From Amoebophrya sp. A120 (taxonomy: Eukaryota > Protista > Dinoflagellata), in NCBI GenBank assembly GCA_905178155.1, contig CAJINV010000004.1, positions 4,195,555 to 4,259,554 on the forward strand: a DNA stretch of 64,000 bases, given 5' to 3'. The translations under genes and the position numbers were made by a program. Of this stretch, positions 1 to 64,000 are shown in pieces; the stretch's first letter is position 1, and each line of letters starts with the position of its first letter. The notes below the pieces were generated by a model. The model was not told the origin of the DNA, searched no databases, and saw only the letters and a program-made list of their open reading frames with translations.

Positions 1-397
1 TCCCTGCCAGCCAAAGCCACTAGGGCCCATAGGCAGGCTGGCAGGCTGGCGCCCTGTGCGGTCGCCCCGGGTACCGGCCAGGGGGCCGGCCAGGCAAGAC
101 GGCGGCGGCTGCTGCCTTTGCAAGACTGCGCCTTCTTCGCGCCACATTCATTGGCTGCGCACAGGCTCGCTTCCTTGGGTGGCCCAGCGCGGCTGCAGGT
201 GGTGTGCCACCTGGCCCGGGAGGGGGTGCGGGATATACTTTCCTTCGGCCGGCGGCCTTGTCGTGCGCAGAATGTCTTGCCGGCGGGGGGCTCTTTGAAA
301 ACTTGGGGGCGAGGCGGGAAAACGGACAAAAGGGGCATCGGAATCTTGCGGCAGAAATTGCGCACAAAAAAATCGACTTTGTTGAAAGTGAGCAACT

Positions 398-630
398 AAG
401 CCTGTTCGCAAAAATCTCGCAAAAATTTGGCCCCCCTCTCGCAAAAATCTCGCAAAATTACTAAGCCTGTTTGACCATGAAAAATTGGAAATCAGGCGAA
501 TCGATTTTCGTCATATGCAATTTTTAAGCCTGTTCGCAAAAATCTCGCAAAAATTTCGCAAAAATCTCGCAAAAATCCGGCATCCTTTTTTTGCAAATTT
601 CGCAGAAATCTCGCAAAAATCTCGCAGAAT
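398..630. repeat. Imperfect ~11-bp tandem repeat (CGCAAAAATCT), two blocks plus a remnant at ~1297-1335
   Basis: AAGCCTGTTCGCAAAAATCTCGCAAAAATTT at 398 and 526; the unit recurs through 630 and near 1310. Confidence 0.8.
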
Positions 631-2342
631 TCCCGGGGAAGCGAAAAAACCCAAGAGGCCTGCCGCTTTTTGTGTGTTGTCCCGCTCCCAGCCTGGACCA
701 GGGGGTGGCCATGGCCCGGGGCGCCGACCTTTGGCCCCGCGCGCGCGCGGCCCAGGCAGGGGGCGGGCCATGTGGGTGGCGCCGCCCGCCTAGGCACGGG
801 CTCCGCGAGGTACCGGCGCCAAGGAAGGGCTCCGGGCCACGCACCCACTAAGTGGATTTATTTGTGGGGTGGTCCGGCGGGCTTCGCGTGGTCGCTGTGC
901 TTGCAAGCGAGCCGGCGGCCGGGTGGCGCGGCTGCGTGCCAGCCAGCCGGGTTTTTTTTGTTTGGCGGCCCGCGGTGTTCTATTATGGAGCGCCCTCTCG
1001 GGGGCGCGCGCTGGCATGGGTTTGGCCGCACGCAGAGAACAACCCAACGACGGACACCCCAGGTCGGTGGCCCGCTTTGCCTTCGCCCCATTCCTCGCTC
1101 TATTGGGCCTTGGCGCGCCTTCTATGGAAAGGCGACCACGCCAGCGGGCTCAATTTTGAGCCCGGTGGTATGGTTGATCCCCCTTTGCCGGGCTTGCGCG
1201 CTTCGCCTCTTGCCCCGGGGTTTCGGCCTGCTCTTTGGGGCGTGTGTGTCTTGTTGTGCCGTGACTAGCGTGGCGCCAGCCGCAAAACTGCTAAACTCGC
1301 AAAAGCCTCGCAGAAATCTCGCAAAATTGGGCCCCGCTCCGTTAACGCAGATTTTGTTTGTAACTACAGCTACAGGTGATGATCTACTTTCGATCTCGTC
1401 CAGGTGATGATGTACTAATTCGATCTTGGTTTGCGGTGGATTCTAGCCAGATACGATGACGAAAAGATGAAGAATGCATGAATTTCTGACAACTCGTCCT
1501 CGTGATTGTACTTGTAGTGGTTTTCAACGAAATATTAAAGGAACAAGTGCGACGAGCGGTGGATCGTCGTGACAACGCGTGATTTAAATAAAATCTCGGA
1601 ACAGCCAACAAGTTCTTGTACCGCCGTAGTTGCCTTATCGTTCGCAGCTTCAATCATCGGGTGGAGAAGTAGCAGAGTCGTTGGATTTATTTTAACTTGA
1701 TCTACTTCCAAAATGATCTTCGTGATGGTCGTGATAAAATTGAATCGGATTCATATCGTCGTGGATAGTGCAGGAACATGTTGCGTTTTTTTCTTCGGGA
1801 AATGATCTCTCGTCACTCGCTTGCTTGCATGCTAAGGGTGCACATCATGCAGCTTCCTCGTCGAGAAGAAACAAGGCTATCTTCAGCGTCGAATTGTTTA
1901 TTCGGTTGAGGATCGTGCTACTTTCGAAATACAATATGCCACCTCGTCGGGCGCTTTCTCGTAGTAAGTTCTAGAAGTGCTTACTTCTTTTTATGATTTG
2001 AAAAGAAGATGAAGTATTGGCTCAATTACTCGTAGCGAGAAGAAGAAGTAATTTCCTGTAGATGAACAAGGTACAAAGCGTTTTTTGACCGGACGAAGAC
2101 GAATTGGGTCAGCCCTTTGTGTCGCCGCTCGTCAACACGACGACGTCCTTTTAGTATTTTGGGCAGAAGTTTATACATCAGCCTGCTAAGATAGATGAAT
2201 CGATGAACAACAATAAAGATTCAGAATAAGATGAATTGTTACAGGATGAAGTAGTTGAAGATTATTTGCCTGGAAACAGCGATAACGCCGAGCAGGAGCA
2301 GAACGCCTAGAACAAGTACATCAGATATTACCAGTACTACAG

Positions 2343-5300
2343 ACCCTGACGCACTTCTGGTGTCCGAACAAGCTGCCGCAGTATGGTAACAAGGATAGGG
2401 ATACTAGCAGCGAATGGAGAAAGTTTAAGGTATACAACTACACGACGAGGACCAGGAGGAGCACCATAACTTGAAAAACTTCGCAGATAATTATACCGAC
2501 TTCTACTTCGTCAGACGGTTTCATATAACTTCCTCTACGCGACTGACACTGACCCGTGGCGGTTCGAAAGAAAGAAGTACAACTTGATTATTTTTATTGT
2601 TCACGCCGCCGAGCTCTGGCACTGGACCTTGCCGAGTCATCTCACACGCCTTCTAGCGAATTGTTCGGAAAAGCTGCCATCATGTTGTTGTGCGACCGGC
2701 GTTTGTTGTCGTACAACCGCGAGTATCCTGTGCAAAAGTATCGTACTCGTAGCAATCGCGTTTATGCATTGCAAATCTCTTTCTCAAGGTAAATCAGCAC
2801 TACAAATTCAGTTTGTAATGCTGGGCTAATTTGTAATGCAATTTATACTAGTGCGATGCTTTTGCAGAGGATAGCTCGGAAGAGCAGTTGCAGCTGGACC
2901 AGCGGCCCACGATCCTGGAGCGGATGTGCGAGTATCAGCGGGACATTCAGGACCTGGAGCGCAAGATGAACAAGTGCAACCAGATTTTGCGCAAGCCCCT
3001 GCTGCCCATCCGCGACCGGAAACTTTGGATCGACAACGCGATCCGCGACAAGGTACTCAACCGCAAAAGCGCCAAGCCACGCGAAGACATCGTGAAGGAA
3101 TTGCAGGCTCCACCGACGGGTGCGGCAGCGGCCGAGTTGGAAATACCGTTGCCCACCAGGACTTCGCAAGTACTTGAGTGATTCTGATTCATTACCAGCA
3201 CGGCAGGTGGTTTTTGTATAGCCATCATCATGATCATGCAACGAAGAAGAGCGTGCAAATTCACGTGCTTGCGAACGAGACATTCTTGGTGGAGTCAACA
3301 ACGTCCTCTCCAGGAATTATGGATTAGATCCACAGCCACAATAGTTAATACTAACCGTACGTAGTTTTTTTGTTTGCTTTTGTAGTCCAAAATAAAATAG
3401 CATTTGCATTACATTTAGAATTACAAACCCGCAGCAGCGCAAGTCCGCGACCATTCAGTCCCGCGGTCCGGCTACAGCTGCGCGGGAGGTCCGGCTGGAT
3501 GAGGAGGAGGATGTCTATCCAGGAAAAAACAACCATCCCCATCCATTTTATGCACGACAAACACAGGAACTCATGCATGTTTTGCATGATAAATTGGATG
3601 GGGATGGTTGTTTTTTTGTGGATAATGTCACGGAGGAGCTGGACAGCAGCGTGGCGACGACGTATGGGAGTGTCAGGATTGAAATCGTCAAAGTTGAAAT
3701 AGTTTGTGATGCATAAAATGCTAGACGGAAAGGGCCTGTCTTGCAGAGCAGGCAACAGGCCGATTATAAGTCTGTTTGGGGTGTGAGATAGAGCTGCTAA
3801 AATAGCATGACAAAACCAGTCTTCTCTGCTCAAACAGCATGACAAAATGTATTTCCATGTTCCCAAAATTTGTCATGCGCCACGTGCAAACTGGGCTCCA
3901 GCTTGTATCGCTTTTCTGCATTACAAATCATTTCAACTTTGTCGATTTCAACTCTGACACATCCATACGACGCCCGCCGTGAGTAGTCGTCGCGCTTCGA
4001 AGGTGAAACCCGCCTCAGCGGGGCAGATTTCGGTCCGCCTCTTCCGCTTGAAGAAGCTGAATTACCCGGAGGTCGGCGAGTGCGACTACAGCCTCCGCGT
4101 GGGGTATCCGGATTTTCCTGACACCTGGCTCGAAACCACGCCGAAGCCAAGCGAGACGGGTACAACTAGTTGTACATGAAGTATGGAGCAGAAGTTTCGA
4201 ATTCGACGTTTTCTCTGTTTTGGAAATTTGAGCAGCTGCAGAGAGAGTTACATAATTCAAGATTAATTAACTCATGCTTGTCCTCTTATGTCATCGATTT
4301 TTGCCATCATGGCTGTACAAACTGAGACGTCGAACTCGAAGAACAAACGCTTAGTGTCTGTCGTACAGGTCATCTTTGTCGTACATTGACAACATTCTGA
4401 AAAATATGATTCAAATACCGGAACAATATCAATTCACAGGGACCGACTGCGTGATCCAGCAGCAGCTGGTCCTCGAGCAGTACTCTACGGAGGACCTGTA
4501 TGCAAGAAAAAGAGGCTGTTGTAGGTGTAGCTTGCATTTGCAAATTGGTCGGGCATGTTCATGTTGACAGCAAAAATTTGTCATGCGCAGAAGATAGATA
4601 GTAAGTAAGTAAAACTTACGACGTGCAAACACGTATCTTCAAGCTAGAACTAGAAGCCTATCACGTATATAATCCAGCATCACAAAAAGTGTTGAAGATA
4701 ACTGTCTTGCATACGTCTGCAAGAACACAGAGCTACGCCGGTACCAATCTTTTTGTCGTGCATAGCCTGGTTTTATGCATTGCAAAAGTATCGCACTCTT
4801 ATAAATGCATTACAAATTTCCTCAGCGTGAGAAATTTGTAATGCGGATTTACCTTGAGAAAAAAATTTGTAATGCATGACTGCAATACGAGCGCGATACT
4901 TTTGCACAGTATAGGTTTGCGAGATTCTCGCGAACGGAACGGTGATCGGGCGCACCCGGGCCCGGCCGATATCCAGGAAAAAACAACCATCCCCATCCAT
5001 TTTATGCATCACAAACACAAGACTTCATACATGGTTTGCATGACAAATTGGATGGGGATGGGTTTTTTTCTGTGGATAGCCGAACGAAGCCGACTTCAAA
5101 GACTATCCGATCATGGCCGCGGATGAAACCGTGGGCACGATCGGCGTGCTAATTTACGCTGTGAAGAAGGCCGACACCTCGCGGGCCTCCCAAGCCGTCG
5201 GGTCCCGGACGAGCCTCCGCACGTATCAGACTGTCAGGATTGAAATCGACAAAGGTGAAATAACTTGCAATGCATAGATGCGATACCACTTGGGAGCCCA

Positions 5301-8300
5301 ATTGTTCAGCGGTGCATGATAAATTTCGACGTCATTAAAATCCAGTTTGTCATGCTGTTTAGCGAAAGCAGGCATCCTTTGTCATGCTAGTTTAGAAGCA
5401 GCCCTATCCCAAACCCGAAGCTACAGGTTCACAATCGGCCTCACTTGCTGCAATCCCTGCAAGACAGTCACTTCGTGCCGTGCATTTTATGCATCACAGA
5501 TTGTTTCAACTTTGTCGATTTCAATACCAACACACCCATAGCACGCCGGTCGCGGGTGGCAGTTCCTCGTCGAAGGGACTGGTGCTGCGCGTGGACAAAG
5601 TCGCGGAGATACCAACGGCGGCGTTGAGCAAAAAGCAGGGCGCACTCAGCATATGGACGAGCTCTCAAATGTTACATTTCCAACTCTTACACGAATTTGT
5701 ATTGCAAGAATCGCAAAAGTGAAAGTCAAAGAACGGAGGTCGTTGCACCTGTAGCATTGCAAATTCCGCATGGATAATTTCGGTGCTGTTTAGCCTTTCC
5801 AAAATTTGTCATGCGAAGTAGCTTGATCGTGGCGAAGATGTTGATAGTGATTCTGCATGACAAGAAATCGCGTAGCATTTGAGAATGTAACGCTTGAGAA
5901 CGCCATACAGCATCCGGGCGGGATACGGGACCGATCCGCAGACCTTCAAGTTGAGGACGCAGGAACAGGTTTTTTTTTATACATATGACAAGTCTACTGC
6001 TTCTTTTATTTTAATTATGTATCGCTCTCAGGATGTCTAGAAAAAAAAAATATTATAGAACTTCTAAAAACGCTATAGAGATTCTCACGCATAGACATTC
6101 TGACTCTCATAGATGTTCTCGCTGCTCTTTGTTGAAAACAATAATTGGCACACGGTGCGCGCTTCGGATTTTTGTTTTGGAGGGGCGCGGGCGTCCTCTC
6201 GTATTCTGCCTGCGCTTGGCGCCGGGAAAATGGCATTGCGCCTACCGCGCGCGCTTCCCTAGGCGCCGTCGCTGACAGTGGTGATGGTATGCGCGTGCCC
6301 ATTCTGTATTGCTCTGTGGCCGGGAGAAAAATTTGGAGCGCCGCGCGCACGCAGACACCCTGGCCCGAGCAGGGGGCGGATGCTTCCTTATTTCCTTTTG
6401 CTATCAGGGGCCGGCCGAAAAAAAATTTTCGCGCGCGCCGCGCCCACTCAGGCGCGCGCCATGACCGGGCAGGCGTAGAGGCCCTTCCCTATGCGTGCCC
6501 GGTAGCCGCGCGCTTGCCGAGAATTTTTTTTCGTGCACAGCGCATGCGCAAGCGCTTTGGCCTGAGGGCGTGGAAGGTATTCTTTCGTGTCCGGAAACCC
6601 GGGGCGGGCCGGAAAAATATTCTGCGAGCGCGCGCTGCGTGTGCGCAGACGCCTTGGCGGGGGGGCGCGGAGCGAATGTTTTTTGCGCGTCCAGCAGCGA
6701 GGGCGGCGCGCCGGAAAAAAAAAAGTTGCGCGCGCGCGCATGCGCATGCGCCCCGACCTGAAGGCGCGGAAGCCTTTGGTCGTTCCCAGCTATCGAGGGC
6801 CGCCCGATCGAAAAAAGTCTTTCGCCCGTTGCGCGCCCGCAGACGCCTTTGCCTGTCTGAGGGCGGTTGCCCTCCAGGCGGGGCCTCGGCGGCAAATATT
6901 TGTCGTGCGCTCGCTGCGCGCGCGCAGGCGCCTCGGCCTCGGGGCGCGGAAGGTTTTCGGTGCGTTCGGCAGTCGGGGGCCGTCCGGGAAAAAGTTTGCG
7001 CGTGTTGCGCGCACGCAGACCGCCCTGGCCTTGGGTGAGCGTGGGAGGTGCCTCTCCATGGCCGGCTAAAAGGCGTTGACCGGAAAAAACCTCGCGTGGG
7101 TGCGCCGCGCGCATCCTCACCATGTACGGCGTCAGGGTGTGGGCTGTTTTATTTTTTTCGCGCCCCGCGATCGGGGGCCGGCCGGTAAAAAATTTTCCGC
7201 GCGCACAGCGCGCGCACGCCTTGGCCCGAGGGTGTAGAAGATCTTTTGCTCGCCCGGTGGTCGGGGGCTTGTCGAGAAAAATTTTTCGCGAGCCGCGCGC
7301 GCACAGTAGTTTTCTTTTGGCCCACAGGCGAGGAAAGTCTTTTCCGCAACCGGGCGCCAGTTGAAAACAAATTTTCGCGCGCGCGCGCCTGCGCGCGCGT
7401 CTTCCTTGGCCTGAGGGCGTGCGTAGACGCTCTTTTTCACGCCCGGCGGGGGTCGGGGGCCTGTCGAGAAAAAATTATCGCGCGTTGCGCGCGCGCGGGC
7501 ACATTAGTTTTCTTTTGGCCCGTAGGCGATGAAATTTTTTCTCGCAACCGGGGGCCAGCTGAAAAAAAATTTTCGCGCGCGCGCGCGGAGCGCGCGCGTC
7601 TTCCTTGGCCTGAGGGCGTGCCTGGGCGCTCTTCTTCACGCCCGGCGGCCGGGGGCCTGTCGAGAAAATATTTTCGCGCGTTGCGCGCGCGCGGGCACAT
7701 TAGTTTTCTTTTGGCCCGTAGACGAGGAATTTTTTTTCCGCAACCGGGGGCAAGCTGAAAAAAGACTTTAGCGCGCGCGCGCGCCTTCCTTGGCCCGCGG
7801 GCGTGCGTGGAAGGTTTTCTTCTCACCCGGAGGTCGGGGGCTTGTCGAGAAAAAATTTTCGCGCGCTGCGCGCGCGCGGACGCATTAGTTTTCTTTTGGC
7901 CCGTAGGCGAAGAAATTTTTTTCCGCAACCGGGGGCCAGCTGAAAAAAAACTTTAGCGCGCGCGCGCTGCGCGCGCGCGCCTTCCTTGGCCCGAGGGCGT
8001 GCCTGCGTGGAAGGTTTTCTTCTCACCCGGAGGTCGGGGGCTTGTCGAGAAAAAATTCCCGCGCGCTGCGCGCGCGCGGACGCGTTAGTTTTCTTTTGGC
8101 CCGTAGGCGAGGAAATTTTTTTCCGCAAGAAATTTTGTTTCCGCAACCGGGGACCAGCTGAGAAAAAATTTTCGCGCGCGCGCACAGCGCTCGCGCGCCT
8201 TCCTTGGCCTGAGGGCGTGCTTGGAAGGTTTTCCTCTCACCCGGAGGTCGGGGGCTTGTCGAGAAAATATTTTCGCGCGCTGCGCGCGCGCGGGCGCATT

Positions 8301-11300
8301 AGTTTTCTTCCGGCCCGTAGGCGAGGAAATTTTTTTCCGTAAGAAATTTTTTTCCGCAACCGGGGGCCGGCTGAAAAAAAACTTTAGCGCGCTGCGTGCG
8401 CGCGCGCGCCTTTCTTTGCGTGGGTGAGTCAGTGGCTTGAGACTTTTTTTCACGCCCGGCGGCCGGGGGCTTGCTGGAAAAAAAATATCGCGCGCTGTGC
8501 GCGCACACATGTTGGCCAGGGGGCGCGGCGAGGTGTTGCTTGCACCCGGCAACCGGGGCTGCCGGAAGAAATAGAGCAAATTTTCGCCACCGCCCCCTGC
8601 CCGCCCGCAGGCGCCGGCCTTGGTCTGCGGGCGGGCGCGGAGGTTTTTTTCGCGCCGCCCCCTCGGGGTCTTGCCGGGAAAATATTCGCGGCGCGCAGGC
8701 GCCTTGTTCTGGCGCGCTTTTGCTTGCGTCCGGCGTCCGGGCAGTCCCGGAAACGACTTTCGCGCGCCGCGCGCGCGCAGCCGCCTTAGCTTGAGATGGG
8801 CGCAGAAAGTTTTTCTTCAATATGAGGAAAGCTGTTCGCCTGCTAGCAAGGTGATGACGATGGTGATGAATCGCGCGCGGCTACCGGGTGTTGGCCGGAA
8901 AAAAACTTACCGCGCGCTGCGTGCGCATAGTGGCCGTGGCGTTAGAGGGTGGGCGGGGCCGCTTCTTTCGTGTCCACGATTGGGGGTTTGCCGGAAAAAA
9001 AATTCCGCGCGCTCCGCGCGCGCAAGCCTTTGTGTGGAGCCTTTCTCTCCGCCCGGCATTCGTTGAGCTCGGCGCGCTGGATGGAGGATTTCTTCCGGAT
9101 TTCTATCGGATTTTTCTGTTTAAAAAAAATTTTTTTTTGTTTAGCTTTGTTGCCTTTGTCGATTTCGCTAGCGCTTTTGTCGCCGTCTCCGCTCGTCGTT
9201 AGGGCCATGCGCTTGCTTTTCGTCTTTGTTCGCTTGTGGGGCTCAGGCACCTCCGCCGGCGCGCATCTTCGCGAGGTTTGGGCGCCTTTCGGGCTCGCGG
9301 GTGGCGGCTGCGGGTGTGCTTTCGCCTCTGGCTTGGCGGCCTCGTCGCGTAGATTTCTACGTCTTGGACATGAAGATGTCTACGTCTTTGTCTTCTCCCG
9401 GATATGGTCCGGATTTCTCTGAATTTAATAATTCGGCGCGATCCGGATTTCCTAAGCCAGTAAGTCTGGATTTCTATACGCCGCGTTGAAAATATATGAA
9501 TTCGTGGTAGGTCTGGATTTCTAATATCTGCACTTTCCCGCCCCGCCTCTTTTCCGCCGCCTCCGCGGATTCGCGAGAAATCCTGGCGGGCAAGGCGAGG
9601 CGTCGGGGGGGTCCGGCGAAGGAGGTCCGAGAGAAATCCGGGAGAAAATCTGCGGGCGTCCGGGCGACGGCGACCGAGGAGAACCACAAAGGGGGGAGGC
9701 CCATCACCCAGGCGGAGGCCACCGGCTGCCCGCGCCCGCATTCGGGCGGACCTTTGTGGTCGGTCTGGCCTTGCGTTTTTCTTCTTGTGCGTGATCGGCG
9801 GGCAAGGAGCCGGCCGGAAAGCGGAGCGCGCGCCCCCGCCTTCCGAGAGAAATCCTAAGAAATCCGGAAAGCGGCGCCCATCCAGGCGCGCCCAGCTCAA
9901 CATTCGGGGGCGGGCTGGCGAAAATTTTTCGCGCGCGCGCGCGCACATGTTGGCCCGGGGGCGCGGTTGGGGACTTTTTGCGGACCCGCCCCCCTTCCGG
10001 GGCCGGCCCGGCTGAAAGAAAGAATAAAGTAAATTGTTCGCGCGCTGCGCGCACGCAACCTCCTTGGCCTCCGGGCCCGGGGCGTTTTTTTCGCGCCTAG
10101 CAGCCTGTGGCCGGCCTGGAAAAACTTTTTGCGCGTAACTTCCTTGGCCTGCGGGCCCGGCCGGAGTGTTTTTTCCGCGTCCAGCCTTTCCTTGGAGGCC
10201 CGCAGGGGAAAAAAAATTTTGCGCGCTGCGCGCACGCAGGCACATTGCCCCGGGGGCGCGGGGCGTTTTTTTCGCGTCCGGCCGTTGCTGGCTTGCCGGT
10301 CGGAAAAAAAGATCGCGCACTGCGCGCACGCAGGCAGACTGGCCCGGGGGCGCGCACGCAGGCAGACTGACCCTTATGCCTTACCTGCAAAGAGCAAGGG
10401 CCTCGCCGTCCTTTTTTCGCATCTTTTCACTGTAGGTGAGCGCCCAGCTCCTCGGGGGGCCTAAGCGTCCGGCTTCTCGTAGCCGGAGAAGCTGGGCTTC
10501 CAGCTTCTCGTAGCCGGAGAAGCTGGCCTTCCAGCTTCTCGTAGAGCCGCCCGGGGAAGCTGGACTGTCAGCTTCTCGTAGAGCCGGGGAAGATGGACTT
10601 TCAGCTTCTCGTAGAGCCGGGGAAGCTGGACTTTCAGCTTCTCGTAGAGCCGGGGAAGCTGGACTTTCAGCTTGTCGTAGAGCCGGGGAAGCTGGGCTTT
10701 CAGCTTCTTGTAGAGCCGGGGAAGCTGGACTTCCAGCGTCTCGTAGAGCCGGGGAAGCTGGGCTTTCAGCTTCTTGTAGAGCCGGGGAAGCTGGACTTCC
10801 AGCGTCTCGTAGAGCCGGGGAAGCTGGACGCCCAGCTTCTCGTAGAGCCGGGGCAGCTGGACTTCCAGCTTCTCGTAGAGCCGGGGAAGCTGGACTTCCA
10901 GCTTCTCGTAGAGCCGGGGAGGCTGAGCTGCCGGCTTCTCGCAACCAGGGAAGCTGGACTGTTAGCTGCTCGGAGCAGGAGTGCTGGCGTTCTGGCTGCC
11001 AGAATCTAGAAGCTAGATTTCTAGATTTCTAGAACCTAGAAATCTAGATTTCCAGACTTCTAGATTTCTAGATTTCTAGACATCTAGTTTCTAGATTCTT
11101 GGCCGCCAAAGTCTAGAAACAAATCTAGAGGCTACGGAACCCAGAACCGCTATCCCAATAGACGTTCTGGGGTCAGAAGCTCTATTGCAATAGACGTTCT
11201 GACTCCAGAACCTCTATTGTGATAGAGGTTCTGGGTCCAGAAGGTACGAGATAGAGCTTCCCAAGCTAGAAAATGTCAAGAAACAGTGAAAAGATTAGAA

Positions 11301-12888
11301 AAAAAACAAAAAAATCAAAGAGCAACGAAATCAGTAAGAAAAATAAAGAAAAGAAGAAAAAAGAAAGACTGTAGAAAATCTAGAAAAAGCTTAGAAATCT
11401 AGAAAACCTAGAACATCTATGGAGAAGTTAGAAAATGGTCGAGAACCTCTATCAATAGAGGTTCTTTTAGAAGTTCTTGAATATTTTAACTTAAGTGACC
11501 CCATATGTAGAAGATGTGTTGACTGTAAGTGTGTTGACTCGAGCTTTATGCACACAGCATGCTATGCGTGTTCAAGCTCCTCCGCGTTGTTCCATCGATC
11601 CAGATCTTCAGCACAGTAACGATCATACGCTCCTGCTTAGCTTAGTCGTCTCGTCGTCCCATCCTGATTCAGGAACAGAGCGAGTCAATCCATCTTGAAA
11701 CACGACCGGAGTACAGATGTGAATCAGTGCTCCGCTCTGAATCATTCACACCAAAAGATGCGAACTCGACCGCTTTCCGTATGCTGATGAATGTGTTCAG
11801 AATTCCTAACAAAGTGTAAACCCTTCAAACGCTGCAAGTAATAAATCACTTATTTTCACAGAAACCCAAAGTGCCGGACGGGCAGAAGACGGCGCGGGCG
11901 ATTTTCCAGCAGAGTGTCCAGCTGGAAGAGGTGAGCGATGTTGACAACTCCCCGAAGAAGCTTCTAACCGTGGCGTTGTTTGAGAACGACAAACTGATCA
12001 GCAGCGCCCTTCTATCATTTGTAAAAACGTCCCCACCCATAGTCAAGTTGGGAATCTAGCAACACAACTCTCCAAGCTTCGGGAGCTGTGCATGACAAGT
12101 TTCCCTCTGCAGTGTAGTGCTGATTGGCAAGAGGAGGCGCATGAGAAAGCCACTTTCGCATCCTGTTTACAGCATTACAGATTCCAAAACACGATTGGAA
12201 ATTCCTCTCATGGAGCTGCGCATTACAAATGTCCCTGTCGTTGCGCATTTGCATGCCAACTCTGGTGTGGGGACGTTAGTTTTTACTCAGGATACCTTCT
12301 GGAGGACCTGCAGGCGTACAAGAAGGCGTTTGCCACGGTGCAGCTGAAGGACGCGAAGGGGAAGAAGTATCCTGTGCAAAAGTATCGTACTCGTAGTAAA
12401 AATGATCGCAGTCATGCATTACAAATCTGGTTCCATAGGCAAATCCGCATGACAAATTCCATTTGTCATGCTGAGCGAATTTGTATCGCAATCACTACTA
12501 GTACGATACTTTTGCACTGCATAAGAAGTGCGGCTACGCAAATGTTCGATTAGACGATCCGAAGACCGCTATGAAAGTGCACAACTTCTCCCCCTCCCTC
12601 GTTAGTATTGCATGAACAGCAATACAAACACCAGCGCACAGGGAGCCTATGCATGACATCAAATCTATGTACCTAAATGTAGTACTACTGTTTGGGCTTC
12701 CTGAATTATATGATGTCATGCATAATAGTGACCGAACCCCAAGGGAGCAGCTGACATTGTGGATTTTGCATGAGAAATGAGAACGAGGGGGAGTTCCTTC
12801 GTTGTGCACTGTGATAACCGCCGCCACACCCAGTTCCACGGGGAAAACGGAGGAAGAAGAAGCCGAAGAGGAGGCGGAAGAGGAGTAG
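2343..12888 (+). CDS. Multi-exon hypothetical protein: N-terminal coiled-coil-like region, two C2-like beta domains, acidic C-terminus; 5' end uncertain
   Basis: Removing 11 introners and GT-AG introns (including 5969-11861, phase 0) gives a continuous frame ...GQISVRLFRLKKLNYPEVGECDYSLRVGY...DCVIQQQLVLE...LVCEILANGTVIGRT...GLVLRVDKVAEIP...LRTQEQ/KPKVPDGQKTARAIFQQSVQLE...EEEAEEE* (TAG 12886-12888). The C2 call is by pattern only. Confidence 0.65.
2724..2873. mobile_element. Introner family A
   Basis: TIR TATCCTGTGCAAAAGTATCG / CGATGCTTTTGCAGAGGATA; degenerate TSD gcgag/gctcg. Confidence 0.85.
3516..3624. mobile_element. Introner family D (109 bp, nearly complete hairpin)
   Basis: TATCCAGGAAAAAACAACCATCCCCATCC...GGATGGGGATGGTTGTTTTTTTGTGGATA; TSD atgtc. 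Confidence 0.9.
3663..3967. mobile_element. Introner family E
   Basis: TATGGGAGTGTCAGGATTGAAATCG...CGATTTCAACTCTGACACATCCATA; TSD cgacg. Confidence 0.9.
4499..4764. mobile_element. Introner, singleton family
   Basis: TATGCAAGAAAAAGA...TCTTTTTGTCGTGCATA; TSD acctg/gcctg. Confidence 0.75.
4774..4913. mobile_element. Introner family A (opposite orientation to 2724)
   Basis: TATGCATTGCAAAAGTATCG...CGATACTTTTGCACAGTATA; TSD ggttt. Confidence 0.9.
4970..5078. mobile_element. Introner family D
   Basis: Close copy of 3516-3624; TSD gccga. Confidence 0.9.
5224..5540. mobile_element. Introner family E (inverted relative to 3663)
   Basis: TATCAGACTGTCAGGATTGAAATCGACAAAG...CTTTGTCGATTTCAATACCAACACACCCATA; TSD gcacg. 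Confidence 0.9.
5652..5907. mobile_element. Introner family F
   Basis: TATGGACGAGCTCTCAAATGTTACATT...AATGTAACGCTTGAGAACGCCATA; TSD cagca. Confidence 0.85.
6300..10450. repeat. GC-rich satellite-like array of alternating (GC)n and A/T tracts; best-conserved ~185-215 bp unit at ~7250-8450
   Basis: GGGGCTTGTCGAGAAAA...TAGTTTTCTTTTGGCCCGTAGGCGA...CCGCAACCGGGG recurs at about 7271, 7463, 7659, 7844, 8044 and 8258. Confidence 0.85.
10470..10960. repeat. 33-bp tandem minisatellite (about 13-14 copies)
   Basis: Unit GCTGGACTTTCAGCTTCTCGTAGAGCCGGGGAA, head-to-tail with no spacers. Confidence 0.95.
11003..11260. repeat. TCTAGA palindrome microsatellite followed by ~32-bp hairpin repeats
   Basis: (TTTCTAGA)n at 11005-11130; CTCTATTGCAATAGAC / CCTCTATTGTGATAGAGG units at 11150-11245. 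Confidence 0.8.
12013..12294. mobile_element. Introner family C
   Basis: TATCATTTGTAAAAACGTCCCCACCC...GTGGGGACGTTAGTTTTTACTCAGGATA; TSD ccttc. Confidence 0.9.
12368..12523. mobile_element. Introner family A
   Basis: Family A TIRs; TSD agaag. Confidence 0.9.
12570..12816. mobile_element. Introner family B (diverged)
   Basis: TATGAAAGTGCACAAC...GTTGTGCACTGTGATA; TSD accgc. Confidence 0.85.
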
Positions 12889-13785
12889 AAGCTAGAGCTG
12901 GTGCCGTTGGGAGAAGTGAGTGCAAGTGGAACATCAACAGTCGACGGCTCCTCGTCTCCTAGTTGATTTCTTTGAACACCAACTCCAGCGCGCACGACAG
13001 CCTCGTCCTGCCGAGTTGTTGCCTGCTGGGTTGAGTTCGAAAGAAAACAATTACAATTTTCTGAGTCCTTGTTGTACGCAGTAGAGCTGAGAAAATCAAA
13101 AGGAACTTGATGATGGTGCAGAAGTGCAGCGTGTGTTGGTTCGTCGCACTGACAATGTCACCAGTGTCTTCTGGTACTACAACGAAAGTGCTGCAACTAG
13201 GGCTAGTGTATTAAATGTAGTCGTGTAGCGACGATGAAATTAATTTTACGGCATGGTGAAAATCAAAACTAATAACTGCTGATCCTGATGTTCACCATTA
13301 CTCGGGACGAAGAGCCGTGTTCGTATTTGTCTACGAGGACCCTTGTTGTCCTCCATGACGATGGGGATGGCGAGTACGTTGTACTGCAGCCGTCCTGGTT
13401 GTAGTACAACTAGGTCTGGAGAGATGAAACACAGCAGGACCGACGCGTAGTCGTGCTCGTGTCAAAGAAAACAGGTGCTGCGGAGCGCTTGCACTTTATT
13501 TCTAGATAGAACTTCTAGGTGAAGAGTGCGAGGAGAGTTATTGTTCTCAATCATACGATCGCCCGATCATGATGCTCCTTCAAAGTGGTTCAATGAATTA
13601 AACCCAAACATGTCGTGGTCCGTGACTTTATACCAAAGAGTCGTCGTTGTCGTTCACCCCTCGCAAGAACTCTAATTCTTCTGCTTGCTTTCCGTCCCGT
13701 TGGTGTACTAGTCCGACGCTTCGTGGTTCGTGTTGCGTGCCTCTATTAGTGCAGCGGTCCAGCCCGTTGGTTTTCGGCGAAAGAG

Positions 13786-16700
13786 ATGGAGCTGCTTCAC
13801 GTGGGTCACCACATGAGCCTGTTTGCAACCAGTTTCTTCTACGGAGGGGGCGGTGGAGGTCAAGGAGGTATCAACAACAACTATGATTGGCAGCACGCTT
13901 ATTTTTCCGGTCAAGAAGACCTCGCGGTCCACGATCTTCGCCATGATGCAAGTTCGACAACATCATCGCACAGTTCATCCTCATCATCCTCTACTTCGCG
14001 ATACAACGCCAGACAACTCGCGAGCACTACCGCGGGCACCGCTGCGCCACTGCTGACGGAGGCGGACGAAAGTCTGCGGTTGCGGGTGCAAATCCTCTTG
14101 TTCTTCACGTTTATCTATGCATTGCAAAACTATCGTACTAGTATTGCATTACAAATTTTAATTTTTTCTAGAACAAAATAAAATGCAGTTTGTCATGCTA
14201 TACCAGGTAAAAAGTATAGATCTGTGATACACGATTGCAATTAGTACGAGTGCGATGCTTTTGCATTAGATATTATCGCTGCGGGCGTGGGCGTGTACCG
14301 CACCAAATATGCGTCGCTCACCGAAGCAGCCCGGGTCACGTCGACTGCGGTTGAGAAGAATTTCAAATTCACCTACCTTGGTGCGTACCTCCTCGCAATG
14401 CTCGCGGACTGGCTGCAGGTACTAGTGCATCAAACTTTCGGTTTTCATTGTAGTTTGCGGATCATCTGTGAAGCTGAATCCAGATAAAAACAAAAAGTAC
14501 TACACGCAGTTCTTGTCATCTTCTCACACCAGCTGGAGATGGAATAAAGTAGAATGCTGCACAACGAAGTTCAACTTGTTGTACAAGACAGCCACTATCT
14601 ATTACTTTCATTTTTTTACATTCGTTCTTCCATTCGCTCATTACGGCATAATAATTACCACACGACGACCTCCTCCCACTTCTAGGGCCCCTACGTCTAC
14701 GCCTTGTACGCAGCCTACGGATTTTCGCACGAGGACAACTCGCGTCTCTTCATTTTCGGGTTCGGCAGCAGCATGCTGTTCGGCACCTTCATTGGCGGCT
14801 ACGCGGACAAGCACGGCCGGAAAAAGTTCGCGATCCTGTACTGCATCGTGTACGCTCTGTCCTGCTGTACGAAACATTTCAACTCCTTCTTCATGCTCTC
14901 TGTAGGACGCATATGCAATGTAAATTTCCTGTACATGTACAAAATGCATGACAAATTTCGCTACCTTGCAGAGCCCAGCTTGTCATGCTGCACTAGGATT
15001 GGAGGCAAGTTTTGTCATGCAGAAACCACATTTGTACGTGTTACTGTGGATAACGCATCCTCGCGGGCGTGGCCACCAGTCTGCTGTATTCCGTGTTCGA
15101 GTCGTGGGTGGTTTGTGAACACGCGCAACGGGCATTTTCAGATGACGTGCTTGGTATAATGTGTTTAAAAATGTTGAGGAAATCGAAGGCAGTCCACGAC
15201 TTTATTATCCTTTCTGTAGTACCAGAAGTCCTCTTGGTGGTTTGTGAGGTGTGTCACGGATCACGAATACGAAAGTAGACACTACAGTACTTTGTGTGCC
15301 GTCTCGACGTTTTGGGCACGAGCTGATGATTATTTTGGATTTTTCATAGGCGATTCCATCTTGTTCTCGCGTCCATCTGCCGGAGTCGGAGAACTTACAT
15401 ACTACAACCACACCTGCACAATAGTTCCTCGCATCGTCCCTTCAACTTTTGCTTTAATATCCATTCCACAGGTGACATTTTCTCATTGGCGATTTTCGGG
15501 AACAGTTGCGTGGCCATTTCCGTTATCAAGTGCAAAAATGTCTAGGTCTGATGAACGAGTGTAAACTTGTCATGCAGATTTTGCATGACCCATGAGGTCT
15601 GGAATGCGGGACTTAGCATGGCAGACGCTGCGAGGTCTCTGCCATCCCTGTCCTGCATGAGAAACTCCCTCCCAACTTGGTCGAAAGTGGACAGCTTTTG
15701 GCGCTCATGCAACACAGATTTTTGTATGCTTCAGATTTACCATGACAAGGCACCACTTTCCAGACCCAGATATATTTGCAATTCATATCCGCGGGTTTTC
15801 TGGCGCAGTGGGTGTCCGACCTGATGCCGTTCACGAAGGTGACCGAGGTCTTTTACATTGGACAGTACACGAACCCGTTCGACTTTGCCATCGTCATTCT
15901 GCTTTTGTGCGCCGGCTGGGTGCACACGCAATGGTGCGAGAACTACGGATCCTCGAGTCTGGCGGCTACAACTTCTAGCGAGAACAAGGACCTTATCCAA
16001 GAAAAAACTGTGTTAGTGTAGCTTTCTTTGGCTGACAGCATCACAGATTTGCTCTACATGACAGAGAAAACCTGTCATGCCTGGCTTCCAAGGAAAAACA
16101 CACATGAAAAGAGGACTTCATGGCTGTCTGGCATGACAGGCGTAACTCTGTTGCATGTTCTGCATCTACAGAGTTACACGTTGCGCAGTTTTTTTCTTCC
16201 AAAGACCTCGAATCGGTCCCCCAGGACGACAACGCACTGACCCTGGAGGTATGCAATGCAAAAGTATCGTACTCGTAGTATTGCATTACAAATTAGCTCA
16301 GCATGACAAATGATATTTCTGATGCTGATTTAGCTTGAAGAAGAAATCTGTCTTGCATGACTGCGATTAGTACGAGTACGATACTTTTGCACAGGATAGG
16401 AGGAACAGGGCTTGGCCGCACCCGTATCGAATGCAAATGTGTCATCTGGGTCTGGGAGAAAGCAGAGTTTGTCAACTTACTTGGCTTCTAGCATGACGAC
16501 GACTCTCAGCTCATCTGTCCTGCATGATACTTTTTACCAGCAATAAAGAGCCCCACTGTTCTTTCATGACCAAAATCGCACGAAGACGCGGTTTGTCATA
16601 CCGAAGCTACTTGCGCCCGTCAATATAAGGTTTATTCCTTCGTCCTGATTCTCCATCGATTTCGATCTCCAGCCCCCCCGCCGGCATCACAAGTAAGTTT

Positions 16701-19214
16701 CCAGACCCAAACAGCGTCATATTTGCTATGCATAACCGGGCAGCGAGAGCAACGGTGACAAGTCGGACTTCGAGAAAGCGTGGCAACTTTTGAAGGAGGA
16801 TATTCACTGAAAATGAACCCGCCTCCTCCAATTTGTCATGCAGAGCATGCAGTAAAGTAAAGTAGACGCTTGCTATCTATGCAAAAAGTGGATCGTGGGG
16901 ATGGTTAGTTTTCCGGGAATACAGGACCGAAAAATCCAGTCTGTTGCCCTGATGAGCGGGTTTTTTGAGTCCAGTATGTTCATTTTCGTGTTCCTCTGGA
17001 CGCCGGCTATTTTGAAGGCGGACAACGGTGACATACAAACCCCGCCGTTTGGCCTGATGTATCAAACAAAAAAGTGTTAACGTTAACGGTTTTGCTGGAT
17101 TGCAAGTATGCATGACAAATTTTGCCTAGCGCTAGCATGCATGCTACGCATGACAAATTCGGTTACTTAACGTAGTTAACACTTTTTCCTGTGATATGAC
17201 CTTCGCGGTGTTCATGCTGGGATGCATGACGGGCTATCAAAGTGAAAAAAGCCCCCACCCCATAGCAAAATGGAAATTTGTGCCGGTGATTTGTAGACAC
17301 AAATCACGTTGTAATGCTAGAAGGGAAGAGATGCGGACTGTAGTGCTGGCTGGCGCAGGAACGCCTTGCGTCTTCAGCATGACAGAAAGGAACTGGAAAC
17401 GGGAAACAGCATAAGAAACTGCCTCCAAGCGAAGGAACAACTGCGTCTCTTGGTCTTCTAGCAATACAAGTCGATTTTTGTACTCAAATACAGCAACACA
17501 AATTCCGTTTTCGATATGGGGAGGGGGGATTTTTCCTCACAATACGGGCAGCTGCTTCTTCTCGCACGTCACCACACCAACCGAAGCGGGCGGCTGGGGG
17601 TGGGACATCCACCGGTGCGCTTTCTTTCTCTTCGCCGGGTCCGCCGCAAGCCACGCGATCGTGGTGTTTTCGCAGAGCTCCTTCGCCATTCTGTCCGCGT
17701 TTGTCCTGTTTGAGGTGTGCGTCGGGATGTACTTTCCCAGCATGGGCCTGCTCAAGTCCAAGGTCGTGCCGGAATCGTGCCGGTCAACGGTATAATTTCA
17801 GTGTCAGTTGTTTCTGTATAAGCTTAGTCAAGTAGCAATTGAAATTGCACATGCATGTACAGAGGTGACCACGAATTTTTGATAGTTGAAGAAGTTGTGA
17901 GAAGTGCCGTTTAGGTACTGATAACCTGTTCTCGGGCGCAGCTGCAGCTGCAGCGACAGGTGGATCCGTCGGTGGTAGGAGCTGGAACTCCGTGGCGAGA
18001 AGTGTGTCTCGTCCTCGAGCCAGCTGATCTCAAAGCGACACTAGTCAATACAGGTTGATTGTGCTAGAATGAAATTAAAATTTTGAAATTTCGTCGATTT
18101 CGCTGATCGTTAAAAATAAAATTTTGAAAATTCGCGGATTTCACTGATCGTTAAAAATAAAATTTTGAAAATTCGCGGATTTCACTGATCGTTAAAAATA
18201 AAATTTTGAAAATTCGCGGATTTGTCGTCTCCGACGCCGATGCTTTTTACCTTCAAGATTTGAATTTCTTTTGATCGCCATACAATTTCCACCCTCAATG
18301 AAAATAAAATTTTAAAATTTCGCGGATTTGCTCTCTCTTTTATGTTCCGTGTGTGTTGGTCATTGCCTTACGTGCCATGAGTGAGCACACATATGGGTCC
18401 TCTAGGCGCTCATGTAGACATTTGGTTGTGCTATAGTTTTTCTACGTCAATAAAAATAAAATTTTAAAATTTCGCGGATTTGTCCTTCTCCGAGAGCTCT
18501 ATTCATTCCGTCCTCATGGTAAGGAGAAGTGGTTTTTTAGGCTTCTCCGTTGCGCCGGCCGGCCCCCTCGTCGTCGGCGCCGGGTCGACCCAATTGGGTG
18601 GTGGAAACGCATGTTGTTGTTAGAGCGTCGCGTCGTGTGCTGCAGTACGTAGGTCAATGCAAAAGGCCGGCGCCAACGAAAATAGAACACGTCGTGTAAC
18701 CGGACTATTTAAGTACATCTAAATTGGTGCTACAATAGAACTGCGTTTTAGTGTATTAGCAGGTGTACTACAGCATGCTATTATAACCCATGATTCGAAC
18801 AACAGTTGTACAACTTTTTCCGCGTGCCGCTGAACTTCATCGTTTGTTGCGTGTTGTTGTCGAACGTGCCGGTCAAATTGGGCTTCATTTTCACGACCGC
18901 ATTGTTGTTCTGCTGCATCTACCTCCTCTACCGCATGGGTGATGTGGAAGGAATTACCAGCGCGGGCTCGCCTCTGGAAGCGGGGGAAGCGACGCAAAAG
19001 GAGCAGATTATCGGGAATGCCGACCTGGAAGAGGGAAATCCGATTGCGGGAGGGTATATGCACTGCAAAAGTATCGTACTCGTAGTATTGCATTACAAAT
19101 TAGCTCAGCATGACAAATGGAATTTCTCATGCTGATTTAGCTTGAAGAAGAAATCTGTCTTGCATGACTGCGATTAGTACGAGGAGTGCGATACTTTTGC
19201 ACAGGATAGGGTAG
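13786..19214 (+). CDS. MFSD5: MFS transporter, MFSD5/MOT2 (molybdate-anion transporter) family
   Basis: Spliced motifs ADWLQ/GPYVYALY, FIFGFGSSMLFGTFIGGYADKHGRKK, GRILAGVATSLLYSVFESW, WCENYG, FESSMFIFVFLWTP, FEVCVGMYFPSMG, LYNFFRVPLN; 10 introners plus GT-AG introns. Confidence 0.9.
14116..14272. mobile_element. Introner family A
   Basis: TATGCATTGCAAAACTATCG...CGATGCTTTTGCATTAGATA; TSD ttatc. Confidence 0.9.
14912..15052. mobile_element. Introner, singleton family
   Basis: TAT...ATA ends, weak TIR; TSD acgca; removal restores GRILAG. Confidence 0.85.
15524..15787. mobile_element. Introner family G
   Basis: TATCAAGTGCAAAAATGTCTAGGTCTG...CAGACCCAGATATATTTGCAATTCATA; TSD tccgt/tccgc. Confidence 0.85.
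15994..16203. mobile_element. Introner, singleton family (3' end mutated to AAA)
   Basis: TATCCAAGAAAAAACTG...CAGTTTTTTTCTTCCAAA; TSD gacct. Confidence 0.8.
16250..16398. mobile_element. Introner family A
   Basis: Family A TIRs; TSD ggagg; nearly identical to 19057-19208. Confidence 0.9.
16425..16734. mobile_element. Introner family G (diverged)
   Basis: TATCGAATGCAAAT...CTGGGTCTGG / CCAGACCCA...ATTTGCTATGCATA; TSD acccg/accgg. Confidence 0.8.
16801..16921. mobile_element. Introner, singleton family
   Basis: TATTCACTGAAAA...TTTTCCGGGAATA; TSD gagga/cagga. Confidence 0.75.
17060..17196. mobile_element. Introner, singleton family
   Basis: TATCAAACAAAAAAGTGTTAAC...GTTAACACTTTTTCCTGTGATA; TSD tgatg/tgacc. 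Confidence 0.8.
17235..17544. mobile_element. Introner, family C-like ends
   Basis: TATCAAAGTGAAAAAAGCCCCCACCCC...GGGGAGGGGGGATTTTTCCTCACAATA; TSD cgggc. Confidence 0.85.
18071..18223. repeat. 41-bp AT-rich tandem repeat (~3.8 copies) in intron 17790-18805, plus partial copies at ~18301 and ~18452
   Basis: Unit TAAAAATAAAATTTTGAAAATTCGCGGATTTCACTGATCGT at 18111, 18152 and 18193. Confidence 0.9.
19057..19208. mobile_element. Introner family A inserted at the stop codon
   Basis: TSD gggta; removal gives GGA GGG TAG. Confidence 0.9.
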
Positions 19215-20233
19215 GCGAAAAAATGGTCGTGCGCGGTCAGTAGTAGTACACTTCTCATTTTGCGCAGAGTCTGTCTTCAGCTTCACCGGCAGATGTAGTA
19301 GAGTATTGTTGGCGGGCGGGTACAATAAGTAAAAACGGAAACTGTATATGCAAATAATAGCAAACGCTAACAACGCTAACGAAGGAAGGTAAAAAAGCGA
19401 AGCACTTTTTTCTTTTCCCGCACGAGAATGCCAATTTCCCAATGTTGAAAGAATCGACGCAGTGGTTACAACACTGACTGTGCTGCCGAAAAAGCTCCGA
19501 TCGATTGATACTTCTGCTAGCCTCGACAAACAACAAGCACTTTTTCTATGTACACGTTGAACACATAATAATATTAGCTTCGGCATCGGCTCCACTGCCA
19601 CTACCACTGAAAACTCTTTCTTGAGGAGCATGATGCTGGGTATCGTATTGACTCAATTGGAATTACTCATTTTGTTGAGCCGCGCCTTGAACTGACCGGC
19701 GAGAACCGGAACGCTGCGCGGCAGCTGCGCTCCATCTCACGTTGACGACTACGCAGAATAAAATCCATCAGCATCAGGCGTGCTGGTCAACCAAAAAGCT
19801 CTACTAACTTACGAACGCGAGCTGACATGTACGTTTTTCATTGACTAGTGGCATGGTCTTTGTTCTAGAACGACTTGGTGTTCATCAGCACGTATTTTGC
19901 TCATGCAGCCGTGTAACTGTAGTACACAGTGAACGAATAAAAAACGACCACGACGATGAAGTCCACGACCGTAACAAGGCTACTTTCCCCGTTAGCAAAT
20001 TGAGACGAGCAGCGGGTAGTGATACGGATGTCTCAAACTAAGGTGGACGAGAGCATCTTCACTGAGCAGGGCCTCCAGGAGAGGAGTTAGTACAGTGACT
20101 GTTCCTCGACCGTGGGAGGAGTGACAACATGATGATCTGTGGGAATAGAAGTAGTTTTGGAAACAGTGGCACTCAGAACAGGTGGAAACGAGTGCTTCGA
20201 GAAGTAGAAACCACAACTTTCTACATCTTCACT

Positions 20234-20656
20234 ATGTCCTGCTTTATCGGGCTCTTCGACACTTTTCGGGAGTGCTTCAATCCGAAAAGCATAACGGGCG
20301 GCCGCGACGTGCACGCGGCGTACTACGAGCGCGTACTGATGGCACCACCAAAGGGCACCCCAACGACGGCCACAAAGGTACATAACAAGATACAATGTCT
20401 TTCTAGAATATGAATTCCTCTGGTGCCCGCATATATATTGAACTTTTTTTTCATTTGCAATATTGCAACTGCTGTGGTTGATCCGTAGAAAGATTTAGGG
20501 AGTGTACTATGTGAATGTGCGCGCCAAGATGCTGCCATCATGCAACGCAGCTGCAAGTTTTTTTGTTTTGTTCAAACTTCGCCTTAGAAGTTGTACCTAC
20601 TTTTACTTATCCCACGACAGGCCTACTCTTCGGGGGGTGCTCCAGAGAAGAAGTGA
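20234..20656 (+). CDS. Putative 59-aa micro-protein paralogous to the N-terminal extension of the adjacent MDH (exons 20234-20377, 20621-20656)
   Basis: MSCFIGLFDTFRECFNPKSITGGRDVHAAYYERVL vs [37 protein letters not shown]; AAG/GTAC donor, ACAG acceptor, then AYSSGGAPEKK*. Confidence 0.6.
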
Positions 20657-21501
20657 ATTGACGCTGATGTTGAAGATGATGTTGCTACATTATTATTACA
20701 CGCGGACGGGTGATGGAAAATCCTCTCAAAAATCTTCCTATTTCCTTACCAGCAGTCCCAGTTTTTTGATCGGCTGAAAGAAGAAAAACGGAGACGAGTC
20801 TTTCTCTTTGACGTTAATATGAATATGTGACTTTTTGTTTCCGCTCCACTTGAAAGACGCACATTTAGTGCGTGTGAAGAGAGAAATAACTACGTGCATC
20901 TCTTCTACGAGTTCCCGCCGTGTTCAACATTCCGCGAATCTTCGTGTGATTCTGGGCTGGAGGTGTGGTTTGTTTCATGTTCTTTTGAGCGATTCTTTGG
21001 TCTAGTAATAAATCCCTGTAGCATCTCGTATGGAAGAGCTTTCTGTGTTTTTTCATTGATGCTGTGTTTCTTGTTTTTTGTGGCTTTGTTTCTTCGAAAG
21101 ACGAAAGTGGTATCTTCCAGACGGATGTCCTCATAGGCACGGTTTACAAACCATGGTTCGCTAGAAGTAGAATTTGGAAGTGAACAAGTATCTCGAGTAT
21201 TTGCTTAGAACGTCCACCTGCTTCCACACCACCGGGTTAGATTTACCGTAGAAAGATGATGACTTAGATCTGGCCCACCTACATTTGCCAACGCAAACTT
21301 CTGTCCGTATCAGCGACATACTCAATGTAAACAAAAGAACTGTACGTCCTCATTTCTACCCCGACAAAGAAGGAAAAGCAGTCCTATCTTGTTCTTCACA
21401 TATCACGGCATTAGAAGCAGAAACAAGAAACCAGTCGCGTGCAACAAGGCCCCGCGTTTTTCTTCGTCCCCCGACGTTCAAAGTAGATAAAGTTATCGAA
21501 A

Positions 21502-24042
<2,541 letters not shown>

Positions 24043-25557
24043 AGGAGTTTTTACAACCCGTGGGGAGTAAGTCCGGGAGAATGAATATGAATGTCTGAAA
24101 ATGTGATGAATGACGACACTGTCTGTGTCTAAATCAGATTCTTCGACTGACTCCTTGTACAGTCACGTTCGTAAGTGACTTTTTTACGACTTGCGGCACC
24201 AGGTCAACATTACTTTGGAACACTTCGCAAGGATACCGCTAAGAGAACAATCTAAACACTTCTATCATCATGAAAGGGATATTTATCAGGATAAACAAGG
24301 CATCTAAGCTCTCCGCATCAAATAGCGTTCTAAGGATGACGCTGCAACGCTTAAGGAATTCAAGGGAAAAACATACGTATCGATTTTTCATCGAAGGTCA
24401 TTACAAGGAAAAATGGCGCCATAATTGTGTTGATTTTACAGCATAGTTTCACCGAAATAAGCGAGTATACTTTTTGAACGGGTATGCGACCATCTTTTGC
24501 AAGATGGAAGATCTCCTTTGTTGCCATCTTTCTGTCCTCGTCCTTGAATATTTTCCGTGGTTTATTTTCAGCGCGGTGTGTCTGTCAGGCACAGGCTCAG
24601 GAGGTATTTGCAGATTCATGCGCAACTGGATTACCGTGTGTAAACATGAAGGAGGACGGGGATAGACATGGGCAGAGCAAAGAAAGAGCAACCGGAACGG
24701 CATCGTAAAAAGCCTCTGAATATGAAGGCTGACATACTCCAAAGAACAACTTACAGGAAAACCGCACAGAGTGAACGAAAAAGCTCGACAAGCACATATA
24801 CCGACCATTAACACCGGTATTGGAATTGAATAAAGCAGGGAGTTCTTCAGCGTTATGTAGTGTCCTGCAGCTGTTAATGATATGAGTTGAACCGTTTCTC
24901 CTGGCGCAGTCGATGATGTCCCTCCAGTTGGTGATCATGGTTAAGATCAAGAACTACTCTTTTGTGAAGGTTCCAGCGCCACCAGCAGCTAGATCCATCA
25001 TCGCAAGCTGTACAACTCCCCGACAGCCAAGAGTAGGGTGTCGTCTTCAGATCCTCCTCAAAGTAGATTATGCCAGTCTAGTACTAGGAGTTCTCCTTCT
25101 CGTTTTTCGCACTACATTTGGCGTCGTCATGGGTGATCATTCGTACAACTCACGAACAAGCAGAGGTGATGAAGAGAGAGCTTGTTGTACTAGTAGGGCT
25201 TCTTCATGTACAATAGACCATCCCCAGCTCGGCTAGTCGTCTCCAGAACTATGTCCTATAGTTAAGCTTAAGACAGAAGTAGCTTAGTAGTTAGAAGCTG
25301 ACTATAGAGGTTTCCTCCTCCTCCTCATGTACAATAGACCATAACGGACAGCGACAGCAAGGGCGTATGAGCGTTTTCTGTGCGAATATTTCTTGAGCCA
25401 GCAACTCTTACAAGTCCAACGCGAACCCAACTGGCTGTGGCAGATTTACGAAAATTTACCCGTGATATGCGAAGCGTTGGATTGATCACTAGCACCAAGT
25501 AGTCAGCATCTGTAGCAGCAGCAGAACCACGATCTTAATTTCACGACCCGGCAACTC

Positions 25558-28119
25558 ATGTCAGAAATTGACCTAAGTGAGTACTACAGGGTCTGCGAAG
25601 CGGACCCGACACAGATGACGCCTGCATGGCTCTTCAGCGTTCTGGAGAAGGTGCATTTTCCACCTGAGAAGGACTGCAACACCCGGAAAGCCACGCCGGC
25701 CGGACAGTACTTCACACTGGGGTGCGTGCCGGTCTACAATAACGGCGCCGCAGCCGTGTCGAAGGAGACGCGCAGCCGCACGATGTTGACGTGCATTCTG
25801 ACGGCGTACGGGCGACGTATGTTGGGCGAAGCGGTCGATTTCAGCTCCGTCCAGGTCAACAAGGACGCGCCGGCGGCCCTGCACGTTGACGGGCGTAACG
25901 AATCTCCTGTGCGCGCCGTCGCCCTGGTCGACGAATCGCAATGGGGCACCAACGAGGAGTCTCCGGAAGGGAACACTTGGGTTGCGGATGACCAACACGG
26001 GGCGGACTTGTATTGTGGTCCGCTTCAAACCGGAGGTGAACGTGAACAACTACCCGCGCGGCCGCAGAATATTAAAGCGGGCATGATGGCGGCATTTCCC
26101 GGACGCGTCATTGATTTGAAGAACAAACTTGGCGTTTTTGATGGCTCCAAGATGCACACGACGATTCCGTACGGTTGTAGCCACTACATTCGGCGGCTCG
26201 GGGGCCCGAACGGATTCACAAAGCCGTCGTTGGCAGATCGTGGTGTGAAAATCGTTGATGAAGTGAAAAATATTTCCGATAAGCCGGACACTGTTAGTCC
26301 TAGTACAAACAGCAGTGCGAAAAAGAAATCGAAAAGAGAAGCATCTCGTCCTCACGCGCCTCGACGGTATTTTCTGTCGTTTTACACCCACACGAGCGTG
26401 CGGAAACTTAGCGAGGCGGACCGGGACGAGCTCGCGAAACTGGGATTCCGACTGCCGAGTAGGCAAGAGGCAGGGACGATGAAAATAAATCAAGAGGGTA
26501 GAAGTGATACAGGAACATTATCGATCGATGGTGATCGTGGAACAAAGGACCACCGTTCGGCCCGCGACGATCATGATGCCCTCGCGACTGGAGACGAAAC
26601 TTCCAGCCAGACAGGCTCCACCGCGGGTGAGGCTGCGGCACAGGAGGAGGAAGAAGACTATTCCGGCGAAATTTTGATTGCCCAAATTCGGCAGCGTATC
26701 GCAACAGATCTAGAGATGGCAGAAGTCGAAGTGGTATCGTCCCCTCCTGCTAGTTATTCCCAATCCTCATCTTCTAGTAGTGGCGCGGCGAAAAGGCGTC
26801 GGAAAGCTGACGGTGCAGCTTTTTCTGACACTGAAGCTGTTGGTGAAGATGAGCTAATATCAGAAGCTTCCGTAGCGGTGCCAGGCCGGTTCGAGTTTGT
26901 CGACGAGGAAGGTGTGTCCGAGGAAGGCACCAGAACGAGTCAAAGTGTCCTTGATGAAGTAACGATGCCGGCGATCTCATCTTCGCGGAAGCGCAAGAAT
27001 GAAAAAGAGCACGTTGATATTTTGCCGCCCTCGCTTCGCTGCCCGAGGCCGACAAAGCACTGTATCTGCGGCGTGGCCATTTCCGGAAAGGGGTCCATTG
27101 CTGGTTCCTTGGTTGCAGCTTGTTTTGTGATACCTCCAGGTCGTGCAGAAAAAGACGACACTTGGGGCACGGGCGTGGTCAACCCTCTCAGCCTTCCGAA
27201 GAAAAAACGGGAAGCGGTATTCAAGAAGCTAACAGGCCCTGGAAGCAGCACCGGCATCGGTAGGATCCGCGTTGCGGAGCTGGATACGAAGTTTGGTGGA
27301 GCGAACGATCAGGCTGTGCAGGCGGCCGTAAAGAAATGCGTCGAGGACGTGGAGCGCACACGTGGGCTTCGGATCACCAAGGTACTTACTTACACAACTA
27401 CATGACGAGCACTTCGATTAATATGGTGGCCTTTTCATCATGTCCAGTTGCCAGCAGGACGCCGTCGTCCGGAGGTCGGGTTATTGATATGTCTAAACAA
27501 AAGCAATCGGTTCGCCTCCGGGCTAATTGAAGGAACAAGATGAATAAAAATAGCGCTGCATGATCATGCAAAAAACTCTGCTGACTTACAGGTACTAATA
27601 GCCAATCCGGACCACTATGTTCCTGACTCGCTCCGGACCCGCAAAGACTTACGGGTCGAAAGGGGATGTCACAATGAGGACTTCGTAGTGGCTGCCGCGA
27701 AGTTTTTGTCAAAGGTGACTCATGACGAGGAGTTCAAGAAAATGGCAACGGACTTTCCCGCGTATCAGTTTGCTAAAAACAATGGCTATGTTTCATCGAA
27801 GGCGCATCAAGACGCCCTCTCAGAGCTCGGGCCGTGCTTGTATCATCGCAAATGCACCAGACCTGTGCAAAACGCCATGATCGCGAGGGATGCTGGACGA
27901 AAAGAAAAAACATCCGAAAAAGATACTGGGACTAAGCAGGCAGCGAAGCCGCCGCCTGGCGGAAAGGAGAAAAAAAATCACGTCCTTGTTGCTAAAAAAG
28001 CGAAGCTGGTTACTTCGGCCAGCAAAGGATTCAGCGCTGCGATAGGTGCTGCGAAGATGTTGAAGTCCACCGCGCATAAAAATGTGCCAGTGGCGAATGC
28101 TTATGGGGGGACAAACTAG
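25558..28119 (+). CDS. Fusion: TET/JBP-like 2OG-Fe(II) dioxygenase domain + acidic linker + inactive RNase HII-like domain (exons 25558-27381, 27592-28119)
   Basis: FSSVQVN...LHVDGRN (HxDxxN), FDGSKMHTT, RYFLSFYTH; RNase HII-like CGVAISGKGSIAGSLVAA, KKREAVF, VAAAKFLSKVTHD, FPAYQFAKNNGY, HQDALSELGPCLYHRK. Confidence 0.75.
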
Positions 28120-30602
28120 GGGCGACGAACTGAGAACGGCCTTTTTTCGAGGCTTAGATATAGCGGGTTTTTGGCGAATTGCCCACTTTCGGGGAAGCTC
28201 AGGCGAGGCCCCCAGCGTCTAGTTTTTGCGCAATAGCAGCGGCCTAATGCGCCGAATTCTCTACCTGAAGTTCGCGCCTGCACCACTTGCATTGTTTCGA
28301 AAACGGCGCGGCGCTCGCGCTAGAAATACCTTCTATAGAATATCCGCGCCCATTCCGCCCTAAATATTGAATATCCAGCGCGGTATCCTATATCCACGCC
28401 GTCCCGTCGTGGATATACACCGGGGGGGCGTAATATTTTATAAAATGACTTCCGCCGATTTGGCTCCGGAAATGGTTGCCATGGACACAGAAAGTAAATC
28501 CGTGCGCGTGCATTTGGGCGCGCTGGCGAACCAAAAAAATCAAGCAACCCAAGAAATCGAGCCTATATCTAGACGCAAAAAAAAGGCCATTCTCAGTTCG
28601 TTTCCGAATTTTGTCCCCCCATACGAATGCTATCGCGATGAAGAAGAGCACCATCAAGGTGGTGAAGAAGTAGTGTACTCTCGTCTGCAAACTCCACGCA
28701 CCAGCGCGAGGCATTGTAAACACCAAGAATCGTGACAACTACATAGGTCCTTACATATTCCACACTAATTATTTTTCGACAGTTTTCCTTGGCCTGAAGC
28801 TGATTCATTGACGCATGCGACATCCACGTAAAACGAGCTCTGAAGACAACGCACGACTTCTCAGTGTTTGATGGGCGGTTCAAGTACTTAAGTAGGTTCC
28901 GAGAAGGATTTAATAGAACTCGTCTGTGTTCCATCGTTGAAAGGAGATACAATACTTAGTTTCTGCACTGGTCGTTCTTGTTGACCGAGTTCCTGAGCCT
29001 ACTAGCTGCGTTTTTTTCACTACTCCGAGCGCGAGCACGGCCGGGCCCGAGCGAGAATATTCCAAAGGATGCCTGTCTCCGATGTTAAGGGGTGTACGAC
29101 CTGTTCGAGGGATAAAGATATGAGGTGGCAGATTTTTGAGAGGACTGCGGTTGCAGTCGTATGTTCTGGTAAGAGGTGAAGATACGACAGGAGAGAAGAA
29201 AATAATAAGGAGCAACAAGAATTACTGGTGCTCGCGTAGAAGGTCCAATCCAAATCAAAGCGCACTCAATATGGCAAACAACTTCGACTCTGCAACCACT
29301 TTTCGCTCCCGTACCTACTGGGTTGTAGCTTCACGGTAGAGCCGCGAGATAGAGGCCCACTGAGATTTACGAACAAGATGGCGTGGCGCTGATGTTGCGC
29401 AGCAGCCCTTCGACGAAATATTTGGAGTGTGTCGCAGTTGGGTTTTGCGAGGCCGAGGAGATTCAAGGTGGCGGGGTTCCGTGTGTGTTTTGCTTGGCCA
29501 AGGGGCTGCGCGCGCGTTGATGAAAAGGGGCGCGCGCACCAGGACACGAGTCAGCGGGCCGGCCTGTGGCGCCGAATGCAGTCAGGCTGCCCTGCTAGTT
29601 CAGCAGACCTTCACCGCGCAGCATTCAATCGCCAAACAAGGAAGTGCAGGACCGGCCGCCTGCGCTCCAAAAACACGCAACCCGTTGCCCGCGCCAAATC
29701 GCTACCGCTAGCGCCCCGCGGCAGTCGCCTGGCCGTAATCTGCCCCCTTTAACCGGGCGGACCGCCCGAATTTCTCCGCCCCTGTGCGCAGCAGTATGCC
29801 GCCGGGCCGCGCCTACCCTTCGTTCTGGGGGGGAAAACAGGCGGGCGGTGGGCACAAAGCCGCCGCCGCCCGGCCCAGCCAACCTCGCACCTTCGCGCCG
29901 CCCTTGCTGAGCAAGGCGGCAACGGAGGAAAGCGCTGGGCGTGTTGTTGTGGCCGCGCGCCATGCGGTCACCCACCCAGCCAAGCGCGTGGGGCCTTTCT
30001 TTCGTTGGCCGCCTGCTCAGTTGGTTCGCTCGCTTTTTGCTGTTGCCCAGGGCGGACAAAGCCGCCCGCCCGGGTTTGGCGCCCGCCGGCCCCCTTTCCT
30101 GACGAGACGGGTGTTTTACCCGCCGAAAATGCGAAGGGGCTGGCCGCTGGCAGCGTGGGGGTGGGACGGGAGCTGTTTTCCCGAACCGGCTCTGTGTCGC
30201 AGGGGCGGAGCTGTCTCTGCCTGCTTTGCATTTGCAAACTGTTGTGGTGCGTGCCGCACTTTGTTCAAATGGATGCCGGCTGAGGAGTGTCTGGGCCACC
30301 AGAGTGTTTAGCCTAGAGAGGGCGCGCCGCGTACGTAAGCATGGTTTCGGATGAGTTGCAGTTCCTAGCATCAAATCTAGAAACAAAAGATAGCGCCGGT
30401 GACCGTGGTTCCGGTTCGCGATCGATGAGAGGCGAAGTTGAATGTTGAGGATGAGCTGTTCTGCGTAGTTCGCGCCGGATCATATCCCTCTCCAACCAGC
30501 GATCATGAAGTTAAAGACCGAGGAGTCTACTTCTAGACAAAAAGTAGGGGATCTCACGTTCATCATCCGACTGCAATAACGAAGATATCAGAATCGACGA
30601 AG

Positions 30603-33113
30603 ATGCCCAATAAGACCCTTCACTCCGCGACTTCCCTGTTGCGGCGGCAGGAAAAGCTCTCCAAGCTCGACGTGGACGAAGACGCCGCGGCGCAGGAGCT
30701 TGCCAGGGAACTCAATCGCTTGCTGGACCAACGCCGCGAACGGGAGGAGACAACAACCCTTCGAAACAGTGACGAAACCGATAATGCAGCAAGACGAGGA
30801 ACTACCGATGGTAGCACTAGCAGTAGCACCTCCGGCGCAAAGCTGGATTATGGCGATGGAACCGAAAAAACGGCCAGTGGTGCTGCAGTTTCATCGTCAA
30901 ATAGACACGTCGACACACGCACAAGCGAGGTGGACGACGACACGCGACAAAACGAGGCAAAGGATTATGGGGGCGGACGAGGTCTAGGCGGTCCTCGGGG
31001 GGTTCTTGCGAGCTCCACCGTTGATGATCCAAGTCTTCTAGCGTCTGGCGACCCGGAATTGATTGCGCTCGAGCGAGTATGGAAATGATGCATTGTAGCA
31101 TTTCGAATCACTTTATTTTGCAGCAACTCAATGTGCAACTTCTTAGCAGATCATCGTATAGCAGCGAACAAGAGTACACTTGTGTATGTTGGGCTTCATG
31201 TTGTTGTTGCGCGATCTGCGCCATTACGTGTGTATGTAGTGGGAATCTGGGTTATAAAATAGAGTGTGCGTGACGCACCACCGATGCTAGAACATAAGCT
31301 TTCTGTGACAGAAAAAGTGACGGGATATTTTCGCTCCACGAACCGAATTGCAGTCCCAGATGCAGAAGTTCTGCCCAGCACTTGTCGGTACTAACCTGGA
31401 CGTTTTTATTTTGGTTTTGTTTTCGGGCTCCTGCGTCTGTTCTTTACGACCGAAACCGATAATCAAACTGCACAAAGCTTACACTGAAAAAAAAAGAAAA
31501 AAACATCTGAATGCACAACCATATTTATCAGGCCGCGCCGGTCCAGCTCCAGCAGCCAGTGACACCGAGTTAGACGGAGACAAATCTGGGTCCCAACAAG
31601 GCGCAGCATTGTCCTCTGCTTCTCTGTCAAATTCCGCACAGAAAGACAAGAATCTGCATGGTGTGGACTTCGAGCACGATGAAACCGAGCAGAGTCTGCA
31701 GATAAACGTCAACGCTCCGTCAAACAGTTGGCGCACAACATCGTCTTCACAGGACAAGACCCCTAGTAAGACTCTGCGTGCATCGTTATCGAATACGGCG
31801 ACCTCCCTCCGGGACAGTACCACCTCGATCGGCGGGCTAACAGGCCGAACTCATCAAGACCACCACACTTCCACCGGTGGAATAAAGACCCCCTCCAGTC
31901 GAAGCAACAGCCGAGAGCCTGGGTCTGCGAGAGGGAATATTAAACACCCGCAGCTTTCAGCTCGCGGTGGAAGGGAAGGAGGTGGCGCTGCAATTCCCCA
32001 ACATTACGGAACGCCCACTTCCAGCAGCCGGTCTGCAACATCTTCCCGTCGCAAATCTGACCAAGAACTACATCAAGACGCGACCATTGCTGCGTTGTAC
32101 CGAAACACGCGCAACGTGGAAGACTTGCTCCGGCAGACCGACACGGCCTTCCAGCAGCTCCCGAAAATCGAAGCGGACGCTGTCGCGCTGGAGGTGGATG
32201 AGTTGGCGGGTTTGAATATGCATTGCAAAAGTATCGTACTCGTACTGATCGCATTCATGCATTACAAATTTCTTTCTTAAGTTAAATCCGCATTACAAAT
32301 TTCATTTCTCATGCTGTCTGAGGATATTAATTTGTCATGCGATTTGGATTTTATACTAGTACGATGCTTTCGCATTTCATATTGAAGTTGGAGATGCAGT
32401 TTCTCGAGTCCGCGTTGAACGAAAGGGACGGCGGGGGGACAACCACAGCCGAAGAAGAGGAGGAGAAGGCGAATAAAAGGGACGAAGATCATCGTGGTCT
32501 AGACAAGCGAGGGGATTCGTCCACCTCCCAGGGACAGGGTGCAGCAGTACTGGGCGGAGGAGCTTCTACATCAACCACTATAGGAGCTGCCCATAGTTAC
32601 AACTACGTGGAGGATGCGGCGACGCAGCTTCTGCAGGACGAACTGGCGTTGCTGGAAAAGGAATGGGCGGTGCTGAAAAAACGCGAGCACGCACTCTGCG
32701 CTGTTGCGGAACTCGAACTCCCGTCGAGTGAATCTCCTGCAGCTGTGAGTGGAGACGTTGATCATGTGAAAAAAGCTGCAAGTAGTGTTGGCGGACGAGA
32801 TTTTCTGTCGCGGACCTCGAAGGACGAGGAAGTAGAGTCGACTCATCAACAACAAACTGCCAGCGCGGCACGGGCCACGACACTGCGACGGCAGAATGAA
32901 ATGCTTAAGGCAAAGTTCGGCATCACCGGTCTGGTATCAAAGCAGCCGGGAAATTATAGCAGCTCGTCAACATCTACTGATCCTTCCAAGGACGGAGCTG
33001 CAGGCGAAGTAGATTTTGCGTCGTCGAGTGACCACGGGCACCGTATCAGTAGAACTGGTCCCTTACGTCGATTAGACGAGGATTTGGCGCGCTTGGATCG
33101 GGTTCTTGAATGA
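30603..33113 (+). CDS. Hypothetical low-complexity/coiled-coil protein; junction between 31076 and ~31532 unresolved
   Basis: ORFs 30603, 31348 and 32337; the last two join in frame when the introner is removed (GLKLEMQFLE). Confidence 0.6.
32217..32381. mobile_element. Introner family A
   Basis: Family A TIRs; TSD ttgaa. Confidence 0.9.
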
Positions 33114-33661
33114 GATCAGTGTTGAGCAATTTCCTGAGACTCCCCTTGTTGTGCGGAAGTACTTCATTCTCGTCTGCACGCAACTTGTATACCATCTGAC
33201 GTCTTCGTTCCTCTTTGGGGGTTTGGGGGTGAGAGTGTCAGTCAATGACTAGGAGGCCATGAATGGTGCGCGTGTTCTGGAGCGCTAAAAATGAGAGACG
33301 AATTGAGCTGCATGTTGAGCACGCAGTTAAACCCATACCGAGAATGAGGACAGAGCCAGCAACTTTTAATCAAATGCAGCTCCCGCAAATCGACGAGAAT
33401 TTGGACTAGCAGAAGCTGAAAAAGCAAATTAAGGGCTGTGAGTGTCGAGCGCAGCTCGCAGCAGCTGGTCCGCCGCAAGACTTGAAACGATTATCAGAAA
33501 TGAAAGTTCGAGAGCCCCATGTCACACTACAAAAAATATTCGCATCTGTAGCAAGCATTGCATCGGCCAAACATGAGCTACGGGGGCAGGGACGCGTTTG
33601 AAAATACTAAACGCCCTCCACGACACGCACATGAATTCTGTGCTGTTATGAAAAACAAACT

Positions 33662-36224
33662 ATGACCGAAACGACCGGCAGTGTGACGGAGCTACGGCGA
33701 AGCCAGCACTTCCGCTACACGGACCGCAGTCGCGTGTTGTCCAGCCGAAATCAATCTCCGGAACAAGAGGGTCGTGCAGTGCGAGTTTCACAACGAAAGT
33801 CTCGCTTTACGACAAGAATAAGAATAGCAGCGATGGCGAGTGAGACTGTGGAGATGATGGCGTCGATCCTGCGAGGTGGAACTGAAGATGACGAGCCGAT
33901 GAAAACGAGGCGGATGAAGAATGACAACTTCTCTCATCTCTTTCCAGAGCAGCTGAGGGCGCTTTTCCAAAAACCAGGACAGCTCAGCACTCACTGCAGC
34001 GCCCTGACTCCTGGAGATGAGAGTTTTTGGAAAATTCTAGACCGAAGCTGTAGTTTTAAGACGACGCAAAAGACCTCGCGCGCCAGCAGCACGACCAGCA
34101 CACCCGGTAAAGCGGCGTCCTTTTTCCTCGCCATCCTGCTTTTTGTCGAGCTCCTCACGACCCTGCTTCACCAGGCCGCCGCACTGAAAGTAACCGCGAA
34201 GGTCGGTCGGAAGGTGTACGACGAGGCAGCGATGGCGCGGCGGATGCTGGAGGAGCGAGTTCAATTAGTCTACGGCTCCCTGTCCGTGGGCGATCCGCCC
34301 CAGAAGTTCACCGTCGCCTTTGACACGGGGTCGTCGGAGCTGGTGTTACCCTGCTCATCCTGTACAACCGGCAGCTGCATTTCGCACACGCGGTATGATT
34401 TACTGCAATCCGCGACCGGCAGCCAGATTTTCACCACCAACGTCGCCGGGAAACAGGTAGCAGAAACGGAAACGCGGATTTTCGGCATGCAGGGTGTGGC
34501 CAAAGCCAACCCGATGCGGGACAAGATCTGTATTGGCAACCCCCCACCGGCAGACGAAACCACCGCCTCCAGCGCCGACGCCGCTGCCCCGTCTTCGCTC
34601 TGTCTGCCGGAAGCCGCGCCGTTTCTGTGCGCCAACTCCTTGTCGGAAAACTTGTTCGGCCAGCTGCCGTACGACGGGGTCCTCGGGCTGGGACTGTCGG
34701 GGGCGAAAAAATCCAAGTACGACCTGTTCCAAGGGTTGATAGACGCCGGCATGCTAAAAACGGACCGGTTTGCGCTGTGGTACAGCGATTTGACGGACGA
34801 AGGGGCGGCGAACACGATCACCTTCGGAGAGCACGACAGAACCAAAATGGCCAGCAAGATGTACTGGGTAAGACAAGTGATTATATTCAGAAAGCTCTTC
34901 AACAACTGAGTTTATGATCTTGATGATAGCACTTCTTGTTCAACATCACCCACGATCAGAACTCAACTAGGGCACAACTTTCATTCCTTGACATTCCTAC
35001 GGCTACATCATTTCAAGTATTAAACGCAGCTTCCCGTTCCCTACCCCGCGACCTCCTGGGCTATGCCGATGACGGATGTGGTGGTGGGCCGCTTCATCAC
35101 GGCCGTTCCGGCTGCGTCCGCAGACGACGGTTCCGCCGATAGTGCCGCCAGCACCGGCGCGCCGGGAGGTGCGGAAGCGGCAGCAGGAGGTACAAGTGCG
35201 ACCGCGGATGGCGCGAACGCCGACGCCGAGGACAATTCCGGCAAAAGTTTCATGTCGGAACCGCTGCGGCTGTGCGAAGCGCCGCAGACCTGCAAGGTGG
35301 CGTTTGATAGCGCGAGCCCGCTGATCGTGCTCTCGCAGCTATGCATTGCAAAAGTATCGTACTAGTAGGAATTGCATTACAAATTTCCTCAGCATGAGAA
35401 ATAAAATTTGTGATGCGGATTTAGCGTGAAAAAGAAATTTGTAATGCATGAGTGGGATTAATACTACGAGTGCGATACTTTTGCAATGCATAGCAGCCGA
35501 TCTACGACAAGGTGAAGGAGTCCATCGCCGTGGGGTTTCCACAACAACCCTATCCTGTGCAAAAGTATCGTACTCGTATTGCAATCATGCATTACAAATC
35601 ATTCGGTTTTAGGTAAATCCGCATTACAAATTTTATCCCTCATGCTGAGGAAATTTTTCGTAAATGCATTTACACGAGTGCGATACTTTTGCAATGCATA
35701 AACCCGTGACCGACACGAAACTGGCGGACTGCCAGCCGCTGCTGATGAAGATGCCGAAGATCGGGATTCAGCTACGAGGGATAACATTCTTCCTCGATGC
35801 CGAGGACTACGTGGACCGCAGCAACGGGATGTGTGTGTACCGCTTCCAGCCCATGGAGAGCGACGAAAACCTGATTTACCTCGGCGCGCCCTGGTTCGAG
35901 AAGTTTTACACGGTGTTCGACCGAAGCTCCCTAAAAATCGGCCTGGCGCTGAGCAAGCACGTAGGTGTTCGGGGGGCGGAGTACAGTGGAAGCACCGGGG
36001 TGCCGGAGGACGCCATTGAGGATTTGGAGAAAGTTACGACGACAACGAGTACGACGACGGATAGTGGTGGCAGTGTTTCATCAGATGTTGGAGCAAATGC
36101 CGCCGCTGACACTACAACCAGTGTGGACAGTGCGTCAAGTGGTACTTCTGCTGATGTTGGAACAACAGCAGCTGCTGCGCCAGCAACCTCCGCACAGGCA
36201 ACCGCCGCGTCGGTGACAAGGTGA
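33662..36224 (+). CDS. Pepsin-like (A1) aspartic protease with hydrophobic signal/anchor; start uncertain
   Basis: YGSLSVGDPPQKFTVAFDTGSSELVLP, YDGVLGLG, second motif VAFDSASPL, YLGAPWFEKFYTVFDR; GT-AG intron 34868-35029 and 2 introners. Confidence 0.9.
35340..35492. mobile_element. Introner family A
   Basis: TSD gcagc. Confidence 0.9.
35551..35700. mobile_element. Introner family A (opposite orientation to 35340)
   Basis: TSD aaccc. Confidence 0.9.
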
Positions 36225-37172
36225 GGGAAATCAGGAAAGGGCTTGCAGCTCCGCAGAAGTAGGGAAGATAGATGCGTTATGTGCATCATGATTTCGTTTC
36301 ATCTGAACAATGTCCATATCGTGTGAAAGATGTAGGTCGATGAGTGTTTCGACAGATAGACAGTTTGGGTTTACTTTTTTTCTACAGGAGAATGGCTCTG
36401 ATTCGTCGAATGATACCTGCTGAGACGAAATAAACCTGCAACGGTCATATTTACGTCCGTCCAGGACGAGGACGTCGACCAGCTGCACAAAATAACGGAG
36501 CGGGTGCGGGTAGTTGTTCTTTATGGATGCACAAGCAAAAAGGAATTGCTCATGGATGTAGTTTGCCTTGTCATGATAAGCAGTTGGCTCGGGATGTTGG
36601 ATAAATCGGTTCTTCTTGTGCCACAAGTATGAAAAAGGAAAACGGATGAGAGCTGCATAGCTTTTTACACCCAAAATTTCACATGCTGTCGGGTCGTCTT
36701 CACCACAAAAAAGCGAAAGTCCAATGCAATGTTATAAAAGGTTAGTCTGTCGTATGGACCAGTATCTCTTCAATCGTCGGTTTAATCGATCGGTGGGTTT
36801 CTAATTCGGTGTTGTCATAATTCAACTGATGAGGAGGTCGTAGTTTTGTTTCGGGGTGAATGGTGCGCTGGGGTTCATCGTCAAAAGCAAAATGCGCCTA
36901 CGTCACGTGTTAGAAATGTTGGTGAAGGGGTAGAACGCGCTTTTATCATACTTATTTGTAACTACTAAACTCAACAGCTGTGTTTTTCTGTTTGCTCTTT
37001 AAGCGAGATACAGTGGGAATACTAAAAGTTGCTACGATAAATTCACTTTTTCATTTCTAATCGGAAATTTGAATTTAGTTGTTGCGGCCCCGTCGCGAGC
37101 CGTAGGAGAACGTTTATTTCACGTTGAAAGTAGTACAGAGGAAGATTCGCAAGGAAAGACATCAGTAGCAAA

Positions 37173-40100
37173 ATGATGTCTGGCGAAATTGCAGCCAGCG
37201 TAGCTGCCGGAGCTGCGTTTTTATCGAAGGAGCAGGAGAATAAAGCCACCGGTGTGATGACCGGCGAAGATCAGGGGACGAGTGCAGCTAACACATCGAG
37301 TTTGGCCGCCGAGAACCTGCTGTTCCCAGTAGAAAATGAAAATGATACTACAGCCACAGCTGGTACCAGCACCACAGCAAAGAAGACGTACGAGTTTTTC
37401 GAGCCAACGACCCACGAGCACCAAGAAAAAGCCACGACCCATGCGTTTTTCTTGTCCAAAAAATCTCCCTCTTCTTCCCCGAACGCAGGCAGCCGCGGCA
37501 CAAGCAGCTTTGCGCTGCAACCACAGCCAAGGGCAACAGGAGGAGGGCCTCCTCCAGGGGCGAACAATGCTGCTGTGGGGAACAAGAACATAGCAGGAGC
37601 AGCTGGTGTTGAGGGTAGTACGAATCAACAGCACACCGCTAATTATACCCAAGAACTACATCAGCAACACTTCCTGAAGAAGCCGCTCCCACCGCTGATC
37701 GCCCAGGGCAGTGTGTTGGGCGCCCGTAGTTCGCGGTACTCCACGCGCGCGGGAGCTGCCTCGTCAAGCGTCGCCGGTGGACAACTTTCAGCGGGAGCAG
37801 GTGCAGCAGCTGCCAGTACTATCCCTTTGGGAGCACCAGCCATTTCAAGCGCTGCGTCTAGCACAGCAGCATCTGCAACATCAAGTAGTGGCTCTGTAGT
37901 TGTACTACCAGCGGCTTCCAACAACCTACAACCTTCGAACTTTTTCAACAATGCAGCCAAGAGCGCGGGGGCACCATTTCAAAATGCGCCCCAGAACAGT
38001 CCTCCATTGCCGCCGTTTGTGATGCCTGCTTCAGGTGTTGACCAGCTGACGGTCAAAAAAAAGGTCAGTCCGACGACAGCGACCGCTGGTGGTTCCTCCT
38101 CTTCAACTTCATCTTTACTCGCCGCGGGCAATAACACTGTGTTAAACAATAAGCCGATAATTGGAGCAGGTACAACGATGCTGACGTCCTCTGGTGTGCC
38201 GCTGCTCTCGATGAGCACTTCTAGAGCGAAGTCCTCCTCGCCACCAGGTTCAACAACTATTGAAAATCAACATGTACCGGAGCTACTCCCAGGTAACGCA
38301 CTGCCGAACAATAGTACAAATACAAACAAAACCTTCTGCAATTTCGACCCGCTGCACAACGCCGGAACCACCATTGGACAGCACCTGCTGGCCGCACCAG
38401 TTGTGGATGAGCTCGAGAACCAGGCGCTCGAATCGTCTACGCGCGCGGCGGTGCTGCGACAGGCCCAATTGCGGCATTTGCGCGGAACAGCGGAGGTTGG
38501 TAGTTCATCATCTTCATCACCCGGAGCCGCGGGTTCCCCAGGAACTGCAGTGATTATCCCAGGAGGCGGTGGCCTCATCGGAACTGGCGCTCCTACCTCC
38601 CTGAACTCCCCCGGGGGAGGACCAGGAACGGGCAACTCCACGCCACCGCGACAACTGTCCCCGAAGATTCAGCTGCAATTGCCCGAAATTTACGACGCGG
38701 ACACCGATCCATTGGCGCAGCAACTGGACATGGAGGAGCACATGCGGGAGCTTGCGCAGCAGTTCGGAGGTGGACCGCAGCATTTGGATGTGGTGAATCA
38801 ATTGCGGAATCTGGACGAAGACAAGGGGTGGTGGGGCGGAGGTAATGGCGGTTCATCTGGGTTCGACTCCTCGGACAGCGATGACGATCGGTGGGATGAA
38901 GAAAAGTGGAACGATATCCTAAGAAAAAATGTCCCCACCCCAGAGTTGTCATGCAAATGCGCAATGAGAGCAACATTTGTAATGCGGATCTGCATGAGAG
39001 GCATTTGCATTTCGAATCGTGTTTCGGACTTTGTAATGCTGTAAAACGAGATGAGAAGCTGGCTTTCTCATGCGGCTGCCCTTGCTAATAAACAGCACGA
39101 CAATACAGATGGGAACTTGTCATGCAAAACTCCCATAAGGTGGAGATTTGTGTTGCAGATTGATCAACTTGACTACGGGGTGGGGACGTTTTTCCTCAGG
39201 ATAAACGACCAGGCAGCGTTGATGATGGCCGCCGCAGGTGCGCAGAACAATAACAAACCAGCAAACGCCGTTGAGTTCAACGCAGCGCAACACTTATTTA
39301 CCGAGGAGCCGAATGAGGAAGAAATTGGCGAATCCTCCAGTTCCTCCTATAGCTCCCCGACTGGCGATACATTAGCAGCCGAAAAACCGATTTTTGCCGC
39401 GAATGACATGGACGAGCAGGATGTTGATGTTGAAGTAGTCGCCGGCCAAGAAGGGCAGAATTCGATAAACGCGGAGCTGGAGCATTTTCTGGCCAGTACG
39501 ACGCAACAAGACTTCAGCATGTTGTACCACCAGCAACAAGGGAACAACATGAAGCGAACAAATACGGACTTTGATGATCATCTTCATATCGGAAACAAAA
39601 ATAACAAGCCGCCCCCGGGACTGGGAAATAGTGATGATGATAGCGAAGACAGTGATGACAGCAACGGCAGCAACGAGGAGATACTAAACCAAGAAGGGCA
39701 ACAAAATTACAGTCCACCGGGGCTTGGATCTACTTCGGGAGCAGCATCTTCATCCTTAATAGTGGAACAGGGAGAGCAGGGACACGAACAGACCTCCACC
39801 GCGTCGACACATCAACGGTCCCGACTTTTGAACAACAGTCGCAATTTGATCAAAATTCGAGGTACATCTTCCCCGTCGTCGTTAGAGCAGAGCAGCAGTG
39901 GCAAAATTACCAGCGAACAAAGCCATGGCGAGGCTGACGAAAAGCTCCAGTTTACCTTCACTGCCGCGATGGGGGCCAGCAATAGCGACTTGAGGGCAGT
40001 ACCTGGTAATGCAGAGGAACTTCTGCCACAGCGGCTCCGTCTGTTTGCCGCTGGTGCGCCTAGTACCTCTTCTAGTTCATCATCTACAGCGAGAAAAAAA

Positions 40101-42653
40101 TCCTCGTCCCCGACGGGGCAAATAGAAGATGCCGAAAACAACAACAACAGCGACGAGGAAGATTTTGATGCGGATGGTTCGCTCAGCCTGAAGCACAGTC
40201 AGAAAGTGGTGCATATGGCGTTCTCAAATGTTACATTTTCAACTGTTGCATGAATTTCTAATGCAAAGACGGCAAATCTGAAAGGGGGAAGATTGCGCCT
40301 TTTGCATTACAGATTTGGCACGCCGTTAGATGCTGCTTAGCCCTTCGGAGATTTGCCATGCGAAGCACCTTAATCGCGGCGATCTTCGTGGTAAATTTTC
40401 ATGACAAATCGTGTAACGGTTGAGAGTGTAACGTTGGAGAGTCCCATAGGGCAAACTCTGAAGCGGCGCCGCATTCCAGACCACATCGACACCGATGACG
40501 CCGGGGCAGGAGCGGTAGAAGATGCTCCTGCGGGAAATAACCATCGAAGCGTGTTTCATTTTCGGGACCGGGGTATCCGAGGGAAGTGTTATGGTTTCTT
40601 CTTCACGATCACGATTCAACATCTTCGTTTTTATTGAAACAACAACATCGTGAATTTTGCATCGATTCTGGCACTGGTTATAGTCCACATGCCCGCATGC
40701 GCATGGAGAAAGGCAAAGCAACAAGGTACGTTGCGCTTTCTAGAGTTGTAGCAAAAGGTAGGAACAACTCTATGGTGTTATTCGTGATCGTCGTGGCGAA
40801 GATTTTTCCGCACGATACAAAAGAGTAGTGAAAAGCAGGCGGCTTTACTCGCTGGCAGTATCACGTCCTCCCCAAGTGGCGCAGGAGGAGCAGGCGCTTT
40901 TGGCAGCCGCTTAAAGCTGGTATTGAACACAAAAACTACGAGTAGAATAGACACACACTGAAGAGAAATGTAGTAAAAGCTCGTTCCATGTCAAAGTGGG
41001 GGACAAAAATTTGTCATGCGTTTTGACTACGCCAAACCCAAACCTAAACGAAATCCACAGGGCCACCACGTCCGCAACCCGATCTCTGGAGGGATGATGG
41101 ACGGGAATACGCTATCTTTTTGGCGAAACCCGGAGAACGCGTTCCGGGGGCCCATGCTCGCCTCGTCCTCTCCTACGGGCGCCGCACAGAATGGAGGCGG
41201 CGGCGGAAGTCCGACCTCCTTTTACGATCATCCCGCTGCGTTTGACTCACCGATGTCTTGCAGAACAACCTGTATCAAAGAAACTTTTGCTACTTCAATA
41301 GGAATTCGGGCTCTTTGTCTCTCTTCTTCAGCCTACATTTTTAAGTTTTGGCTTTTTGGTGACACTTTTGTTGTATCCTGAAATATCCAACAACTTCTAA
41401 CAGCGGAACAGGAAGTTTCCGTCCGGGAGGCTACGTCGGCGGGCAAACCTGGGAGCAGGGACCTTATGATCTAGAACTAGTGTTTAACGCAGCTTAGCAG
41501 ATCGATGTGGCCGCGACAAGAGACTTAAGCTTAATAGTACCTTTGGACGCAGCATGCGACAAGAGGACTACTTTCCTACTGGAACTGGTTGAGTTCTTGT
41601 TGACTAGCCAGGATCACCACGAGCATATGCAAATGCATATGCATTTTTCATTCTTTTGTCGCGGTAACTACACCAGAAGAAGGAATCTGTCGTGCACACG
41701 ACCTAACCCTAAGCTGCCTCTTCTTCCCTGCCATACTTCCTCTGCGCCGAATCCGGAATAACGATGTGCTGGACTACATATCAAATGCAAATATGTCTGG
41801 GTCTGAAAAGGTTCGAATTTGTGATGCTACCTCCTTCCTTCGGATGCTAACAAAATCTGTATTGGATGAATAGCAAAACCAGTCCACTTTTGGCTGCACG
41901 GCGAGGGCATTTCTCATGCAGGACAGGCATGAAGAAGGCCACGCAAGTCCTGTGAAGATGCTAGGGCATACATCACAAGCGTCGCGGGCTATTCAGAATG
42001 TGCATGACAAACCTTGCATGTTTCCAGACCCAGACACTTTTGCAATCCATACAACATGAGCGGTGTCAAGTTTGACGAGCTACCGGACATCCACTCCTAC
42101 CGGGCATGGGCGCGCATGCAAGAAGAAAAAGGAAAGAGGTACAACTAGTAGAACTGTGGATCTTCATGAGTGACAGATGAATAGCGCAAGTGGATGAGCT
42201 ACTAGTTGTGCCTAGAAGTAGCATAACCATTAGCTGTGGATTCTACGAAAGAAAGTAGAAGTCCATGAGATGAATATCATGGGAAATTATAAACAAGTAA
42301 AGCATGACCATGTGTTGGTATAACATGATCAAAACCTCCAGGGGCGCGAGCAACTACGCTGACGGAAGCTTTTCGCGAGGCCTGGAGGATTTTTTTGCGA
42401 ATGGTCCGGGAAAGGAGCTTATGAATTGCAAAAGTATCGTACTCGTATGAATGCATTACAGTTCCCTCAGCATGAAAAATGAAATTTGTACTGCGGGTTT
42501 ACCTGAAGAAAAAAATTTGTAATGCATGACTGCAATTAGTACGAGGCGAGCGCGATACTTTTGCACAGAATAGAGCTGCTGGCACGAGATCTCGTGGAGA
42601 CCGGACTGTCCCCAGACATCACAAACGAGCTGCTGCGCCTCCTGCCAAACTAA
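37173..42653 (+). CDS. Large low-complexity (S/A/G/N-rich) hypothetical protein; structure at 41270-41770 uncertain
   Basis: Long ORFs joined in frame across introners (WNDQAA; KVVQTLK); ends ...GKELLARDLVETGLSPDITNELLRLLPN*. Confidence 0.6.
38915..39203. mobile_element. Introner family C (inverted relative to 12013)
   Basis: TATCCTAAGAAAAAATGTCCCCACCC...GGGTGGGGACGTTTTTCCTCAGGATA; TSD aacga. Confidence 0.9.
40214..40448. mobile_element. Introner family F
   Basis: TATGGCGTTCTCAAATGTTACA...TGTAACGTTGGAGAGTCCCATA; TSD gtgca/gggca. Confidence 0.85.
40574..40817. mobile_element. Old, degenerate introner
   Basis: TATC...GATA ends with residual inverted repeat ACGATCACGA/TCGTGATCGT; flanks cgggg/caaaa; removing element+5 nt keeps the frame open. 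Confidence 0.5.
41779..42051. mobile_element. Introner family G
   Basis: Family G TIRs; TSD ctaca/caaca. Confidence 0.85.
42420..42572. mobile_element. Introner family A
   Basis: TSD gagct. Confidence 0.9.
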
Positions 42654-44497
42654 TTCGTGGTGTTGGAAAAGGTTTAAATATAAATCAAATAATGAATACT
42701 CAAAAATATTAGCGAACGGAGCTCTATATTTAACTAAGGCGTCGTCTCCACGGCTTCGTTCGGTGCGTCATCGCGGTTCCGTACGTTCTCCTACTTCTTC
42801 GTGGGGAAAAAAAGGTGCGGTTGACGCTGCATAAATCGCTGTTGTAAGACCACCTACCTGCTTCCCTTTGATGTACTTTGACTTTTTTGTAGATTTTTAT
42901 GCAGCTCCATCTACGTCAGCGATGAAATAGCGAAACTTTCATCGATCAATGACAATGTGCATTCCTCGTGGTGCATATCAATCAACTGGTGCGGTGTAAG
43001 TTGATTTTCCCACGGAAAAAAGTATCTAAATCCACCGATTGTTGATAAACGAAATTTATAGAAATTGATGGCACAACCGCGAAACACGAACGGCTTGACG
43101 ACGTTCAAGTAGTCTTCTTTTGAAAATCCTCAACAAATGAGCCACCTTTTTTCTCTTTCATTGTGACAGACGACATTGCCGTTTTTGACTTTTTCTCCAT
43201 TTTACTTTTTTCGTTTTTCAACACTTTTCAACAGAAGTCTATCTAGAAGAAGTCGAGACAATGTTTAATTCATTTTTTCTCTTTCTGCTTCTGCACCTGC
43301 AGGAGCTGGCAACGTGCATATAGACGTCAAAAGGCATGAGAGGACGCGGCGGTTGTATAATAGCCGCCGCGTTCTTTCAGGAGTGATGTCACACACGTTG
43401 TCGTGTGTGTGGCTCGCCACTATTTATTATGCGATGTTGGGACGAAACATCAAGTTCAAGATCAACTGCAGGTCGCTTTTTGCATAGCAATCGGGAATCA
43501 AAAATGCGGCATTCCGTACGCACCATGTATCAACAGCATGATTTTTGTATAGTTTTCTTTGATACGCCAATGTTTCGGAATGCGGCGTAGCTGTGCATAG
43601 CTGCGATTAGCTGGTAAGGTCGTGTATAATTTTAGAAATAAGAACAATGGTTGCGCTTTGTTGGCTCGATGGAATCATCATGCGTGATGCATCTAGTTGT
43701 TTCCTTTTCTCACGAGGTGTACGATTTTTTACGGACCAAACAAATGTACCTATTTTGTGATTTTTTCGGAAAATGATCTGTCTTGTCTATCGACCACTCG
43801 GACTATTTGGTGGTCTTTTTAGTAGTATTCTTTGTCTATTTCCACACGTTAGTTCATTTCAGTTCTAAACAACTAACTCTTGTTTCGCCACTCGCTTGTA
43901 CTCAAAATTTGTTGAAGAGGCACTTCTTCTTGAAAATGAAAAAAAAAATTCACATCACGGCGGGCCGTGCCCCACTTCTTTGGAGGGACTATCGCTTCGT
44001 TCTTGTGTTCTTCGCCATTGTACTTAATTCCGCCATTGTTGCAAAGCAGGTCTTTCTCTTTACGACGTTTACTCCTATTGCTATTTATTAAACGCGTTGG
44101 CCTCGTCGTGTTTCTGTTTTTGTCTTTGTGGTACCCAGCGCGGTGTCCCTGGTGCTCTGTGGATGTCGTTGAAGTTCCTCGGCTGGACACACAGTCCAGT
44201 TCGTCTGTGTAGCAGGATTAAATCGGAAGATGGACATACACATAATTACTACATACTCTTTGTCGACGGCAACGTCATCAAGAAGGGCCAGAAACGAGGG
44301 TAGTGGTACTAGTTTTGTCACATCTTCAGGATCCAAAAGTACAGAAGACGAAGACCCGTCATTCAGCCAAAAAAAGATGAAGATCTTTGTGCTGTCAAAT
44401 TTCGAGTTCGACTACAGGGATCATCAGGCAAAGCTTACATCCTGTTCTTCGTACTTACAGTGCTGTAATTACACAACGGTCAACGTCTGTTCCAGGA

Positions 44498-45196
44498 ATG
44501 TCTGCATCGCGGCCTTTTGCACGGCCGACCACAAGGACTATGCTTGGACTTGTCAAAGTTCTCCTTCCATATTTTCATCTTCTATGCGCCCCGTCATTTT
44601 TTGTTTTTGCGATATTGGCTCCGCTACCACTAGCCGCAGAAAAAGAGAAGAAGGCTGATGTTCATCTTTCCTCACCCAGCAGCACCGGCGCCCCGCAATC
44701 GACATCTTCTACCTCCTCCTCATGTCCCGGCTTTCCATGTGTGGTTTTCAGAGAGAGACGCAAGCCGCCGCACAACGATAGTTACGAAGTCGATTTTTTC
44801 GATGAGGAGAAAGTACCACGCACGTGGAAAAATGACCACGGCGGCCCGCACGTCCGCACGCCGATGAAAATTCAAACCGGAACGGCAATGAAATGTGAAG
44901 CGGTTCCCGATGGTTTCACAGACGTACAGAGCATGCAGTTCGCGAGCAAAAACCGGAAACTCGCGACATCGGAGAAAAAATTGTTCATGTGGGGCGTCCA
45001 TGGCTGCAAAAGTCCCAAAGACACAAAGAGAACAACCGGGTGTCACATTACGATACCACTCGGGTACGCACCGCAGGAGTTTCAAGAATTGATTGTTATG
45101 CTGACCTCGGATGGTGATGATAATGATGATGAAAAAACGAATGCACGACAAGACAAGGATGATGATACTGATGATGATTTGGACGATCATCTGTAA
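44498..45196 (+). CDS. Hypothetical intronless protein with signal-peptide-like N-terminus and Asp-rich tail
   Basis: MSASRPF...LLCAPSFFVFAILAPLPLAA, Cys-containing globular-looking core, DDDTDDDLDDHL*. Confidence 0.55.
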   Translation: MSASRPFARPTTRTMLGLVKVLLPYFHLLCAPSFFVFAILAPLPLAAEKEKKADVHLSSPSSTGAPQSTSSTSSSCPGFPCVVFRERRKPPHNDSYEVDFFDEEKVPRTWKNDHGGPHVRTPMKIQTGTAMKCEAVPDGFTDVQSMQFASKNRKLATSEKKLFMWGVHGCKSPKDTKRTTGCHITIPLGYAPQEFQELIVMLTSDGDDNDDEKTNARQDKDDDTDDDLDDHL

Positions 45197-45721
45197 CGAC
45201 GCATGTTGAAATAAACTGAGATTGTGCGGGAGACCGACCACTCGCAGCTTCCACTTCCAAGATAATTCTCATTCTATTTGCTGCCAGTCTCAAGGCTGCT
45301 GTGCTGCCAATCGTGAACTCACGTTGAATCAGAATGATCTTGATCGACTGGTTCTGGAGATTGCATCTTCTAGGTCCACTGGGTGGTTAGTAAACCTACA
45401 AGTTCGTCCTCGTCGCTAGTGGTAGTGACGCCCGTTACAATTCTACTTTGTCTTCTCTATGATCTCTATCCAGACAGTTCTTTCTTTTACTTGAAATGAT
45501 TGAACACCATTGATGCGTTTTACAGTCAATACAAACATAAAATTATTCTTCTGTGGTGGTGTATTATTTGCGTATGGATGAAATTGTTATAGTTCGAAGA
45601 TGTTGTGTCGTCCAACAGCACAGCACCTGACGTTATACCATTTTTTGCATTGCGGACCAGTATGAAAAGGATGTGCTTCCTCCAGTACGCCTTTTTTGCG
45701 GGAGCAGCTCGGAGGCATTTC

Positions 45722-48700
45722 ATGATGATGAAAATGTTTCTGTCTCTGAGCCTTCTTTTTCTCCTCGAAAGCAGAAGTGGCTGCAAAAATGCAAGCTTTA
45801 GCCTGCTTCAGACCGTGAGTGCAGCAGGAGCCCGTCCACGTAAGCAGTCTCGAACAGCAAGGCAACCCCCGCAGAGTTCTACTTCCCACCTTGCTTCCTC
45901 CCTGCGAACCTTCGCCGCGGGGCCGAAGTTTTCCGAGTTGTGGGAGCGCGCCGCATGGGTTGACAAGGCGCTCGAGGAGCAGGAGGAACAGGACGCGGAA
46001 ACAACGCGCGACATCGTCCGGGGCTTTTTATGCAATGCAAAAACATCGTACTCGTATAAATGCAAGTCTTGCGTTACAGATCTGTTTCTTAAGGTAAATC
46101 CGCATGACAAATTCCATTTCTCATGCTGAGGAAATTTGTAATGCAATTATACGAGTGCGATACTTTTGCAATGCATACTTTTTTCACGTGAGCAACTTCG
46201 CGTGCGAAGATGATGCGGAGACCACGGCGTTGCAAGATAGTAGAGAGGATGGCCGTGGTGACCACGAACAGGATCCAGATGCGCAGGTCCTTTGTTCCGA
46301 ACAGCAAGGAGGTCTACAACTTCTTCCGAGCGCTGGACCTGGGTCATTTCCTTCTTCGCGAACAAGGCCACCTCTCCAAGACACGCCCCCACAGCTGCTC
46401 CTTTCGTCCATTCAGCGTTACTCCGCCGGAGCGGCACAACCCCAAGAACCTCCGCGAGCCGGCGCGGGGCGCGCTCCTCCTAGCGGGGCGGGCGCAGCAC
46501 CTTCTAGTGCAGCTGCTGCTGCTGCAGCACGAGGATCGTCTCATTTCTCAGGTGGAGCCTCCGCTTCGTCTTCAAGCGGTACAACAACCGGGGCAGGCCC
46601 GTTGCCCCCCTCGTTTCCTCCACCGAGCTCTACAAGAACTCGTGGGCCGGGTAGAGCAGTCGTCAGGGGACCAAGAAGTGGAGATGCAGGTGAAGCAGAA
46701 TCCCGGCGGCAGCAGGTTCTCCTTGACGAGGCCACTGCGGATGTATTTGACGAATTACGGGCTGCACCCGCGCGTGCTGGAACAACCACGACGAGTGGAG
46801 GCGCAACTACTAGGGGAGCAGGCCGCTCTACTGCCTCTCAAGCAGATACACCCCCGGTGGTCATCGGGGTCAACAGCAGCACGACCATAGACATCGACCG
46901 GCTCCCGGCCGACATGCAGCTGGAAGCGCTGACGGCGCAAGATCTCCTCGACGGCGAACGAGACTCCGGAGACGAAGACGCGAGCCGCTTATTACACATT
47001 CAGTACGGACGGCAGACGAGCGGAAGCGAGCTGGGGGTTGAACTCCAACAGTTGAAGGACACAATTGATCCGCTCGATTTGCTGGAGCAAATCGCATATG
47101 CATTGCAAGTATATTTGGGTCTGGAAACTTGTGATGCTAATTTGCGAATGGTGGGCGCACTGCAATATGCAGCCCAGCATGACAAGTTTTTTGTGCTGTT
47201 GTGTGTTTCGTTTTTCGCATGACAAGCTGCGTTTTTGCATGACAGGCAAAAGGCGCTTTTCCTGCTCATGCATCACAGATTTGAGAGTCATGCCAGACAA
47301 GCATGACAAACCTCCAGTTTCTTCCAGACCCAGACATATTTGCATTTCATATCGCAAACACCGGCTACGCGATATACCCCCATTATTCGTCACCCGAGGA
47401 TAATGTGCTTTTGGATTCGGACGAATTAGAACGGTTACTAGATCAGTTCCTCCGCATCCAGCTGCGGCAGTGCAAGAGCGCTTTGTGCAAAATCACGGTG
47501 CCGACCGAGGAGGAGGTCCGCGGGAGGGAGGCGACCGGGAACCATAATCCTTCCTTGCAGGTCGTAAAGCACGACGACCAGGTCCAGGGCCGCGGATATT
47601 TAGAGGCACAACGACCATATCAGAACGAGATTGAGGACTCCTCCCCTCGGGTCGTCGTCATCGGCGACACACACGGGCAGCTGCGGGACGTGCTGTGGAT
47701 GTTTGTGAAGTACGGCCTGCCCTCCGACCGCATATGACAGTGCACAGGAACTCCCCCTCCCCCTCATTTGTCATGCAAAATACAACCCTATCCACCTTTT
47801 GCCTCTTGGCACTGTTTGCGTGACAAGTTCTGGTAGCCTAAATAGCACTACAATCCAGTTCAAATCTGTCATGTAAAATAACCGGCATTCTTGCTGATGC
47901 TTGTATTGCTTTGATGAGGTCGCCGAAAGTGCTTCCTCGCCCACCCCCGGGGAGGGGATCCGTGACCTGTGGATGATGATTGCTGTTCATGCCATAGTTA
48001 TAGTACAAATGAGGGAGAGGGGGAGTTGTGCACTGTCATATCGCAATGTGTACCTCGTCAACGGCGACATTGCGGACCGGGGGTTAAACGCCGTCATCAT
48101 TTTCGCGCTGTTTTTTGCCTTCAAGGTGAAAAATCCGAAAAGCGTCTACATCAACCGCGGAAATCACGAGGACGAACAGATGAACGCACTGCATGGGTTC
48201 GACCACGAGCTGGCCGAGCGATACGGGTATGAAGACGACGTTTTGGACACGATGCGGCGGAAATTCCTGCAGGCCTACCGTGCGTTGCCGCTGGCGACCG
48301 TGGTGGAAAACGCAGTTTTCGTGGTGCACGGCGGCTTGCCGAGGTGCGCCGAAACCGTGCGGATGCGGCATCTGGAATGCGTACTTTTTTTCGCTGAAGA
48401 TGTTTATTTGAAGTTGTATTCGGTGAGTTGTATAGATAGTGCAACAGGAACAGTACTAGGCGGATCATTTCTCTTTACAGCATCACTTAGATGAAGAAGT
48501 AGATTGTGAGCAGCTCCACCTCCCATTCCATGGTCTTGATGTCTCACCTCTACGCATACTCTCATCTTCAGATCGACTACCGCAAGGCCGTCCCTGCGTA
48601 CCCGGAGGAGACGCCGGTATGCACTGCAAAAGCATCGTACTAGTAGAAATCGCAATACAAATTTCCACAGCATGAGAAATGAAATTTGTAATGCTGATTG

Positions 48701-51700
48701 ACCTTAGGAAAAAGATTTGTAATGCATAAGTGCAATTACTACGAGTGCGATACTTTTGCACAGGATAGCCGGGCGACACGCACAAGTCTTTGTGGGACGA
48801 ATACGTTTCCTATGACAGTGCACAACTCCCCCTCCGCCTCCCCCTCATTTGTATTGCATGAACAGCAATGGAAGGGCCTGCAAGAGTGCAGCTCTCGCAT
48901 GACAAATTTTCACTGGATTGCAGTGGTGTTTGGGCTGTCAGAATCTGTGATGCTAACTTTCCCAGGGGACAAAGAGTGGACTTGGTATTTTGCATGACAA
49001 ACGAGGGGGAGGGGGAGTTGTGCGCTGTCATATCTCCAAACGAATGCGGGAGGTGGAACCGACACAGGAATGCTACGACGGGATTTTTTCCGATCTTCTC
49101 TGGTCGGACCCGCACAACGGCCTCGGTCCGCAGCGTTCGGAGCGGGGAAAAAAGTTGCTGAAGTTCGGCCGCTATTCATCGCAAAAGTATCGTACTAGTA
49201 CAACTCGCATGGCAAATTTGATCAAGAAGAAAACTGAAATTTGTAATGCGAATTTAGGTAGGAAACCAGATTTGTCATGCATAACTGCGATTACTACGAG
49301 TACGATACTTTTGCACAGGATAGCCGCGACCAGACCACCAAGTTCCTGAAAAACAACAATCTCCGCCTGCTCCTCCGGTCGCACGAGTGTCCGGACCGCA
49401 AGGACGGCCGCAGCACGGGCCCCGGCCCCGGGTTTGAGCGTTTGCAGCAGGGTCTGTGCTACACCATCTTTTCCGCATCCAATTACCGCGGGTCCGTGGG
49501 GAATCGTGGATCCGTCGCCTTTTTGCGGAAAATCGTCGAAGAGCCCAGCCCGAGCCGCGGGGATCGTCCGGACGCATCGATAGACGCGGACCTGGCAGGA
49601 GCTGCGCGGGCCAGCTTGTTGCACGGAACCGGTCACGGAGGAACTACTGGTGGACAACATCTTCAACCCTCTTCGCCTCGAACAGCTGTAACACAAATAG
49701 CGGGACTGCGCCAGGGCGGTGGTCAACAATCCTCTCGCCGTGGTTCTACTTCCGAGCCGCCCTTCGTGGATTCGGCGACGGGTCTGATCAACTTGTTCGG
49801 GCTGCAGTACCCTCTATGCGGAAGCATGTCCGTGGCTAACTCAGAGAACATATGAACTGCAAAAGTATCTTACTGGTAGTAATTGCAACCGTGCATCACA
49901 AATTTATTTCTTGAGGTAAATACATGCTGACCAAATTTGTGATGCAATACATACTAACTAGTACGATACTTTTGCTTTTGCAATGCATAGAACAGCTCGT
50001 CCGCCAACGGCGAAATATCCGACGACGACAGCACCTGCGATCGCGCGGGCGAGGTCATGGGCATCGATATCATTTGTAAAAACGTTCCCACACCACCACC
50101 AGAGTCAAGATGGGAAATCTGCTAGACAAATCAGCCAGCTTTGGTCGTTTGGCACGACAAATTTTTCCTAGTAGTGTAATCCTGTGTAGGTAGTTCAGCA
50201 GCATCACAGACACAGATCTCGTGCGTCATGCTGGTTATAGCATCACAAATTACAAGCACGGCTAGAAAATGCCTCCTATGGCGTTCAGCATGACACACTT
50301 TTTTCGCATGCAGATTTGCATGACAACTCTGGGTGGGGGACGTTTTTACTCAGGATAATCGAGGGCACGGATTTGTCCTTCCAAGTCGCGGAGCACTACG
50401 CGCCGGATTGGCCCACCTGCGTACAAAATCTCCGAGAGCTGCTGTGCTTAGAAAAAGCGGCAAGAGGTGGAGGGGGCGGTTCTGGCGGGGGAGCGGCTGG
50501 CGCGGTTGCGAGAAATTATACGGGTGCTTGCTCCTCTGCTGGAGGCCGGGCGAATCTGTACCCGGGTCGTCCTGCTGGAACAATGCCCCCGGACTACCCG
50601 CCGCCTCCGCCGCCGAGTGGGGGAAATGCAAATGGTACGGCACCACCAGCACTATCCGCACCATTGCACGCGGCGATACAGAAGATGACCCCTATGGGAG
50701 CTGCCGCTGCCTCTCGAGGAGGTCAACATCCTGTGCCCCCGGCGTCGCCACCCCCGGGCGTAAGGAGATCGACGCATGATCAAACTGCACCCAGCAACGG
50801 AGTTCCAGGACAGTACCAGGTGTATCACCTTGCGCGGAACACGCATCCCATGTTCACCCCGGAGTGGTTTCTAAAGCAGCATCTGGAGAGCCACAATGTC
50901 AATGCAGATGATGCTAATCCTGCACTGACGGCCGGAGCTCCTGCTGTCGCCAACGGGGCGGGTGCGCTTCCGAGACCACCGACTGCCAACGGAGTTCCGG
51001 CTTTTGCCGGGAGCTTGCCAGCGGGAATCAATGACGACGATCACGTCGTGCAAGACGTGGCCGAAGATCAATCCTCCGCTGCTTCCCCGAGCAGAAGCCG
51101 TCCCCGAAGACCAACGCTGCAGTTCTGGCCGGGGTCAAAGGGAAAAACGGTTTACGCGGCGGCAAAGTACCCGAGCATGAGCAATATGATGCGATACGGT
51201 GGGGGAACCACTGGTACTTCGATGGGGTTGGTCGTGCAGCCCGGATCATCTACTGTTGTTCCGGGTGGTCACCCTGCGGGTAACATGTACTATGTCTCGC
51301 CAGCCGCGCTAGCGCAGCACGCAACGCAGGCAGCGATGATCCACCTCCCGGTCCAAAATCTTCCTACGGTACAAGAAATCGCGGGTGCAGGTGTTGGTCC
51401 CTACAACACTACAACTCCGCCGCAAATCCCGCTCATTCCGATCACCGCTCATTCCGCTCCACCCCTCATTCTTACGAGAGATATCGTAGATTCAAAAATG
51501 ATGTCCCGCGCAGAACACCTGCAACTGCTTGAAAAGAATGCGGAGAACAGCTGCGACAAGGGAAAACAGCTGGAGTCGTTGCGAAGAGAAACGCTCAGCC
51601 AGCTGGTCAAGCTGTTGATCGTCTGTAAACAAGACTTGGCCGAGGGGTTTGACGAGATTCTGCAGCTCGATAAGTCGACTTCTACAAGTTGTACCACTCA

Positions 51701-54700
51701 GTGCGACGGCGAGCAGGTAGCTGAGGATGAAAAAGACGAACGCGGCGCCACAGTAGAGTCGGATGATGTAGTTGAACAACAATCACAAAATCTTTCCCGC
51801 CTCTCTCTCGACGGGGTAGCCGGATCGGCGCCAGGAGCGTCTTCTTCTTTTCTGTCGAGTGCAGCTGGGCCTAGTTCTGAGGTCGGAGGATCTTCAACAA
51901 TTTCCAAGGAAACACCATCGAGAAGACCGTGCGTCGAGGTCGTGAAAAAGATCAAGAAGAGTGAGAATCCGAATTTAATATCAGCAGCGGATTTCGACCG
52001 GGTTTTGGCGACTCGGTGCAAGTCGAAGATGGATTGGGCCTATGCGAGAACGTACGTCTTGCAGGTGCCGACCGTTGCGGTGGGGGAAATTGTGGAGAAG
52101 CCGACGAGTTATGATAGCAGGATGGCCGTGGGCGGAGGTACGAGCGTGAAAATAGCTCATGTAGTTGGCCAGCAGAACGAGACCAGTGCCGCAGAAGGCG
52201 GAACTGTAAGAACTGTTTTATCTTCATCGATAGATCTAGATAAAAACGCCGACCAGTTGACTGCAAGTGCTGCAAGCGCCGCCGCCGGTAGCAGCATGAT
52301 TAGCAACTCTAATTCGGCGCACGAAACGATGCTCGGCTTGGGTACTAGTAGCTCTTTGGCCCGACCTCCGGCGTTACAGGTTGGTGCTGCAGTGGATAAC
52401 GCTACTACGACCATCATGACCAATGCCCCGGCCTTCACTCGGGGCCCCGCGGTTGTACCAAGCAGTATCAGTAAACAAAAACAGGAGAAAGCAAGCATGA
52501 CAGGACATCAGCCTCCTAGTACCGCTGCTTCATCCTTCCAATGCTCTTCCTCCCTTGCCTCCACGTCGGCCACGGCCAGCCGCAGTCTGTCTGCGCTGGT
52601 ACCACCACTCGCAATCTCCATGTCCTCATCTAGTCCTCTACATCCGGCACTTGGCGCAGCAGCTGCACCCGTAGATGAAGTTGCAACCTCTATTGCCTCA
52701 AGCCGGAGTACTTCCACCGTGATTCCTTCAGCCCGGTCGGCTCGAGAGGCGGTGGCGGGCGGGATGAATAAAGGGGGAGGTGGCTTAAGTAGCTTGTCGC
52801 CGCGACAAGTATCCGACGAGATCGGCGGTGGAACTGCAACCGGGACAACGACAGCGGCCGCCGGAAGCAGTAGAGTCACAACTTCAAATTCCCTCGGCCC
52901 ACTTGAGACGAGCACAAGTTCTCACGCTAAAAATCCTACTTCGCCCCGGGGTGGATCCAGTGGGGGCGCAGCAGTCTCAACAAACGCTGCGAAACCAGCA
53001 GCTTCTCGTCACCTCCTCTTGCACTCGTCTCCGCAAGTCAGCCCGGCGGTCAGCTTCCGAGACTCGAGGACGGGTGCTCCGAGAAGTCCGAGCCCCGGAA
53101 TTACGACGAATTCGGGCAGAAATGATCTGGGACGCGGGGGAAGTTCCCCCTCTGCTCCAGAGCCAGAGGAAGTACTACCCTCTTCTGTTCCTGCTGCCCC
53201 TCGCTCGCAAGACTCTCCTGCTGCTCAGCGACAAAATGAAGAGGTGCAGCACGAAGTGGCAGGACGAGAACACAACTCGAGCAATTTTGATGCAGTACAA
53301 GAAGCTGAGGTTTCAGAGCTCGAAAAAGACCACGACGCAGGTAGTAAAATCGACGCTGCCAAGTTCCTGCAACGCTTGAAGATCGATCTGGTTTCGAGCA
53401 AAATGAAGCAACGTTTGGCGGCTTCTGTGGCGAGGAATTTGTTTGGCGTACTGCAGACTGTTTTTTTGAAAATAACGGTAACGGAAGCGCAAACGGATGC
53501 AGTTGTAAATTCCACATCTTCAACAACATCCGCGTGTGGAGATTATATCTCCGGTGAAAAAATGAGGATGAACCATCTATGGAAGGCGTTTTTGCAAAAT
53601 GAGGCGAAGTTTCTACAGGGTATGGAGCAGGTGCTGTTGTGTGAAAGAGTAGATTCAGCTTCTTGTGAGATCACCGACCTCCTTACCGACCGGCAGCGGC
53701 AGGCAATGGCTCGAGAGTTGCGGCGGCACAGACGAGTCTGGGCGAGATGTAGTGGGAAAGGAAAACGCTGCGCCACCAGAATCGTTGTTGAGAAACAGGC
53801 GGGGGGGAAAAGCGGCTACAATCTTCTGACGGATGCTGGCGTCGTGTGGTGGAAGAAGGACACAGATACTCAACAAACTCCTATCAGCCTGTCAACCGAC
53901 AGCACCAGCCGCATGGCGGAGCCCTTAAACAGCGCCCTCTTCCGCGAAGTTGTAGTTCCCTATAATACGTCTAGCACGTCTTTGTCTGCGGGAGTAGTCG
54001 TGGTTGTTCCATCCGAAGTAGACGCCGCGCCAGGCCCTCCTCTCGTCTTTGCAGCAAATAAAAGTGCTGGGGCAAGAACAGCTTCCTCCACGAGCGCGAG
54101 CACCGGAGCAAAAGGCTCGAATTATGTTGCCGAACATTTGCACCTGATGCCTCCGCAGCCGAAAGAACAACAGGGAAATGAACTAGATAACACCATAGGC
54201 GGCTCAACTACCCCCGATGAGCAAGAATTATATGACGAGGACATGGACGAGGGCCGGATTACCTTACCCCCACCCTCGAGCCTTCTGAAACCATCTCCGA
54301 GCTTTTTGTCCTCCTTGGACTTCGCCACTTCGGGCACGACGAAAACAGATGTGTTGCGAGGTGGACCTGGGAGCGGCAGCACATCACCAGGTCGTCCGCA
54401 AGGAGGGGCAGCAAAGACGGCAAGTCCTCCCTCTTCTCCTTCGTCGTCCACCGGAAGTCGCAGTAGTAGGAGCTCGTCCAGTTCTGATCATGCACCATAT
54501 ACACAACTGGCGGGACCGGGAGCTGCACCAGCCCCCGCGTCTTCCTATTTGGACGCTTTTAGTTTTCTGCTCAATAGGGCGGGACGCAGTACTAGCACAT
54601 CAAAAGTGACCACGGCACCGCCTTTTATCTTCACACGAGAAAAAACAACGTCCGACAGGGGCACATACAACACGACCACTGCGGGCGCCGGTACAAGTTG

Positions 54701-57029
54701 GCCGCATCAATCTACTTCGGAGGACGAGTTCTTGGTCGCTGATAGAGCAGCCGTGAGAAGCAGCAGCACCACTCAGACACGAGCCACCACGTCCGCACCC
54801 AGGATCTATCCACTGCAAAACCAAAAGTATCGTATCGTACTCGTACTACGTGACAAGTCCACCGCTCTACCTGATATAGCATGACAAACTCCATTTTTGT
54901 TCTTGAAAAAATATGTGATGCAAATCATGATACTCCTAGTGCGATACAATACTTTTTCAATGCATAGGCTTCTGGTGCCGACGAGGACAACGACTCCAGC
55001 GCCAACATCTACTTCCCAGCATGCTGCTGGCGCAGCGGGGACTGCTGCTGCATCTACGCGTTTGCTCCACACCCTCCCAGTCCCGGTGCAAAACGCGTGG
55101 CCACATCACCCCCAACTTCCCGCCATCCGCTCCGCACGACAAGAAGCTGGCTCATCTGGCACGAAGATGACGTCGTACACAAATACCGCTGACGCCAAGT
55201 ACATGTCCCCAACCCAACAGCTTCACGAAGCCGAGAAAAGCGGGTTGCTGGAACGCAGCAAATCGCCTGTGAAAGGAGTGAATCTGGAGCGAATGAGTAG
55301 GGGAGGTTGTACTAGGGATCATGATGGAAGTGGTCAACTACGACATGATGATCCTAGTGGTTGTTGTACTGCCGGAACTACAGGAGCGCCGCCAGGTGGA
55401 AGAGTTTCTCCTTCTTCTCTCGGTAGTAGACCGCGAACAGGCGGAGCAGGCGGGGAAGGAGGTGGTACTTCTCCCACTTCAGCCGCCGGACGTAGTTTGG
55501 TGCAGCAGCAGCTGCCAAAGGTTGTACCTTCGCCTGCTCCTGGCATGACATCAACCTCTACTAGTTGTACCCCGGCGCGCGGTGCTCTTGCTGGACCACG
55601 AGCAGGGACGCCCATTACGACGAGACAAAATCCAGTCAGGAGTGCAGGAGCACCAGGAGGGTTTATTTCCCATGCCCCTGCAATGGTTCCAGTCCTTCCC
55701 GGTGGGGGCTGCACATCAAATAGCTACAGAGCAGGAGAATCAACAGCGGCAGCTGCACCAGCGCCGGTGGACCACCATGCTCGTTCTTCCCAGTCGTCTT
55801 TTCGAGAATCCACCTTCGCCCCGCCCTTCAACTTTCTCGCTGCGCGCAGCAGAGAAAACGATGAAAAAACCGACCGCCTTTTCCAGCAGTTGCCACACCC
55901 GACGGAGATCCAGGCCGCTGACGGATCCTGGACTCTTGACACGGCGCCTTTCGACGCCATTTTGGAGGATCTCGCGGCCGTGGTGTGGGAGGACACTCTC
56001 ATTTTCCTCTTACGGTATCGCATCCCGCTGCTCCATGCCCTGCTGGCGCATGAAGATCGGTATGATAGTATTAACAACGCTGGTCGTCGTGGGGGCAGAA
56101 GTTCTTCTTCGTCAGCGTCAGGTGTCGGGGGTACTAGTACAAGCAGAGGAGTAAGGAACGCGCTCGCGGCTTCATCTTCTTCGTCTACAACTTCTCCTTC
56201 TCAGACCTGTAGCCGAGGTGGACCTCCTCCTCCGCAACTACAGCAGTCTTCTTCACCACGACCAGGACGTCCAGGAGCTGCTCCCGAGATGGTCAACAAC
56301 ATCTCGCTCAGAGACGAACTGATCGACGCGCTTTCCAAAATCCAGCAAGTCGCGGTTACCCTCCGGGAAAGTGAGGAACGGATGATATTAGCTGCCGGTC
56401 GTGCTCGTGCTCGTGCATCTTCAACAAGCGAGAGGGCAGTGCGGGCAGGTGAAGTACAGGAAAGTACTATACCGCACGACGAGGACCTCCACGCAGCGCC
56501 GAGTGGTGGAACAGACGCTGGGTGGGATCGCGACAAGGAAGCGACGCCCCGCCAAGAGAAGATCTTCACAGGTGATGTTGACGGAGACACGGGAAATGCG
56601 AAATCTCCCAAGAAGAGTAGTACTCGAAATTTGCAAGAAATTCTCACGTTGGAGCTAGAAGCAACACGACAAGTGTATCAGGAGCTGCCCCCGCAGTTGC
56701 CTTTGCTAACTCAAACCCAGATTGAGTACTTGGTAGATGCGCTGCTGGCTAGTGTCGACGGAGAAAATGACGCGGCGCGGAGGAAATCCCTCATGGCAAC
56801 GTTGGGAGACTATCACACAGATGAAAAAACCAGGCAGGTCATTTGTAATGCAAAAATGCATAAACAAAAAACTCTGTATTGCGTGTCCTCAGCAGCTTGC
56901 TGTGGGGCCGCCCAAGACAGATTTTTCTGTGTATTTATGTTTGCATTACAAATATGAACTGCCTGCTTCTTTCTGTGTGATAGAGATCCGAATCAGGAGT
57001 TTGTGAAAATCTTCTTGGGGTCGTCGTGA
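45722..57029 (+). CDS. Very large PPP-family Ser/Thr phosphatase (PPEF/PP5-like catalytic domain) with long disordered extensions; start uncertain
   Basis: VIGDTHGQL, YLVNGDIADRG, INRGNHE, VVHGGL, DLLWSDP, LLRSHE, YTIFSASNY; 10 introners; ends LGDPNQEFVKIFLGSS*. Confidence 0.85.
46029..46177. mobile_element. Introner family A
   Basis: TSD ctttt. Confidence 0.9.
47097..47351. mobile_element. Introner family G
   Basis: TSD tcgca. Confidence 0.9.
47733..48040. mobile_element. Introner family B (inverted relative to 23690, with internal insertion)
   Basis: TSD ccgca/tcgca; removal restores SDRNVYLVNGD. Confidence 0.9.
48618..48767. mobile_element. Introner family A
   Basis: TSD gccgg. Confidence 0.9.
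48811..49032. mobile_element. Introner family B
   Basis: TSD tttcc/tctcc. Confidence 0.9.
49173..49322. mobile_element. Introner family A
   Basis: TSD gccgc; removal restores KFGRDQT. Confidence 0.9.
49851..49989. mobile_element. Introner family A
   Basis: TSD gaaca. Confidence 0.9.
50068..50357. mobile_element. Introner family C
   Basis: TSD atcga. Confidence 0.9.
54807..54966. mobile_element. Introner family A (diverged)
   Basis: TSD ggatc/ggctt; joins ORFs 50316 and 54897 in frame. Confidence 0.8.
56811..56982. mobile_element. Introner, singleton fold-back type
   Basis: TATCACACAGA...AGGCAGGTCATTTGTAATGCAAA / TTTGCATTACAAATATGAACTGCCT...TCTGTGTGATA; TSD gagac/gagat. Confidence 0.85.
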
Positions 57030-58777
57030 TGAATCCCTTTATTTCTAGAGTGTACGCATGCACCAACCTGAACCTTCATCAGCGATATTCTGAGAATAAA
57101 GTACTAGATTAATTTTGATTATGCAAGTTGTCCACGGTGCTTCTAAGGCAGTAAGCGATCCTAAACCGTAATGAGCCTTGTTCCACATCGGTAATCCAGG
57201 AGACCGCGGAGGCCTCGGTTAGATGATTTTCCAAGTAGCCTTTCTCGCATCTAGTAATTTTGGATAAAATCGATCACGTGAGGTATGTTTTTCTCTGGTC
57301 TTCGGCATCGATTTTGCATTTCACGGTTAACATCTAAGGTAGTGTGCAAATCATTGTCATTGAAAATTTGATATAGAAATGCCTTCTTTGACGTTTTGCT
57401 ATGTGGGGGTTCCATTGCTAGCAAAGTCCCGGACTGACAAATGAAACACAAAATGCACAAAAAAAAAAACTACAACTGCTGCAGCAGCTCCTTCTGTATT
57501 GGAATACGAATAGAGCACGATGAGAAGTTTGGTCGCATGGCAGAGCTTGTTGGGCGATTCCGTGTGCGCCGCTGTAGCAGCATTCTGCAGAAATAAAACA
57601 ACCATTGTGTTCGTAGTTGTGCCTTGTAGGTTGAAACAAAAGTTGTAAGAGAAGGCAGAGCAACATTTTTTTGCCAATCACGGCCAGAAGAGTGCCATTG
57701 TCGGTTTTTGTTTTTTCCAACAAAACCAAAATGCGTTGAGAGAGCAAAGAGTCAGAGAAAAGCAACCAGCTGACGAGCTACTGGAGAGATGATGATGTAT
57801 GAAGTTCAACTGCTTCGTGCGCCTGCCTATGAGAGCCAAACTTTGTGCAAGACACGAGATTGAAGAGAGCTGGCAGAAGATGAATAGTACCTTCATTAAT
57901 CACAAACAGGAGGAGTTGTTTGTTCGGCTTTTACCCCATTCTTATCTCTACCCTTCTCCAATATCTTGTTTTACCGCTCTAATTTGATAAAAATAACTAC
58001 TCGTTTTGTTTCTTTTCTTGCACTTCTACGACGACCTACCAAAATAGCACTATTGTTTCTATTCTCCCCCACAGCTAGCTCACACAACTACATCTCTGTA
58101 AGTATCAACAACTCTTTTACTAGTTTTTTAATAAACAGCTCTGCAAGCAGTATCTATAACAACCGAACACATCAACGAATCACATTTTGAAAACTACAAG
58201 TTTTTCAACTACTGGAGAAATAATAGGCAACTACGAGTCAGAGCAAAAGAAACGAAAACACGACTAGTACTCAAAAAAAGTATCAGCACCAGTATTATTC
58301 GTCGAAAAGGAGCCTGAACCACGATATTTGCTATCGTGAAGGTGAAGGTTTATTCGGACATCACATTTGTTGAAAGATTCTAAAACTAAGACAATAAGTA
58401 CGTTATTGTTTGAAAATATCGAGGACGTTCGACCTCTAGGGTCGTCCAGGACGAGCTGTACACTCGTCGAAAAAAATAAAACACAAACACAAACAGCACA
58501 TGAAAAGCAGCACTTGTTGTCTCAACGTGTAGCCTAAAAGGACAAATTGTAAGATAGTAGAGGAAGGGAACAATATTAAAACACGATCCTGTCAAAAAAA
58601 TCGCGTTTACTTGTCATCCGCTTGTGTGCTGCTGAAAAAAACGTTCGTCGTTTGACGTTTGATTTCACTCAGCACCGGAGCAGGAGGTGAACAAGATCTG
58701 GAAGAAGACAGAACTACTTACACTGCAGGAAAGGAAAACCAACAGCACCGAGCGGCACCGCAACCCCTATCGTCAAA

Positions 58778-61347
58778 ATGGTGACGCTGTTGGAGGACAA
58801 CACGATCGGCGCGGGAGCAGGAGGCGCCGATCTGGTGAATAAGAACGAAGACCGCAATGACAAGTTGCAGAACAAACTCTTCTACAGTCCGCCCGGGCGG
58901 CTGATCCCCACCAAGGAGCTGACGATTGGCACGCCCTCACACTTCGCGTCGAACAAGGCGACTTTGGCAAGTTCCGGGAGTACGGCGACCACGGCTGCGT
59001 CAACGGTCGCGAATGGAGGCCGTTCTGGGAACAACTATTCCGGCACTGTGGATGCTGCCGCGGGGAGTGGCGGCGGCTACAGTCCGGGCACGGCTTCCAA
59101 CTTCGACGTGCTGTCGCCGTTGAGCTCTGCAGGAGCTTCGGGGAAGATGAACATGAACAGTACAGGCATGCGCAGTCCGAAGAGCGACAACTTCGCGGTG
59201 CCCTACAACAACAATCTGAAGATGCCGGCGCTGAAGCGCGAGTCCTCTTCCCCGAAACACACCCGGTCGATCTCTCGCCAGTACTCGAAGGAATCGTCGG
59301 AGAACTTCTTGTATCAAATGCAAAAGTATCGTACTCATATGAATGCAAGTCTTGCATTACAAATCTTTTTGTTTTTATTAAGGCAAATCCGCATGACAAA
59401 GACAAATTCCATTTCTCGCTAAGGAAATTTGTATTGCAATTTATACTGATACAACGATATTTTTGCAATGCATATCTTGCTTTCCGAGTTCGATGCGCCC
59501 TGGCCCGCGACGGCGGCGGAGAGCGAGTACGGACAGAATTCTGGCCTGCGCTCTCCCAAGTATTTGTTGTCCGACTACCGGCAGAAGCTGGAGAGCTACC
59601 TGCGCGAATACTTCCTCGGCGGAGATTTTCAGGTATAAGTACACATTTCTTGTAGTTATATGCAAAACATGCATCAAGGCCCGTGTTTGTCTTTGTCATG
59701 CAAAAACTGGATGGGTGGTCGCGGTATGATTCACCTTTTTGCTGGATATTGGTATGAAAATCAATCTCTAGTAATAGTCCACCCCCTCCTAGTGCAAAAG
59801 CTGAAATGAATTTTGGTGATCTTACAAATCTTACGTACATGTTGATTCAAACCTCCTAAAATAAAAATTTCATCAGGCTTTTGTCGAACTGGTGTTCGCT
59901 TTGCGTTGTGACGGCTTCAACGACATTCTGGTCGCGAAAATCTTCCGCACCGGCGTGGACATCACCCCGACGCGATCCGCGGACCACCCCCTCTCCTGGG
60001 AGAACCTGTTAAAGGGGCTGTTGCAGGAGCAGGTGATTTCGCAGACGGAGCTCCTCCGGGGGCTGTACGGCTTTTGCTGTTCGGTATCCGACTTGGAAAA
60101 GGATGTCCCGAATGCCAGTATTTTGCTGCTGAACTTTTTCGCGAACGTGTTCACGGAAGAGGCTCCGATGTACAGCGGCACGGGTTCGGGGGATCAGTCG
60201 TCCGGGCAAACCACCGCGTCTGGGAACGAGGACGAGTACGACTACGATCTGAATGACAGCCAGGCTGGACAGTCTACGGCCGTCCCTAGTCTGATCACGC
60301 CCACGAACAACCAACGCATGCTGGTGGTCACCACGCGGTCTGGCACGAAGACGCGCGGTCGCGTGCCCGCGGAGATTTTCTATCGCTTTCCCGAGGACGT
60401 GCTGCGCAAGCACGGGTCGCCGACGTACGTGGCCATTGCGGACGAGCTGCGCGACCACAAGAAGGTCCTGCAGAAGGTGTTGCGGGATTTCATCCGGACG
60501 AAGGACTACGAGCGGGTGAAGATGAATTTGATGGACTTGGAGTCGCAAAGCCTCTTCTGCTATGCAGTGCAAATATGTCTGGATCTGCAAGGTTGCAACT
60601 TGTGATGCGCATCTTAGATCACTGCAAAATTTGTATTGCAAAACTAGCAGAAGTTGTCTATTTTTGGTCATGATGAGACCGGATTTCTCATGCAGAGTAG
60701 GCATCATGAAGCTGCTTTCGAAGAACCTGTGGTACTGGTCGCTGCATGCCAGACTCTACTCTGGGTCATGCGCAACCTGCATTACAAACATGTGCATTCA
60801 TCCAGACTCAGACATATTTGCAATTCATATCTGCCACGAGTTCGTGAAGCGCGCGATCTTGATGTCGTTGGATTTCACGCTCGTCGATCAGAAAGCGGTG
60901 TGCGGCTTGCTGCAGAGACTGCGGAATGACGGTATAAGTTTTTTGTACGATGAAATTGAAATTGCAACTACGAAAACTACGAATACATTTACATACCAAA
61001 ACTTTTGCTTCTTCTGATGCACGCATAGTATCACGACGTCAACACACTAGTAGCTTTTGCATGGTGATGCACTAGACGATCTTGTTCTATGCCATGTAGA
61101 ATCAAACAGCAAGTAAACAAAAACATTCCCATCTTCTAATATGACATAAAACTTTATCAGGTCTCGTCCGCAGTGAGGACTTGCAGCACGGGATTGCGCT
61201 GGTTCTGGGGCGGTTGGACGACGTTTTGATTGATGTCCCCAATGCCAAGCGGATGGTAGCGGACATTTTCGTGCAATTTGTCAAGATGGAGATTATCCCG
61301 GCAACGTTGCTGAAGAAGGAGCAGTATGAATTGCAAAAGCACCGTAC

Positions 61348-61378
<31 letters not shown>

Positions 61379-62389
61379 CGCATTACAAATCAGCTCAGCA
61401 GGAATTTGTGATGGTGTTTTACCTCGGGATGAAGATTTGTAATGCATGACTGCGATTACTACGAGCGCGATGCTTTTGCACAGGATAAGCAGCAGCTGCA
61501 GTACGGCATGCTTGCGGGCGTGGAGGTGTTGACGGAAGTGCTGCACAAGACACCGGAGTACTCCCGCCAAATCTGGAACGGGATCGACGAGCGGTCGCTG
61601 TTTCAGGAGATGGAGTTGGCGATTGAAGAGCACTTCGATTCCTACGATTGCGAGGAAGTGGCGCGGATCTTGACGGAACTGCACCTGACCCGGGAACTGA
61701 AAATCAAGTTCCTGCGCCGGTTACTGCTGTACTCCATCGAAAAACGGGACGTGCACACTGGTATAGAAAAAGATGCATGAGAAGTTTTTCAACGTTGATC
61801 ATACTGTCCTCGTCTTGGAAGTGATTGACTTCATTTGCAATCGGTCATGCAAAAAGTGATACAGTTACAGTGTGTGTAATGCAGACTACCGATTTTTCAC
61901 CATGAATGACATGACTGATTTATGCGAATCTGTCCAAAAAAGGTTTGAACCTGATTTCCTACCTGCACGGCAACGGTTCTTTTCTCGCCGCGGACGCGAA
62001 GGCCAAGATGCAGCTGGTGGAGGACTCGCTGGAGTCTATCCGGTGCGATATCGCACGAAAAAGGTGTTTCACTGTAAGGGTTTTGCAAGTTTCGCATCAG
62101 AAGTTCCTGACACATGACTAAGAAAACTTCGCATGCGCACTTCCTAACGGAAAGCACACCTAGAAATTCAATGTCCTGCATGTGCAGCACGACAAACACT
62201 TCTGTGTTCCATTCTATGCATCACAAGTTTACAGTGAAGCAGTTTTGTCTTTCGATATGCGACAGCGATGAATTAATCGTCGACCAACCGGACATCGAGG
62301 AGGCGACCAGCTACGTCGTGGACCAGATGTTCCGCTACGGACTGATTTCCGGGGAATACTACCGCTTGGACCAGCAGTACATGGTGTAG
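58778..62389 (+). CDS. Multi-MA3 (MI) domain protein, PDCD4/MRF-like translation regulator
   Basis: YRQKLESYLREYF, DLEKDVPNA, CHEFVKRAILMSLD, LDDVLIDVPNA, IEEHFDSYDCEEVARILTEL, DELIVDQP; 4 introners plus GT-AG introns. Confidence 0.85.
59312..59474. mobile_element. Introner family A
   Basis: TSD tcttg. Confidence 0.9.
60561..60829. mobile_element. Introner family G
   Basis: TSD tctgc; removal restores LFCHEFVK. Confidence 0.9.
61325..61487. mobile_element. Introner family A with internal (TAG)n expansion
   Basis: TSD agcag; about 10 TAG units at 61348-61378. Confidence 0.9.
62049..62257. mobile_element. Introner, singleton family
   Basis: TATCGCACGAAAA...TTCACTGTAA / TTACAGTGAA...TTTTGTCTTTCGATA; TSD tgcga. 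Confidence 0.85.
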
Positions 62390-64000
62390 AGATTCTTCTT
62401 CGTGGTCTACTACATCTAGAAGTACACTCCGATATCATGACGACAGCAGCATCACAAAAAAACGTCGACACTCAATGAACAGCAAGTGAAGTATCACTGT
62501 ATTGAGAAAATATGAGTAAGAGTATGAACAAGAACAGGAGCGGAAAATCAATACTCTGTGCATTTAGTTGTATGATCTCTATCTACAAACGAACTACAAT
62601 GAAACTTAAGGAGTACTACGAATGAACTGATATTATGCCAATTTACCAATTTACAATTAACATTCAACCTTATTCAACCAAAATCTGGATACAACTTCCT
62701 GGGGAGAACTACGGCATTCGGTTTATCAGGAGCGGAAACAATCGATGCCTTCGAAGATGAAAGGCGGTATCCAAGATACACAACTCAATTATTAACTATG
62801 TCATTGCAACAGATTCTAGTACGACCAGTACAAATTCAGTAAATGTAAAATCGAGATAGCATTGCCGATGGATTATTACGGTGACATTCAACATCTGAGT
62901 AAAAAGAAAAAGATACAACAACATCAGGAGAAAAGTTGTAGGTAAGTAACCGTTTTTATGACACATCATCACGACAAGTACAACGACATCTTCTAGTAGC
63001 ACGACTTCATGACAAAGATTATGGCGAGAGTAGAGAACAGAAAAGATTCAAAAATACGCAATCAATTTCAAAAGTAGCGGCGGATCACTGTCGACGACAG
63101 ACGAGGCGATAAGTTTTTTTTAGGTTACTTGCGCTGCATACCAGTTGCAGCTGGTAAATTGAAGGTAAAATAACAAACTTAACACTGGTCCCCGCTACAG
63201 TATAACATACTTTTCTGATTATGGACTCGTAAAACACATTTTCCGATCCGACGCTGTCGTTGGCGCTTTTTTTCGTCAATAGCAGTCGAGGACCTAGAGC
63301 ATCAAGAAAGCCAGTGAGATTGATTGTGAGGACACAGGAGTATGTAAACATAGCTTACTATACAACCGAAAAAACTAAAACAACAAAAAAAAACATCGTG
63401 CATGACCTATTCTTTCGAATTATTCAGTCCAGAAATTACCGAAAGACCTTGTGACAGGTATTTCTTCAACATCTAGACAAATACCAAGCCAAACCTAATC
63501 TAGCAAGGTCATTTTTTCACGACGTATTTTGATCTTCTTGCACCTCGATTCTACTGTGCAAGAACTTCTTTTTGACATATTTTCTTTCAGTCCTTTCCAG
63601 TAACACCGTCCCTTGCTCCTCTTTGAGAGGAATTTTGCTCCTGTTTTTTTGAATGTATCAAACAGCGCGTCCTCGACTTTTCGTCGACGAGCTTAGCGTA
63701 TAATTATCATCCCTGTATTTGTACAAGCGTTTTTGATACAACTAGTACTCAAAGTTTTGGACAGAAATTCTAATTTCAGAGTCCTATCGCACAACAAGGA
63801 GCACTTCGATTGACCTTCGCTTGCAGCCGCTCGACGGAACGCTAAACTGACTGTCGGTGGTTCTCCGGTCGAGAGGCTGTAAGTGGATGCAACGTTGATT
63901 TCGCGATTCGACTCGGCAATTTTGGCAAATTTACCTTTCCCACCTCGACAGTGACAGTCGATCGAGACAATTTGTTAAACTGCATATAGAACAATTCCTA

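Follow-up and report, generated by a model that had tools for sequence, protein, structure and literature searches.

The window, the whole 64-kb stretch of DNA that was analysed, contains on its forward strand a gene whose predicted product joins a TET/JBP-like dioxygenase domain to a bacterial-type RNase HII domain without catalytic carboxylates. All features described here lie on that strand, and coordinates are positions in the window. The coding part of exon 1 (25558..27381, residues 1–608) is an open frame of 608 codons, covered by RNA-like contigs, and encodes the dioxygenase domain, an acidic linker and the first half of the pseudo-RNase HII. Intron 1 (27382..27591) is 210 nt long with GT..AG ends. 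Exon 2 (27592..28100) encodes the second half of the pseudo-RNase HII and the start of a lysine-rich tail, and is separated by the introner-like intron 2 (28101..28627; 527 nt, TT..AA ends) from the coding part of exon 3 (28628..28673), which is defined by contigs and the joined translation. Exon 3 supplies the end of the basic tail and the stop codon at 28671–28673, so that the joined exons give a protein of 792 residues with the C-terminus ...VANAAIAMKKSTIKVVKK.

Transcript and gene model

The first-pass annotation, made from the sequence alone, ended the gene at 28119. This position falls inside intron 2, the removal of which drops the YGGTN-stop read there, and the true end is at 28673. 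The motifs quoted in that annotation do share one frame: HVDGRN begins at residue 109, FDGSKMHTT at 194, RYFLSFYTH at 270 and GVAISGKG at 505, followed by NPL at 542, VLIAN at 609 and RGC at 632.

Both introns are skipped in contigs from runs X3 and X5, which represent one sample, and the proposed junction 27381/27592 is thereby borne out. The two runs are taken as RNA on an automated guess, none of the runs listed being on record as RNA; they are RNA-like in their spliced joints and in the zero depth of the flanking bins 24834–25167 and 29009–29342. A contig of 2335 nt consists of 25783–27379, 27590–28100 and 28628–28854 and therefore represents a single transcript carrying the oxidase residues H109, D111, H200 and R270 together with the whole RNase HII domain. 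Thus the two domains are not products of separate transcripts. The transcript reaches at least position 28854, where the contig ends.

The public gene model GSA120T00000638001 describes an unnamed 717-residue protein of Amoebophrya sp. A120, which corresponds to residues 76–792. It lacks the first 75 residues (25558–25782), and with them conserved segments of the oxidase fold that were modelled with confidence. The upstream methionine at 25558 is favoured over the annotated start, because the related protein P0004 aligns from its own start methionine, because residues 1–75 hold helices and strands modelled confidently by AF2, and because separate X3 and X5 contigs lie over 25449–25717. Among the contigs listed for these runs, none joins residues 1–75 to the remainder. 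Two further raw-read runs, X9 and X10, yielded 2 reads and 0 reads, too few to bear on the gene model.

Intron 2 has a perfect 14-nt terminal inverted repeat, and its inverted repeats span 28097–28115/28610–28628 and 28125–28163/28563–28601. It fits the description of the non-canonical introner elements with terminal inverted repeats reported from Amoebophrya (PMC7789003; here and below, PMC numbers refer to the available portions of each paper). Elsewhere in the window, an exon of a lactate/malate dehydrogenase at 23273–23533 adjoins the region, an aspartyl protease exon occupies 33635–34906, and the segment 6001–10000 has 61% GC, a strong T skew and repetitive-looking frames. The dehydrogenase and protease exons have no functional link to the fusion gene and no synteny with the metagenome locus L001 described below.

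An oxidase domain closest in fold to TET enzymes

Residues 1–300 (25558..26457) form a TET/JBP-like 2OG-Fe(II) dioxygenase domain, as indicated by AF2, VIA, Foldseek and conserved residues. The AF2 model, calculated with a 37-row alignment, has a pLDDT of 80 and a pTM of 0.78, with disordered insertions at 157–175 and 227–253. In VIA the top structural match is NgTET1 (Z 10.9, rmsd 3.2, 159 residues aligned), followed by TET2 and ALKBH3, tied at Z 9.5, and a prolyl hydroxylase at 9.3; the lead of the TET over ALKBH3 and the prolyl hydroxylases is a modest 1.4–1.6 Z. TET2 occupies ranks 1–3 in Foldseek (best E 2e-5) and ALKBH5 comes next (1e-4). The domain thus models as the oxygenase fold that had been predicted for it.

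The putative iron ligands are H109 (25882), D111 (25888) and H200 (26155), and R270 (26365) is the predicted 2OG-binding arginine; these roles were assigned by motif rather than by superposition. In the alignment all four residues are common to the four fusion proteins described below, the oxidase-only paralogue P0007 and four viral rows. The motifs HVDGRN and RYFLSFYTH, on which the TET-like reading was founded, are present in the A120 protein, but N114 and H278 within them are not conserved in the other three fusions.

The A120 protein has no match to the Pfam family Tet_JBP (PF12851) and is therefore classed as TET/JBP-like rather than as a member of that family. Tet_JBP matches are weak in the 4 of 37 oxidase-family members that have them. 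The best relative, L021, reaches 20.6 bits against a cut-off of 34.9. PDB sequence and profile searches, NCBIfam and PHROGs gave no match for the N-terminal domain. The top ESM Atlas matches, which serve as a lead only, are unnamed viral clusters (0.94), and Tet_JBP follows at 0.87.

Conserved features of TETs include a pocket valine and a second arginine that binds 2OG-C1, which is R1261 in TET2 and R224 in NgTET1; the hydrophobic pocket of TET2 is built from Y1902, V1900 and T1372 (PMC8256090). Two residues that are nearly invariant in the family are lost from the fusions. A pocket column that is V or I in 31 of the 32 other family members is S or G, and an N-terminal column that is R in 29 of the 32 is D or K, although R43, four residues further on, is kept in all four fusions. 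The pocket was mapped by spacing only, with TET2 R1896 taken as the presumed counterpart of the distal arginine for the numbering; on this mapping the aromatic residue is kept (Y276; Y/F/F/Y in the fusions) and the valine is replaced by S or G, a change that would enlarge the pocket. The TET/JBP-like assignment stands for the fold and the set of HxD, H and R residues, but not for membership in the Pfam family.

The TET-like ranking is to be weighed against an oxidase that acts not on a pyrimidine but, for example, on an alkylated base or on a protein, or an RNase fold that serves as a protein tether, for instance to the transcription or splicing machinery. ALKBH3, ALKBH6, FTO and prolyl hydroxylases score Z 9.2–9.5 in VIA, and E. 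coli RNase HII occurs in a transcription-coupled repair complex according to the titles of PDB entries 7uwe and 7uwh. However, TETs come first in both structure searches, and the AlkB model is not among the 25 Pfam families listed for the 37 oxidase-family members. AlkB-family enzymes have a second C-terminal arginine six residues after the first; the residue six positions after R270 is Y276, and it is Y, F or W in all aligned rows. The residues retained in the RNase domain are those that contact nucleic acid, which argues against a tether. Such a non-pyrimidine substrate or tether is improbable in our estimate.

The domain belongs to a widespread oxidase family (P0008–P0047, L009–L025; motif FTSIQVNK...HVD..N.G.S) that occurs in dinoflagellates, in marine metagenomes and on small viral contigs and is probably the one described from algae by Iyer et al. 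2009. A HMMER scan of 1.84 billion representative sequences with residues 1–321 gave 45 matches at E ≤0.001, and 41 of them were covered by a Pfam scan (P0036, P0040, P0042 and P0044 were left out). Other named matches come from Karlodinium, Effrenium, Polarella and Gymnodinium. Five of the 37 family members match PHROG 274 (best E 1.6e-6), whose label, 'DNA endonuclease V', may misdescribe the matched domain. No match to the family member P0012 was found in annotated phages.

Viral relatives are related to the fusion clade with a probability of 96% and an E of 2.8e-9 in an hhalign profile match. Eight of the 13 viral loci contain a TET-associated glycosyltransferase (TAGT), a group of enzymes placed with the base-J glucosyltransferase (PMC7968844). 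The TAGT is fused to the oxidase in L020 (3173–4456), L021 (3170–4444) and L023 (2969–4315), adjoins it in L013, L014, L015 and L024, and lies one gene away in L022, where an N6/N4 DNA methylase is positioned between the two. Seven of these eight TAGTs score above the Pfam TAGT cut-off, and the eighth, in L013, was identified by tblastn (E 1e-26). L010 and L014 come from the same contig, as do L012 and L015. A profile search found no TAGT in the other five viral loci (L016, L017, L018, L019 and L025). Among virus-like metagenome loci, TAGT is present in L009 and was not found in the short contigs L005–L008. From this linkage it can be inferred that the oxidase family works like TET/JBP enzymes in at least some viruses, and the small viral and virus-like contigs suggest that the DNA of these elements carries a modification resembling base J. 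The TAGT-linked relatives are distant and fall outside the fusion clade in the tree.

The A120 oxidase resembles the TET/JBP dioxygenases (NgTET1, human TET2, kinetoplastid JBP1/2 and phage 5mYOX) in its fold, which is closest to NgTET1 and TET2, in its HxD...H triad and distal arginine, in the aromatic residue six positions after that arginine in all four fusions, and in the linkage of its viral relatives to TAGT. It differs from them in falling below the Tet_JBP model, in the pocket change from valine to S or G, and in its partner, a pseudo-RNase HII.

The oxidase family also has a member, P0020, that is fused to an RNA methyltransferase of RsmB/NOP type. It is conceivable, though rather unlikely, that the A120 protein modifies RNA, with the pseudo-nuclease gripping either structured RNA or a hybrid through its RNA strand while the oxidase hydroxylates a methylated RNA base. 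A shift to RNA has been described in at least one TET/JBP clade (PMC4738411), and an enlarged pocket would be in keeping with such a substrate. However, an RNA-enzyme partner occurs in only one of the 41 Pfam-scanned matches, Tudor or Agenet matches occur in three (two of them weak), and the viral relatives pair with TAGT and once with a DNA methylase.

An RNase HII fold without catalytic acids in four fusion proteins

The RNase HII domain (27031..27873, residues 492–702) is split by intron 1. Its assignment rests on the AF2 model (pLDDT 86, pTM 0.85), Foldseek and a table of aligned residues. The annotated spliced product scores 46.7 bits with Pfam RNase_HII, for which the cut-off is 25.8. 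The best fold matches are the RNase HII enzymes of T. maritima, E. coli and S. aureus (E 1e-13 to 1e-11, TM ≤0.73), with E 1.2e-13 and TM 0.70 for T. maritima RNase H2. The bacterial rnhB model matches with E 2e-23, against E 1e-4 for TIGR00729, and in the related fusion P0006 bacterial PDB chains outrank archaeal ones. The fold model with its Foldseek matches, the rnhB profile and the ranking of PDB chains agree that the domain is of the bacterial type, as the first reading of the sequence had it.

RNase_HII was present in four of the 41 Pfam-scanned oxidase matches: the A120 protein and the relatives P0004 (885 residues), P0005 (694) and P0006 (867), which are 38%, 45% and 39% identical to the A120 protein over the matched stretches. 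The search for the same fusion elsewhere thus added three more. The oxidase cores of the four are 45–56% identical. P0004 is an intronless frame in L001, a metagenome locus that looks like an intron-bearing eukaryotic contig; its neighbours there appear to contain introns, and one of them resembles a PPPDE peptidase weakly (E 3e-4, below the cut-off). No synteny beyond the fusion gene itself was found between L001 and the A120 window. TcdB_toxin_midN and BPA_C matches in P0006 have E values of about 0.03 and were rejected as chance.

In a 41-row oxidase tree the four fusions cluster together (83/69; as a single group in 86% of bootstrap trees), and P0007 (CAD7949191.1) joins them at 100/98. 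P0007 is an A120 paralogue of the same oxidase clade; it has a different C-terminal region without a Pfam match. The sequences are compatible with a single origin of the fusion but do not prove it. The fusion clade is set apart from the widespread family by its insertions, altered pocket residues and long branch of its own. A word-index search with residues 1–320 matched only the A120 gene itself; with the fusion alignment it recovered at least two of the four fusions and an unfused red-algal RNase HII, so that the fusion may well be more widespread than these four proteins show. The unfused RNase HII P0053 of Pyropia yezoensis keeps the acids and has R22 replaced by V and Y163 by H. A metagenome scan (43 of 64 parts) contained at least one fusion locus, L001, and no fusion was found in viral contigs or prokaryote genome contigs.

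Residues of the RNase domain were compared in T. maritima numbering (PMC3025331) with four canonical sequences as guides. In the A120 protein, D18 is replaced by A507, E19 by I508, D107 by A612 and D124 by H635, as the loss of every catalytic acid proposed from the motifs had implied. For the change from KGD to RGC the absence of an acid holds, but in the register set by K138 the D124 position is H635 rather than C634. The carboxylates of an active RNase HII are missing from all four fusions, in which D18 is A/A/S/S, E19 is I/F/F/V, D107 is A/C/C/N and D124 is H/H/K/H. The A120 copy is thus not alone in its loss, contrary to what would be expected if one copy were merely decaying and its orthologues kept the acids.

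The four fusions all retain five residues that recognise or support the ribose and backbone, namely G21, G23, K138, Y163 and R182 (G510, G512, K649, Y674 and R694 in A120). R22 is K/Y/Y/Y, the DSK loop is altered, and D45 is kept only in P0006. Position 122 is K in two fusions, and K47 is L/R/R/R, which leaves a basic residue in three of the four (L544 in A120). All four fusions have a histidine instead of R141, the arginine that supports the GRG loop. The histidines at the D124 and R141 positions (H635 at 27670 and H652 at 27721, with A612 at 27601) could form a new site. The fusions thus share with the bacterial enzymes (T. maritima 3O3F, E. coli 7UWE) the whole two-part fold, at TM 0.70–0.73, and these five residues, and differ in the lost carboxylates, in the changes of R22 to K or Y and R141 to H, and in being fused and eukaryotic.

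Of the 70 columns without variation among the four canonical enzymes, 18 are unchanged throughout the fusions and 52 are not. None of the six catalytic or DSK positions is kept, as against five of eight substrate-contact positions and 13 of the 56 other columns. The enrichment of contact residues has a p of 0.034, or 0.12 without glycines, with four references and fusions that are not independent of each other. Among the fusions, the RNase domain is 30–52% identical and the linker 19–31%, and 45 of 211 columns are invariant in the RNase domain, compared with 3 of 166 in the linker. Therefore the RNase fold appears to have been maintained without catalysis, and the loss of the acids together with the retention of G21, G23, K138, Y163 and R182 in four proteins points to a maintained pseudo-nuclease.

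Decay of the domain is accordingly unlikely as judged from these sequences. That the fusion arose by chance and that its C-terminal domain is a decaying, functionless remnant of an RNase HII draws some support from the A120 RNase domain being the most divergent of the four (30–37% identity to the others). However, the same acids are lost from an intact fold in four proteins with well-conserved oxidase cores, the invariant columns are concentrated in the RNase domain rather than the linker, and the gene is spliced in frame; we give such a remnant hardly any weight.

In T. maritima RNase H2 the 2'-OH is sensed by the backbone amides of G21, R22 and G23 and by the hydroxyl of Y163; RNase H3 lacks Y163, which selects junctions, and the mutation R22A hardly alters activity (PMC3025331). 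The loss of the R22 side chain may therefore be tolerable. At the sequence level, each of the four fusions retains the junction-sensor residues G21, G23 and Y163 and has a changed side chain at R22.

The domain is connected to the oxidase by an acidic low-complexity linker (26458..27030, residues 301–491) with 40 D+E and 21 K+R. Its basic clusters, KRRRK at 412 and RKRK at 477, are possible nuclear localisation signals. The tail (residues 703–792) has 22 K+R and 5 D+E, and tails rich in K and R are present in all four fusions.

These features also suit a general binder of duplex or fork DNA without a preference for RNA, which together with the basic tail would load the oxidase for bulk or transposon-directed oxidation of thymine or 5mC. 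R22 has become Y or K, R141 has become H and the DSK loop has been rebuilt; G21, G23 and Y163 may serve folding, the enrichment of contact residues is not significant without glycines, and the basic tails are common to the four proteins. Nevertheless, the junction-selecting Y163 is kept in all four although most of the canonical-invariant columns have changed, and we consider a general binder somewhat unlikely.

Possible guidance of base oxidation by RNA:DNA hybrids

The reading that we prefer, with a probability of roughly 0.4, is that the fusion protein hydroxylates a 5-methylpyrimidine, probably thymine, in DNA under the guidance of RNA:DNA hybrids or RNA-DNA junctions. The dead RNase HII would clamp a hybrid or a junction without cleaving it, and the oxidase would reach the displaced or adjacent strand over the linker of about 190 residues and convert thymine to 5-hydroxymethyluracil (5hmU) in nearby DNA. 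The basic tail may provide an additional non-specific grip on nucleic acid. The acidic N-terminus, the basic clusters and the lysine-rich tail would be in keeping with a nuclear location. The elements that read the 2'-OH, G21, G23 and Y163, are among those retained, which indirectly supports the reader-writer proposed in the first-pass annotation. The diverged oxidase pocket, the missing Tet_JBP match and the weak retention statistics speak against this reading.

Two dinoflagellate thymidine hydroxylases, CryTJ1 and AmpTJ1, make 5hmU, and CryTJ1 of Crypthecodinium makes no 5hmC and prefers single-stranded DNA (PMC11572971). By description, the A120 oxidase is like them a TET/JBP-like dinoflagellate enzyme with HxD and H...R residues. 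If the A120 family is akin to CryTJ1, such a preference for single strands would fit well with the strand that an R-loop displaces. There was no report of 5hmU in Amoebophrya among the literature matches listed.

Both domains are of known kinds, and their joining was not found in print. Full-text searches, judged by titles and the starts of abstracts, returned no description of a fusion of a TET-like oxidase with a pseudo-RNase HII, as the first-pass annotation had supposed; older family surveys may list it. The architecture is absent from the available portions of PMC11572971 and its preprint, PMC7789003, PMC3025331, PMC13229309, PMC8256090, PMC7968844, PMC3417536 and PMC4738411. The terms 'RNase H' and 'Amoebophrya' do not occur in the main text of PMC11572971, nor do RNase H and the gene identifier GSA120T00000638001 occur in the supplement of PMC7789003.

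The domain would be a natural RNase HII that does not cut and has been kept by selection. Engineered dead RNase H probes are used for the mapping of R-loops, and the protein described here would be their natural counterpart. Even if the pseudo-nuclease is a generic duplex binder, the fusions represent a distinct TET-like clade with a changed pocket.

Dinoflagellates are rich in 5hmU, and we know of no mechanism by which the modification is aimed in these organisms. The fusion protein is a concrete candidate for such an aiming device in one polypeptide. That a disarmed bacterial RNase HII directs 5hmU, or an oxidised base of another kind, to RNA:DNA hybrids or embedded ribonucleotides is a doubtful proposition at present; if it is true, the DNA of an early-branching dinoflagellate would be marked directly by transcription or RNA-guided pairing.
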